From the NCBI RefSeq assembly GCF_021869535.1, contig NW_026262581.1, positions 102,610,001 to 102,674,000 of the forward strand: a DNA stretch of 64,000 nt, in the 5' to 3' direction. A program made the translations under genes and the position numbers. Source of the DNA: Mytilus californianus (lineage: Eukaryota). This document shows positions 1 through 64,000 of the stretch, one piece after another; within the stretch, counting starts at the first letter, position 1, and each line of letters starts with the position of its first letter. Under the pieces are notes generated by a model. That model was not told where the DNA came from, did not search any database, and saw nothing but the letters and a program-made list of their open reading frames with translations.

Positions 1-130
1 GGACGATATGCTAGACCACCAGAACCTCTATAAGAACGTTTATGTATTTCTGTGTAGTGACCGAATTGAAGATGAGAAGCACTTTCTCTAAAATGAAACT
101 GTTTTGTGTGCAGATATAAAGAATATTTCA
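1..130 (+). mobile_element. 3' remnant of a non-LTR retrotransposon ORF2 (C-terminal Cys/His motif)
   Basis: Manual translation across a stop and a frameshift gives GRYARPPEPL*ERLCI..SDRIEDEKHFL, matching the GRY..ERLC..C..IEDExHFL motif typical of LINE ORF2 C-termini. Confidence 0.55.
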
Positions 131-329
131 AACAAATTCCTTTAAAGTTTTGCCAAAAGAGTTTCATTTTATGTATCGAAATGTGTAACAAGTGTTTATT
201 TAAATCCCCACTGGAGGGCCTCTGACAGACTGAGTGCGCGTAAAATCATTGTTATCGCTAGCCGATGACAAACAAGTTAAAGGTAAATGATTCAGTATTA
301 TTAACAACAAAAGTACTACGGTTGTCCAC

Positions 330-1990
330 ACTGTTACGGGAATACCTCTATATATAGAGATAGATTGAGAGAACTTTAAAGAGTTCGTCAAACAAATACT
401 TATCTCCAATTGGAAAAAAATACTGTAATTAAATGTCTTATCATTTTAAAGCTTAATCACTTATTTTTATTATTACCAAATCCAAACAATGGGTTACTAG
501 TACTTAACCAGTTTGTTCACATTTATTTCCCTGCTATTTGGGATGGTAAATCTGACAAAATCAAAAGAGAAGCAATTTCTCAAATATATATATAGTTGAT
601 GGACTTACCATGTTGAACTTAAAACAATATGTAAAAAGATTAAAATAAGTTTGGATATGAAGAAGTATTAAACAAACTAATAATTATTATAAATTACTAA
701 CTTATTCAGAAAAAATAATTTAAATGAACTGCTTTAAATAGGTCTAGGTTCTTTTTGTCAAGAAGTTTTTAACGCTTGGACAGAAATCCAAACTAAAGTG
801 AATGTTAAAAACGAATATGATTTTATCACATCTAATATTTGGAATAATAAACAAATTAAGGTTGGTAATCAACCCCCCAACCCCCTTTTCATAAATAATG
901 GACTGAAAAAGGAGTCTGGTTAATTAATGATTTAAATAATCATGATGGACAGTTAATGAACTGGCAAGAATTTAAAAAAAAACAATATATTGATACCTCT
1001 TTTTATAGAATCAGATTCAGATTCAATATTTTATTATAGTCTCACCACAAACAATTACATATATTTACACAATAAAATATTCATACAGGTACATAAAAGA
1101 GATAACAAGAAACATTACATTTAATGTATGTGCCAATCTTAAAAGATATATGAGAGACTGTACAAGCAATTTTAAATACAGTTTGATAATGTACACATTA
1201 TATATAATATATATTTGTTTAAGAATATCATTTAATTACAGCATAATTAATGATATAAAAACCATTTCTTCTGATTAAAATGTTATAGAAGGTTCTGGCC
1301 ACACTTTATTTCAGCTATAAAACGGCTTGATATTAAATGTAATCAAATTTTGAAGCTTTATAGGCCAATTACACCAATTACTATCAAAATATTCTTAAAA
1401 TGTACAAAAGGATCAAAAGACATGTACAGCATTCTAAAGGATAAAAAAAAACAAATATCACGTCACAGGGAAATTGTCCTCAATCCAAAAAAGACACACT
1501 GTTATCTGGAATTTAGTGTATAGAATGCCATTTTACATAACTCAAAATACAGTCGCTCCAATACCAGATCACTCACAGAATATTGGGGACAAATGAATTA
1601 TTTACAAAATTAAAGTTATACAAAGCAACAAATGTACTTTCTGTATGGACTCAATAGAAAACATATTCTGGACTTGACATGTCAAAAAGTATTTGACGTA
1701 TGGGAAGAACTTAATTATAGATGTATACAAAATTAAAGTGCAAACTGAACTACTTCTCAACTTAGAAATAGTTTTACTTGGGGTCTTAGAAAAAACTTTA
1801 AAAACCTACACAAGAAACCTCAAGATAGTATTAACTAAATTTTATATAGACAAACCAAAAATGCAAAGCGGACAAGTGAATATTGTAACATTTAAAAACT
1901 ATCTTAAATAAAATTTGTAAATTGAAAAACATCATATTTTATAAAAAAAAAATAAAGTATTGCAAAGAGCGTAATCCTGCTGGAACCCCT
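330..1990 (+). mobile_element. Degenerate L1/Tx1-clade LINE, C-terminal half of ORF2
   Basis: Broken frames give KYLSPIGK.TVIKCLIILKLNHLFLLLPNP, IWDGKSDKIKREAISQ, DGLTMLNL, SNIWNNKQIKVGN, WTEKGVWLINDL and a zf-RVT-like LQYQITHRILGTNE..CTFC..IFWT. Many stops and frameshifts. Confidence 0.8.
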
Positions 1991-2083
1991 TGCTCCAACT
2001 AATAGAATAATTAAAACAAGTAAACTTTAATTTAAGTAATATAAGTATTCTCCAAATCCAGACTGCCTGGGTTTTTATCCTTA

Positions 2084-2763
2084 CTATTTATCTATAAGTT
2101 TGTCAAATGATTTAAAGAAACAACCGTTTGGATTTGTCTTGATTATGTCGAGGATTGATTTGGAAAATCGACGAATTACCGTATTTTTAACATATAATCT
2201 TGATATATGTACTTTTGTCAATAAACTAATTACAAAAAAAAGATATATATAGTTTCCATCTGGGTTTGATTGGAAATCCATTAAATCAACATGACTGTCC
2301 TCTAACTCTTTGGATAAAATGGGTTTCACCGCTACTCCCTCCCCTATATGTGCTTTTTCTCCATGTTACAATTTTAACAAAGTGAAAGAAATCGTTCAAT
2401 GGCATCACGGGAAATGTTTGCATATAGCCATTATTAAATTGTTCTTAGGGAGTTATTTGTCCTGCATTTTTTTTTTAGTTGTAATCTCTGTCCTGCCTTT
2501 TTATTTTGCACTCTATTCGGTCGTGCCTTTTTTTATTAGTTTATCCTGACGTTTTTTTACATAAATTGTCATCCTGCCTTTTTTTTTGCAAAAATGCTCA
2601 TCCTGCCTTTTTTTTTTTTGTAAAAATGCTAATCCTGCCTTTATTTTTTACTCAAAACTCCTTTCCTGCCTTTTTTTCAAATTTCATCCTACCCCCCCCC
2701 CCCCCCCCCCACATAAAAATCAAATGGTAGCTCCCTTAAATCGTACGGTCTCTGTGTCATGAA
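2084..2763 (-). pseudogene. KRBA2/SCAND3-like DDE integrase remnant, downstream part (copy 1), interrupted by a MITE
   Basis: With the MITE removed, the minus strand reads VH..RDRTI*EQFNNGY/ANISRDAIERFLSLC*NC..GVAVKPILSKELEDSHVDLMDFQSNPDGNY, i.e. integrase H2C2 zinc domain plus the start of the core with the first catalytic D. Confidence 0.75.
2448..2735. mobile_element. MITE with TTA target duplication (PIF/Harbinger-like), left TIR partly deleted
   Basis: tta|GGGAG...CAAATGGTAGCTCCC|tta; internal TCCTGCC-(T)n subrepeats; paralog at 16090-16342. Confidence 0.8.
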
Positions 2764-2820
2764 CTGGGGCTTGTTTTTTTTGTATCTTTGTTCTTAATGG
2801 GTTTATCAAACACCCTTAAA

Positions 2821-3030
2821 AGAGGGACGAAAGATACCAGAGGGACAGTCAAACTCATAGATCGAAAACAAACTGACAACGCCATGGCCAAAAATAAAAA
2901 GACAAACAGACAAATAATAGTACAGATGACACAACATAGAAAACTAAAGACTAAGCAACACCAACCCCACCAAAAACTGGGGATGATCTCAGGTGCTCCG
3001 GAAAGGTAAGCAGATCCTGCTCCACATGTG
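2821..3030 (+). repeat. Interspersed repeat family A (AGAGGGACGAAAGATACC...), SINE-like
   Basis: Near-identical inverted copy at 25147-25368; partial copies near 52318-52410 and 62473-62600. Confidence 0.85.
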
Positions 3031-3271
3031 TTGTTGCTTATGTTATTACAAATCTCATTTTATAGATACATTAGTTATTAGGTCTTGTGTCTTATCAAAG
3101 TTTATACATCATATTATATTTTATTACAACTTTGTTCATACTATTGACATTATTATCATCATTCGAGATATATACGTTTTTCCAAGGATATAACTTTTCT
3201 CTGATTAATTGATTAATTAGTTGAATCTAAACTGTAACACTCGGACATTGACCTTTCATTTATCACTGGTC

Positions 3272-4764
3272 ATGGCGGATCGCCGTGCACCTCGTTTCAG
3301 ACAGAGGTCTAGTCAGTGGGACAGTGCCGATCCAGCTAACTGGACTGCTAACAAGTTGAAAGATGAATTAGAAAATATTAACATTTTTGTCCCTGTTTCA
3401 CTGGGAAAGAATATGCTCAAGAAAATATACATGGACAATATCGCGCGTAGGAACGTTGCCCCAGCTGACCAACAGATGACAGGCAACACCTCACAGACGT
3501 CAGCATAATCAGACAATGCACCAAATACAACTTCTTCTGATGCAAGTGCTAATTTAAACACAGACATAATTGCCAGCTCTAATGAAGTTCCTCAAGTTCA
3601 AAGAGATTGAACTTCGGGCAGTGGTAGTAATTCGGCTAGAATTAGTGCCGTGACAGAACCGCGGATGAATTTTCACAGTGAAATGGCCGGAACTACGTCA
3701 TCCAATATGGCGGCGCCCAGTGCCAGTAATGTCAACAACGAAGTTATGACAGGGTGTTGAATTCAATGCAGTCCATGCAAGGAACGATGCTTGGTTTACA
3801 ACAGATAGTCATCAATTTGATAAATATCAATGACAGACCAATAACCGTTGATGCTAACAACCTCAGCACTGCATACGCAGCCATGAAAAGCAACGATCCC
3901 GGTCCAAGCACCAGTTTAGGAGCTAAATGTAGCCAGACTTTTCCTTTGAATGGTGGGTATCGTTTCCCTATTTCGGAATTTGAGGTACCATCAGAATGCA
4001 TCCCACATGTTGACATTGTTTCTGAGGTTATTAAGAAACGTATTTGGGAGGGAAAAAATGTTAACTTAGCGGCCCTGTTAATCCCTAAACACGAAGCAGA
4101 CAAGAACATTGTTCAACAACAAGGGTCTATCACGGTCAACTTGTCCAATCATGAAGATACTAGACTACTAAAATCTTTGAGCATAAGTAAATTCATAACT
4201 GCCTTTGGCAAATACAAAAGAGTGATGTGTTCAAAATTCCCTAATAGGAGAATTGAGTTGGACAGATATGAAGCCAATATTATTGATATATACAATGTAT
4301 ATGGGGCTAAATTTTACGACTATCATTGTCAGTTTTCATCCAGGGCAGCAGCAGCATTGAGAGACTGCAACATTAAAGTTGATTGGTCAATCAAAGATAC
4401 AACTATGCTCAGTATGGTTGCCGGGAATGCCAAGGTCAATTCATGTTCCAATTGCTCATCAACTATGCATTTATCTTCATTCTGTCCACATCTACAAAAT
4501 ATAGGAACAAACAAAGTGGCCAACACAGCTAATTATTCTAAGAGTTCAAATTTTGCTGTGAAGGATGTGGACCGTTATGGCAGGAAAAGAGTTACACACA
4601 ATGAAACTGAACTCTGCAATAACTTTAACGATAGGAGGTGTAATAAGCAACCTTGTCAATATGCACATATTTGTTCAATTTGCTATTCTTATAACCATGC
4701 AGCATTCATGTGTTCAAGAAAGAAAAATCCCAAACAAATCAACACAGACAATATAAATAAATGA
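3272..4764 (+). pseudogene. Ngaro gag-like ORF1 (in-frame stops at 3508 and about 3610, frameshift about 3750)
   Basis: MADRRAPRF..NWTANKLKDELE N-terminus; IWEGKNVNLAALL core; C-terminal Cys/His fingers CSNCSSTMHLSSFC and CNNFNDRRCNKQPCQYAHICSICYSYNHAAFMC. Confidence 0.85.
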
Positions 4765-4788
4765 CTAGATTTTAACGAGAGAGAAAAA

Positions 4789-6395
4789 GTGGATACTCCA
4801 ATAAATGTAGATGCCTTAAATAATCATCCGGATAAACAATTTGTGAATTATTTATGCCATGGTCTTGCTTTTGGTTTTAATACCTTAATTTCTAATATAG
4901 AGGTTCCTACTAAAGAATGTCGAAATCTAAGATCAGCATCTATTCAACCAGATATTGTCGATAAACTTATTGAAAGTGAAGTAAATAAAGGATTTTTAGA
5001 AGGGCCATTTAAAGAATTGCATTTTAAGAAATACAGAGTAAGCCCAATAGGTGTTGCTATAGGAAAATATTCAGGAAAGCCAAGACTTATAGTAGACTGA
5101 TCTTCCCCGCATGAAAATATTGTGCTTCAAAGTGTTAATGACATGATTGACAAAGATAGTTGCTCTTTATCATATTTGCGCATTGACGATGCAATTCAAA
5201 TTATACAGAATTTAGGAAGATACACAACCATGTGTAAAACAGATATTTCCGATGCGTTCAAATTAATGCCAGTAATACCCTCGCAGTGGCACATGTTTTG
5301 TATTAAATGGCGTACACATTATTATTTCTATACCAAACTTGTATTTGGCTGTCGATCAAGCCCAAGAATTTTCGATAACTTGTCGCAAGCAGTGTGTTGG
5401 ATAGCAAAGAATAATTTTGGCATAGAACTTATTTTGCACCTTCTTGATGACTTCATAACTTTTGAACATCCACATAAATGTGGACAGAGAAATATGGATT
5501 TATTGTACTACATTTTTGACACACTAAAGATTCCAATGGCTAAACATAAAACTTCAGGTCCAGACACAGTAATTGAATATCTCGGAATTATTCTGGATTC
5601 AAATTTAATGGAGGCAAGACTGCCAAAAGCTAAACTTCTTCGAATTTCAACTTTCTTGAAAGAGTTTCTGATTAAAAAATCCTGCACAAAGCGGGAGGTG
5701 TTACAATTACTATGCCATTTAAATTTTGCATCTAGAGTCGTCATTCAAGGGAGAGCATTTGTATCCCATCTGATCTTAGTGTCAACAACAGTTAAGGCTT
5801 TACGCCACTATATCAAACTAACATGTGAATGCAGGGAAGACATTTGAATGTGGCTCTTTTTTCTTTCAAATTGGAATGGTGTCAGCATGTTTTATAACAA
5901 AGAAAATATAACTTCTGATGATTTGTGTTTATATACAGATGCCTCTGGTTCTATCGGTTTTGGTGGCTATTATAAAGGACTGTGGTTTGCTGAATCATGG
6001 CCATCAATGTTTTCAAATTTAGTAGTTGATGAAAAAGAAGTATCTATAGCTTTTAGAGAACTGTACCCTATAGTGGTATCAGCAGTTTTGTGGGGACACA
6101 TGTGGAAAAAGCAAAGAATAATTTTCATGTGTGATAATGAGGCTACGGTAGCCATCTTGAAAAAAGGACGTTCCAAATCAGCACATATAATGCCTTATGT
6201 AAGGAGATTAACATTAATAGCTGCACAACAAATTTTATGTTTTTGTCTAAACATGTACCAGGAAAATTTAATTCTAAAGCTGATGCTTTGTCTCGTTTGC
6301 AGATAGACAAATTTCGTCGCCTTGCGAAAGAAGCACAGGAGTATCCATGCAAAGTGCCTCCTCCTCAACTAGTGTTATGGAGCTCGACACCGTAG
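4789..6395 (+). pseudogene. Ngaro reverse transcriptase / RNase H (stops at 5100 and 5847, frameshift about 6260)
   Basis: YRVSPIGV, KPRLIVD*SSP, KTDISDAFKLMP, LVFGCRSSPRIF, HLLDDF, EYLGIILDS; RNase H LYTDASGSIGFGG, ELYPIVV, CDNEATV, KADALSR. Confidence 0.95.
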
Positions 6396-7354
6396 TTAGC
6401 CAGTTATGGGAGGCAGCAATCTCTACCGGTACAACAAAAACTTATGAAACTGGTTTCAGAACATACACATCTTTTTTTGTTATTAACCGGTGTTGTCGCA
6501 TTCATCTTGCCTGGCTGTGTTCCAGTCAATGAACAGTTATTATTACTTTTTGTTGCTTATTGTACAAGTAGACTACATATTAGTTATAGTACTATTAAAC
6601 TGTATGTGTGTGGTATTAGGTTCAAATGTTTAGAACTTAACATAGATTATCCTGATTTAACTAAGTTAAGACGACTCAAAGCTATACTTAATGGAGTAAA
6701 GCGTACTTATAAAACCAAACCTAAACCAAGGTACCCTATAACTTTTGATATTTTAAAGAAAGTCTGTCTCTGGCTGCGCCAGGACAGTAATTACGAGAAT
6801 TTATTATTAGAAACTATGTATACAGTTGCATTTTTGGATTTTTTAAGATGTGGTGAATTCACAGTTGATAGTTGTGGAAATTTTCATCCAGCTTTTAATT
6901 AATGTATTTCAGATATTACTTTTTTAAGCGACAGCATACATCTTCAGCTTAAAATTTCTAAAACAGATCCTTTAGACAAGGTGTGACTATTAAACTTTTT
7001 GAAACTGGTACCGAGATTTGCCCATATAGGATATGTTGTTTGTACATGAATAATCGCTTTCAAAGGAACCCGTCTCCTGAAACTCCATTGTTTGTTGATT
7101 TAACTGGGACTGCTGTCACCAGAGCTAAATTTCTCTCTTTATTCAAACATGCTTTAGATAGTTTAGGTATTGACTCTACCTATTACGGTGGCCATTCTTT
7201 TCGCCTAGGGGCAGCGACAACTGCCGGTTCAGTTCAGGTTAAAGACCACTTGATAAAAGTTATGGGCAGATGGTCTTCAGATGCTTATTGTAGATATATA
7301 AAAATTTCAGAGTCTGACCTGAAAAGAGCTCAAAATTCTTTAGCAAAGAATTGA
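6377..7354 (+). pseudogene. Ngaro tyrosine recombinase (frameshifts and one stop)
   Basis: Catalytic motifs FLRCGEF (R), SKTD (K), HSFRLGAAT (HxxR), GRWSSDAYCRY (W, Y). The start overlaps the end of RNase H. Confidence 0.95.
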
Positions 7355-7804
7355 TTAATTTGGCAAAAATTGTTAATAATTATATAAGTATTATGAACAT
7401 ACTAGTTTTTCAGTATACTATATTGCAGATCTATTTAGTATCACTTGTATGCCTTTTGCCATTTTGGTTTAGAATATAATTAGTGATTTATGTAGTGTAG
7501 TATGCTACATGTGATAATAATGATAAGATTATATATTGTTTTGATTCATATTTTTTTGGTTGTTATAACTTTTACTTAATTTTGGGGCACTCAGACCGCA
7601 TACATCTCATGTATTCAATCTGACTTATGGCCGTATCAATTAATTAATCTGGTAATGAGAATACATAATTCATTAATTCCCCAACATTCTGTAGTTTTCA
7701 TTGTTTCGATGTACAGTACATGTACATTAAAGTTTGAATGGGCTATTAAATTTGTCTAGCAGTTTTTACTATCTTCATCCACATCAATTTGAAGTAATGC
7801 TTTT

Positions 7805-8040
7805 CCGGCTCTTGTAGCACATTTGTCTTCCGGCTCTTGTAGTTCTGGGTACACCGAGTAGCATCTAACATTGCTTCAGGCTCTTGTAGATAACGACACC
7901 GAGTTGACCGCTACACCGAGTTAAAAATTACTTCCATGTGCATTACTGACATTGTTATTCCGGCTCTTGTAGCCTTAGCTGCACTGAGTAAACAACTACT
8001 TTTCTGCTCAGATAGCTTTCCAATAGCTGCTACACCGAGT
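7805..8040. repeat. Cluster of two interleaved short motifs in the 3' non-coding part of the Ngaro element
   Basis: C(C/A)GGCTCTTGTAG at 7805, 7830, 7877 and 7960; ACACCGAGT at 7851, 7896, 7913 and 8032. Confidence 0.85.
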
Positions 8041-10258
8041 TTAACTATGTCAGTAAAATAGAAAATGCTGAGTCTGCCCTAAACCCAAATCAAGTATAAG
8101 TTTTTAGTTATTTTGTATTAAGAAGTTATGTAATATAGTATAATCTTTTTGACTAGAGTAATTTTGAGGGATTTATTGTGTATGTAAATATATTGATATT
8201 ATATTTTTAGTAATAGAAATTATTAACTACTTTAGTTTTGTCTAATTATTACATTAGGGAGCCATATAATTAGAGAATCAGAATAGTAAGTCGACATCAC
8301 TTTTCTTATTACTATACTAGTGATAAGATCCATCGTCAAACTATCCATACATGTAAATGTAGAAATTGGTATATGAGTAGCTGCACTCTTTGCAAATATG
8401 GGGTATATGTCAATGCATACCAAGCGGAGTCTTAACAGTATTCAGTAACCTGTAATGCCTTATAGTAGATTATATGGCATCATTTTTTGAGCTGTGCACA
8501 CACTTGGTTCATCTTTATTGAGTTTTGTCTTAAGTTGTTTCTTGCTAGGCATATTTATATGCACATGGTTTATTGTCAAACTCTACAGAGCTCACAATGA
8601 GAAGTTACTTGCATTACACTATGACCACTAAAACATCAGGCACATTACAACTATACATGTATGCTGATTGATCTCAGAATTATGATACAACACAATTACT
8701 ATATTGGTATTACCATTCAAGGTGGGATAAGAATACAGTTGAAGGATCGAACTTGGTTTTCTATTCTAATTAAGTATTTACAAAATAAATTTTAATTTTA
8801 CCGTTCAAGATATCATTTCCTTGAAATTTGAAGTGTAGTATTTTGATATTCTACAGCAAAATTTCGTTTGTGTTTCATTTTAATATTTACATTAAAAACA
8901 GCAAAATTACTCGGATAGTTTCTACAATAATATTGTGGTTTAATAGAATAAATAGTTCAATAAACTGAAATGATCGAAATGGCGTATTCGGTATAGTATT
9001 TGATTGTTCGTTGTTATAATTAGAATATAGTACTAATGAAAAGAATTTGAGGGGTATGAGTAACATTTGAATTAGGCTTGTGTTAAATATTAGGCGGTTT
9101 TTTTGTATTCAATTTTCAACAGAAACGCATAACATAATCGAATTCCTTCACTGTTGTTATTTGTCCAGTGGCAAATATAACAGTTATATCGGTAGTGCAA
9201 ATTACGACGTTAATCTTGAAATGTTTAAATGAAATCAAAAAGCAGTTTTCCACTTAAGTTAAAGTCATACAAAACGGAATCCAGAAATGTTTTTATTTAA
9301 GTTTTTTTTCTAAATAAGGGAATTAGAATTACAATAAAAAATATTGTCAGTTTGCTATCATTGCTACTAAAGACTCATCTAAAATATGCATAACATTGTT
9401 TTCGTTGTTATGAGCAAAGGGAAAGAATAAATGTTGAGTTATGCACGAAACGCTGTTTTCTTGTTTAATTTTATTTGATCTAATAGAATGGTTTAGAAAA
9501 AAGAATTACATTTTGTGTCGGATATGACTTATAATCGAGCACACCCTTATTAGTTAAATAACCTAGACTAGAGTGTTACATACCTGGAAATTTATTCTAG
9601 TTGTACCATTTCCTTTTTCATAGACGATTCTACATCCAAGATTTATCAAATGAAAAACACACATAATCCATTCACTTATATGCATAGAGTCCATTCCCCA
9701 AGCGCCTGTGATCCGTAATGAAATAATTTATGTACTCCGTATTTATATGAAAGATGCACGAGATTTGCCTTTGAACGCTGTAAAGTTTAAAACGTGCCAC
9801 TCCGAATTAAACTCACTCAAAAATATGTAATGGTTGTTATCGATTATCTTTTATGAGTTTTCACTATTTACAAATAATTGGTTCAATTATTATATAAAAC
9901 GTTGTTAAATTGTTTTCGTTTTGGTTTTATTTCATAAAGTTTGAATGTACAATTATTAGATAAATATTATTTATTATCCTTATAATAATACTAATAATAT
10001 TTCTAATTTCTAATCTTATAATTATTTACTACTGGTGATATTCGATGCATTCTTAAACATTAAAAATTTTCAAAATCCTATTTTTCTTTACGCTAACACT
10101 TTGGACAGCGGTTAGGACATCCTAGCTAAGATAGTCTTGAGATAGTTTCGATGTGCTTGCTGAGACATGCATCGTAAGTCGGTCCTAACTTATTCTTATT
10201 TATTCCTAAGATAAGTCTTAGGACAGATCCTAGGACATCTTTGATAAACAGGCCCCTG

Positions 10259-10520
10259 TTTCTTTATTTGCCATTTCCAAAATACCATACAGTTCTTCTA
10301 GAAAACACATAAATTTTGATATTTCCCTCGTTCAAAGCCTTGAAAGATAAAAAATATCCCACCTTTTTAAATTGTAATATTCTATAGTTGTGTTCTCTTC
10401 TAAGAATTTTAAAAGTTTAATCTTTGCCAAAAGATCATTGTACATCTGTCTTGGGTATATGTCCCTTGTTTTCTCCGATTCACTTCTAGGCCGCAAACAA
10501 ACAAGAAATCTTGTCACTTA
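10259..10520 (-). pseudogene. KRBA2/SCAND3-like integrase remnant, upstream part (copy 1)
   Basis: MYNDLLAKIKLLK..YYNLKRWDIF..FMCFLEELYGILEMANKET ends exactly at the CTG/CAG target duplication of the Harbinger-like element and continues at 2763. Confidence 0.7.
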
Positions 10521-10624
10521 ACTGCTAATAATCCAGATTAAGAAGTAAAACAAAATGTTTAACAATAAAATTAGTGGAAAAACGATGGGATAAAAAATCA
10601 CATCTACATTTGTTTGTTTGCCCA

Positions 10625-10935
10625 GCTCAAACCAGCTCCACATTCTTTATGTGCCTGTCCCAAGTCAGGAGCCTCTAGTTCAGTGGTTGTCGTTGGTTCA
10701 TGTCTGTCATATTTGTTTTTCGTAAATAGTTTTGTTTTAAATTAGGCCGGTGGATTTCGAAATTGAATTGTTTCATATTTTTCATGTCAGGGCCTTTTAT
10801 AGCTTTGATATACGGTTTGTGTTTTTCTCATTGTTGAAGGTCGTACGGTTGCCTATAATTGCTTACATCCACTTTATTTGAACTTTGGTGGATAGTTGTC
10901 TCATTGGCAATCATACCTCATCTCCTTATTTTTAT
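10625..10935 (-). repeat. Interspersed repeat family C (AAGATGTGGTATGA(T/G)TGCCAATGAGACAAC...)
   Basis: Related copies at 17607-17862 (+), 19905-20015 (-), 22725-23005 (-), 28819-28860 (+), 44313-44590 (-) and 49855-49975 (+). Confidence 0.8.
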
Positions 10936-12565
10936 GTCGACCCGAGTGAACTGTGAATTCTCTTCAAATAAAAGAAAATCTTCAACCCCCTCCCCATTTC
11001 CATTAAATACAATCACATATTTAAAACGTATTGTTTTTTAATACCACAAAGAAATACGAGTTAAATTTATTTTGAATATGGAAAAATACTAAAATATCAA
11101 GATCTGTTTAATGAATGAATATTTATTTGGAATATAATTCAGAAAATACTACATGTGTACATCAAGAATATTTAACCGAATGTACATGTATTTTGGGAGA
11201 TAAAACAAAATCCCAAAATGTACTTAATAGATTGACTAATCCTCATTAGATTTCAGTAAAAAACGTAATGCCTGAAAATTTTTGGCAATAACTTAACGCA
11301 TAGGTGTAAGCTTATTGCCTAGGATGTTATAGGCTTAATGTCTAATTTCATTTATTGCCACCAATATATATGCATGTACTTTCTTTTATCGGAAAAAAAA
11401 TCGTTTGGGTAGAAAAGGAGGAATTTGCATTAATAAAATGATATTATCAAACTATTAAAAAAATTAATTATTTGAGTATGTGATAAATACGTAAATCTGG
11501 GATATACGTAAATTGATATAATGAAGCAGGTGTTAGTTGAGGCCGAGATTGCTCTGACGTCTGACGATCTGTTTTAAAGACTTGCTTTGACCGTGGGACG
11601 AATAAGTTTACACGGTGTAATGCCAGTTACAAACATTTTTAAGAAAATATTTTATAAGAACATACATGTAGTTGTAGAAACCGAAATAAGAAAAACATTA
11701 ATAAAACAACATTTAAGGTAATCCTTGCTCAAAATTTGAACTGCATTGTGCCGCGAATCCCTACGGTTTTGGCTGATAACAGTTTACCGAATTTTAAAAG
11801 TACTCTTACGCTTTCAAGTTTCCGTTTTTTATACTTAATAACTTCACAGTTTGAGGTTAGACTTTTTAACGTAAAAGAAAATGTGTATCAATGATGTTAG
11901 CGTCCTTTCAGTTGGAGTGAAAATATCCTACAACATATCATCGACCTTCGACTCTTACGACTGACATGTTTCTTGGTGAAATAGAAATTTGAACAAGAAT
12001 GTTTCTTAAGATAAGTTTGTTTCAAATTGATGTAGGAGAAGACAAGGTGTACTGTAAGCTACAACCGACTTATTATTACCCCGCTCAATTTTGTTGACTT
12101 AATGTGACAAATATTTCATATATATATATATGCATGATATAAAAGTTTTCAGCAAACAGGAAGTACAACATCGAAACAACCGAAAACATGTCACACGGTA
12201 TTGCATTACCAGGTGAAGCTTCGTGAATACTGAAGATCGGTTAGATACTACTAAAAAAAAAAACACTAGGTACTAATCTAAGAGTACTCGCAGTTATTAA
12301 AAGCTAGTTTAAAGCCAATTTCATGACACATGTCTTACTTTTGTCGCAGGAGAAGGAAAATTTCTTGCAGAGTTAAAAAAAAAAAAAACTCCCTGCTCAA
12401 CAGCTCAAATATAACAATGTCCATGTTATGCTAAAGAAAATATAAATATACAGTAGCATTAAGTACACTATACTTCTATTAAAGTTTCATTGAAATTAAG
12501 TCCGTACATTTCAAATAATTTATTTATAAACAATGACATCAATCAACTTTTGTAAATATAGCAGT

Positions 12566-13180
12566 AAAATTGAGAATGGAAATGGGGAATGTGTCAAAGA
12601 GACAACAACCCGACCATAGAGCAGACAACAGCCGAAGGCCACCAATGGGTCTTCAATGCAGCGAGAAACTCCCGCACCCGGAGGCGTCCTTCAGCTGGCC
12701 CCTAAAAAAATATGTATACTAGTTCAGTGATAATGGACGTCATACTAAACTCAAATTATACACAGGAAACTAAAATTAAAAATGATACAAGACTAACAAA
12801 GGCCAGAGGCTCCTGACTTGGGACAGGCGCAAAAATGCGGCGGAGTTAAACATGTTTTTTGAGGTCTCAACCCTCCCCCTATACCTCTAGCCAATGTAGA
12901 AAAAACAAACGCACAACAGAACGCACAGTAAAACTCAGTATAAGAGAAGTCCGAGTCCGATGTCAGAATAGGAAACAAAAGAAAATAAACAAAATGACAA
13001 TAATACATAAATAACAACAGACTACTAGCAGTTACTGACATGCCAGCTCCAGACCTCAATTAAACTGATTGAAAGATTATGTCTTCATCATATGAATATC
13101 AGGCACAATCCCTCCTGTTAGGGGTTTAGTATTATACCGTCATAAAACAAATGAGAAGAACATAACCCGTGTCATGCCAA
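12566..13180 (+). repeat. Interspersed repeat family B (AAAATTGAGAATGGAAATGGGGAATGTGTCAAAGAG...), inserted in copy 1 only
   Basis: Absent at the paralogous site near 21675 (GCAGTCTATG); flanked by duplicated CAGT. Other copies at 40774-41203 and 18660-18723 (-). Confidence 0.9.
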
Positions 13181-13789
13181 CAGTCTATGTTTTGCTATGG
13201 GAAACCCCTAAAGGAATACAAAACATAATTAGTATGTGCACATTGATACCATGTAAAAAATAGTCCTGTGACTCCAAGTACGGAACATTTCCCCTGCATT
13301 TAGTTGTTCCTGGGATCAAACGCTGGAGAATAGTGAAACATTGTAAAATTGGTTAAAATCCTAACTACGATATACTTATTAAAATGATTTTTCAACAATT
13401 AAACACATTATATAACTAAAAGAAATTTCAGCATCAAACATTGCTGTTGAAAACAATTTAATGCACTATTGCTTATTTTGGATAATTTTTGTAAAATTTT
13501 GCACTGAAGAAAATTAAACCGAGGTAAAGTTATAATTTGTTACTTTTGATAGATAATCATGTTTTGAATCACTAATTTGCCGAAATCTTTCAAAAATGCT
13601 GTTTTCAGTCATCTCTAAACATTTATGAATTAATTTTACACGTTCAAAGGACCCATATGAAGTTGTGATACTGTAAATTTTAGTAAATATCTAAATACTT
13701 TCTGAAACCGGTACTAATGTGAAATCCAATGAAAAAAATTACCCTACCTCATTCATTGAAATTTAATTAGTAACAATCATAAATTGGAA

Positions 13790-13925
13790 ACAACTGCCAG
13801 ATAAAGTTGTGCATGCAGATTCTGTAGAGGTATTCGAGACCGCTCTACAGAAACACCGCCCATAACAACGGCGCTCTTCTCCACCGTGTATAAAAGCCTA
13901 AATACCAATACAGATACAGATACAC
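13790..13925 (+). mobile_element. 3' end of a CR1/L2-like LINE with a (GATACA)n tail
   Basis: NWKQLPDKVVHADSVEVFETAL matches the WNxLPxxVVxAxSxxxFK C-terminal motif and is followed by a short tandem tail. Confidence 0.65.
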
Positions 13926-14879
13926 CGATAAGTAAATGTGTGGCATGTCGCAATAACTTTACTTTAAAATTCAAATGCCAAATTATTACAGCATACTTTG
14001 GAGAGAAGATTGCCGGTTTGAAATGTCTTGATTTATTCGCATTGTATATATCCAAATACAATTTCTTTAAATTTGCCTTTCAAAAGAGTTAATCTTTGCT
14101 TCATATAATTTTATTTTCCTCATAGAGGTTGGTCCGCTTGGATCAGAAGTTCTTCATTGCATAGCAACATACGGATTTCATACAAAACTCCATAACCTTC
14201 TGATCTCCTTAATTGTTTGTTATGTCTAGAAAATTATGAAATGTTTAATTTGGTTACCCAGTTTCATTGACCCCTACGCGACGCGTTGCAGGGACACAGA
14301 AACACCGAGCTTCCGTCTGTGCACCCGTGCGTCCGTCCGTGCATACTTTTTTTTACCATTTTTCCACTGTCTTAAAAGTTCAAGGAATTAACATTAAATA
14401 AATCACTCTCTTCAAGTTAAAACATTGGTGCTTATAAATAAATCAAACTGATGTTCTTCTATATAAAACAAATGACATTAATATTTCATTTTAGCTGTCA
14501 AAAAGTCTATCAATATAGAAAAGGGTGCTTCGTGTGTTCAAGTTAATTACTATTAGCATTTAACAATAAACATTTGTCCATCCTGCACAATGAAGCCAGC
14601 ATCACACACACAATCATGTAAGAGGTAAAGCCTCTTAGAGCCTAAACTTTCTTAGTTCTCTGCTTTGGGAGACATATAAAGTTAACTATCTACATGTAAG
14701 TAATTCGACAAAACATAATTTGACAAAAAGTTCACTATAGTTCAGAAATTGAAACTCATTTTTAGTTACGCAAAACATGAGACCCACGCCTCTATCAATC
14801 TATGTTTTGTTTGGGTGAATATATCCTACTATTTTCACTAATACATGTCTACAAACCTACCTTGATAATCACATAAACG

Positions 14880-15290
14880 GTACCATTTTTTCTGCACCAG
14901 ATGCGCATTTCGACAACCAGTGTCTCTTCAGTGATGTTCGATACATAATTTATATTTGAAAATCCTAAGTTTATTAAAAAGATGAAGAGCTATAAAGCAA
15001 AAAGGACAAAAAAAGTATAGCCAAAACCGGGCAAAGAATCAGAGCTTTGCATGAGGGAGATATATTCTTTAATTTAAAATAATTTCCTAAATTTTGTAAC
15101 AACAAAACAACACAAAATCAGTATTTTCATGCCAGTACCGAAGTCCTGGCTACTGGGCTGGTAATTCCCTCGGGGACTATCAGTCCACCAGCAGAGGCAT
15201 CGACCCAGTGGTAGTAATAACTTCCATTTACTGTTCTTGATCAGTCGATGGACAAGGCCTTCTTTTATAAACGCAGTTTTAGTAGTAAAT
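14880..15290 (-). repeat. Interspersed repeat carrying a hammerhead-core-like motif
   Basis: Minus strand CTGAAGA-GACA-CTGGT-TGTC-GAAA at 14931-14908; the same motif family recurs at 49338-49361. Confidence 0.6.
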
Positions 15291-15348
15291 GAACATGTCA
15301 TCATGCTTTCAATTATAAAAGAGAGATGACTTTTGTTCAACTATTCAG

Positions 15349-15476
15349 TGTCGGACTATTGGGGCGTCGGACCAATGGGGTGTCGGACTAATGGGGCGTC
15401 GGAGCAATGTAGTGTCGGACTAATGGGGCGTCGGACTATTGGGACGTCGGACCAATGGGGTGTCGGAATATCGGGG
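15349..15476 (+). repeat. 16-bp minisatellite, 8 units (YGTCGGACYAATGGGG)
   Basis: Units counted directly at 16-bp spacing; GC-rich island in an AT-rich context. Confidence 0.95.
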
Positions 15477-15719
15477 CTGCCCCAATTTTATATTTACAGA
15501 CCAAAAATGCAAAGCGGACAAGTAAATTTTGTAACATTTAAAACTATCTTAAAGAAAATTTGTAAATTGAAAAACATCATATTTTATAAAAAAAATAAAG
15601 TATTGCAAAAAGCGTAATCCTGCTGGAAGCCCTTGCTCCAACTAATAGAATAATTAAAACAAGAAAACTTTGATTTAAGTAATATAAATATTCTCCAAAT
15701 CCAGACTGCCTGGGTTTTT

Positions 15720-16370
15720 ATCCTTACCATTTATCTATAAGTTTGTCAAACGATTTAAAGAAACAACCATTTGGATTTGTCTTGGCTATGTCAAGGATTG
15801 ATTTTGTAAATAGACGAATTACCGTATTTTTAACATATAATATTGATACATGTACTTTTGTCAATAAACTAATTACAAAAAAAAAGATATATATAGTTTC
15901 CATCTGGGTTTGATTTGAAATCCATTAAATCAACATGACTGTCCTCTAACTCTTTGGATAAAATGGGTTTCACCGCTACTCCCTTCCCTATATGTGCTCT
16001 TTCTCCATGTTACAATTTTAACAAAGTGAAAGAAATCGTTCAATGGCATCACGGGAAATGTTTGCATAGCCATTATTAAATTGTCCTTAGGGAGCTACCA
16101 TTTGATTTTTATGGGGGGTGGGGGCTAGAATTTTATTTTTCACTCTATTCGGTCGTGCCTTTTTTTATTAGTTTATCCTGACTTTTTTTTACATAAATTG
16201 TCATCCTGCCTTTTTTTTTTTTTTTGCAAAGTTGCCATCCTGCCTTTTTTTCACTTAAAACTCCTGTCCTGCCTTTTTTCATATTTCATCCTAGCACCAC
16301 CCCCCCCCCCCCCCCCTCCATAAAAATCAAATGGTAGCTCCCTTAAATCGTACGGTCTCTGAGTCATGAA
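15720..16370 (-). pseudogene. KRBA2/SCAND3-like integrase remnant, downstream part (copy 2)
   Basis: Paralog of 2084-2763; RDRTI*GQFNNGYANISRDAIERFLSLC is in frame once the MITE is removed. Confidence 0.7.
16090..16342. mobile_element. MITE with ~28-bp TIRs and TTA target duplication (PIF/Harbinger-like)
   Basis: tta|GGGAGCTACCATTTGATTTTTATGG ... CCATAAAAATCAAATGGTAGCTCCC|tta. Confidence 0.9.
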
Positions 16371-17606
16371 CTGGGGCCTGGTGTATCTTTCCTAAATAGG
16401 TTTATCAAACACCCTTAAAATACACCTGTGACGTAAATCTTTTGTTCAAACTCTCCATTTTTTTTTACGAATGGAGAGTTATTTTCTATTTTTCATCTTC
16501 ATTCATCCGGACGTTTTGCCCTTTGGATATTTCCATGGGCACTTTCTTAAAAAGTGTTCACCTATGGAAATAATTCTAAGGGACGAACGCGATAATGAAT
16601 GAAGATGAAAACTTACTAAAACGGTTGATTCTGGAATTTAAAAAAAATGGGATCGTAGTAATACAATACGGTTGATATTGGAATTTAAAAAAATTGGGAT
16701 CGTAGTAATACAATGAACACCAAATATCTCATTATTAATTAACAGCTTTTATTTGCGAGTCGCAATTCCATCGTATAATATATAGTATCGTATTCACTAA
16801 AATTCAAAAACATTATCCACAATTTGTTTTCCGATGCAAATCTTGGCTGAATTTCTGTCACGGATAATTCCAAACGGGTAAACACGAATATTTTCCATTA
16901 AGTGCCATTCCTCACCTGTGCATCTACAAAATATGAAATGTTTTATCTCAGTTGAATTCTTTTGTAATATTGAACACATTAACATTATTCAATAAGTAAA
17001 ATTAGAGAAAAATATATTTCACTTAAAGATTTGCTTTTAATTTTACCGGTCAAGATATCATTTCCTTGAAATTTGAAGTGTAGTATTTAGATATTGTACA
17101 GCAAAATATCGTTTGTGTTTCATTTTAATATGTACATTAAAAACTGAAAAATTACTCGGATAGTTTCTACAATAATATTGTGGTTTAATAGAATAAATAG
17201 TTCAAGAAACTGAAATGGTCAAAATGGCGTATTCGGTATAGTATTTGATTGACCGTTGTTATAATTAGAATATAGTACTAACGAACAGAATTTGAGGGGT
17301 ATGAGTAACATTTGAATTAGGCTTGTGTTAAATATTGGTTGGTTTTTTGTATTCAATTTTCAACAGAAACGCATAACAATATCGAATTCCTTCACTGTTG
17401 TTATTTGTCCAGTGGCAAATATAACAGTTATATCGGCAGTGCAAATGACGATGTTAATCTTGAAATGTTTAAATGACATCAAAAAACAGTTTTCCACTTC
17501 AGTTACAGACATACAAAACGGAATCCAGAAATGTTTTTAATTAAGTTTTTTTTTCTAAATTAAGGAATTTAGGGAAGAATGAAAAATATTGTCAGTTTGC
17601 TATCAT

Positions 17607-17862
17607 AGATATAAGAAGATGTGGTATGAGTGCCAATGAGACAACTCTCCATCCAAGTCAAAATTTATAAAAGTAAACCATTATAGGTCACAGTACGGTC
17701 TTCAACACGGAGCATTGGCTCACACCGAACAGTAAGCTATAAAGGGCCCCCAAAATTACTAGTGTGAAACCATTCAAACGGGAAAACCAACGGTCTAATC
17801 TATATAAAAAACGAGAAACGAGAAACACTTATGAACCACATCAACAAACGACAACTACTGAA
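17607..17862 (+). repeat. Family C insertion specific to duplicate copy 2
   Basis: The empty site GCTATCATTGCTA is at about 9353-9365 in copy 1; CAT is present at both junctions. Confidence 0.85.
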
Positions 17863-18226
17863 CATTGCTATTTAAGACTCATCTAAAATATGCATAACAT
17901 TTTTTTCATTGTTATGAGCAAAGGGAAAGAATAAATGTTGAGTTATGCACGAAACGCTGTTTTCTTGCTTAATTTTATTTGATCTAATAGAATGGTTTGG
18001 AATATAGAATCATATTTTGTGTCAGATATGACTTATAATCGAGCACACCCTCATTAGTTAAATAACCTAGACTAGAGTGTTACATACCTGGAAATTTATT
18101 CTAGTTGTACCATTTCCTTTTTCATAGACGATTCTACATCCAAGATTTATCAAATGAAAAACACACATAATCCATTCACTTATATGCATGAAAACTAGTT
18201 TTTTTCTCTTCCGAAATACCACTTAA

Positions 18227-18850
18227 GGTTCATCATAGCCTTTCGGCTAATATGGCCGTATTTACACCACAAATTTCACTCTGAGTACAGACAAACCTGT
18301 TCACCTGGATAATTAAATTTTAAATGCATTTTATGTTTCAGAAAATTATATAAACTTTTCTGGATTTTGCTATTCATTTTTTTTTTTCATTCTTGCAGAA
18401 GGTGCCAAAAATGAACTAAATGGGGAAAAAAGTTTGAGAACCTCCCCTCATATAATAAATGTTGTGAGTAGAATTGGTTTAAATGGACAATAGATGGACA
18501 CTAGGCATCTGCAAACAATAGGTGATTTAAACTGTGTAACTGAGTGGACCGTATCAAATGAAACTCATGTGTGTTTATTTTGCTATCTTCTGCAGATTGG
18601 AAAAAATGCACATAAAAATTCAGGTAAGTTTTTAATTTTCTGAAACATAGACTATGTTGTTGTCTGTTCTATGGTCGGGTTGTTGTCTCTTTGACACATT
18701 CCCCATTTCCATTCTCAATTTTACTACATATAACTTTTATATATCTAGGTCCTGCCATGCCTTAAATTTCCTAGATGCATCAGTTTGTCTGTACTCATAG
18801 TAGATTTTGTGGTGTAAACATGGCCATTTTTCAATTCCTTTTGATGAACC
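18227..18850. mobile_element. Kolobok-like MITE (TTAA TSD, ~80-bp imperfect TIRs)
   Basis: ttaa|GGTTCATCA..TGGCC.TATTTACACCACAAA..TGAGTACAGACAAAC ... GTTTGTCTGTACTCA..TTTTGTGGTGTAAACATGGCCA..TGATGAACC|ttaa. RR termini plus TTAA fit Kolobok rather than piggyBac. Confidence 0.8.
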
Positions 18851-19510
18851 TTAAATAAATGAACATGGGTTAAAATATCAAAAAATATTTCCTTTGAAAA
18901 AATATTTGAATACAAACAAAAAAGATTTATAAAAAGGGAGTCCATTCCCAAAGCACCTGTGATCCGTAATGAAATAATTTATGTACTCCGTATTTATATG
19001 AAAGATGCACGAGATTTGCCTTTGAACGCTGTAAAGTTTAAAACGTGCCACTCCGAATTAAACTCACTCAAAAATATGTAATGATTGTTTTCGATTATTT
19101 TTTATTAGTTTTCACTATTTACAAATAATTTGTTCACAATAATTATATAAAACGTTGTTAAATTGTTTTCGTTTTGGTTGTATTTCATAAAGTTTGAATG
19201 TACAATTATTAGATAAATATTATTTATTATCCTTATAATAATACTAATAATATTTCTAATTTCTAATCTTATAATTATTTACTACTGGTGATGTTCGATG
19301 CATTCTTAAACATTAAAATTTTTAAAATCCTATTTTTCTTTATGCTAACACTTAGGACAGCGGTTAGGACATCCTAGCTAAGATAGTCCTTAGATAATTT
19401 CGATGTGCTTGCTGAGACATGCATCGTAAGTCGGTCCTAACTTATTCTTATTTATTCCTAAGATAAGTCTTAGGACAGATCCTAGGACATCTTCGATAAA
19501 CAGGCCCCTG

Positions 19511-19780
19511 TTTCTTTATTTGCCATTTCCAAAATACCATACAGTTCTTCTAGAAAACACCTTAATCTTGAGATTTCCCTCGTCTTTCAAAGCCTTGAAA
19601 GATAAAAATATCCCACCTTTTCAAATTGTAATATTCTACAGTTGTGTTCTCTTCGAAGAATTTTAAAAGTTTAATCTTTGACAAAAGATCATTGTACATC
19701 TGTCTTGGGTATATGTCCCTTGTTTTCTCCGATTCACTTCTAGGCCGCAAACAAACAAGAAATGTGTCCTCAATAGACAT
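19511..19780 (-). pseudogene. KRBA2/SCAND3-like integrase remnant, upstream part (copy 2)
   Basis: Paralog of 10259-10520 (ORF 19562-19780). Confidence 0.7.
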
Positions 19781-22700
19781 CTTGTCACTTAACTGCTAAT
19801 AATCCAGATTAAGAAGTAAAACAGACAAAATGTGTAAACACAATAAAATAAGTGGAAAAACGATGGGAGAAAAAATCACATCTACATTTGTTTAAGTTTG
19901 CCCAGCTCAAACCAGCTCCACATTCTTGAAGGCCGTACGGTTGCCTATAATTGCTAACATCCACTTTATTTGAACTTTGGTGGAAAGTTGTCTCATTGGC
20001 AATCATACTTCATCTCCTTATTTTTATATCGACCCGAGTGAACTGTGAATTCTCTTCAAATAAAAGAAATCTTCAACCCCCTCCCCATTTCCATTAAATA
20101 CAATCACATATTTAAAACGTATTGTTTTTTGATACCACAAAGAAATACGAGTTAATTTTGTTTTGAATATGGAAAAATACTTAAATATCAAGATCTGTTA
20201 AATGAATGAATATTTATTTGGAATATAATTCAGAAAATACTACATGTATACATCAAGAATATTTAACCGAATGTACATGTATTTTGGGAGATACAACAAA
20301 ATCCCAAAATTTACTTAATAGATTGACTTATCCTCAATAGATTTCAGTAAAAAACGTAATGCCTGAAAATTTTTGGCAATAACTTAACGCATAGGTGTAA
20401 GTTTATTGCCTAGGATGTTATAGGCTTAATGTCTAATTTCATTTATTGCCACCAATATATATGCATGTACTTTCTTTTATCGGAAAAAAAATCGTTTGGG
20501 TAGAAAAGGAGGGATTTGCATAAATAAAATGATATTATCAAACTATTAAAAAAATTAATTATTTGAGTATGTGATAAATACGTAAATCTGGGATATACGT
20601 AAATTGATATAATGAAGCAGGTGTTAGTTGAGGCCGAGATTGCTCTGACGTCTGACGATCTGTTTTAAAGACTTGCTTTGACCGTGGGACGAATAAGTTT
20701 ACACGGTGTAATGCCAGTTACAAACATTTTTAAGAAAATATTTTATAAGAACATACATGTATTTGTAGAAACCGAAATAAGAAAAACATTAATAAAACAA
20801 CATTTAAGGTAATCCTTGCTCAAAATTTGAACTGCATCGTGCCGCGCATCCCTACGGTTTTGGCTGATAACAGTTTACCGAATTTTAAAAGTACTCTTAC
20901 GCTTTCAAGTTTCCGTTTTTTATACTTAATAACTTCACAGTTTGAGGTTAGACTTTTTAACGTAAAAGAAAATGTGTATCAATGATGTTAGCGTCCATTC
21001 AGTTGGAGTGAAAATATCCTACACCATATCACCAACCTTCGACTCTTACGACTGACATGTTTCTTGGTGAAATAGAAATTTGACCAAGAATGTTTTTTGA
21101 CCAAGAATGTTTATTAAGATAAGTTTGCTTCAAATTGATGTGGGAGAAGACAAGGTGTACTGTAAGCTAATAACCGACTTATTATTTCCCCGCTCAATTT
21201 TGTTGACTTAATGTGACAAATATTTCATATATATATATATATATGCATGATATAAAAGTTTTAAGCAAACAGGAAGTACAACATCGAAACAACCGAAAAC
21301 ATGTCACACGATATTGCAATACCAGGTGAAGCTTCGTGAATACTGAAGATCGGTTAGATACTACTAAAAAGAAAAAAAAACACTAGGTACTAATCTAAAA
21401 GTACTCGCAGTTATTAAAAGCTAGTTTAAAGCCAATTTCATGACACATGTCTTACTTTTGTCGCAGGAGAAGGAAAATTTCTTGCAGAGTTAAAAAAAAA
21501 AAACTCCCTGCTCAACAGCTCAAATATAACAATGTCCAAGTTATGCTAAAGAAAATATAAATATACAGTAGCACTAAGTACACTATATTTCTATTAAAGT
21601 TTCATTGAAATCAAGTCCATACATTTTAGATAATTTATTTATACACAATGACGTCAATCAACTTTTGTAAATATAGCAGTCTATGTTTTGCTATGGGAAA
21701 CCCCTAAAGGAATACAAAACATAATTAGTATGTGCACATTGATACCATTTAAAAAAAAGTCCTGTGACTCCAAGTACGGAACATTTCCCCTGCATTTAGT
21801 TGTTCCTGGGATCAAACGCTGGAGAATAGTGAAACATTGTAAAATTGGTTAAAATCCTAACTACGATATACTTATTAAAATGATTTTTCAACAATTAAAC
21901 ACATTATATAACTAAAAGAAATTTCAGCATCAAACATTGCTGTTGAAGACAATTTAATGCACTATTGCTTATTTTGGATAATTTTTGTAAAATTTTGCAC
22001 TGAAGAACATTAAACCGAGCTAAAGTTATAATTTGTTACTTTTGATAGATAATCATGTTTTGAATCACTAATTTGCCGAAATCTTTCAAAAATGCTGTTT
22101 TCAGTCATCTCTAAACATTTATGAATTGGTTTCACACGTTCAAAGGACCCATATGAAGTTGTGATACTGTAAATTTTAGTAAATATCTAAATACTTTCTG
22201 AAACCGGTACTAATGTGAAATCCAATGAAAAAAAATTACCCTACCTCATTCATTGAAATTTAATAAGTAGTTTGAAAGTTACTGTTAGTTAAGAAACATT
22301 CGGATAAAAAACAACAGGAGATGCACACTGACACTGTCTAAGAGAGTCAGATCCTATCAAATTCAATTTAGTCATACCAAGTCAAACTAAATCTTTACCA
22401 CTTTTAACAATTGGTGTATGACAAACCATATTTATATTAAGTCAACGTTGAAGATATCCCAATCTTAAAAAAAGATATTTCTAATCTTATACGATATCAC
22501 CTTTCTTTAAAAGATAGCGTATAAACTTTCTTTTATATCTCATTTTATATATGAACAAAATATCAATGATACATGATATCTGATATAATATGTAAGATAT
22601 ACAATGTACAATGTATTATATGTATGTTACGATATAACTTATAAATAAAGTTTTATAATTAAATCTTCTATTCTTTTTTTAAATATCTGATATATACATA

Positions 22701-24223
22701 ACAGTCGGCCGGCATATTCAATTCTTAGTGTGCCTGTCCCAAGTCGATAGCTTGTAATTAGTGATTGTTTTTGGTTTCTGTCTGTCTTATTTGTTTTTTG
22801 TTGTTATTTTGTCATAATTTGTTTTTTCTCGTTTGAATTTTTCACCTTTTGATTTGTCGGGACCTGTAATGGCTGACTATACGATACAGACTTTGCTCAT
22901 TGTTGAAAGCCTTACGGTGACTGTAAGTTGCTTACATCCACGACATTTGGACTCTGGTGGATAGTTGTCGAATTAACAATCATATCACTTCTCCTTATTT
23001 TATATGTACCGATTATCAGGTTGTCTGCATATTAATATTATAAAATATCAGATGAGAGTCATAATATGAAGCTTTTTGTCGAGTGCGCGCAGCGAACGAG
23101 TTTAAAAAGGCTTCGATTTGTGTCGAACAGGTGATATTTTACAATATAAATATGATGAAAATCTGATAATCGATATGTCGGAATGTATTTGTGTATTTTG
23201 CATGAAAGAAACAAGTGTGTTTCTTTGTTTCACCAGCAAACCGGAAGATAACTTGATAGAATAAGTTCGCGTCAACGTCGGTTCAGTCATTATGACGTCG
23301 GTAATATTTCCAGGTCAAAATTATTTAGGCCGGGTTAACGTATTTGACGTCACAAAGCTGTGATATGCAATTTTATGAAGAGCTGAGCAGAGTGTTACAT
23401 ACAGACAGTGGGAACACCGATACATGTATATATATATCTATCCCAAATGCTGTTTATTGTGGGGTTCGTTTTGCTTAGACTTAAAGCATTGTAGTAAGGT
23501 AGATAACTCGTATTGTATGACATGACGAGGACGGACAAGGAGAGAACCAGAGACGAGGACGGAGTAGGAGAAAACTGGAAGAAGTGTGCGTGCGGAAGGA
23601 TCTACATCTTGAGAGAGATTAGTTGCAGACAAGTCATCAGAGAAACGTAGAGAGTGATATTCGGAGTAGTTTGTGTTTCTACTTAAAACTCGAACCCGAA
23701 CATTGACTATCAAAGCATATATTTGGTAGGTACGCTTAAATACACATCAAATGGCGTCTACTCGCTGGGTTTAAGTGTTGAAAAAGTGATTCAAAGGGGA
23801 AAGTGCAGAAAAAAGAAGTTCGAAAATGGGAGCACATGTTGCTGACAGTTTAAAAGGAATTGTGGTGTGAAATTCAAAATTTTATAAGGATAAATGTGAA
23901 TGGGACTACTATTTTCAGGGAATTGTAAGTAGTTTTGTGTAAGTTTTAAAAGGTTTAGAAAGTATTCTTAAAGTGTCGACACTTGCCTTTTTTTTTTACC
24001 ATAAATCGCTCAGATGAGACATTTCGTCATTTTCCGGCAAATTAGACATTTTACCGTTAAATCGGTCAAATTAGACATATTACCGTCAAAAAGTAAAACA
24101 ACAAAAATAAAAACTCCAAGGAAAATTCAAAACGGAAATTCCCTTATCAAATGGCAAAAACTCAAACACATCAAACGAATGGAAAACTATGGTACGCCAA
24201 AACTGTCTTGTTATGACCATTTT

Positions 24224-24747
24224 CATTATATGATGTGCATTTGCCTTTATATGATGTGCACTTGTCATTATATGATGTGCAAACACCTTTATATGATGTG
24301 CAAATATCCTTATATTATGTGCAAGTATCCTTATATGATGTCAAAACATCCTTATATGATGTGCAAATATACTTATATGATGTGCATATATACTTATATG
24401 ATGTGCAAATATATTTATATGATGTGCAAATGTACTTATATGATGTGCAAATGTACTTATATGATGTGCAAACATTCTTATATGATGTGCAAATATCCTT
24501 ATGATGTGCAAATATCCTTATATGATGTGCAAATGTACTTATATGATGTGCAAATATACTTATATGATGTGCAAATATACTTATATGATGTGCAAATATT
24601 TTTATATGATGTGCAAATCTACTTATATTATGTACAATCAGCTTTATATGATGTGGTTGTGTCATTATATGATGTAGTTGTAACCTTATATGATGTGGTT
24701 CGGTTTACTTCATTATATGATGTCGAAACGTCATTATATGATGTGCT
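24224..24747 (+). repeat. 21-bp minisatellite, about 25 units (TTATATGATGTGCAAATATAC)
   Basis: Homogeneous centre with diverged edge units; one shortened unit near 24500 shifts the reading frames. Confidence 0.95.
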
Positions 24748-25146
24748 TTCATCGTCGTTATGGTCAATGAACATGATTACGATTAGAACGATTACTGTCT
24801 ACGTCATAACTGATTCCGATCTGCTTCTGTGGAATTACTATAAACCTGGCGCAAATCTGTAGCTATCGTTTGGAAAATGGTTGAGATTTAAAAAGAGATA
24901 AACCTTGGCTTGTTGGTACCTCGTTTTAAGATGAAAAAGATCACATCTGACATTGTTGGAAAATTGTCAAAATATGAATTGCAAAGTTCAGTTTTAATCG
25001 ATGGGTCTACAAATTGAGTACAATAATAAACACTAGAACACACCCGCGAAATCGCGGGTACTTAGAGCGTTGTTGATGGTATGTAAACTGTTGTAGGATG
25101 AATTTTTGTAAAAGATTTTATGACTGGAGTATTTCAGGAAAGTCAG

Positions 25147-25368
25147 GAAGGGTGCCACATGTGGAGCAGGATCTGCTTACCCTTCCGGAGCACCTGAGAT
25201 CACCCCCAGTTTTTGGTGGGGTTCGTGTTGCTTAGTCTTTAGTTTTCTAAATTGTGTCATCTGTACTATTATATGTCTGTTTATCTTTTTGTTTTTGGCC
25301 ATGGCGTTGTCAGTTTGTTTTCGATCTATGAGTTTGACTGTCCCTCTGGTATCTTTCGTCCCTCTTTT
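25147..25368 (-). repeat. Interspersed repeat family A
   Basis: Reverse complement of 2821-3030; both give the same spurious ORF KRGTKDTRGTVKLIDRKQTDNAMAK. Confidence 0.9.
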
Positions 25369-28016
25369 ATCAATAGTCAAAGGTACTTGGGGACAGTACA
25401 ATTTTTTTAGCCCTCCCCCTTTTTCCAAAGTCCGTTATTTTTTGTTGTTTTCTGTTAATTTCAATTATATTAGCGTTTTTTTCTGTACACTATGAACATA
25501 CATAATAACATATACTATATAAATACAGTTTATTTGGTATTTATTATCAATCTATGGAATTAAACTTTGAATTGATAGCAAATAGCAAATACACTGTATT
25601 TATATAGTAAACATGTATGTTTGTTCATAGTATACAGAAAAACGCGAAAATAATTGTCCTGTGACCTTGTACCTATGGAAATAATGTATTAGTTTAAGTC
25701 CTAAACGGAAGTATTATCTATGACTTAAAAACCAGTCCGCGGACGGAAACAATATCCGGACGTCTTTATTTTCGTTTTTCTCCCAAAAAAACCCAAACGA
25801 AATATTTATAAGCGAGGATGACAAATGCGACTATGCATGGTACCTATAGGACATAAAAGCATGATGATTGATTTTTTGTTGAAGGAAGAGAAGCGACACA
25901 CAAAATGAGGTCTTCTCGTTTAATAGTATAGATACGGGGCCTACAATAATGAACATACGGTTATAGTTATTAAATTTAAGAAATAATTCTTTTATGCCAT
26001 GCTCTATGCTCATTTTAACAAGGGTAGGCATTATATTTGTCAATATCTTTATACCTAGCGTTAGCGTTTTTCCCATAAGAAGTTATTACATGAACTTCCA
26101 GTATGTTCATTTTTTGTAAATTTTGCCTTTCTGATCATTTTAGCTGTTCAAGTTCTCTTTAAATATTACTTTTCTTAAGATAGACACAAAAATGGGAAAA
26201 AATCGGACATTGATAGGGTAATGACTCGTATAAGGGTCCGGTCATTTGTAACCCCAAAAAGAGGGGATAGGAAGAAATTAAGGGGCCTTTGATTTTATTT
26301 TTTTTTGGGATGGAAAGGTGGTATTCAATTTTTTATAGTTAAAGATTTGCCGCCGTATAATGTTATGGCGATGTCATTGTCGTCCGTAAATATTTTGTTT
26401 CCAGACAATAACTGTTTAGGAATTAGGGGCCAAACCGGGACCAAAACAAACAATTCTTATGGTTCTTTGATATGCTGAATCTAACAATATATTTAGATTT
26501 TGGATATTGGACCTTATAATAGGTAAATGTTCATTTTTCATCTTTTTAAAATCTTAGACCACATGTTTCATGTGTCACAAACCTATGATGTGTCAGCTAT
26601 TTAATCATATCAAAATTCAGAGCTGTATCAAGCTTGAAAGGTGTGTCCATACTTGCCCTAACTCTTCAAGGTTCGACCCTCATCGTACCCCCCTCCCCCC
26701 CCCCCCCCCCCAGTAAACAAAAAAATAATAGTTTTGACTCGAAAGACATCAATTTTTACGCCTCGCTGAGCTCGCCTCAATTATTAAAACCTAAATCCTT
26801 AGTTTCAACAATTTCTTCTAGCAGAGTATTTTTTTTTTTTATCTGAAGCTAATATTGAATGAAGGTGTGGTAAATATCAATGAGACAATAACCGGCATAT
26901 CCAAATTAAGTTCCCTAAAGTCGCAAACAACTTCCATACTTGAAGTTCTAGATCCACTACTGACGCAATATTTTAAACTTATAATGCAATAGAAACTTAA
27001 TGCGGTTTTTTTAGTTATTACGAACAAAAGTAATGAGAAATGTGTGTGTATGTGATTGTTCGGTGGTGTCTTTTTTTTTTTGGGGGGGGGGGGGGGCGGG
27101 GGGGGGGGGATGGTGAAATGTTTATGTCTTTGGAAAGGGGGGTCGTGATTGATTTTTTTTCTTTCTTCAAGGTCAAGACTTGAAAAAATAAGAGAAATTT
27201 CCATGTTTCCTCCCACATCCCCACCCCCAATGAAAGAAAATGACCATAATTATAATTTATTTATTTTTAAATCTGTTCTTGTCTATACCATTTTGCAAGG
27301 AAAGGTTTCTCTATAGATAAGTTATCAAGATAGTAGGCAATAAAGCAACAAAACTCTTAAGCCAAAATTGCCCAAGTCGGACCTTTACTATAGAATATAT
27401 TCAGACACATTGCACTATTTGTTTTTTTTTAAATCTATTGTAGTTTTCAAGATAAACGCAAAATATTAAAAACCGCCGCCGTAAATCTTCACTTAAAAGA
27501 AATAAAAAACACAAAACACAACTCTCTATCTATAAGAGACCAACAGGCCTCAGTAAACAACACATTAATGCATTTTTTTTTTTTTATGTTAATTTAGACA
27601 CCAATCTGATTTAATTACAGATATTGTGTGTCCAATATTGCGGATCTGAAAACGCTACATTCTTTTTTCTGTTTTAAAGACCATTGGGATTCTCTGGTTT
27701 TGTCGGATTGATACACACCTTCATAAATTTGAAGCTGAAATTTCATTGGCTGATGTAATATTTACCAGAACAGAAGGTAATTTCATTATTGTTTTATTTT
27801 TCCCTAATTTTCAATGGAAACAAACTATTTCGCTTCCCTTCTGAAATAGATAAAATCTCTTTCAAGAAAATATGGAATCAAACATTTACAAAAAACATGC
27901 CCCCCACTCGCCAAAAAAAAAATCAATGCTCGGTACGTTAGCCCTGTTTACTTGAGTCTGGAGATAAATATATGAGCGGCTTCCCACAAAACCTTTTATA
28001 TAGCGGGTTACTGTCT

Positions 28017-28335
28017 AGTGGCGGTGCTTTCGTGGAAGCATATTCGCCTCGAGTGCGGGAAGTCGTGGGTTCGAACCAAAGACTTGAAAATCGATATTTG
28101 CTACATCCCTGCTAAGCACGCGAAATTAAGGAGTAAGAGCAAAGACTGATCGGCTCGGAATCAGAATAATGTGTCCGGGTAAGGCGACATGTCTTCCTGT
28201 GAAATGGCATGTTGAAAATCCGGCTCAGGGTGTCGGTCTATTACAAAGCAGGGTTAATATTCATATCACATTAACATGTTCTCGTACGAATATGCATATC
28301 AATTTGCCGCTGGATGTCAAGCATCCATCCATAAT
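28017..28335 (+). mobile_element. tRNA-derived SINE, Meta-domain type
   Basis: tRNA-like head with box B GGGTTCGAACC, then the conserved CTAAGCACGC..TTAAGGAGTAAGAGCAAAGACTG..GGCTCGGAATCAG.ATAATGTGTCCG core recognised from memory. Confidence 0.8.
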
Positions 28336-28444
28336 CACCTAGTTGAAGCTGTGAAATAAATGCACGAAAACATAATAAAAAGCTGCACGCAAATGTGGAG
28401 TTCATCCCATATATCCTTTAATCAATTTGGGGGAGGGGGGAGGG

Positions 28445-28710
28445 GGGACTCGGTGGCCGAGTAGTCTAAGTAGCTACGTAGTCGAACTACTGTATCATTA
28501 GCCTGTCAACACTTAGGTTGTGAGTTTGAATCCCGCACGTGGCAGGCTAGTTCGACCCCAATCTTAATTGACTAGAATTGTCAGTTTTCCTACAAAAGGC
28601 CGGTGGTTCTCTCCGGGCACTTCTGCATCCTTCACCAATATAAACTCACCGCCACGAAATAACATGATAGTGTCGAAAGTGGCGTTAAACACCAATCAAT
28701 CAATCAATCA
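28445..28710 (+). mobile_element. tRNA-derived SINE, V-domain type, (TCAA)n tail
   Basis: Box A TGGCCGAGTAGTC, box B GTTTGAATCCC, V-like core GGTGGTTCTCTCCGGGCAC..CACCAATATAAACTCACCGCCACGA..GTGGCGTTAAACACC. Confidence 0.8.
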
Positions 28711-29135
28711 TCCATACCGGTATGATTATGCATGAGTAGATAATTTTATTGCTATTGTTATGAAATATTTTTAAAACTGACTGTGAGTTCATTGGTGTCT
28801 TTTGCAATGAATAGAAATAAGAAGATGTGGTATGAGTGCCTGTGAGGACAACTCTCCATCTCATAGATAAATCGGTTAGATTAACCAAAATTTATTAATT
28901 TGAAATATATATATATATAAATATATTAATATTTTGGACAAAATATGTGTTCAGAGAACAATTTTCTGACTTTGAAATTTTTTCTCTCAAATGTGGATAT
29001 TAAGTTAGTTAAATTTGAAGATTTTAAAAAACCAAGAACAGGTGTAGGACTATTGTGTGAATTTTTGTGAAGATTGCATAATAAAAACAAGAGTTGAGTT
29101 TTAAGTGTGTTTTTGGATTATAAAGTCAGTTAGCA

Positions 29136-30965
29136 ATGTCATATTTAGAAGGTGAACAAGTAAATATGGGTAAAGTGTGCTTTAATTTATGTGGGTCTGA
29201 TTACTTGTTGTCAATACCATCATTGGGTCAGACAACCGTAGACCGTATATGCGATTTCAGAAAACAAGGTGACATAACGCCTGAAAATTTAGTGAATATA
29301 CCTCGTATCCGTATAGATATAATTCATGAGTATATTGATTATACAGCTTTAAGTGGCTATAAATTTGTGGACCATGTTGAGGACAGTTTGGAAGATTTCG
29401 ACGATAAGTGTACCATCTTTTCTGGGGAGGATCAGGATGAGTACGACGAGGAGGAGGACACAAAATATACTGATTTGCAGACTAGTATCCAGAAAAGTGA
29501 GGCTTTGGTGCCCCCGACTGAGAAAATATCCATCCATGCAGCTTGGAAGAGAAGAAAATAAAATTCAACAATGTGTACAAACCCGTTGTGAAATATCTAC
29601 TAGTTAAATAAAGACTGAGCATGTGGCTCCTTTACCAAGTTATTCTAGTTCACAAGTAAGTGCACATAATACCCAACCGTACAACTCTAATTTATTCAGA
29701 CCAAAAGTGTTGAGCACGGATATTGCACAAAGAAAACTTAAAAGTTGGACATACAGCAATGCGCCCTGTCGCACCCAACAGTTGATACCACAAAACAATT
29801 CTGTTCCAGCAAGGAGTAATGTGTTTTCAGTACCAACTATGACTAGAATACCTAACACATATACAGCCTGGAGTACACAAAGCATTATACCTACTGTGTC
29901 TAATTACACAACCAATGGTTCAGCATACCGCAGCTCCAACCATGACAGCTATGGACCAACCATCTTGTTATGGAACAAGATTTCCACAGCCGAGCAAAAT
30001 ACATATGCCGATTACCACGGCTAATACTTCAAGTTCAGTAGTTACGAACAAAGCTGACATGACACCGTTGAAATCCTTGAAATATGATGGAACCGAAAAA
30101 GGAGATGATTGGGTATCCTTTTTCGGGAAGTTTGAAATGTACACTGAGATGGCAGGAATTATTGAACAAGATAAACGTGCACATCTGTGTTGGGTCGTAA
30201 CAGGGAATGCAGCAATATTTTGCCTTGGGTGCGCTTGGCGTTATAAGAACATTTCATATGCCGAGAAGTTTTTAGAATGCATGGAGAATAGGTACAATTT
30301 GAGGAAACTGACAGAAACAGTCCACATCCAGTTTTAAAGTGCTTCTCAATCCCCTGGAGAAGATTTAGACGATTGGGCAGAGCGATAATTGAGTTTGGCG
30401 GATTCATCTTTTGGACACTTACCAGAACATTTTGTGGCACTAGAACGCATAAAATGGCAACCGTATAATGACAAAGCGGTGTTTGATAACAATGTTCATA
30501 CCCGTACTACACGGAATAACCCAGAGACAAATAGTGACAATTTTGAGGATGATGCAGTCCAGGTTAATAATGAGAAAATGGATTCCCAACAGAACTGATG
30601 AAGAGCATGGATAAATTGACTGAAAATGTGGACCGACATCTGAAAATCATTCAGTCGAATATTGGTGAGGTTCAAAATCATGTATACAAAAACATCAAAG
30701 ATGTGCAGGCATAAATGAGAGGGATGGAAAGAAAGTGGAAAAATAAAATGGAATCAATGAAGGACACAATGTCCAAAATAAAGAGAACTAATACAGATAA
30801 AAATGTTCAAGGTAGGACTGAGTATAGATCACGTCCAAATCAGAAGAAAGATAGATCCAATTTGGAGTGCTATCATTGCCCACGAGTTGAGACACATTGC
30901 AAAGTTTTGTCCTAAGGCTAATGCAGCACCAAAGGAGGATTTAAACTCAAAGGGATCGGTCAAAT
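29136..30965 (+). pseudogene. Gypsy gag (multiple stops and frameshifts)
   Basis: HhH-like N-terminus; capsid-like LKYDGTE..WVSFFGKFE..; zinc knuckle CYHC/HELRHIAKFC at 30868-30910 across a +1 frameshift; LNSKGS end. Confidence 0.8.
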
Positions 30966-31629
30966 AAGTGTTGGTCTGTCCCGCACTATTGAAAATCACC
31001 AAACAAACAAAAAATTGAACAGAATAGCATTTAAGGATGTTAACACCGAAAAAAACATTTAACAAGGTTGAGAGTGATAAACCATTTGAAGATGTTCAAA
31101 CAAACAAAACACCATTTAACGAAGTTGACACCGAAAAAACATTTAGCGGTGTTAAGAGTGATAAATCAGTTAACGATATTCAAACAGATGATACAACATT
31201 TAACAATGTTGACACCGATAAAACAGTGTATGGAAAACATTTTTGTGACACAAGTGAGAATCAGAATTTTGGGAATAAGGTTGGCAATGTTGCAGAAACT
31301 GGTACAGAGTAACAAAGAAAGGAAAAAAGGAGAAATGAGCATGGTAAAACATTCAAATAGAGCAAAAAAGTGCGACTTGGGCGACCACCAAGTCGAAGTT
31401 GGTAAAGGGAGAGGGGTTCGACAAGGTGTTGTTGACTCCCCAAGAGAATAAGGAGTAGTTATTGTGAAAATACCGTTTACCACGGTCATACCCACAACAG
31501 GACTAACCTTAGGAAACCTCATGGAACATTTCAATGAGGCAAGTACAGTGACTGATGGTTCTGAGAGGATATTCACTACCAATAAAGTACCATGCAGTTG
31601 GGTAACTCGTCTCTTTTGAGACTGAGCGG

Positions 31630-34600
31630 AGTTAGGAGTTACACCGTTGGTAGCGGCTGTAGACACAGCCGCGGAAGACACCATTATTTGAGATAAAGTT
31701 TTGAATAGTTCAAGAAGAAACAGCCGAATTTGAGAGAGACGGTTATGCATGCTGCTAGCCGGGGCATAGAAATAAAGACCTTTGTAGTTGGTCCAGTGAA
31801 CTTGAGGATTGGTATACAACTTTATGAAACAGATGTATATGTGGCCCCAATTAATGATGATATGTTGCGGGGCTTAAAGTTTATGGTGGCATATGGTGTG
31901 ACGGTTGACCTAGAAAAGCTCACTTTCAATATCTGAGGAGAAATTAGAAAAACAACTTGAAAAGTATATTATTGAACCATGTGATGAAAAGTTGCCAATG
32001 TTAATTCCAAGATGACTGTACAATTATCAGGATCACCCAAGTATTTGTTTGGTAAACGTGAGTGATAGATACTATTCACTAAAGAGAAATTCTGTAATAG
32101 CAAAAGCGATATTAGTCGGAGAAACTGAACCCTGTGTGTCGACAAATCAAGTCATCGAAGTAACCGATGGAATACAGGTGGAATTGTCCCCTCAATAAAG
32201 ACAGTTATAAGTCAGCTCAAGTGTGAATTTATCCAAAGATGAACAAGCAGTTCGAAGCGCTCTTGTCAAAATACACCGACATATTTTCAAAAGATGAATT
32301 TTACAAAGGTACATTCAGAGGAGTAGAACATAGTATCGACACCAGACAACCACAACCAATCAAGCAACGAATGCGAAGAACACCATTACAATTTGTTGAA
32401 GAAGAAAACAGCAATTATTTTAAATGTTAAAATCGGACGTGATTGAGCCAAGTGTATCAGAGTGGGCTTTGGCTCAAGTTTGGGGGAATGGACACGTTTT
32501 GGGCGTTCTTTAAAAGGACACTATTGTGCGCCCTTTAGCAACTGCACATGTTTTGCAGTTCAGTGACGTTATATGGACACTTTTTGGGGAATCGGACACG
32601 TTTGGGGGATGGACACGTTTCTAAGTGTTACATATATAACAAAAGGAGTGCGTCTATTTTTAAAATAAAGAAATACAAACCCACTGAGCTGTATGATATA
32701 AAAAATATGTTAGTGTACATGACAAGTCATGTGTGTGAATTGCTTTAAATACAAATAACACACTCATAGTTTATGATGGGATACATATTAAGTCTCTTTT
32801 CTAGTACGGATTAAGATGAAAAACGGAATAAAACTACACATATTTGTAAGTATCCGCTACCCTTGATCGAGGAATGTCTCGATATACTCACCGGAAATGA
32901 GTGGTTTTCAAAATTGGATGCGAATAGTGCGTATTGGAAGGTTAACGTGACAAAGGATAATCAACCAAAAACCGCCTTCATAACAAAATACGGGCTTTTT
33001 CAGTTTACGAAGATGAGTTCCGGGCTATGCAATGCTCCAGTTACGTAGCACGTGCTATTGACTTGGTATTGCTGGGTCTTACTTGGCAAACTGTACTGTG
33101 TTTCTTGAACGATATTCTTGTCTTGGGGATACACTTCAGTGATCATATCGAAAATCTAAGAGCTGTGAGTACGGAATAAAATTAAAACATCAACAATGTG
33201 ATTTGTGCAAAAAGGAAGTAAGTTATTTAAGCTGAACGGTTAACCAGCAAGACATGGCAATCAGTGACGAGTATTTTGAAGTGATAAAAAATTGGAAAAA
33301 AACGAGTCACACTTAAGAGGCTGAATAGATTCTGGGTTTTGTCAATTACCATCGGAATTTTATAAAAGGGTATCCAAAATGGCTAAACCGTTGACAGAGA
33401 TTACAGGAAAGAAACCGTTAAGATGGCAACTAAATCAACAAGAGGCATATGACGCTCGTAAAACTGCGTAACAAACCACACCAATGTTAACTTTCCCAAA
33501 TTCAACTTCAAATTCAACAGTTCAATTTGGATACAGATGCCTCTGACATGGCCATATGAGCAGAGTTGCAAGATTGGACTGAATGTGTTGTTACCTGTGG
33601 AAGTTTCACTTTGTCACCTGCGTAGATATTGCACAACAGGGAAAGAATTGTTGGCAGTAGTTCGATTCACGTAACACTTCAGACATTATTTATTAGGCCG
33701 TGAATCCATTGCCAGATCATAGTAGTTTACAGTGGTTAATAAATTTTAAAGAACAACCGGGTCATCTAGCGTTGGCTAGAGGTTTAAAGCCAATACCATA
33801 TGACAATCCAACTTCGTCGAGGAAGACAACACGTTAACGCGGATGCTTTGTTTAGACTGAATGCTGAAAAACAATGCCCGGAAATGTCAATTTTTGTGAA
33901 TCCAGAATCTCCCGTGTGGAGGATGTAAGTACTATGTTAGGGTTCATGAAAGTTTGAAGGATTTCATTACAATTGATAATGTGATACCGTTAGCTGCGGT
34001 TCAGAAGAAAGCCAATAGTTTAGAAGTGAAAGACTTCTCCAGTGGTACCTCTGTTCGTATCAGTCGAGTGCAATGGTTCAAATATATCTGTAGATGGAGT
34101 TCTAGTGAACACTGCATCTGTAGTTTACGAAAGTGGCCTTTGAATTCATTATACAACTGACCAGTTGCCATCGGAACAAGCAATGAATCCTGATTTGCAC
34201 TGGCTACCGAATGATAATGAACCACCGGTAAACACAGTGCATATTGCAGAACCCGCAGCAAAGTAGTACTAAGTGAACAAAGTACAGTTCTTTTTAGATA
34301 CGTTAGTACTTTTCCATGGGTCGAAAAATCATCAGTTGCGATTAGTTGTACCAAAAGCATATATTCAGGAAGTGTTGATTTGAAACCATGACCTCCTAAT
34401 AACTGGACATCGAGGTACCGAACAACAGCTAGGGTCATAAAGAAATTTTATTGGTACAAAAAGGGGTACACTATAAAAAAAATTATGTACGATAATGTAA
34501 TGTCTGCAACAAGAACAATAAGGCAACGAGAAAAGCCAGATGTCCATTGAAACAGTATCATGCAGGATCACACATAGAGCGAGTCCACATAGACTTCTTG

Positions 34601-35566
34601 GGACCTTTAACCGAAACAACACGGGGAAATTCAAACATATTAGTAATGGAAGACTAATTTACTAAATGGGTAGAAATTATACCTTTACCATCACAAACCG
34701 CCAGGAGCTTTTTACACGATTTTGGTTTCCATTCTCTATTTATAGCGACCAAGGGAGAAACTTAGAAAGCAACATGTTTAAATCGGTTTGTAAATGTCTG
34801 TGAATACATAATACAAGGACCACTGCGTATAGACTGTCTGCAAATGATTAAGTGGAAAGGTATAACAGGACTTTGATGGACACGGTAAGATGCTTTGTGA
34901 GCAAATCATAGAAAGATTGGGACAAATATCTCCAACAACTCGCAAGTGACATTCGTCCATCAGATACCCGGTGATAGAATGACAGGACTGACTCCAAATA
35001 AAATGATGTTGGGAAGAGAAATAAACTTGCCAGGCAAAGATAGTGATGAGAGCGAAAAGGAATATGTGAGTCGGTTGATAGAAGCAATCCCACAAGCGCA
35101 TGAAATTGCACGAGAAAACTTTAGATTTTCACTATGAGATAAAGATGAGAAAACTGAATATATGCCAGATGACTTAGTATACACCTTAGATACTGCATAG
35201 GTCAAAGGACGGAGTAAAAACCTAGACCCTCCGTGGAACGGAACAAGTGGCATTGCGGAGAAAATAACGTGAAATGTACTAGTATATGATCATGACCGAA
35301 TGAAAAAGAACAATGATCGGAATATTCCAGCTTGGCTAAAGAGAGCACAATATCAGTTACAGAATGGTGAGAATATATTAAAGGACATAGAAGACATTGA
35401 TTGCAGGTGTAGAAAAGGGGATCAAGGAGCTTTCATAGTTTAATGCGACATTTCTGGCCAATGGTATCATGGGACGTGCGTGAATATTACTGCGGAATTG
35501 GCCGAGACTTTCGTGACGTATCACTGTCCGAAATGTCAAACCCCGAATAAGATGTGCCGAAAATAG
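31630..35566 (+). pseudogene. Gypsy pol: protease, RT, RNase H, integrase, PHD finger
   Basis: AVDTAAEDTII (DTA at 31662); YPLPLIEECLD, FSKLDANSAYW, KTAFIT, GLCNAP, FLNDIL; LDTDASD, KELLAVV, NADAL; ERVHIDFLGPL, SDQGRNLES, VERYNR; C-terminal PHD at 35402-35536. Confidence 0.9.
32481..32800. other. 320-bp insertion in the Gypsy RT containing repeated GGACAC motifs
   Basis: Removing it restores EWALAQV-LVR (compare EWASAPVLVRKKDG). Confidence 0.8.
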
Positions 35567-37561
35567 GGATAGGGGAAATAGGAGTCATAATGAGTATTTT
35601 CTTTATATTTCAGGAGTTATCCAGTATTGGTTGGTGACTTTCACATATAATTGACAATAAGTTTACATATTTGTGCGGTTTTTTCGATTTCGATTTTGTG
35701 TTTTGTATATACATAAATTGATTGTAAATCAAGTGCTTTATCGTGTCGACGGTCACTCATAGCACTCGTGTAAAGTTAGTCAGTGAGATAATGATAGACA
35801 GTGAAAGGGTGGCGATTGTTTTTGAGGAAATTTCGAGTTCAGAGGACACTTTGTTAGATTCAGAGAGCATTGAAACAGACTATGTGGCCGATTTGGACGA
35901 ATTTGAGGATACCATGAGAAAACTGGTGACATTGTGGTGACTGCAAAAAGTCAGATTTGACCTCAAAGGTACCAACTTGGACATATGAACAAATAATAGA
36001 CAGGAGCGTACATGTATTGTTAGGGAAGTGTCCAATATTAAGAACATGCTAGCTCAATGTGAAAATATTGAGTCGTCCGAACCTGACACATCAGAACCTC
36101 GGTGGTTCTCCACGATGGACGAACAATAAGGAGAACATTTAAGTTGGAGGCGACTGGGGTGAAAGCTCGAGGGATGATAACAAATACTCAGTTTTGATAG
36201 AATATGAAGAAATATTAGAAGGTAGTCTGGAACTAGAAAAGATGGCAATGAAGGAAGACCCTCGGAATTCATTTGTCCGTTTGAGTGCGTGATTTTGTGG
36301 GGAGAAAGCTAAAGTTGCAAGTGCATCATATCGACCTGCCTCGCATAGTTTTGGACAATCCATAGCCGCCGGTTAAACAGGGAAAATTAGGTTCACCAAC
36401 TTAGGGCTATAGTTTGTGACCAACTCCCGTGTGTCGGCAATAGTGGAGGTGGAGCTGGATATTAGTCAGCCAAGGCGAATGTTACAAAGCAAGAGCAAAT
36501 TTAACCGAAATAACTGAGTGGATTAAACCAATCATGCCACTAATTTTACACATCAGAAGGAATAGACATGATTTATATTAAAAAAAATCTTTGCTTCAAA
36601 GCTTTGGACATTTTCAAAAACTGTTGCTATCCTGGTCAAATATTTTACACTGTTTTACCGGCGATATATATAGAGACAAATACAGCATAGCTTTTCATTT
36701 TTATGGCTTTATACATCTTATTACAAAATCAACATGACCAACATCAGTTACAGGCTCTGCGTTGCATCCCTGTCAACAAACTACTTGCAGACACCGCCTC
36801 GCCCTACATGCCGCTAATGGACATTAGTGTAAACACCCCAATATATGTTGGTGAGGTGATATAGAAGATGGCTACGCTGAGGTATGTAGACCTCACCTCA
36901 AGACAGTGGCGTCTGCAACATTAGGCAATGCTATGGAACTTTTTAAAAAGTTAAAATGTATTTAATTTTCGTATGTAAATATGTTTATTGGATGATCCTT
37001 TTTGTGGTTTTCAGTGAAATGCAAGGATATAGTACACGTGGACAGATGTGCGAGCTGAAACCAATAGTGTGTATATGTAATTATTTCACATGTATAGGAC
37101 AATACAATGTGACGATGGGGGTAATTTTGTATTTGCTTGGATTCCATGTTATATTATGTGAAATGTGACTATTGTGATATGTTGAGTTAAGGCTTCTAGA
37201 TAAATAATCAGTGATTAATAAGATTTGTAATGTGAATTTTACCCGTTTACACGGCTCCCCGTTTTCACAGCTTACAAGATAACGCCAATTAATTCATGCA
37301 CAGTGCGTAAGGAGCAAAGGACGACATGAAAATATGTTCTTGTTAACGATTACTTTAAATTGCAAAGATGTTAGATATTCAGCACTGGAAAAAATAGTTT
37401 TTCTCTGCATTGACATTTATTCCGCTTCTGTTCAGTGTTGTAAAAAGGAGATTCAGTTTAACATTCGAATACTCATACTCATGATACTCATAGTGTTTAT
37501 ATCGGAATTATATTCTAAAAAAGATGCAGGAGCATCCCATCGTCTTTTAAAAGGGGGAGGT

Positions 37562-37607
37562 TGTAGTAAAGTGGACAACTCGTACTATATAACATGACTA
37601 GGGATGA
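37562..37607 (+). repeat. Start of the probable 3' LTR
   Basis: TG start immediately after the polypurine tract; truncated by Ns. Confidence 0.65.
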
Positions 37608-37763
37608 NNNNNNNNNNNNNNNNNNNNNNNNNNNNNNNNNNNNNNNNNNNNNNNNNNNNNNNNNNNNNNNNNNNNNNNNNNNNNNNNNNNNNNNNNNNNN
37701 NNNNNNNNNNNNNNNNNNNNNNNNNNNNNNNNNNNNNNNNNNNNNNNNNNNNNNNNNNNNNNN
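37608..37763. other. Assembly gap (156 N)
   Basis: Seen directly. Confidence 1.
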
Positions 37764-37976
37764 TCTGTGTCGGAGATTGACAAGAAGAACTATCACTTAT
37801 TAGATCATGGAAGTATTATATTCACTTTACTTCCATTGTAGAATCAACCAAACATCAATACTAATATCATCATAGGTGGTGATTTTAACTAATACCTCAG
37901 GTCATACCGGGTAAACCGGAAGCTAATATCACAATTTACTTTTAGAAATCATAGAAAGTTATAACCTCGCCAAATA

Positions 37977-38642
37977 CTGTGAAAGCACTTTTATTCGTGG
38001 GGTACCAATTTTCGTGGTTTTCGTGGATGGCTTTATCCACGAATTTAACTGTCCAACGAATATAATAACTGTTGTCCAATTCCAGACATGGAAAGATCCC
38101 CATGTAGGTTTGATTACATGGATACGGTCATATAAACCGACGTACTATGAACTAAATATACATTTTTTTTGTACAACTTCAGACCGGATTTTACCCATTT
38201 AATCTTTTAAAAATCTAAAATGTACGACTGTTAACATTTTAATTCTCATGAGAAATATTTTTTTTATCGATGAAAGTCAGATATCCGGTGATGACATGCG
38301 ATAATGAAATGTTCCTTTTTTCATAATTCTCATACGAAAAATAATACTGATTCATTTTGGGCTTGCTTTTTTATGTCATAATAATTGATTCTACAATTCA
38401 AAATATTATGAATTTGTTATTTATGAAGGACGAACAAGTGAGTGAAAATGAACACCTTATTTAACAATGCCCCACAAATCATTATAAAACAACATGATTA
38501 ATATCACGAATATTCGATTCTGAAGTCTTCAAACTCGATTTTTTTTTCAGAAACCTAAAATCCACGAATTTAAGAACCCACGAACATGTAACTTTTGCTA
38601 AAACCACGAAAATTGATACCCGCGAATAAAATACTTTCACAG
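37977..38642. mobile_element. MITE with TA TSD and ~45-bp TIRs (Tc1/mariner-like signature) inside the LINE endonuclease
   Basis: ta|CTGTGAAAGCACTTTTATTCGTGGGGTACCAATTTTCGTGGTTTT ... AAAACCACGAAAATTGATACCCGCGAATAAAATACTTTCACAG|ta. Confidence 0.9.
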
Positions 38643-40773
38643 TAGTTAATGCAGCAACTAGAAAAGAAATAATGTAAGACTTAATCCTGTTAAATAATCC
38701 AACAACGATCAATTAAGTTAATATACTTCCACCACTATGACTAAGCTACCATGAAATTGTCTATACAATAACAGACACATTGTTACGTAAAGTGCGACAT
38801 TATCCAAGCGAAATTCTTAAATATGAAAAGGCAAAATTGGAAAGTGTAGAAGCAGATCTGCAAAACACACTTTAAGAGCTAACTGATATGAAAAAGAACA
38901 CCAAAAACAGCTATACATGAAATGCGTTATTTATTTAAAAACAACATACGTAGATACAAATATCCCATATAAAATATTAACATATAAAGATTGCCTTCCC
39001 TGTGTGCACAACAAACTCAGATAAATGATCAACAAAATGAAAAAAGGACAAAAAGCATACAGAGAAATATAAAAAAACTAAAACAACAATTCCAACAAGA
39101 ACAGAGACGTGTCTATTGTACATATATAGAAAATCAAAGCATCGTCCATATTGAGATCCAGTCAATTTGTAGCTAGTCTGAAATTTTTTCTGACCATACT
39201 CCTTTCAATATTTTTTTAAATTATTTTCATTTCCATAATCTTACTGTAAATGTCTATGCTATTGCCCAAAGATGGAGAATTTCGCATTATTGATGCAAAT
39301 TATTTTGAAATTTCAATTTTAGACACTGTCAGATTTTTTAACATCTTTTTTTTTATAAATATTTGTAATCTAATGATTTTGATAATAGTAGAAAGGGAAA
39401 TCGGCAAACAAGTAGTATATATTTTTTTATGCCATTTATAATAATTGGCTTAATAATTTCCAGAAAGAGGCATTGAAAAAACACTTTCTCAACAGCAACA
39501 AAAATTTTAAAAATAAGTAACTAATCTTTATCTAAATTGGTGTTCATTCTTCATTCAGAAAAAATACATTTCTTGTATTCAAATATACATGTACAAATAC
39601 CTAATGCTGAGATATTTCCAATTACTGTTTAATAGCAATATAATGGGGAATAAACAAATAAATTTATTGCAGAAAATGCTCAGGTAAGAGTTATGCAATT
39701 TTGTTTATTGTTTCAACCAAATTACTGATAATTGTAATTAGAACTTGATTATTGACCCATGTCAGATGATCATGACACTGATTTTACAAGTGAAATAAAA
39801 TCTTCTTGCATTTTTTATGCATATTTTATTCATTTTTTGTCTTTCTTTGAAAAAAAGCAACATCTGATTAATCATTCAGCTTTTACACAAAATTAACAGA
39901 ATAATTTAATGTAGTGTAGATCAAAATAAATAATACATTTGTAGGTTTACTATTCAGGTCAAGAATTTGTGTATTCAGTTAGGTGTGTAATAAATTGTGT
40001 CTATTTAATTATGTAACAGGTCATGAGATATTAACGGGTGAATTAAGACTGCAGTTGATTCCAATTAATACTTACATCTTTGAGTGTAATTGTTTGAAAA
40101 TCATGACAGTTGATAATCTTATTGGTATTGTATCAGTACTCTTACTTGCCTAAGGAAAGAATTGGAGTAATAGTATTTAAAATATCTTGTACCAAATTTT
40201 ATTCAATAATTTACATGGACATAAGATATTGATAAAATACTTTTATCAGTTGCTTAATATATATATATTTTTCAATTTTTTTTTTACATTATTCAATAAA
40301 TGGCAATTTCATATAAAGTTTGATTTACAAAGGAACTATATGCAAGTGTATATCTAAAATAAAGTAACTGTTCGACCAATGTTTTTCTTAATCTAAGGGC
40401 AAATGACATGTCAAAAGTAGACAGTTGATGATTAAAATGGTGTATAAAGTTTCTGCAAGTCATAAAAACATATAATTAGTTTCATGATATGTCTTCAACT
40501 TAGAATTCTGCACCATCTCAAAATCCGGAGTGATCGCATAGATCCAGCATGGCTGAATCAAAAATGATTCTTGACCTTCCAACAAATGACCGTGACCAGC
40601 GTTACAGCAATCAATCTAAACCAAAGAATCTCTTCTATATGAAATCACTTAGAACTGATAACAGTGGAGTTGCACCCCGAAAAAAGAAGGTTAATTGATA
40701 ACTGACACCAACAAAAGGCCAACATATTAAATGAACAATTTCAATCAGTTTTCACCACCGAAACAGAAAAGAT

Positions 40774-41203
40774 AAAATTGAGAATGGAAACGGGGAATGT
40801 GTCAAAGAGACAACCCGACCAAAGAGCAGAAAACAGCCCAAGGCCACCAAAGGGTATTCAACACAGCGAGAAAATCCCGCACCCAGAGTCGGGCTTCAGC
40901 TGGCCCCTAAACAATAATGTATACTAGTTCAGCGAAAATGGACGTCACACTAAACTCCGAAACATATAAATGAACCAAAACTAAAAACACATTCAAGAAA
41001 AACAAAGGCCAGAGGTTCCTGACTTGAGTCAGACACAAAAATGTGGCGGGGTTAAACATGTTTTGTGAGATCTCTACCTTCCCCTATACCTCTAGCCAAT
41101 GTGGAATAGACAAACACACAGCAATACGCACAGTAAAACTCAGTTTAAAAGTCCGAGTCCGATGTTAGAAAAGGGTAACAAAAGAAACTAAGCAAAATGA
41201 CAA
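40774..41203 (+). repeat. Interspersed repeat family B inside the LINE
   Basis: Collinear with 12566-13010. Confidence 0.9.
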
Positions 41204-42993
41204 ATATCAATAACAGCACCAATTGTAACCATAATTTTCCAGAAATCACTCACAACGTGCTGTATATCGTTTGATTGAAAACATGCAAATGTCGCACACA
41301 AAAAAAAGGTGAAAATATAATACAGTAAATTACAGACCAATATCTCTCACTTGTATCAGTTGTAAACTAATGAAACATGTCATAACAAAACACGTAATTA
41401 ACCATCTAGAAAATAACAACTTGTTATGTGATCTCCAGCACGGCTTCGTACACTCTAGATCATGTGAAACACAACCACTGTCCTTCGTACAAAAATGTGC
41501 ATCAAATTCAAACAATAACACTTAAACAGACTTAATATTTATGGACTTTGCCAAAGCCTTTAAGTACCTAAAACATTCATCACATTAAGTTACAGGCAGG
41601 CATACCTATCATTTGTCCATCCAAAATTAAAGTACGCTTGCTCGGTATGGAACCCTCACACTGCTGAAAACTTCAATAAACTCGAGATGGTCCTACAACG
41701 GGCAGCTAGGTATGCCTGTAATCGCTTTCATAATATACTCTCAACTGGCCTAACTTAAAACCCGACTTATAATGTTCTATAAAATTGAACACCACATTGT
41801 CGCAGTACCCAAAGTATTTCTTTTACCAACAGGCACTAGAACTCGGCAAATCCATTCTTATACACAGATATTTACTAGCATATAAAGACTGCTACAAATA
41901 TTCACGTTCCCTCTTACTATCACATAATGGAACTAACTCCTTTAAAATGTAGTACTTTCCCCTACACTCGGTATTTTTAGAGTACAGTGACAATCATGAT
42001 GTCCTGTCCGGCTGCAGCTTCCTATTGGTTTTTGTATGTATTTACTCTTGTCTATGGCTACAAGATATTTTTTTTATTTTGTCACACATGATGAGTCGAG
42101 CTTCTTTTAGTCTTGTTTGCAAGCGTTTCCATTCCATTCTTAAACCGATACCTATTTTTATCATGTTTATCAATGAATATAAATTTATGATTATAACGTA
42201 TTGTTCCATTTGTTTCTTAACGTCTGTTTCTAACAACAATTATTTTCCTCTATTTATAACTATAAAACCCATGGCCGAGACAACTTTTCAAATTATGGCC
42301 AAAACGTCTCGCATCGAAATGATGGAAACCACTCATCACTTTTAGATATGTAGGAGAGTCCCAGCCCAGAATTGTGTTTTAAGGCCAATATCCCAATTCT
42401 TTGTTTATAAAGAAAACTTCTTCTAACATGCTATTTGCCAGACAAAGTGTATTCTGTTCTAAAGAAAGTGTTTATGGGCACTGAAGGAAAACAAGGTTGC
42501 TCTGTCAATGTATATTTGTTCCGCCTAACAGATGTTCCACTAGAAACTTTGTTATAAACAATGCCATAATATCTGTTCCTGTTGCAACAAATATTCTATA
42601 CCATTTATTCCGTTAGGAACATATACTGTAATATTTATTCCGCTGGAAATAATATTCCAGAATACTTTTTCCATTTAGAACTTATATTATGAAGCAACTT
42701 CTATTTCGTGACAACTTTATTGTGCATTTTATCAAGAATCGTAACATATTTAGCCAAGATTATGTTGTTCATTATTTTCGTAACTGTAGGTAGAACAGAT
42801 GGATCTATACCCAAATGCACAACTTTCTGCAACTTATGCAAATGGTTCTCTTTACAGAAAAATAGATGGCAAAGATAGCAAGCGGACAATAACATACAAA
42901 AGTCTAATAATGCAGACAACACCATAGCCAAAAAGAAATAGTCTACAAAACATTACACAGTAAAACTAATCAAAGAGCTGAAAGCTCTGAGGA

Positions 42994-43155
42994 TAATACG
43001 GTTTATCTCATTTATAAGATAAACCAATTTAATGAATGAGAAATGATTACTGCGTCATTCGGATCCGGTTCTCGTTTCCCGATAATCAACGTCACATGAC
43101 TCTTCAGCATTACATTGAACTAGCCACTCTTGTAGATATGTAAAAGTTTCAAAAA
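42994..43155 (+). repeat. 162-bp direct repeat, copy 1 (copy 2 at 47199-47360)
   Basis: Three substitutions seen between the copies. Confidence 0.95.
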
Positions 43156-44312
43156 TGCAATCGTAAAAAATCATTGACATCCGCATGTCATATTACAATA
43201 TTTTGATATGAAACTATCGAAGAGACAAGGTAATTCTCCAAGAAAGGATTTTCATTTGCAAGGGCCAGCAAATGACGAAATTAAAAGGTAAACCGAACTG
43301 TCACCATACGATCCGATGCCATCAACACGAGGAACACCTCCAGTTTCTTTCGACATGTATGGATGTGTAAAGATCATAGAACAATTTAATTAATGTATCT
43401 TCACCATAAAAATTATACAATGCACCAATGACAGGGACAGCTTCCAATGTGTCAGTGGCTCATGGACCGGTGATCAATTTAATGGCAGAACAAAATCTTC
43501 ACACCAGGAGCCCCCATTTATAATTCCACACGGCACAACATGCACAAGGAAAACACGATTCAAAAGAATAGGAGAACCACTGATCCAAAGAATTCATAAC
43601 CTGGTTCCAGCGGTTTGCAGATTTCGTCAAACATTAATCTTGGTATGTTGAATTTATAAAAAAGTTGATGTTTTGCGGCGTATAATGATATTTATCTCAT
43701 AACGAATAAGATTAATCTGATAGTGATAAACATAAGATTACTGAAAGGTTTATTTATTATTATTATTTGATGTCATATATTTAATTTGAATTTCACATGA
43801 GCAATATGATCGCACTGAGACTTTAATCAGAGACATAATATGTAAGTTTTACATGTCTCTGCTTTAATTTACAATATGTTATATCACCATGCAGTCGTTT
43901 GAAAGACGCACATAGCGCTATTACACACAAGATACACACGAGGGCAATAAGTGCAAATTCGTCAACCTTTATCTATTAATAACATTATACCACTTATTAT
44001 ACACAATTATACACTATGTGTTAGATGGTTCAGCTGACGTTGTAAATGAAATACACTATATGAGATTTAGAAGACAAATGACAAATTTTGAGGCGGATGA
44101 CGCTATAGCGTTAGAATAAATCCAATCAGAGTCGATGGCTTCGATTAAAGTATTTACACGTGCAAATTCTTTGAACAGTCTTAAATATTTCCTAATACTG
44201 TTTGATACACTTAAATCGGCATTACTATAAATAAAATGTACATAATTTATGCCTACAGTTTTCTCGTTTGACTTATTTAACATTTTTCTTTTGGGGTTTT
44301 TTAATTACTCAC

Positions 44313-44532
44313 TAATGCGGTATGGGCTCTGCTCATTGTCGAAGGCTGTACAATGACTTATTGTTATTAATGCGGTAGGGGCCCTGCTCATTGTTGAAGG
44401 CAGTAAAAAGACTTATTGTTATTAATGCGGCATGGGCTCTGCTCATTTTTGAAGGCAGTAAAATGACTTATTGTTATTAATGCGGTATGGGCCCTGCTCA
44501 TTGTTGAAGGCAGTACGATGACTTATTGTTAT
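44313..44532 (+). repeat. 55-bp tandem repeat x4, derived from an internal segment of family C
   Basis: Units start at 44313, 44368, 44423 and 44478 and run into the family C terminus GTTGTCTCATTGGCAATCATACCA. Confidence 0.9.
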
Positions 44533-46714
44533 TGATTTCTTTGCCATTTGGTCTACTGTGAAAAGTTGTCTCATTGGCAATCATACCAATTCTTTTTTAC
44601 ATGAGAGTTACTCAGTTACATGTATATATATATACTTTTCAATTTGCGTTTCTTTTCTTGTTAGCTTGCTTGCTTTAATTTATGCATGTTTGCCTAGCTA
44701 TTTACATTTATATGCATGTGTTCTTGTTGTATAATATGCTTATAATTTGATATTTGATTTTTATATTAAATATCAAGTCAGTTGAGAGATCTACAGAGCT
44801 CATGTTTACGTTGTTGAATCATACATACATGTATCATGCCCGACCCTAAATTTTCTTACTTACGTAAATAGAGTTAATATAGTTATACAAGCAAATATAG
44901 TTATACAAGCAAAGCTGAGTTGATATTTTCAAAAAAGACCTCAACATATGATATGTTATTACTATTGGCATAGGTTATTCAGATAGCTCTCTAAAACTCA
45001 TTTACCGTTGTTCTTGATAGTATATATATACACAACAGACACTGGACTTCCAGAACAACAGCATAACATGCTACGAATGAATTTAATACGATCAGAATAT
45101 ACCTTGCCAAAAAATTCACACTTTAATCAGTTCACGAAGATAAACTACGTCTTCTTCAAACCAGTAGTTAATAGGCAACTATGGACAGGTCAATTAATTT
45201 ATCAACAAGTCAACTTAGAGCAAATAAGGGAATTATGTGCACTTTTGACACAATTATTAAATTACTTTATAAACTCACGAAGCAGCAGACAGAGCATGGT
45301 ACACAATATCCTCTTTTCTTTGAAGTGCGATAATGTTATTGTATATATACATGTATTGTTTATAATATTTTTGATTGTCATCATCATCTAACACGGATAT
45401 GTGAACATTGAGGATACCTTTGTATTTTACTATCACATTTCTTTTACATGTCAGCACGAACTATGGGCTTTCCCACAACTATTTTTAGAAACAAAACAAA
45501 TATGTGGTATATAAGTTACGGACTTTTACAGACAAACACGTATATTATCCAGATGGGAGCCTCAATGAATTTTTAAATTTATTTCAAATACTCTTGATCT
45601 ATTTCCTTCTATTAAAAGGAACATTTAGCATTCCTATCTATTCACAGAGCTGATGGACTCATTCTTTTTAATTCTAGTCGGAATTAATCAACTATGCATC
45701 TATATACACCCATTACTTAGAGTAATACTTGGAATTTCACTCTAGCACCTAGTTCTTTTAGGTCACAAAATATATTCGACGTAAAACTATTCAAGTTTGA
45801 ACTTTCCAAAAAGCTGCACGGTCTGCTTAGCTGTATCCGAATTTTAAGTACTAGTAGGAATGCATGTGGTTGCCGATTTAGTACAGGAAGTGTGGTACTT
45901 TCTATATATTGATTGATACGAATAAATTAATTTTTAAAGTGTACGTTATACACCCATGGTTTTAAAATATTGGTCACGATACTTGTTGAAAATAAAAATT
46001 AAATATATACAAATGTACACGACTTCGAAGGGGTGCCTAGAATAGCATGAATTATATATACAGGTAATGCATTTTCGTAAACTTTGTAGAGGAACATAGA
46101 TTTGCAAAACTAATAGTGCATATTGCAGATTAACAAAGCAATTAGGTAGATTCATGGTATTATACCACCATCTTGGATTGTACTTTTGCAGTGAACAATC
46201 AGTCTAGTTGTTACCCAAATCTCCGAATTTGTAGACAGATGTTCAATGTTATTGATTAGACTGTTTATCTCTACGAAGAAAACTTCCTGATTTATCGCAT
46301 TATTAAAAATATTTTAACAAGTACCAAACATATGTGTTTTAGAATAAATTTGTTCAACTAAGCCAGTTAAGGCGAGATAACTCTTTTAGTAAACCTATTG
46401 ATAATTCATGATCGGTTTATCTGTGGATGTATTACTGCTAAAATATTGCGTTTTTATGATGATATTAAATATATATATAACATGGATAATACAACAAGAG
46501 AAGTGATATCGTCCAAAACAAATTTTGCTGAGGGGATATCATGGAAGGATAACAGCCCCATTATAACAAAGCTATTACAAAAGGAAAAATATTATTGTCC
46601 ACGTTTCAAACGTATTAACAAAGAGTAATGCCTTCTTAGCTAGTTCACTTAAATGGACTTTTAGGTTGTGGAAAGGGGGGGGGATTCTGATGAGTGTGTA
46701 TAGACACACTCAAG

Positions 46715-47201
46715 TGGCAAGATTAAGGGGTTATGATCGTTTCCCGTAATTGTACGTCGGATCATATTAGGTTTTTACTTTCCTGCGGTACCGCAGGAAG
46801 TTCTGTTGAGACCATCTCATGTCTACCCTGAGTGGCCGGTTCTGAATTGGTACCAGTTCGAGCTTGACTGTTTTATGATACATAGTATGGACTATGTATT
46901 CAGTGTGCATATAGAGTTTTATGATATAGAAACTGTTAATCTTTACTCCCCTGAAACCAGGGGGTGATGCGAATAAGACCCGACGTATTTGGGGATCATA
47001 ACCCTCGTTCTCTTTAGGATAAACCTTGAGGAACTTGAGCATCCATTGCTACCAATGGTGCACAGATTTGTCAGTTAAATCAATCATGTCGGCATTCTGT
47101 TATCATGTCAGACCTCGTCATTCAAAGTGAACTGTGGCCGTTATTTCCACATTAATTATTTGTTTGTTATGTTTTTGCCTGAAACTTGATTCTTTGATTA
47201 A
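46715..47201 (+). repeat. 487-bp direct repeat, copy 1
   Basis: Two substitutions versus 47763-48249; both copies give the same 91-aa minus-strand ORF apart from one residue. Confidence 0.95.
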
Positions 47202-47360
47202 TACGGTTTATCTCATTTATAAGATAAACCAATTTAATGAAAGAGAAATGGTTACTGCGTCATTCGGATCCGGTTCTCGTTTCCCTATAATCAACGTCAC
47301 ATGACTCTTCAGCATTACATTGAACTAGCCACTCTTGTAGATATGTAAAAGTTTCAAAAA
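47199..47360 (+). repeat. 162-bp direct repeat, copy 2, fused to the end of the 487-bp repeat
   Basis: The junction shares TAA with the end of 46715-47201. Confidence 0.95.
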
Positions 47361-47762
47361 CCCACCCACCTCCCCCTGCAATCTTCCATCTAATAACAAT
47401 TCTTTTGTCTGCTGCTGTTTTATTTATCTTTTCAGAATGACCAGAATAGGCCGGATCTATAACATTTTGGACAAAAAAGAGGAGACAAACAAGCCGATGG
47501 ATTTGCTTGCTGAATCATACGTTCGAGAACTATATATGTTAATGCTAATTTTCATGAATGGCTACCACTTTTATCTACATATTCAGACACCAGCAGTGTG
47601 AAAATAGAATTATCAATACCTGCTATTAGTTCTTCGCCTGGAATGCATTTAACTTTTGACTTTATTTGGATAAAGATCAGCATTTATCTTGATTACTTGA
47701 TTCTAATTGTCCATTATTTTGTAATAAAATCATTCGTCACAGTCAAAAAGGATGTCGGGATC

Positions 47763-48249
47763 TGGCAAGATTAAGGGGTTATGATCGTTTCCCGTAATTG
47801 TACGTCGGATCATATTAGGTTTTTACTTTCCTGCGGTACCGCAGGAAGTTCTGTTGAGACCATCTCATGTCTACCCTGAGTGGCCGGTTCTGAATTGGTA
47901 CCAGTTCGAGCTTGACTGTTTTATGATACATAGTATGGACTATGTATTCAGCGTGCATATAGAGTTTTATGATATAGAAACTGTTAATCTTTACTCCCCT
48001 GAAACCAGGGGGTGATGCGAATAAGACCCGACGTATTTGGGGATCATAACCCTCGTTCTCTTTAGGATAAACCTTGAGGAACTTGAGCATCCATTGCTAC
48101 CAATGGTTCACAGATTTGTCAGTTAAATCAATCATGTCGGCATTCTGTTATCATGTCAGACCTCGTCATTCAAAGTGAACTGTGGCCGTTATTTCCACAT
48201 TAATTATTTGTTTGTTATGTTTTTGCCTGAAACTTGATTCTTTGATTAA
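47763..48249 (+). repeat. 487-bp direct repeat, copy 2
   Basis: See 46715-47201. Confidence 0.95.
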
Positions 48250-48828
48250 ATGACGCCATTGTCTCTAATATTGGGATATTTTTGATGCAAGTCTTGATTT
48301 TCACATTATTTACCTACTGAATCTTAGGAGACTTTTCAGTTCATGGTAGGTCGGCTGACTGACAATAGAATAGATTTGAATTGTTTTCAAAGTCTATGGC
48401 TTTTTTATTTGTTTGTCAAGATATATATATATGTGTTAAGTGAAGATGACTACTGGTTGTTTCTTTTGTATAAAGAAATAGCTCAAGACTACCTGAACGA
48501 TCTACAATATTCAAAGTAATATGTGAATTTGTTTCTTGCAATTTCATTATTCTTAGTCAAGGATACATTAACAGACTATCCCCTTCTTTGTAGAATTATT
48601 TAACAAAATGATGATGAAGAGCCTGCAGTAAGCAAGCTCTTATACCCCACATAAATCCTTATTTAAGAGATAAGTTACAAGTGACTTAGTGACATTGTTA
48701 TTTATGTTACTTAAAGGATGATCAAATTCCGTAGATTTAGACAATAGTATTGTTGTACTAGTTTGACAATTACAAATATAGTGACACCATTTATACAACC
48801 AAATTTCATTGTTGATATATATATATAC

Positions 48829-49726
48829 ATATGGTGTACAAAATTTTTTGAACCTTTTGTTTGCGGTATACCATCTTTTCCGCAAGTTTATTGTTTTCTG
48901 GTTGGTATTAAATTAATAATTAAGATCCATTTTGGTACAACTGTGATCCGTTTATTTGGCAATCGCCAATGGCAGTCAGCAGGGTTTAAGAACATTTGTT
49001 GTTCGACCTGTTAGTCAAATGCGTTTTGTTAAAATATACTTTTTCACTTTTTTGGTCTTATGAAAAATTTTGTTTGTGCTGTATATAGACCCCTCCAGCA
49101 AGAAATTTGTTTTGCATGCACACGTATAAAAATTGCGGTTTTTATCCAACGCAATCATAGGTTTGAACGTTGTTTTCAATTTAGACGTTTATATTTTTTC
49201 GTTTGGGCTTGTATTATATTTGCCTTCGGGTTTATATGATTCGTTCATCCTATTTCGACTCCTCAAAATTCAAGAGTCTATCCTAAATTGAGATAAATTA
49301 TATGGCCTTCCAAATACCGTTTCGATTCCTAACATCACTGAAGAGACATTAATTGTCGAAATCCAGATATGGTGTACAAAAATTTTTTTGGACCTTTTGT
49401 TTGCGGTATACCATCTTTTCCGCAAGTTTATTGTTTTCTGTTTGGTATTAAATTAATAATTAAGATCCATTTTGGTACAACTGTGATCCGTTTATTTGGC
49501 AATCGCCAATGGCAGTCAGCAGGGTTTAAGAACATTTGTTTTTCGACCTGTTAGTCAAATGCGTTTTGTTAAAATATACTTTTTCACTCTTTTGGTCTTT
49601 TGAAAAATGTTGTTTGTGCTGTATTTAGACCCCTCTACCAGGAAATTTGTTTTGCATACACACGTATAAAAATTGCGGGTTTTATCCAACGCAATCATAG
49701 GTTTGAACGTTGTTTTCAATTTAGAC
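48829..49726 (+). repeat. Partial tandem duplication of ~360 bp (48829-49186 and 49367-49726) with a hammerhead-like motif at the start of copy 2
   Basis: Direct comparison of the two segments; near-identical ORFs 48763-49014 and 49369-49554. Confidence 0.9.
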
Positions 49727-52679
49727 TTGTATATATATATATATAAACTGAAATCTTTAAATGACAACCTAAATTATTGCAGAATTTATTTATTTTTCAA
49801 ATGATTTAATGTTTGTGAGTCATTTATTTCAAATAGTTAACCCGTACTGTAATAAGGAGATGTGGTTACATGATTGCCAATGAGATAACAGTCTGATAAC
49901 TATCCACCAGAGTCTAAATAATGTGGCTGTTGGCAGTTATAAGTCACTTTCCAGACCTCAACAATGAGCTAAACCGATTCATTGTTTTCATGCACCATAG
50001 GAAAAAGAGGAGTTGTGGCTTGGTGACAAGAAAATATAAGAAATATAATAATAATATAAATAAGAAAAAAAGAAAAAAGACAGGACTAAGCCACTAGACT
50101 ATATATAAAGTGCTCCATTACTAATCCTCAGAGGAGCTGCTGATCTATACTAGTACTTCGAAAAGAAAGATGTTGAGGACTTAGCCAGGGCAAGCTGAAT
50201 TTTGAGACTTAGGAACATCAGAGTAGATGTGGGACACCACATATATAGGCCAATCTGCCCTATTTGCTGCCACCTATTAAAATTAATGCCTAGGGTGGTA
50301 ATCAATCCCATGTGCATTTAATCTGTTGTTCTCTATGCAAAAAACGCAGCTGTAATGTAAATATGGGAATTTACATCATTATAGCCTCATTTTTATAAGG
50401 ACCTAGCTAGACCTTTCTCTTAGCAAGGTGTATTATATAACTCTGAAAGCAATACAATCCAGTGTTCTACCCAGGACTTTTTTATATATGTGGTATTAGC
50501 GCCTGGTTTAAGATTGATTCACCTTATGTTTTGTGTTTATGACTTGATGTTTCATTTATTTATAACTACCATGTTAGTTATATTATATTAAATAGACAAA
50601 GACCTGGATTTTTTATACATGTGCCATGTGCATGAACAGAAATGCAAATAAGTGATTATTAATTAAACTTTAAAAATTAAAATGCCTAGATAACTTAAAT
50701 AATTTGATTTTATTACCACACGTCCCCAAATGTAGCACAGTAGGTATATCATTTTTTCTCATTTTCAGTTGTATGACTCATAAACTAGTTATATATCCTT
50801 TACAGCTTCATAATTTACTTACACATACTTAAGAAGGTTTTCAATGACAAAATTGGAATTTCTTCATTAATTTTTATTTACATTTATCATATTACAATTT
50901 TGCAATTAAAATTGGTATATCCTTAAATATCAAAGGAAGAAATGGAATCACGCTTTCCATAAGTACTGAAATGTTATTAAAGACATGGTTAAAAAGGCTA
51001 ACATATTTGATCATATTCCAAGATTAATATGATAGAAATCTTTTTTTTAAGAAGTTTTTTTTTATTATTAAAGGTGGATTATCAATAAATAAATTTTTGC
51101 CAATTGAAACATTACAACCGCCTTTAAAAAATGTGTTTGATAATTTTATGAATATGTGAATATTGCCACCAGAAATATTTTACAAGATTTGACAATACTT
51201 GTTTTAGCACTTTTGCCCACTGAAATTGTCTCCCTTCACAACTTCCTGTTTACACATTATTTGCTGTATCTCTTGGAATCATTAAATGCCATTCCTTATC
51301 CAAGCCATCCAGTTTTAACATTGATTTTTAAATAATATTTAATTAATAGTTATTGAAAAGTGGATGGCAAATCTCAATATTTTTAATTTATTTTCAAGAA
51401 ATTTTCGTATCCGATTTTTGAAAATAGCGATGCAAGTAAAATTAATCGTAAAATACGGGCTTGTAATGAACACCTGGACAACGGGAATGCTTTTCTCAAA
51501 ACAATACAGGTTTAATTGTTAACTCGAAAAAGTAATGAAATTATCGTAGATGATTCAAAAATGGACGAGACCACGTTGTCAGAGAAAAAACTTTCCTTAA
51601 ATACTTTTGGTATGATTTATTGAGCACTGCCTACTCCTTTTATAAAGTTTCTGCATCTTTTAATTCTTTTTAAAGTGAAAAATCCACAAAGAAATAGTCC
51701 TTTGACAGAAAAACCTATGCAAATATCGCAATTTTGTTCTTTAATTGAACCTGCCCCTTCGATATTTAACCTATATTATGTCTGCAGCAGTAACTTTGTA
51801 AACAAAATACATACGCACCTCGTGGATATAACCGTATCACTAATTTTCGATTCTTTAAAACTTCTTAAATCTTGATAAAGACCATTATCTTTCGTATGAT
51901 TTCAAGATGATTCTGATTATTATTTTTTGAATGACTTTAAAGTCTAGCTGACAAGAAAGGTTGACATACTTTCAAGAACTATTTTGTCTAGCGATAGCGA
52001 TTTGTTATCATTGGTATGTAAAAAGTCCAAACCATAACAAAACGGATTTATTTATATTCTGATTTTTTTACGGATTGTAAAGATATGCACATAAAAGCAA
52101 AAGCTCATATAAATATGAAAAATATACTTAAGGGATAGCTCAAAATACCATTTAATAACAATAAACATATAGACAGGTTAAGAATGAAATTCTGTACAGT
52201 ACATAGGTATGTAAAATACGGAACCGGGTTCGGAAGGCGGCTTGGAAGCGATAAAATAACATCTTGTCAATGGTATAGTAAAATTGACGCTTTGACAGCG
52301 TCATTTTCCAAAAACTGAACAACACAAACCTACAAAACCTTGGGGTGATCTCAGGTGTTGAAGGGTAGTAAGATTCTGCTCCACTATATGCACCTGTCAA
52401 GTTGCTAATGGCATATAAAAGAATTCGGTAATAATTAAGTCGCATTCAATAATGTCATAATTGGGGAAAAAAAGATGAAATTGTAGTCATCTCTGACACT
52501 GATTTCATGATGGTCAACCAAATGACACGCAAAACTTTCGAAAGGATGACTTCAACTTTACAAAAAGGAACCTTTGTTTCAATAGCTTACTTGTAAATAA
52601 GCAACCCACTATCATAATTGGAAACGCAAGTTCTGGGATATCGCATCGACTGGAGATATACTAGCAAATAATAAATTGA

Positions 52680-53077
52680 AAATGTGTCTATGGGCCATAG
52701 ATGCCCCCGCTTGTAAATATGCATGAGTCAACTTCCACATACAGATGCAGGATTCACGTTATTAAGACCGTTTTTGTGATTATAAGCATTGTGTATAAGT
52801 TTCAGAACATTTGGTTGAGGCAGACTAAAGTTAGAGAACAGAAACGACAGATTTAGCCATTTTCCATTTATAAAGGGGGAATAACTCATGAACAGTAAAG
52901 GTGACGCCACCCAATTTCGAACTTGATCTGTGTTTTGTGGTAATAAGCATTTAGTATAAGTTTTATAACATTTGGTTAAGGCAAACTAAAGTTAGAGAAC
53001 GGAAACCAATTTCGGGACGTACGGACGGACAAGGGTAACACTTAATGCCGCGATGCCTAACGGCGGGAGCATAAAAA
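52680..53077 (+). mobile_element. HINE/Pearl/DINE-1-like non-autonomous element
   Basis: AATGTGTC.ATGGG..A.AGATGCC head, internal duplication, (GGAC)n microsatellite, 3' GC-rich hairpin and A-rich end; sister copy at 56075-56352. Confidence 0.7.
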
Positions 53078-53774
53078 TGGGAATCCTTTCTTCTTTTTTT
53101 TTTGTAAGTATATATACTCCATATGAATGAGCTACTGTATTTATGCAACATAGAAATGGTTCACCATTGGAAAGCTGAAATCATCTCTTTTGTCGTAAAG
53201 TTTAGTTCTCAATTGACCTTCATATTTAATTTCTAAATGTAAGCCAAGCCATGAAGCAGATTTATTACCTGTATCTGTGGTATCCTTTAAGTTTGACGTG
53301 ATAAGATGAATTCAACAAGTATGATAATACACATACTCATAATGTATTAAACTGAATATGAAAATAACGCTTTATAAATTGTGTGCATCCGAAGACCTTT
53401 TCTGGATTTACCATCATCAGGAACCCTCAAACTACAGTTGAAAGCTAGGGATGTTAAAATTTGTAGACCATTCAGTAGCTATAATGTTAGCACTGAAACA
53501 CTGTACTGTAAATCACAGTTTTCACCTAAAATGGTAATCTACCCTTGATCTGTAAGGTCTGTAATTATTGATTACATTTAGGTTCTTTACTAGTTGACAT
53601 ACATTTGGCCTATTTACAGTCTTTGAAAATCTATAGAAAATGATTTGCTGTACACGGCTTGCTTAACTGAGTTATTTGGTATATACATAAAGTGGGACAC
53701 TGACTTGTCACATTCAAATACAAGTTTTCATGGTCCAACTGACTTGTTGGACTAATTTACAGCCTTTTGAAATT

Positions 53775-54665
53775 TAACAAGAGTGCACACGCTGAAATGT
53801 CTCGCCTTCTTTACTAGCCATGGATATGATGGTGATAGTCCTAAATATAAAGCTTTACTACAACTATCACATAAACTTAAAATGATCCAGAATGAGGTCA
53901 AGGTCAGATAAACCTAACTGGAAATACATTTACACCTTACAATCATACAATCATTCCATACACAAAATATAGTTGACCTATTGCTTACAGTATTAGAAAA
54001 ACAGACCAAAAAACCAAAACTTAACATTGAGCAATGAACCGTAAAAATGAGGTCAAGGTCAAATAAATTATGCCAGACTGACATGTACATGGTAAAATAT
54101 TTTCATACACCAAATATAGTTGACTTATTGCATACAGTATTAGAAAAACAGACCAAAACACAAAAACTTAACTTTAACCACTGAACCATGAAAATGAGGT
54201 CATGGTTAGATGACACCTGCCAGTTGGACATGTACACATTACAATCATTCCATACACCAAATATAGTAGACATATTGCTTATAGTATCTGAGATATGGAC
54301 TTGACCACGAAAAACTTAACCTTGTTCACTGATCCATGAAATTAGGTCGAGGTCAAGTGAAAACTGTCTGACGGGCATCAGGACCTTGCAAGGTACGCAC
54401 ATACAAAATATAGTTATCCTATTACTCATAATAAGAGAGAAATTAAGATTACAAAAAATCTGAACTTTTTTTTCAAGTAGTCACTGAACCATGAAAATGA
54501 GTCGAGGACAATGGACATATGACAGACGGAAACTTCATAACATAAGGCATCTATATACAAAGTATGAAGGATCCAGGTCTTCTACCTTCTGAAATATTAA
54601 GCTTTTAAGAAGTTTGTTAACGCCGCCGCTGGATCACTATCCCTATGTTGTAGGCTCAACAAAAA
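53775..54665 (+). mobile_element. HINE/Pearl-like element with about 5 internal ~150-bp tandem subunits
   Basis: AACAAGAGTGCACACGCTGAAATGTCTCGCC head; recurring AAAATGAGGTCAAGGTCA and CCAAATATAGTTGAC motifs at ~150-bp period. Confidence 0.7.
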
Positions 54666-54724
54666 AATTATAAATTTTATAACAAATTTCAGGATACATG
54701 GTTGTTTTAATGTATTATATATAG

Positions 54725-54930
54725 AACAAGAATGTGTCTATAGTACACGGATGCCCCACTCGCACTATCATTTTCTATGTTCAGTGGACCGTGAAATTGG
54801 GGTCAAAACTCTAATTTGGCATTAAAATTAGAAAGATCATATCACAGGGAACATATGGACGGACGAACAAACGGACGCACGGACCGAAAAACATAATGCC
54901 CCTCTACTATCGTAGGTGGGGCATAATAAA
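54725..54930 (+). mobile_element. Short HINE/Pearl-like element
   Basis: AACAAGAATGTGTC head, GGAC/GAAC microsatellite, 3' hairpin ATGCCCC..GGGGCAT. Confidence 0.7.
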
Positions 54931-55269
54931 AACTTTTTTGTATGGTAATGATTACTAAGAAAATTTATTCATACTTTCTTATAATTTGATAGATGAAATT
55001 GATTAAACAAAGACAAATTTAATAGTCTGCAATGCTGGAAGTATTCAATTTGCACGGCTGTCAAAATTATCAGATGTTATTCTAGAAGGAAAACATTATA
55101 AGACTATCCTTATAAAAAAAGATTGAAAATTTGTAAAATATTGCATTTGATGATCTCTGTAGTTGGTCATTGGACAGAAATATGAAAAAGGACCAGCACA
55201 GAGCAGTTGCTTCAACATTTTTTCAAGAAAGTTTCTGTATTTGAACACACAAAAATTATACCTCATTCA

Positions 55270-55527
55270 TGATTCATGAATGATTGCTAGTGTTTAACAC
55301 AAATTTCAGCACACTTGTTACAGTGTGACGACCTGTTTTTATTGGTGGAGGAAGCTGGAGTGCCACTGAGAACCACTGACCTAAGGCAGGAAAACTGGAA
55401 ATCCTAGTCAATCAAGATAGGAGTTGAACCACCTTCCAAGTGCAGGGTTTGAACTCATCACCTCATTGTTGACAGGCTAGTGATTGCTGAAGATGAACCA
55501 CTTAGACCACTCAGCCATTGAAGCCCC
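55270..55527 (-). mobile_element. V-domain SINE, diverged minus-strand copy
   Basis: Reverse-complement similarity to 28445-28710 along its length. Confidence 0.75.
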
Positions 55528-56074
55528 ATATAACTCATTCATGTTTTACTATTATCTGTCTGGCAGCCATGATAATGTACATGTAAGATCATAAAAGATA
55601 CTGTAGATCAGGAATTGCTGTGTTATCATCCATGCTTTGTTGGATTCATATGATTATTTACTAACAGTTGTTTGAATAAACAGCTGTGCAAAGAGTGCAT
55701 TATACGCCTTTATTGTGCATATTGAAATTGTTGCAAGAATAGACTGATATTTCGATAGCATTTAATCATATGTTCACCAATTCCAACAATTATGTAAAGT
55801 TTCCACTGAATCAATTAAAGCAAACTCAAGTTATGGTACAATATATGAAAAATTTACTAAAATCTGACAATTAAAGTCCCATAACTCTGAAGCAATAAAC
55901 TGGAAAATTTAATACAATAAAAGATAGCCTCCTTTCATCAATCCCAACAATAATGTAATGTTTTGAGGAAATCAATCCAGGAATACTGGAGTTAGTGAAC
56001 GATTAATGAAAAATTGCATTAAATCTGATCAAAGCTCTGTAACTGTGAATGACAAATCCAAAAAAAAAAAAAAA

Positions 56075-56352
56075 GACAGAAAAATGTGTCCATGGGACAC
56101 AGATGCCACTTGTAAATATACGGCAAATTCATCAATTTTTACATTCGATAAGGGACATACCTGGAGAACGGTGAATATGACGCCACCCATATTCGACTTC
56201 ATCTGTGTTTGGTGGTAATAAGCATTGTGTATGAGTTTCATAACATTTGGTTGAGGCAAACTAAAGTTAGAGAATGGAAACTAATTTTGGGACGTACGGA
56301 CGGACAAGGGTAAAACTTAATGCCCCTCCGTCATGGCAGGGGCATCAAAAAA
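56075..56352 (+). mobile_element. HINE/Pearl-like element
   Basis: Similar to 52680-53077; ends TGCCCCTCCGTCATGGCAGGGGCATCAAAAAA. Confidence 0.7.
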
Positions 56353-56637
56353 CTCAAAAGGGAGCTTTCTGCCTTCAATGTCAATGTTGTGTTAAAGCTA
56401 TATGAGAATTGGTTTATTCATTTACATATCATAGTAATAATGTAACAGACAAGATTGAATGTATATGAAAATTACAAAACCATATCTCCCTTCCAATAAA
56501 ACAATATTGATGTTAACATTTATAAAACAATCCCGTTTTCATTTTCACATCTTCAAGGGTATCATGACATCTTTGCACAGTTTTCTTTTCTCTCAGAAAC
56601 AATTCTTAAACTAACAAATTACGACTTATCAATGTTG

Positions 56638-56743
56638 TCATCTTTCAACATGGCTCTCGTCCTCTTCTTCAACATACAATTCTTCTGATTCATATTTAAG
56701 TTCTTCCAAAAAGTCATTTATTTTATCAACAATTTCCTTTAAC
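56638..56743 (-). CDS. Probable terminal coding exon of an unidentified host gene
   Basis: Strong acceptor TTATTTTCATTTTTCAG, then G|LKEIVDKINDFLEELKYESEELYVEEEDESHVER*; AATAAA on the minus strand at 56413-56418. Confidence 0.6.
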
Positions 56744-58127
56744 CTGAAAAATGAAAATAAAATATTGAAATAGTAAAGAGTACTTGACACGAATGTTGAT
56801 ACATTGCAGAAAAATGCTGTTGTATTTGAATCATTTGAAAGGGCAATGAAGTTTCAAACTCGTCTGGGTCAAATGAAATCCGTCAGTTGTGCATGTTCTG
56901 ATACAATGTACATTTGTACATGCAATAAATCAACCCACACGGTCACACCATAATAATGTTATTAAACTTTCCAGACCGACTCTATCACGATTTTTCCCTT
57001 TCTTACAAAAATTTAAAGCTTAACTGGAGAGAAAGATGTAACAGTATACTGCATAAAACAATGGTAAAAATTATCCCTAATTAATGTTTGACACATTTTA
57101 AGTAGCTGTAATCTCCTATTCCCTTCCTAGTTGTTTGTCAAAAATTATTACATGTGTGTTCGTGTCTTTATTTTAGAGATGTTACACCTGAACAAAATGA
57201 CCTTGTTTCTCCAAGTTGAATGAATAAAGAAGACTTTTTTGTTAAATAAACTGAATGTGACTTTTTTCCTTTGTAATACTGGTTATTTCAAGCATTCCTG
57301 TCAAGTTTTGTCATAATCAGTTCAATAGTTTGAGAAAAATCTAGTATAATGTAAGACGACATCTACAGCGATTTGAGCAAAATTTCTTCGAAAAATCCAA
57401 ACAAAGCCGCATCATAATAGAATATAGTGTGGACCAATAAATGATCAAATATTTATCTCATCTGCCTACAAACAGTTGAATATGATACAAAAGATGACTT
57501 TAGGATGATAAATACTACTAATGGACCTCTTTGTCTTCCTTATAAGGTCTCTTTTGGTCCATTTATACCTCTCATTTCCACAAAATTTCTACTTTTTAGG
57601 CCAATAAATAAAAATTTTGGGGTAACTTTCACTCATTTATGATGGAAATGTTATTATAAATGATTAATTGAAGTATTCAAGCAGAATGAACTATCCGTAT
57701 AAAAGTTTACTGTCTCCAAGGAGGTTTCAATAAGTCCTTACGTAAAACTTAAATTTACGCCGCGTTCCAGAGAGGGACATAAAAAACTTCTCTTTTGGCG
57801 AATAATTTGTTGTTACTGCTTTAAAAATAAGTTCATTTACTTAAAACTATATATTTATTAAAGTATTTCTTAAGAAAAATTTTCTAGTATAGCAGAATAT
57901 AAGAAATAAGGAGAAAAAGCTCCCCAAAACTCTAAGTATGGCTTGTTCTGTCAACTAATATTCATGGTAGAGTCCTATTTCAAGGAAATTTTCTCATAAA
58001 ATGTATTTTGGAGACTCAATCCACTCAGAATATTTCATTATTTGTAATATTTCACTTAAATAGCAAGAAATTTTAACACATGAGAGTACTCACAAGGTCA
58101 AAGGTGCATGTACAGCTTCCCATATTA

Positions 58128-58736
58128 GGTGTAATACCACCATTGATTTCCCCCTATTAGTCTTTGTTAAATTTGCACTTTTCAAAAAATTGTGCAGAAT
58201 GTATCTTTGTTTCAAATAAAGAAATACTTGGCATGAGTAAAGATTTATCCTGTCCAGTACTATAGAAAAATTTCACATAACATTTCATTGCATATAAGAA
58301 AATAACCATCACTGGAAGTTAACCAATCAAATTTTCCCCCTTTTTTAACCTGTGTACAAGCTTTAGTAACCATGTAACCTCAAGTTTCCAAAATATTCTA
58401 TAGAAACCCCAAATAAAGAAATAATGGTGCTTTGAAATACCCAAGATATATGTTTATGACTCAGAAATGTTTTACTGCAATGAAATGTAGGATCAATTAC
58501 CTGTGGCAGCCCAGGCAGCCCAGGCTTGTAATATTGCTCTCGGGCCTGTAAAAATCATATCTACAAGCCAACAGAATCTAACTAAAAATTTTCAAAAATT
58601 GAGCTCCGGGCCTGTAGATTTAGCAGTTCATCTTGAAGACTGAGCCTACAACTGTCAAATTCAAGGGAATATTTTTTTTCGACCTATTTTCGTATGCAAC
58701 CGGATGTGACGTACTATGATTTGGTGGTATTACACC
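58128..58736. mobile_element. MITE with TA TSD (copy 1, contains the 142-bp insertion)
   Basis: ta|GGTGTAATACCACC ... GGTGGTATTACACC|ta, perfect 14-bp TIRs. Confidence 0.85.
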
Positions 58737-59639
58737 TAAAGAAGACTTTTTTGTTAAATAAACTGAATGTGACTTTTTTCCTTTGTAATACTGGTTATTT
58801 CAAGCATTCCTGTCAAGTTTTGTCATAATCAGTTCAATAGTTTGAGAAAAATCTAGTATAATGTAAGACGACATCTACAACGATTTGAGCAAAATTTCTT
58901 CGAAAAATCCAAACAAAGCCGCATCATAATAGAATATAGTGTGGACCAATAAATGATCAAATATTTATCTCATCTGCCTACAAACAGTTGAATATGATAC
59001 AAAAGATGACTTTAGGATGATAAATACTACTAATGGACCTCTTTGTCTTCCTTATAAGGTCTCTTTTGGTCCATTTATACCTCTCATTTCCACAAAATTT
59101 CTACTTTTTAGGCCAATAAATAAAAATTTTGGGGTAACTTTCACTCATTTATGATGGAAATGTTATTATAAATGATTAATTGAAGTATTCAAGCAGAATG
59201 AACTATCCGTATAAAAGTTTACTGTCTCCAAGGAGGTTTCAATAAGTCCTTACGTAAAACTTAAATTTACGCCGCGTTCCAGAGAGGGACATAAAAAACA
59301 TCTCTTTTGGTGAATAATTTGTTGTTACTGCTTTAAAAATAATTTCATTTACTTAAAACTATATATTTATTAAAGTATTTCTTAAGAAAAATTTTCTAGT
59401 ATAGCAGAATATAAGAAATAAGGAGAAAAAGCTCCCCAAAACTCTAAGTATGGCTTGTTCTGTCAACTAATATTCATGGTAGAGTCCTATTCCAAGGAAA
59501 TTTTCTCATAAAATGTATTTTGGAGACTCAATCCACTCAGAATATTTCATTATTTGTAATATTTCACTTAAATAGCAAGAAATTTTAACACATGAGAGTA
59601 CTCACAAGGTCAAAGGTGCATGTACAGCTTCCCATATTA

Positions 59640-60104
59640 GGTGTAATACCACCATTGATTTCCCCCTATTAGTCTTTGTTAAATTTGCACTTTTCAAAAA
59701 ATTGTGCAGAATTTATCTTTGTTTCAAATAAAGAAATACTTGGCATGAGTAAAGATTTATCCTGTCCAGTACTATAGAAAAAATTTCACATAACATTTCA
59801 TTGCATATAAGAAAATAACCATCACTGGAAGTTAACCAATCAAATTTTCCCCCTTTTTTAACCTGTGTACAAGCTTTAGTAACCATGTAACCTCAAGTTT
59901 CCAAAATATTCTATAGAAACCCCAAATAAAGAAATAATGGTGCTTTGAAATACCCAAGATATATGTTTATGACTCAGAAATGTTTTACTGCAATGAAATG
60001 TAGGATCAATTACCTACAACTGTCAAATACAAGGGAATATTTTTTTTCGACCTATTTTCGTATGCAACCGGATGTGACGTACTATGATTTGGTGGTATTA
60101 CACC
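59640..60104. mobile_element. MITE with TA TSD (copy 2, 465 bp)
   Basis: Same TIRs as 58128-58736. Confidence 0.85.
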
Positions 60105-60736
60105 TAAAGGCTTATTTGGCTGCAATCTATTTCACAAATACTATATAAATGCTTGACTGTACTTGAAATTGAATACCTATTTCCAAATTTGATTAACAAA
60201 TTAACAATTAACACAGTAAAACCTCTTTTAAGATCAGTTTTCTCTGGTCCCAAAGGTGACCTTTATATACAGGTTTGATTGTACTCTTGCAAACACATCC
60301 ATGAATAAATGGTAAACTTTGTGTATTTACTTTTGTTGACAACCATGTGTTTTTGGCAGGAAAAAAAGGGAAATAAACTATTACAGACAACAATTTATAG
60401 AGTAAAGTCTTAAGAATTTCATTCTGACATTGACTTGTTTTGGATTTATTTATTGTATCATAAATGGGAGTAAACCTATACAGCAATGTTTGAAATAGCT
60501 TTGAGATTCTGAAAATTCAATTTTATAACAGAAACAGCGATGTTTGAAATAGCTTTGAGACCTTGACAGTTCAATTTTATTTGATTTTTTGAATTCCTTT
60601 TGTCATTTCTGTAGATTAGACCACAAGGCAATTGAAATAAAATCTAAACTTTTGTTATGAAAAGGCTCCATAGGGTAATATAAATGTATAATGCATACAA
60701 ATTTATCACATGAAAAGCATTATACAGATGATTCAC

Positions 60737-60833
60737 TTCACCCTGAAGTCTTCTATTGGGTCATCACTTCCCAAAGCTGCTTGGTTGCTAGGGAGAAGAC
60801 ACTTCTCTCTAAAATTCTGAAGTGTGGTGACCC
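60737..60833 (-). CDS. Candidate penultimate exon of the same gene
   Basis: cag|GG-VTTLQNFREKCLLPSNQAALGSDDPIEDFRV-AA|gtgaat. The phase-2 end joins the terminal exon in frame (..DFRVKLKEIVDK..). Splice sites are moderate and a plus-strand reading is also open. Confidence 0.45.
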
Positions 60834-61545
60834 CTGATCAACCAAAGTTAAAGTTACTTGTACATTTACAGGTATCATTTAGAATGATACACACATATTA
60901 GTGAATGTTATACATTTTGCAACTTTCAACAAAAAAAAACCCCAAAAAACCTTATCTTGAAAACTAAGGTTGAAGTAAAAGTTAAAGGTATGTGGAATAG
61001 CATTTCAGCCACTGAATTTTCAAAATATGAAGAACTTTGGAGATTAACATTCACTTTTAGATAGATTAAGAATAATACAGCCTTAAAAAATAGGTTTTCA
61101 TATGTCATAATTATGGTTTTATGTGTGTTTTTCTTGGCAATTATCTGTTTGGCAGTCTGTGTTTTTCAAATTAAGACTCTGAATAGGTCTAGAAATTACT
61201 GTATGGCTTTTGTCTGCATATAAAGGCTGAAAATGTGATGCAATTATATCATGTCTTTAAAAAAATGATGCCAAAAGCATAATATGTTTATTTGATCTGT
61301 CAGCAAATTAATGTCAATTTTTCAGAATGGTATCACTCAAAAGGATTAAAATTCTACTCTGGTCAAATTTTGGTGCCAAATTGATACATGTCTGCATTAA
61401 ATTGTTCAGATTCAAGTTACCTGTTTATTTATCAATAACATTAAGATTCTTTTGAAAGACTTGAGTAATTTTACTATTTATACAATTTCAGGGGCTCATT
61501 TCATACCTCCTCCTTTTAGTTACTTGATTTTAGCAACTAAAAATC

Positions 61546-62880
61546 CAGGCGCGTAGCTGCCTTTACGCAAATACTCATTTGCTTGCACAATTTTTTCCCA
61601 AAAAAATTAATTCTGAAATTAAATTAAGAATGAGTAGGAAGACAGATCAACCGGGCTAACTATCCAGCTGACACCCCAAGTCAGTATTGGAAGCGAGCCT
61701 TGTATTTCTCCTTTCTTGACTATTTCTTTGAAGAATTCACAGGACGTTTACTGGATAACTCTGATCGTTTTCAAGGCCAGACCCTTATACCTGCAAGTTT
61801 GGAATCTTTAACAGCAGAGTGTATAGACAAACTATACGAAACATTTAGACACGAATTGACGGACAATCAAGAAACCTTCAACTCTGAGGTAAAGAGATGG
61901 CAGAGACGCTGGTCGGGTCCAGGTGTTATAAAGTAGCCCAAATCTCTTATGTCGTCTCTAGCAGTGACTAAAAAGGAACTATATCCTTCAATAGTTTGCA
62001 ATCGTGTCAATCCTAGTTACAATGCCAGTAACTACATCAACTACTGAACGGTCATTTAGTGCATTACGGCGACTGAAAGCTGATCTCCGTTCAACCATGG
62101 TATAGGACAGACTATCTTCGTTGGCGCTCATACATGTTCACAGAGAAATGAATATCAACACCGAGAGAGTTCTGCGATCATTTGTCTTGGCAAAAAATAG
62201 ATATATATTGACTTTGGATATTAACTATACTTTAAGTCTTACATGCAGTATTAACATTTAATAATACAGGCTCAATACAATAACCTTGAAAACATCTTAG
62301 ATTTATATCCCTCACTTATAAGTCAAGACTTAAAAGTCGCCGTTTGATTTCGTATTCACATTGTCCGTTCGTCCAAAAGACTATTAATTCACCTTGGGTA
62401 TCTGTGTCCCAAGTGACCTTCTACCGTTGTCGTAGAAACCTCTCCTTTGATTCGAAAATGACCTTAGTGCGAAACGCTACGGTCGGGTGTCTTGCAAGAA
62501 GCAGGACCTGCTTACCCTTCCGGAGCACTGGAGGTCGCCACATTTTTTTTTCGGGGTTCGTGTTTTTTATCAGTATTTAGTTTTCAATATTGAATGTTTT
62601 TGTTTGTTCTTTTGTGTCTTATCTGATCCTGGGTTGGTCAAGTGTCCATTGATTGCCCTTCTATTGATAAACGCTTCGGTTGACTTGTCGTCTGATCTTC
62701 CCGTTTTATAAAATTTATTTTATATTTGAAAACAACCATGTTAATAAGGAGTAATGTGAATTTCATAAGCATGGCATTCCTGGAAAATGACCAAAAATAA
62801 TTATTTTCGGCATAAAAAGGTCCCAAAAAATTGGTAAAAGACTTATGCTTGCACTTTATTTTAGGCCAGCTACGCCCCTG
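61546..62880 (+). mobile_element. Internally deleted hAT transposon with a 5-bp TSD
   Basis: aaatc|CAGGCGCGTAGCTG ... CAGCTACGCCCCTG|aaatc. Confidence 0.85.
61637..62224 (+). pseudogene. hAT transposase C-terminus with dimerisation domain (P52rIPK/ZMYM1-like)
   Basis: RQINRANYPADTPSQYWKRALYFSFLD..; ILVTMPVTTSTTERSFSALRRLKADLRSTM.*DRLSSLALIHVHREM; stops and one frameshift. Confidence 0.9.
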
Positions 62881-63290
62881 AAATCAATAAATCAAACATT
62901 TTGTTTTAAATAACTGAATTGCACAATTAATAAAATGTATCTATCCAAACACATAATACATTCTATTATAAAACATATTCATATACCATAGTGCTATAAG
63001 GCCTCGGGAAGATCACTGTGTGGTTATATAGCTCATCAACTTACATACATGACTTAGGAGTGATTTTAAAAATCCAAAGAAAGACTTGAGTTAAAAAATC
63101 CATAACTCCCCTCTAAATCCAGCAATGTGTATGTATCAACTTTATTGAGCATGGGGGCTGCATCACTAATGTTTCTTGTGTTTCAATTATATGAGCGATT
63201 TTAATATTCATATAAATTAAAATATATGCAATACAAAGTACATGATCTGCCTACAATCTATGCATACAAACTTTTCTTTATGGCTTTCAG

Positions 63291-63578
63291 ATTGTTCTTT
63301 GTGTCCTGGTACATCAGGATGATCTAATTCATTCTGTCTTGATATCTGATGTTGTACAGTCTGTAATGGAGCAGAAAAAGTATATAAGCTATATTAGAAC
63401 TCATAAATACAAACAAACAATTATGTCTAATGGCATAAAATTATTAAAATTGCTAGATTCTTTGAATGTTTCATTGAAATCCAGACAAGTGAAGCAGTTT
63501 CAGACAATTAGATTGTTGACTTCTTCTATTCCTATAGATACTAGTGTTTTTATAACAGTGAATAAGATAGAAATTTTT
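63291..63578 (+). CDS. Candidate 288-bp internal exon (phase 0-0), unidentified protein
   Basis: Acceptor CTTTTCTTTATGGCTTTCAG, 96 open codons IVLCVLVHQDDLIHSVLISDVVQSVMEQ..NKIEIF, donor TTT|GTGAGT. Confidence 0.4.
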
Positions 63579-64000
63579 GTGAGTCATTTATTTGGATCAT
63601 CTACATTCTAGTTATATTTACATGTAGTAGTTGAGATTCACACCTCTGTATTTACAATATACATGTAACTAGTTCACAATTTCAGGAATACAATGTATGT
63701 TAATTGTAGTTCCTTTGAAAAATAAGAAGAAAGTTCCATACATGGCTGCTATGTCTTAGAATATATAATCATTTGGTTAACAGGAAGTTGATGAGCAAAA
63801 AATCTGAAAATGCAAAACACGTCATATAGAATGTTCACATGAAGACAGGTCCTAAATTTTTGGAAGCTCCAATTTTTAGTTTCCTTGAAAAATGCAACAG
63901 ATTTCATACACAGTTATTATTGAGAAAAAGAATAAATTAATTTTTTTATCTTCTGAAAATGACTCTCAAGGTTGATCTGTATTAAATGTCACGTCACAGT

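What the first reader, a model, noticed from the sequence alone, without database searches (positions are those of the whole stretch)
42994..48249. 5.3-kb segment with PAT/TOC1-style split direct repeats (A...BA...B) but no RT or recombinase
A (162 bp, 42994-43155), a 3.56-kb interior, fused B+A (46715-47360, sharing TAA), a ~400-bp spacer, then B (487 bp, 47763-48249). The repeats are about 98-99.6% identical. This is the established terminal architecture of PAT/Ngaro YR retrotransposons and of non-autonomous TOC1, whose internal BA junction mirrors the circle junction. The interior holds only decayed unknown ORFs and a 55-bp tandem array. It is a candidate non-autonomous, cargo-carrying YR element that might be mobilised in trans by Ngaro-type elements like the one at 3-8 kb. 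The alternative is local template-switch duplications.
Basis: partly seen in the sequence, partly recalled or inferred. Interest (0 to 1): 0.7.

Follow-up and report, generated by a model that had tools for sequence, protein, structure and literature searches.

The report
Gene-less Ngaro retrotransposon in a mussel
This 5.3-kb stretch of a Mytilus mussel genome is a gene-less jumping element that keeps only the split end-repeats of a Ngaro (tyrosine-recombinase) retrotransposon and has probably been copied to about 15-20 places using the enzymes of an intact 6.3-kb relative; it is well supported but belongs to a kind already known.

Summary
B+A (sharing TAA) ... 402-bp spacer ... B (487 bp). 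It is not a local duplication. The same 5,256-bp unit, with identical ends (TAATACGG...GATTAA), lies at 15 or more unrelated loci in this 1.65-Gb Mytilus genome at 94-98% identity, without target-site duplication. Other individuals carry an empty site at this locus with a single TAA.

A1/A2 and B1/B2 evolve in concert: 35 of 35 subfamily-diagnostic substitutions are shared by both members of a pair. The internal B|A junction and the 3' TAA never vary. The 5' trinucleotide does vary, as expected if it comes from the target.

The element encodes nothing. Its A, 5' leader, pre-B and B modules are homologous to Ngaro elements in the same genome. One 6.3-kb family has intact RT, tyrosine recombinase and SGNH-hydrolase ORFs in the layout A1-RT-YR-hydrolase-B1A2-spacer-B2. 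Solo A-spacer-B and A-interior-B forms also exist.

Verdict: a non-autonomous Ngaro derivative, probably mobilised in trans. The helper is more likely the 6.3-kb family than the neighbouring YR element at 3-8 kb, which shares no termini. It is a new member of a known kind (compare TOC1, SIRE/VIPER).

The parts
42994..43155 (+). A1, the 5' terminal repeat (162 bp). Its first three bases (TAA, 42994-42996) are the trinucleotide copy that varies between copies and is probably target-derived.
   Evidence: 98.1% to A2. (same start TAATACGG in 17 independent copies; 5' trinucleotide TAA x11, TAT x3, TAC, TGA, CAC). (7/51 vs 0/111 substitutions, p=2e-4).
43156..43660 (+). 5' leader, homologous to the leader that follows A1 in YR/hydrolase-bearing Ngaro relatives.
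   Evidence: (complete listing, 36/36 candidates scored): 15 main-family copies, 3 copies of the ~80% subfamily, and 66-73% matches directly after A1 of decayed coding relatives (e.g. C1:86578632, C143:116268908, C154:28254786, C165:46011118).
43661..46663 (+). Non-coding interior specific to this family and its ~80% sister subfamily. No RT, YR or hydrolase remnant.
   Evidence: no ORF above 127 aa, no Pfam hit. (tblastn with the neighbour's ORFs and with the hydrolase: nothing). (71-78% patches in the ~80% subfamily only).
44313..44597 (.). 55-bp tandem array, a piece of a very abundant genomic repeat embedded in the interior and present in all family copies.
   Evidence: TRF, 4 units, 90% matches. 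(array present in every copy). (depth 94,000-273,000 in this bin against about 55-160 for the element body). (related pieces at 10.8, 17.7, 20.0 and 22.9 kb of the window).
45998..46385 (.). Interior segment belonging to another, more abundant repeat.
   Evidence: table 2: depth 360-2,580 against about 65-160 in neighbouring bins.
46664..46714 (+). 51-nt pre-B segment, homologous to the 3' UTR between the hydrolase stop codon and B1 of the 6.3-kb Ngaro family.
   Evidence: L027:709-762 aligns to element positions 3671-3721, 44/51 identical. The hydrolase stop is at L027:674-676.
46715..47201 (+). B1 (487 bp, 40% GC, several perfect hairpins). With A2 it forms the internal B|A 'circle-junction' copy.
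   Evidence: (junction GATTAATACGG invariant in all copies). (RNA fold z = -3.4). (hairpin cores invariant across subfamilies, 3 compensatory pairs). (422/444 aligned bases identical to B of L027).
47199..47360 (+). A2, overlapping B1 by TAA (47199-47201).
47361..47762 (+). 402-bp spacer between A2 and B2. The 6.3-kb family has a spacer of the same length class (about 405 bp).
   Evidence: unique in the window. (B2 starts about 405 bp after A2 in the 6.3-kb copies). (A2-spacer-B2 matched co-linearly at 81-84% in other relatives).
47763..48249 (+). B2, the 3' terminal repeat, ending in the invariant TAA (48247-48249).
   Evidence: (3' end CTTTGATTAA identical in 16 independent copies). (empty-site joint 42993->48247 with 3 ambiguous letters).

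Best explanation
The segment 42994-48249 is one copy of a low-copy family of non-autonomous Ngaro-type (DIRS-order, tyrosine-recombinase) retrotransposons in a Mytilus genome. The family has about 15-20 copies plus an older ~80% sister subfamily. It keeps the cis-acting modules of a Ngaro element: A1 with a ~500-bp leader at the 5' end, and pre-B + B1|A2 + spacer + B2 at the 3' end. The gag/RT/YR/hydrolase genes are replaced by about 3 kb of non-coding mosaic DNA.

Likely mechanism, with the status of each step:
(1) The element is transcribed. This is suggested: the family is present in RNA-Seq contigs above the level expected from DNA carry-over.
(2) The RNA is reverse-transcribed by the RT of an autonomous Ngaro. 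This is inferred. The best candidate is a 6.3-kb family with intact RT, YR and SGNH-hydrolase ORFs, the same A1...B1A2-spacer-B2 layout and near-identical terminal ~25 nt.
(3) The internal B1|A2 junction serves as the template that rebuilds both ends and the B2|A1 junction, as shown experimentally for the ICR of DIRS-1. Here this is supported by complete concerted evolution of A1/A2 and B1/B2 and by an invariant internal junction.
(4) The YR inserts the product at an (A)TAA target without duplication, so that TAA flanks the element on both sides. This is shown by the empty site with one TAA, by the absence of a TSD, and by the 5' trinucleotide varying like a target sequence while the 3' and internal ones never vary.
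(5) Recombination between the repeats yields solo A-spacer-B and A-interior-B forms and tandem A-spacer-B units. These forms are observed.
For: Dispersed copies with fixed ends and unrelated flanks. Copy number: 15 copies of the 5' leader (complete listing) and 15 exact internal junctions.

No TSD; TAA at both ends; A at position -1 in 15/17 copies (p=5e-6); 5' trinucleotide substitutions 7/51 against 0/111 at the 3' and internal copies (p=2e-4).

Empty allele: joint 42993->48247 with 3 letters fitting either side, seen in three DNA runs from three studies at depths close to the single-copy flank. The left-flank contigs of X1 and X5 run on 35-42 nt without entering the element.

Concerted evolution: no fixed A1/A2 or B1/B2 difference within the main family, and 27/27 (B) and 8/8 (A) subfamily-diagnostic substitutions shared by both members.

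Homology to coding Ngaro elements: B 95% over aligned columns, A 84%, pre-B 44/51 to L027; leader 66-73% to relatives bearing YR and hydrolase remnants.

The 6.3-kb family, by position: A1, then RT (P0130, RVT_1 E=7e-17, 97% identity, no stops, 539-aa frame), YR (329 aa, SAM-like + Phage_integrase, 95-96% identity, no stops), in-frame TGA, SGNH hydrolase (221 aa, no stops), B1A2, ~405 bp, B2. Found in C95, C165, C121 and C88.

Solo and tandem forms.

RNA: (X15 contigs over 43126-48191; element depth 9-55, both flanks 0; the hyper-abundant array shows an RNA/DNA ratio of only 0.8%).

Literature: trinucleotide at the circle junction and at the target, and ICR essential for retrotransposition (PMC7192593); A1-[ORFs]-B1A2B2 layout and solo AB repeats (PMC8547959); hydrolase ORF after the YR in Ngaro (PMC9210276).
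Against: Mobilisation in trans is inferred, not observed.

The candidate helper's A and B are only about 84-95% identical to this family's over aligned columns, with indels. Its 5' leader and the start of its spacer show no detectable similarity, so a closer helper, possibly extinct, may have existed.

All runs laid were Logan contigs, which cannot show transcript ends or strand. The RNA signal could include some DNA.

The empty-site joints have short sides (26-30 nt) and carry the tool's caveat 'between: not known'. The right flank is itself repetitive.

The one-sided variability of the trinucleotide is not what a symmetric 3-bp overlap heteroduplex would predict.

I could not read the 6.3-kb copies themselves, only map proteins and repeats onto them by position.
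Confidence: 0.85

Rival explanations
1. The family moves as DNA only. A tyrosine recombinase excises and re-inserts a double-stranded circle (Crypton-like behaviour) with no reverse-transcription step, and the split repeats are merely inherited.
For: The YR chemistry (TAA crossover, no TSD) is the only step directly visible in the sequence. No RT step is shown for this family.
Against: Cut-and-paste would not explain the complete concerted evolution of A1/A2 and B1/B2 (35/35 diagnostic substitutions shared). It would also not explain why the full Ngaro cis architecture, including the internal junction, is retained and invariant. The relatives encode an intact RT. The family is present in RNA-Seq contigs. 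The star-like phylogeny with 15-20 copies fits copy-and-paste.
Confidence: 0.06
2. The copies are relics of a burst driven by a now-extinct, closely related autonomous Ngaro. The intact 6.3-kb family cannot recognise these termini, so the family is immobile today.
For: The 6.3-kb family's leader, and the start of its spacer, show no detectable similarity to this family. The relatives with the more similar leaders (66-73%) all carry stop codons in YR or hydrolase.
Against: The window copy is young (A1/A2 + B1/B2 differ at 5/649 positions; 0.48% from the six-copy majority) and polymorphic. The first and last ~25 nt and the junction are nearly identical to those of the 6.3-kb family. This rival concerns only the identity of the helper and does not change what the element is.
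Confidence: 0.07
3. It is another class of element that forms head-to-tail composites, such as a Helitron/Helentron-like rolling-circle element or two tandemly inserted elements sharing ends.
For: No TSD; an A precedes and A/T follows the insertion. Tandem A-spacer-B units exist. Non-autonomous Helentrons carrying satellite-like arrays are common in bivalves (PMC7492417).
Against: There is no 5'-TC/CTRR-3' terminus and no subterminal GC hairpin at the 3' end. The composite as a whole is the transposed unit at 15 or more loci. The termini are homologous to those of RT/YR-encoding elements with the same layout. No Rep/helicase partner is indicated.
Confidence: 0.01
4. It is a local template-switch or tandem duplication, or an assembly artefact, unique to this locus.
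For: None beyond the repeat pattern itself.
Against: Identical architecture at unrelated loci on at least 9 contigs. Independent read sets from 12 studies hold the sequence.
Confidence: 0.01

Closest known systems
Ngaro superfamily of YR retrotransposons (e.g. DrNgaro1 of zebrafish; Xenopus DIRS-53_XT with a fourth, SGNH-hydrolase ORF; Cafeteria Ngaro types 1-4)
   Same: Split direct repeats A1...B1A2...B2 with the internal repeats downstream of the YR. No TSD. Solo AB units. In the related 6.3-kb family, the order RT - YR - SGNH hydrolase (PMC9210276, PMC8547959, PMC4157794).
   Different: This family has no ORFs at all. A2 and B2 are separated by a ~400-bp spacer, whereas the reviews draw A2 and B2 as adjacent. 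The interior is unrelated mosaic DNA.
TOC1 of Chlamydomonas reinhardtii (non-autonomous DIRS-order element; TOC3 is a coding relative)
   Same: A gene-less YR-retrotransposon derivative that keeps the split repeats and depends on a coding relative (PMC9940879).
   Different: TOC1 belongs to the PAT/DIRS lineage of a green alga. This family is a Ngaro-lineage element of a bivalve. No sequence relation was tested.
SIRE / VIPER of Trypanosoma cruzi
   Same: SIRE corresponds to the A2-B2 region of VIPER plus a short exclusive internal region (PMC6681497). The 1,051-bp A-spacer-B units seen here (L030; C143:24.63 Mb; C121:60.55 Mb) are the same kind of object.
   Different: SIRE is a high-copy short element of a kinetoplastid. 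Here the short form is rare and the main non-autonomous form is 5.3 kb, with a full A1...B1A2...B2 set.
LARD and TRIM (non-autonomous LTR retrotransposons; TRIMs are described in bivalves, PMC6934838)
   Same: Terminal cis modules kept, coding interior lost or replaced, mobilised in trans. Repeats are regenerated at each cycle and recombine to solo forms.
   Different: Those have unsplit LTRs, DDE-integrase insertion with 4-6-bp TSDs, and a PBS/PPT. None of these features is found here.

Membership tests
Ngaro superfamily (DIRS order), as a non-autonomous derivative | Split direct repeats in the order A1 ... B1 A2 ... B2, with A1=A2 and B1=B2 | tested here: met
   (98.1% and 99.6%). The same layout is seen in every full copy.
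Ngaro superfamily (DIRS order), as a non-autonomous derivative | Encodes RT/RNase H and a tyrosine recombinase | tested here: not met
   This element has no ORF above 127 aa, no Pfam hit and no tblastn similarity to RT, YR or hydrolase. It can therefore only be a non-autonomous derivative. The homologous 6.3-kb family does encode RT and YR.
Ngaro superfamily (DIRS order), as a non-autonomous derivative | Terminal modules homologous to those of an RT/YR-encoding element of the same genome | tested here: met
   A, pre-B and B align to L027. The leader aligns to relatives carrying YR and hydrolase remnants. RT, YR and hydrolase map between A1 and B1 of the 6.3-kb copies.
Ngaro superfamily (DIRS order), as a non-autonomous derivative | Internal repeats lie downstream of the YR; no methyltransferase domain (this separates Ngaro from DIRS1/PAT) | tested here: inconclusive
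   In the 6.3-kb family B1A2 starts about 36 nt after the hydrolase ORF that follows the YR. Only about 360 nt lie between the end of the RT match and the YR start, which leaves room for RNase H but hardly for an MT domain. That stretch could not be read.
Ngaro superfamily (DIRS order), as a non-autonomous derivative | Insertion without TSD, with a short trinucleotide shared by circle junction and target | tested here: met
   TAA at both ends and at the internal junction. One TAA at the empty site. No other duplication.
Ngaro superfamily (DIRS order), as a non-autonomous derivative | RT/YR phylogeny places the coding relative inside Ngaro | not tested
   No tree was built. The assignment rests on architecture, on the SGNH hydrolase ORF after the YR (PMC9210276, PMC7192593) and on the apparent lack of room for an MT domain.
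Non-autonomous transposable element (general criteria) | Several dispersed copies share the same non-coding interior, so they were copied after coding capacity was lost | tested here: met
   Six co-linear copies at 94-98% identity and 15 copies of the leader; star phylogeny.
Non-autonomous transposable element (general criteria) | Demonstrated mobilisation by the partner's proteins | not testable with these tools
   This needs an experiment or pedigree data.
PAT/TOC1 group (DIRS lineage with split repeats and an MT domain) | The coding relatives carry the DIRS-type methyltransferase domain and lack the hydrolase ORF | tested here: not met
   The coding relatives carry an SGNH/GDSL hydrolase ORF after the YR, and there is little room for an MT domain. 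The resemblance to PAT/TOC1 is architectural only.

The most novel reading that the evidence does not exclude
Because the family shares only A + leader and pre-B + B|A + spacer-length + B with coding Ngaro elements, it may mark out the minimal cis-acting set for Ngaro retrotransposition. In addition, the strictly one-sided variability of the flanking trinucleotide (5' copy variable, 3' and internal copies invariant, A at -1) may record the polarity of the recombinase's strand exchange: the left trinucleotide would come wholly from a mismatch-tolerant (A)TAA-like target and the right one from the element. Neither point has been worked out for any Ngaro element.
Probability: 0.35. Interest if true: 0.55.

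Novelty: new member of a known kind. Interest (0 to 1): 0.42.

Why it matters
YR retrotransposons are the least understood retroelement order. Only DIRS-1 has experimental support for the role of its internal junction, and nothing comparable exists for Ngaro. This pair is a natural gene-less derivative together with a young, intact relative in the same genome. It shows which sequences are kept when everything dispensable is lost: A, the leader, B, the junction, and a spacer of fixed length. It gives a clean target-site rule, (A)TAA with one copy inherited from the target. It also shows that the repeats are rebuilt at each cycle.

Practically, it explains a repeat class that annotation pipelines would leave as 'unknown' in bivalve genomes. 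It also shows that the many 'SGNH hydrolase' and 'Tyr recombinase' gene models in Mytilus annotations (P0001-P0005, P0096-P0100, P0116) are pieces of Ngaro elements.

Tried and rejected
(1) The 252-aa RT-like ORF inside the ~80% relative L031 looked like the family's own RT. It belongs to an unrelated, hyper-abundant retroelement (about 80,000 first-look candidates) nested in that copy.

(2) The neighbouring YR element at 2-10.5 kb as helper: no shared termini, junction, split repeats or coding similarity. Its RT as a probe hit none of the 6.3-kb copies among the 150 scored of 1,871 candidates. That result was uninformative about the RT of the 6.3-kb family, which was later found with P0130.

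(3) A hydrolase remnant in our interior: none.

(4) Rfam and tRNA scans of the element: nothing.

(5) Covariation support for a B structure: only 3 compensatory pairs, because the hairpins are mostly invariant, so it stays suggestive.

Those copies were therefore annotated by position only.

(7) Earlier-findings look-ups by sequence and by words gave no note on this family.

(8) Higher-depth joints (42988->AAGTAA->48248 and 42993->A->48248) are paralogues of the repeat into which the element inserted, not alleles of this site.

Other remarks. The N run at 37608-37763 was left alone.


Full report
OBSERVATION. A is 42994-43155 and 47199-47360 (159/162 identical). B is 46715-47201 and 47763-48249 (485/487 identical). 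B1 and A2 overlap by TAA, a unique 402-bp spacer separates A2 from B2, and a 55-bp tandem array lies at 44313-44533. The interior has no ORF above 127 aa, no Pfam match, and no Rfam or tRNA match.

IT IS A MOBILE ELEMENT, NOT A LOCAL DUPLICATION. The window is C1:102610001-102674000 of a 1.65-Gb assembly. Earlier notes of this scan call the genome a Mytilus mussel, and the closest protein matches are M. edulis and M. trossulus. Searching that assembly with 42994-48249 found six co-linear copies, five matching query positions 1-5256 and one matching 4-5256, at 94-98% identity, on C1, C13, C110 and C121. Many copies with internal indels or nested insertions were also found. All keep the A...BA...B layout. 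In 17 independent copies the element starts TAATACGGTTTATCTC, and in 16 it ends CTTTGATTAA. The flanks are unrelated and there is no target-site duplication. The 505-bp stretch after A1 has 15 main-family copies in a complete listing, and the main-family internal junction has 15 exact occurrences. The family is therefore low-copy, at about 15-20 copies. An older sister subfamily at about 80% identity (L031-L033) is also non-coding. The six co-linear copies differ from their majority by 0.5-2.0%, and the window copy by 0.48%.

INSERTION CHEMISTRY. The internal junction reads GAT-TAA-TACGG in every copy. The 3' terminal TAA is invariant in 16/16 copies. The 5' terminal trinucleotide is TAA in 11 copies and TAT (3), TAC, TGA or CAC in the rest. 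That is 7 substitutions in 51 positions against 0 in 111 (Fisher p = 2e-4). The base before the element is A in 15 of 17 copies (p = 5e-6).

Contigs of three DNA runs from three studies, one labelled as a second organism, contain a joint 42993->48247 in which three letters fit either side. This is left flank - TAA - right flank with a single TAA. The depths (13, 39, 66) are close to those of the single-copy left flank (13, 28, 43). The left-flank contigs of X1 and X5 run on for 35-42 nt without entering the element. The insertion is therefore absent from other individuals, and the target held one TAA. [quoted passage not shown] Here the 5' copy behaves as the target-derived one. A symmetric 3-bp heteroduplex would not predict that all the variability is on one side, and I leave this asymmetry as an open point.

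THE REPEATS ARE REBUILT AT EACH CYCLE. Within the main family there is no fixed difference between A1 and A2 or between B1 and B2. B copies form a star: mean differences are 5.8 within a copy, 6.7 between copies at the same position, and 6.7 between copies at different positions. Between the main family and the ~80% subfamily, all 27 diagnostic substitutions in B and all 8 in A are present in both members of the pair, and none is confined to one member (with gap columns included). One copy (L004) carries the same private C>A change in both A1 and A2. This is the signature expected if one repeat templates the other during replication. The internal complementary region of DIRS-1 has been shown to be required for exactly this role (PMC7192593).

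WHERE THE ENDS COME FROM. A junction variant (TTAATTAATAAGG) marks a related family. Mapping its B+A block and its A alone, both taken from L027, gave copies with A1->A2 of about 5,290 bp and a total length of about 6.3 kb on C95, C165, C121 and C88, each with B2 about 405 bp after A2. L027 holds the sequence just upstream of one such B1. It contains an uninterrupted 221-aa ORF with GDSL/SGNH blocks (Lipase_GDSL_2, E = 2.9e-5) that ends 33 nt before the point where similarity to our element begins. That ORF is intact at 97-99% identity in every 6.3-kb copy.

Public Mytilus gene models fuse this hydrolase to pieces of a tyrosine recombinase. A 322-aa homologue with SAM-like and Phage_integrase domains and the R...K...HxxR...W...Y residues (P0097) maps at 95-96% identity, without stops, as a 329-aa frame directly upstream of the hydrolase in at least 8 copies. 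The two ORFs are in one frame, separated by a single TGA. A 395-aa RT (P0130; RVT_1, E = 7e-17) maps at 97% identity without stops, in 539-aa frames, between A1 and the YR.

For C95 the layout is: A1 1611060-1611235; RT 1612641-1613822; YR 1614185-1615150; hydrolase 1615154-1615816; B1A2 1615852-1616528; B2 1616931-1617379. This is the Ngaro architecture, including the extra hydrolase ORF reported for some animal Ngaro elements (PMC9210276, PMC7192593).

Our element aligns to L027 over the 51 nt before B (44/51), B (422/444 aligned columns) and A (114/135), and the first and last ~25 nt are nearly identical. Its 5' leader matches, at 66-73%, the leaders right after A1 of several decayed relatives that still carry YR and hydrolase remnants. 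It does not match the leader of the intact 6.3-kb family. Nothing of RT, YR or hydrolase remains in our interior. The interior instead contains pieces of much more abundant repeats.

DERIVED FORMS. Both families show A-spacer-B units with exact ends: main family L030, 1,049 bp; 6.3-kb family at C143:24.63 Mb and C121:60.55 Mb. Both also show A-interior-B units: main family C1:126996036-127001495; 6.3-kb family at C121:100.35 Mb and C120:0.31 Mb. One tandem ...B A-spacer-B A-spacer-B is seen at C1:39.04 Mb. These correspond to the 'isolated AB repeats ... reminiscent of solo LTRs' of Cafeteria Ngaro (PMC8547959) and to SIRE, which is the A2-B2 region of VIPER (PMC6681497).

EXPRESSION. An RNA-Seq run (X15) has contigs over 43126-48191, with 3-13 differences each. 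Depth is 9-55 across most of the element and 0 in both flanks. The hyper-abundant 55-bp array has an RNA depth of only 0.8% of its DNA depth in X1, whereas the element body has roughly 15-70%. This argues for transcription of the family, but contigs cannot give strand or ends. B folds better than shuffles (z = -3.4), and its hairpin cores are invariant across subfamilies that are about 80% alike. With only three compensatory pairs this remains suggestive.

COMPARISON AND VERDICT. The element works like TOC1 and SIRE, which are non-autonomous derivatives of DIRS-order elements. By the homology of its terminal modules it belongs to the Ngaro lineage. It fails the coding criterion of the family by definition. 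The likely helper is the 6.3-kb family, or an extinct closer relative.

I found no description of a non-autonomous Ngaro in the searchable literature. That library is incomplete, Repbase was not available, and the concept itself is established. I therefore rate it a new member of a known kind, of moderate interest.

LIMITS. No RT/YR tree was made, and trans-mobilisation is inferred.

Noticed in passing
L027:1-680 (= G000:C46:36609386-36610065): In the 6.3-kb Ngaro family the YR ORF ends '...RI' with a single TGA (L027:8-10), and the 221-aa SGNH hydrolase ORF follows in the same frame. This suggests stop-codon readthrough or a YR-hydrolase fusion product.
   Followed up: partly
G000:C1:39042100-39046270 (positions only): A copy of the 6.3-kb family ends in ...B1A2-spacer-B A-spacer-B, so it carries one extra A-spacer-B unit in tandem. 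This is what integration of a small circle at a B|A junction, or unequal recombination, would give.
   Followed up: no
L027:1501-2657 (G000:C46:36610886-36612042): A fragment of the 5.3-kb family (element positions 2624-3798) lies in inverted orientation inside the A2-B2 spacer of a 6.3-kb family copy.
   Followed up: no
L031:4034-4792 (G000:C57:16664533-16665288): A 252-aa RT-like ORF nested in a copy of the ~80% subfamily belongs to a hyper-abundant retroelement: about 80,000 first-look candidates, with many copies at 90-95% identity and 482-aa open frames.
   Followed up: partly
window 44313-44597: The 55-bp array region is among the most abundant sequences in the read sets (summed contig depth 94,000-273,000). 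Related pieces lie at 10.8, 17.7, 20.0 and 22.9 kb of the window. It is probably part of a very common mussel satellite-like or MITE-like repeat.
   Followed up: no
window 48829-49194 and 49367-49734: A separate pair of direct repeats (366/368 bp, 95.7%) lies 580 bp downstream of the element, within a right flank that is itself highly repetitive in the read sets.
   Followed up: no
window 5122-5847 and G000:C1:102528914-102529630: The RT ORF of the neighbouring YR element has a 96% identical copy about 86 kb upstream on the same contig. Its next relatives are only about 60% identical, with 540-aa open frames. About 1,870 first-look candidates indicate a large and diverse YR-retroelement population.
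   Followed up: no
proteins P0001-P0005, P0096-P0100, P0116, P0122-P0128 (public Mytilus annotations): Many Mytilus gene models named 'SGNH hydrolase-type esterase' or 'Tyr recombinase domain-containing protein' are spliced chimeras of Ngaro ORFs (basic N-terminus + RT start + YR piece + hydrolase). They are transposon-derived mis-annotations.
   Followed up: partly
window 41001-41218 and 12795-13019: An 84% identical repeat pair within the window, unrelated to the element.
   Followed up: no
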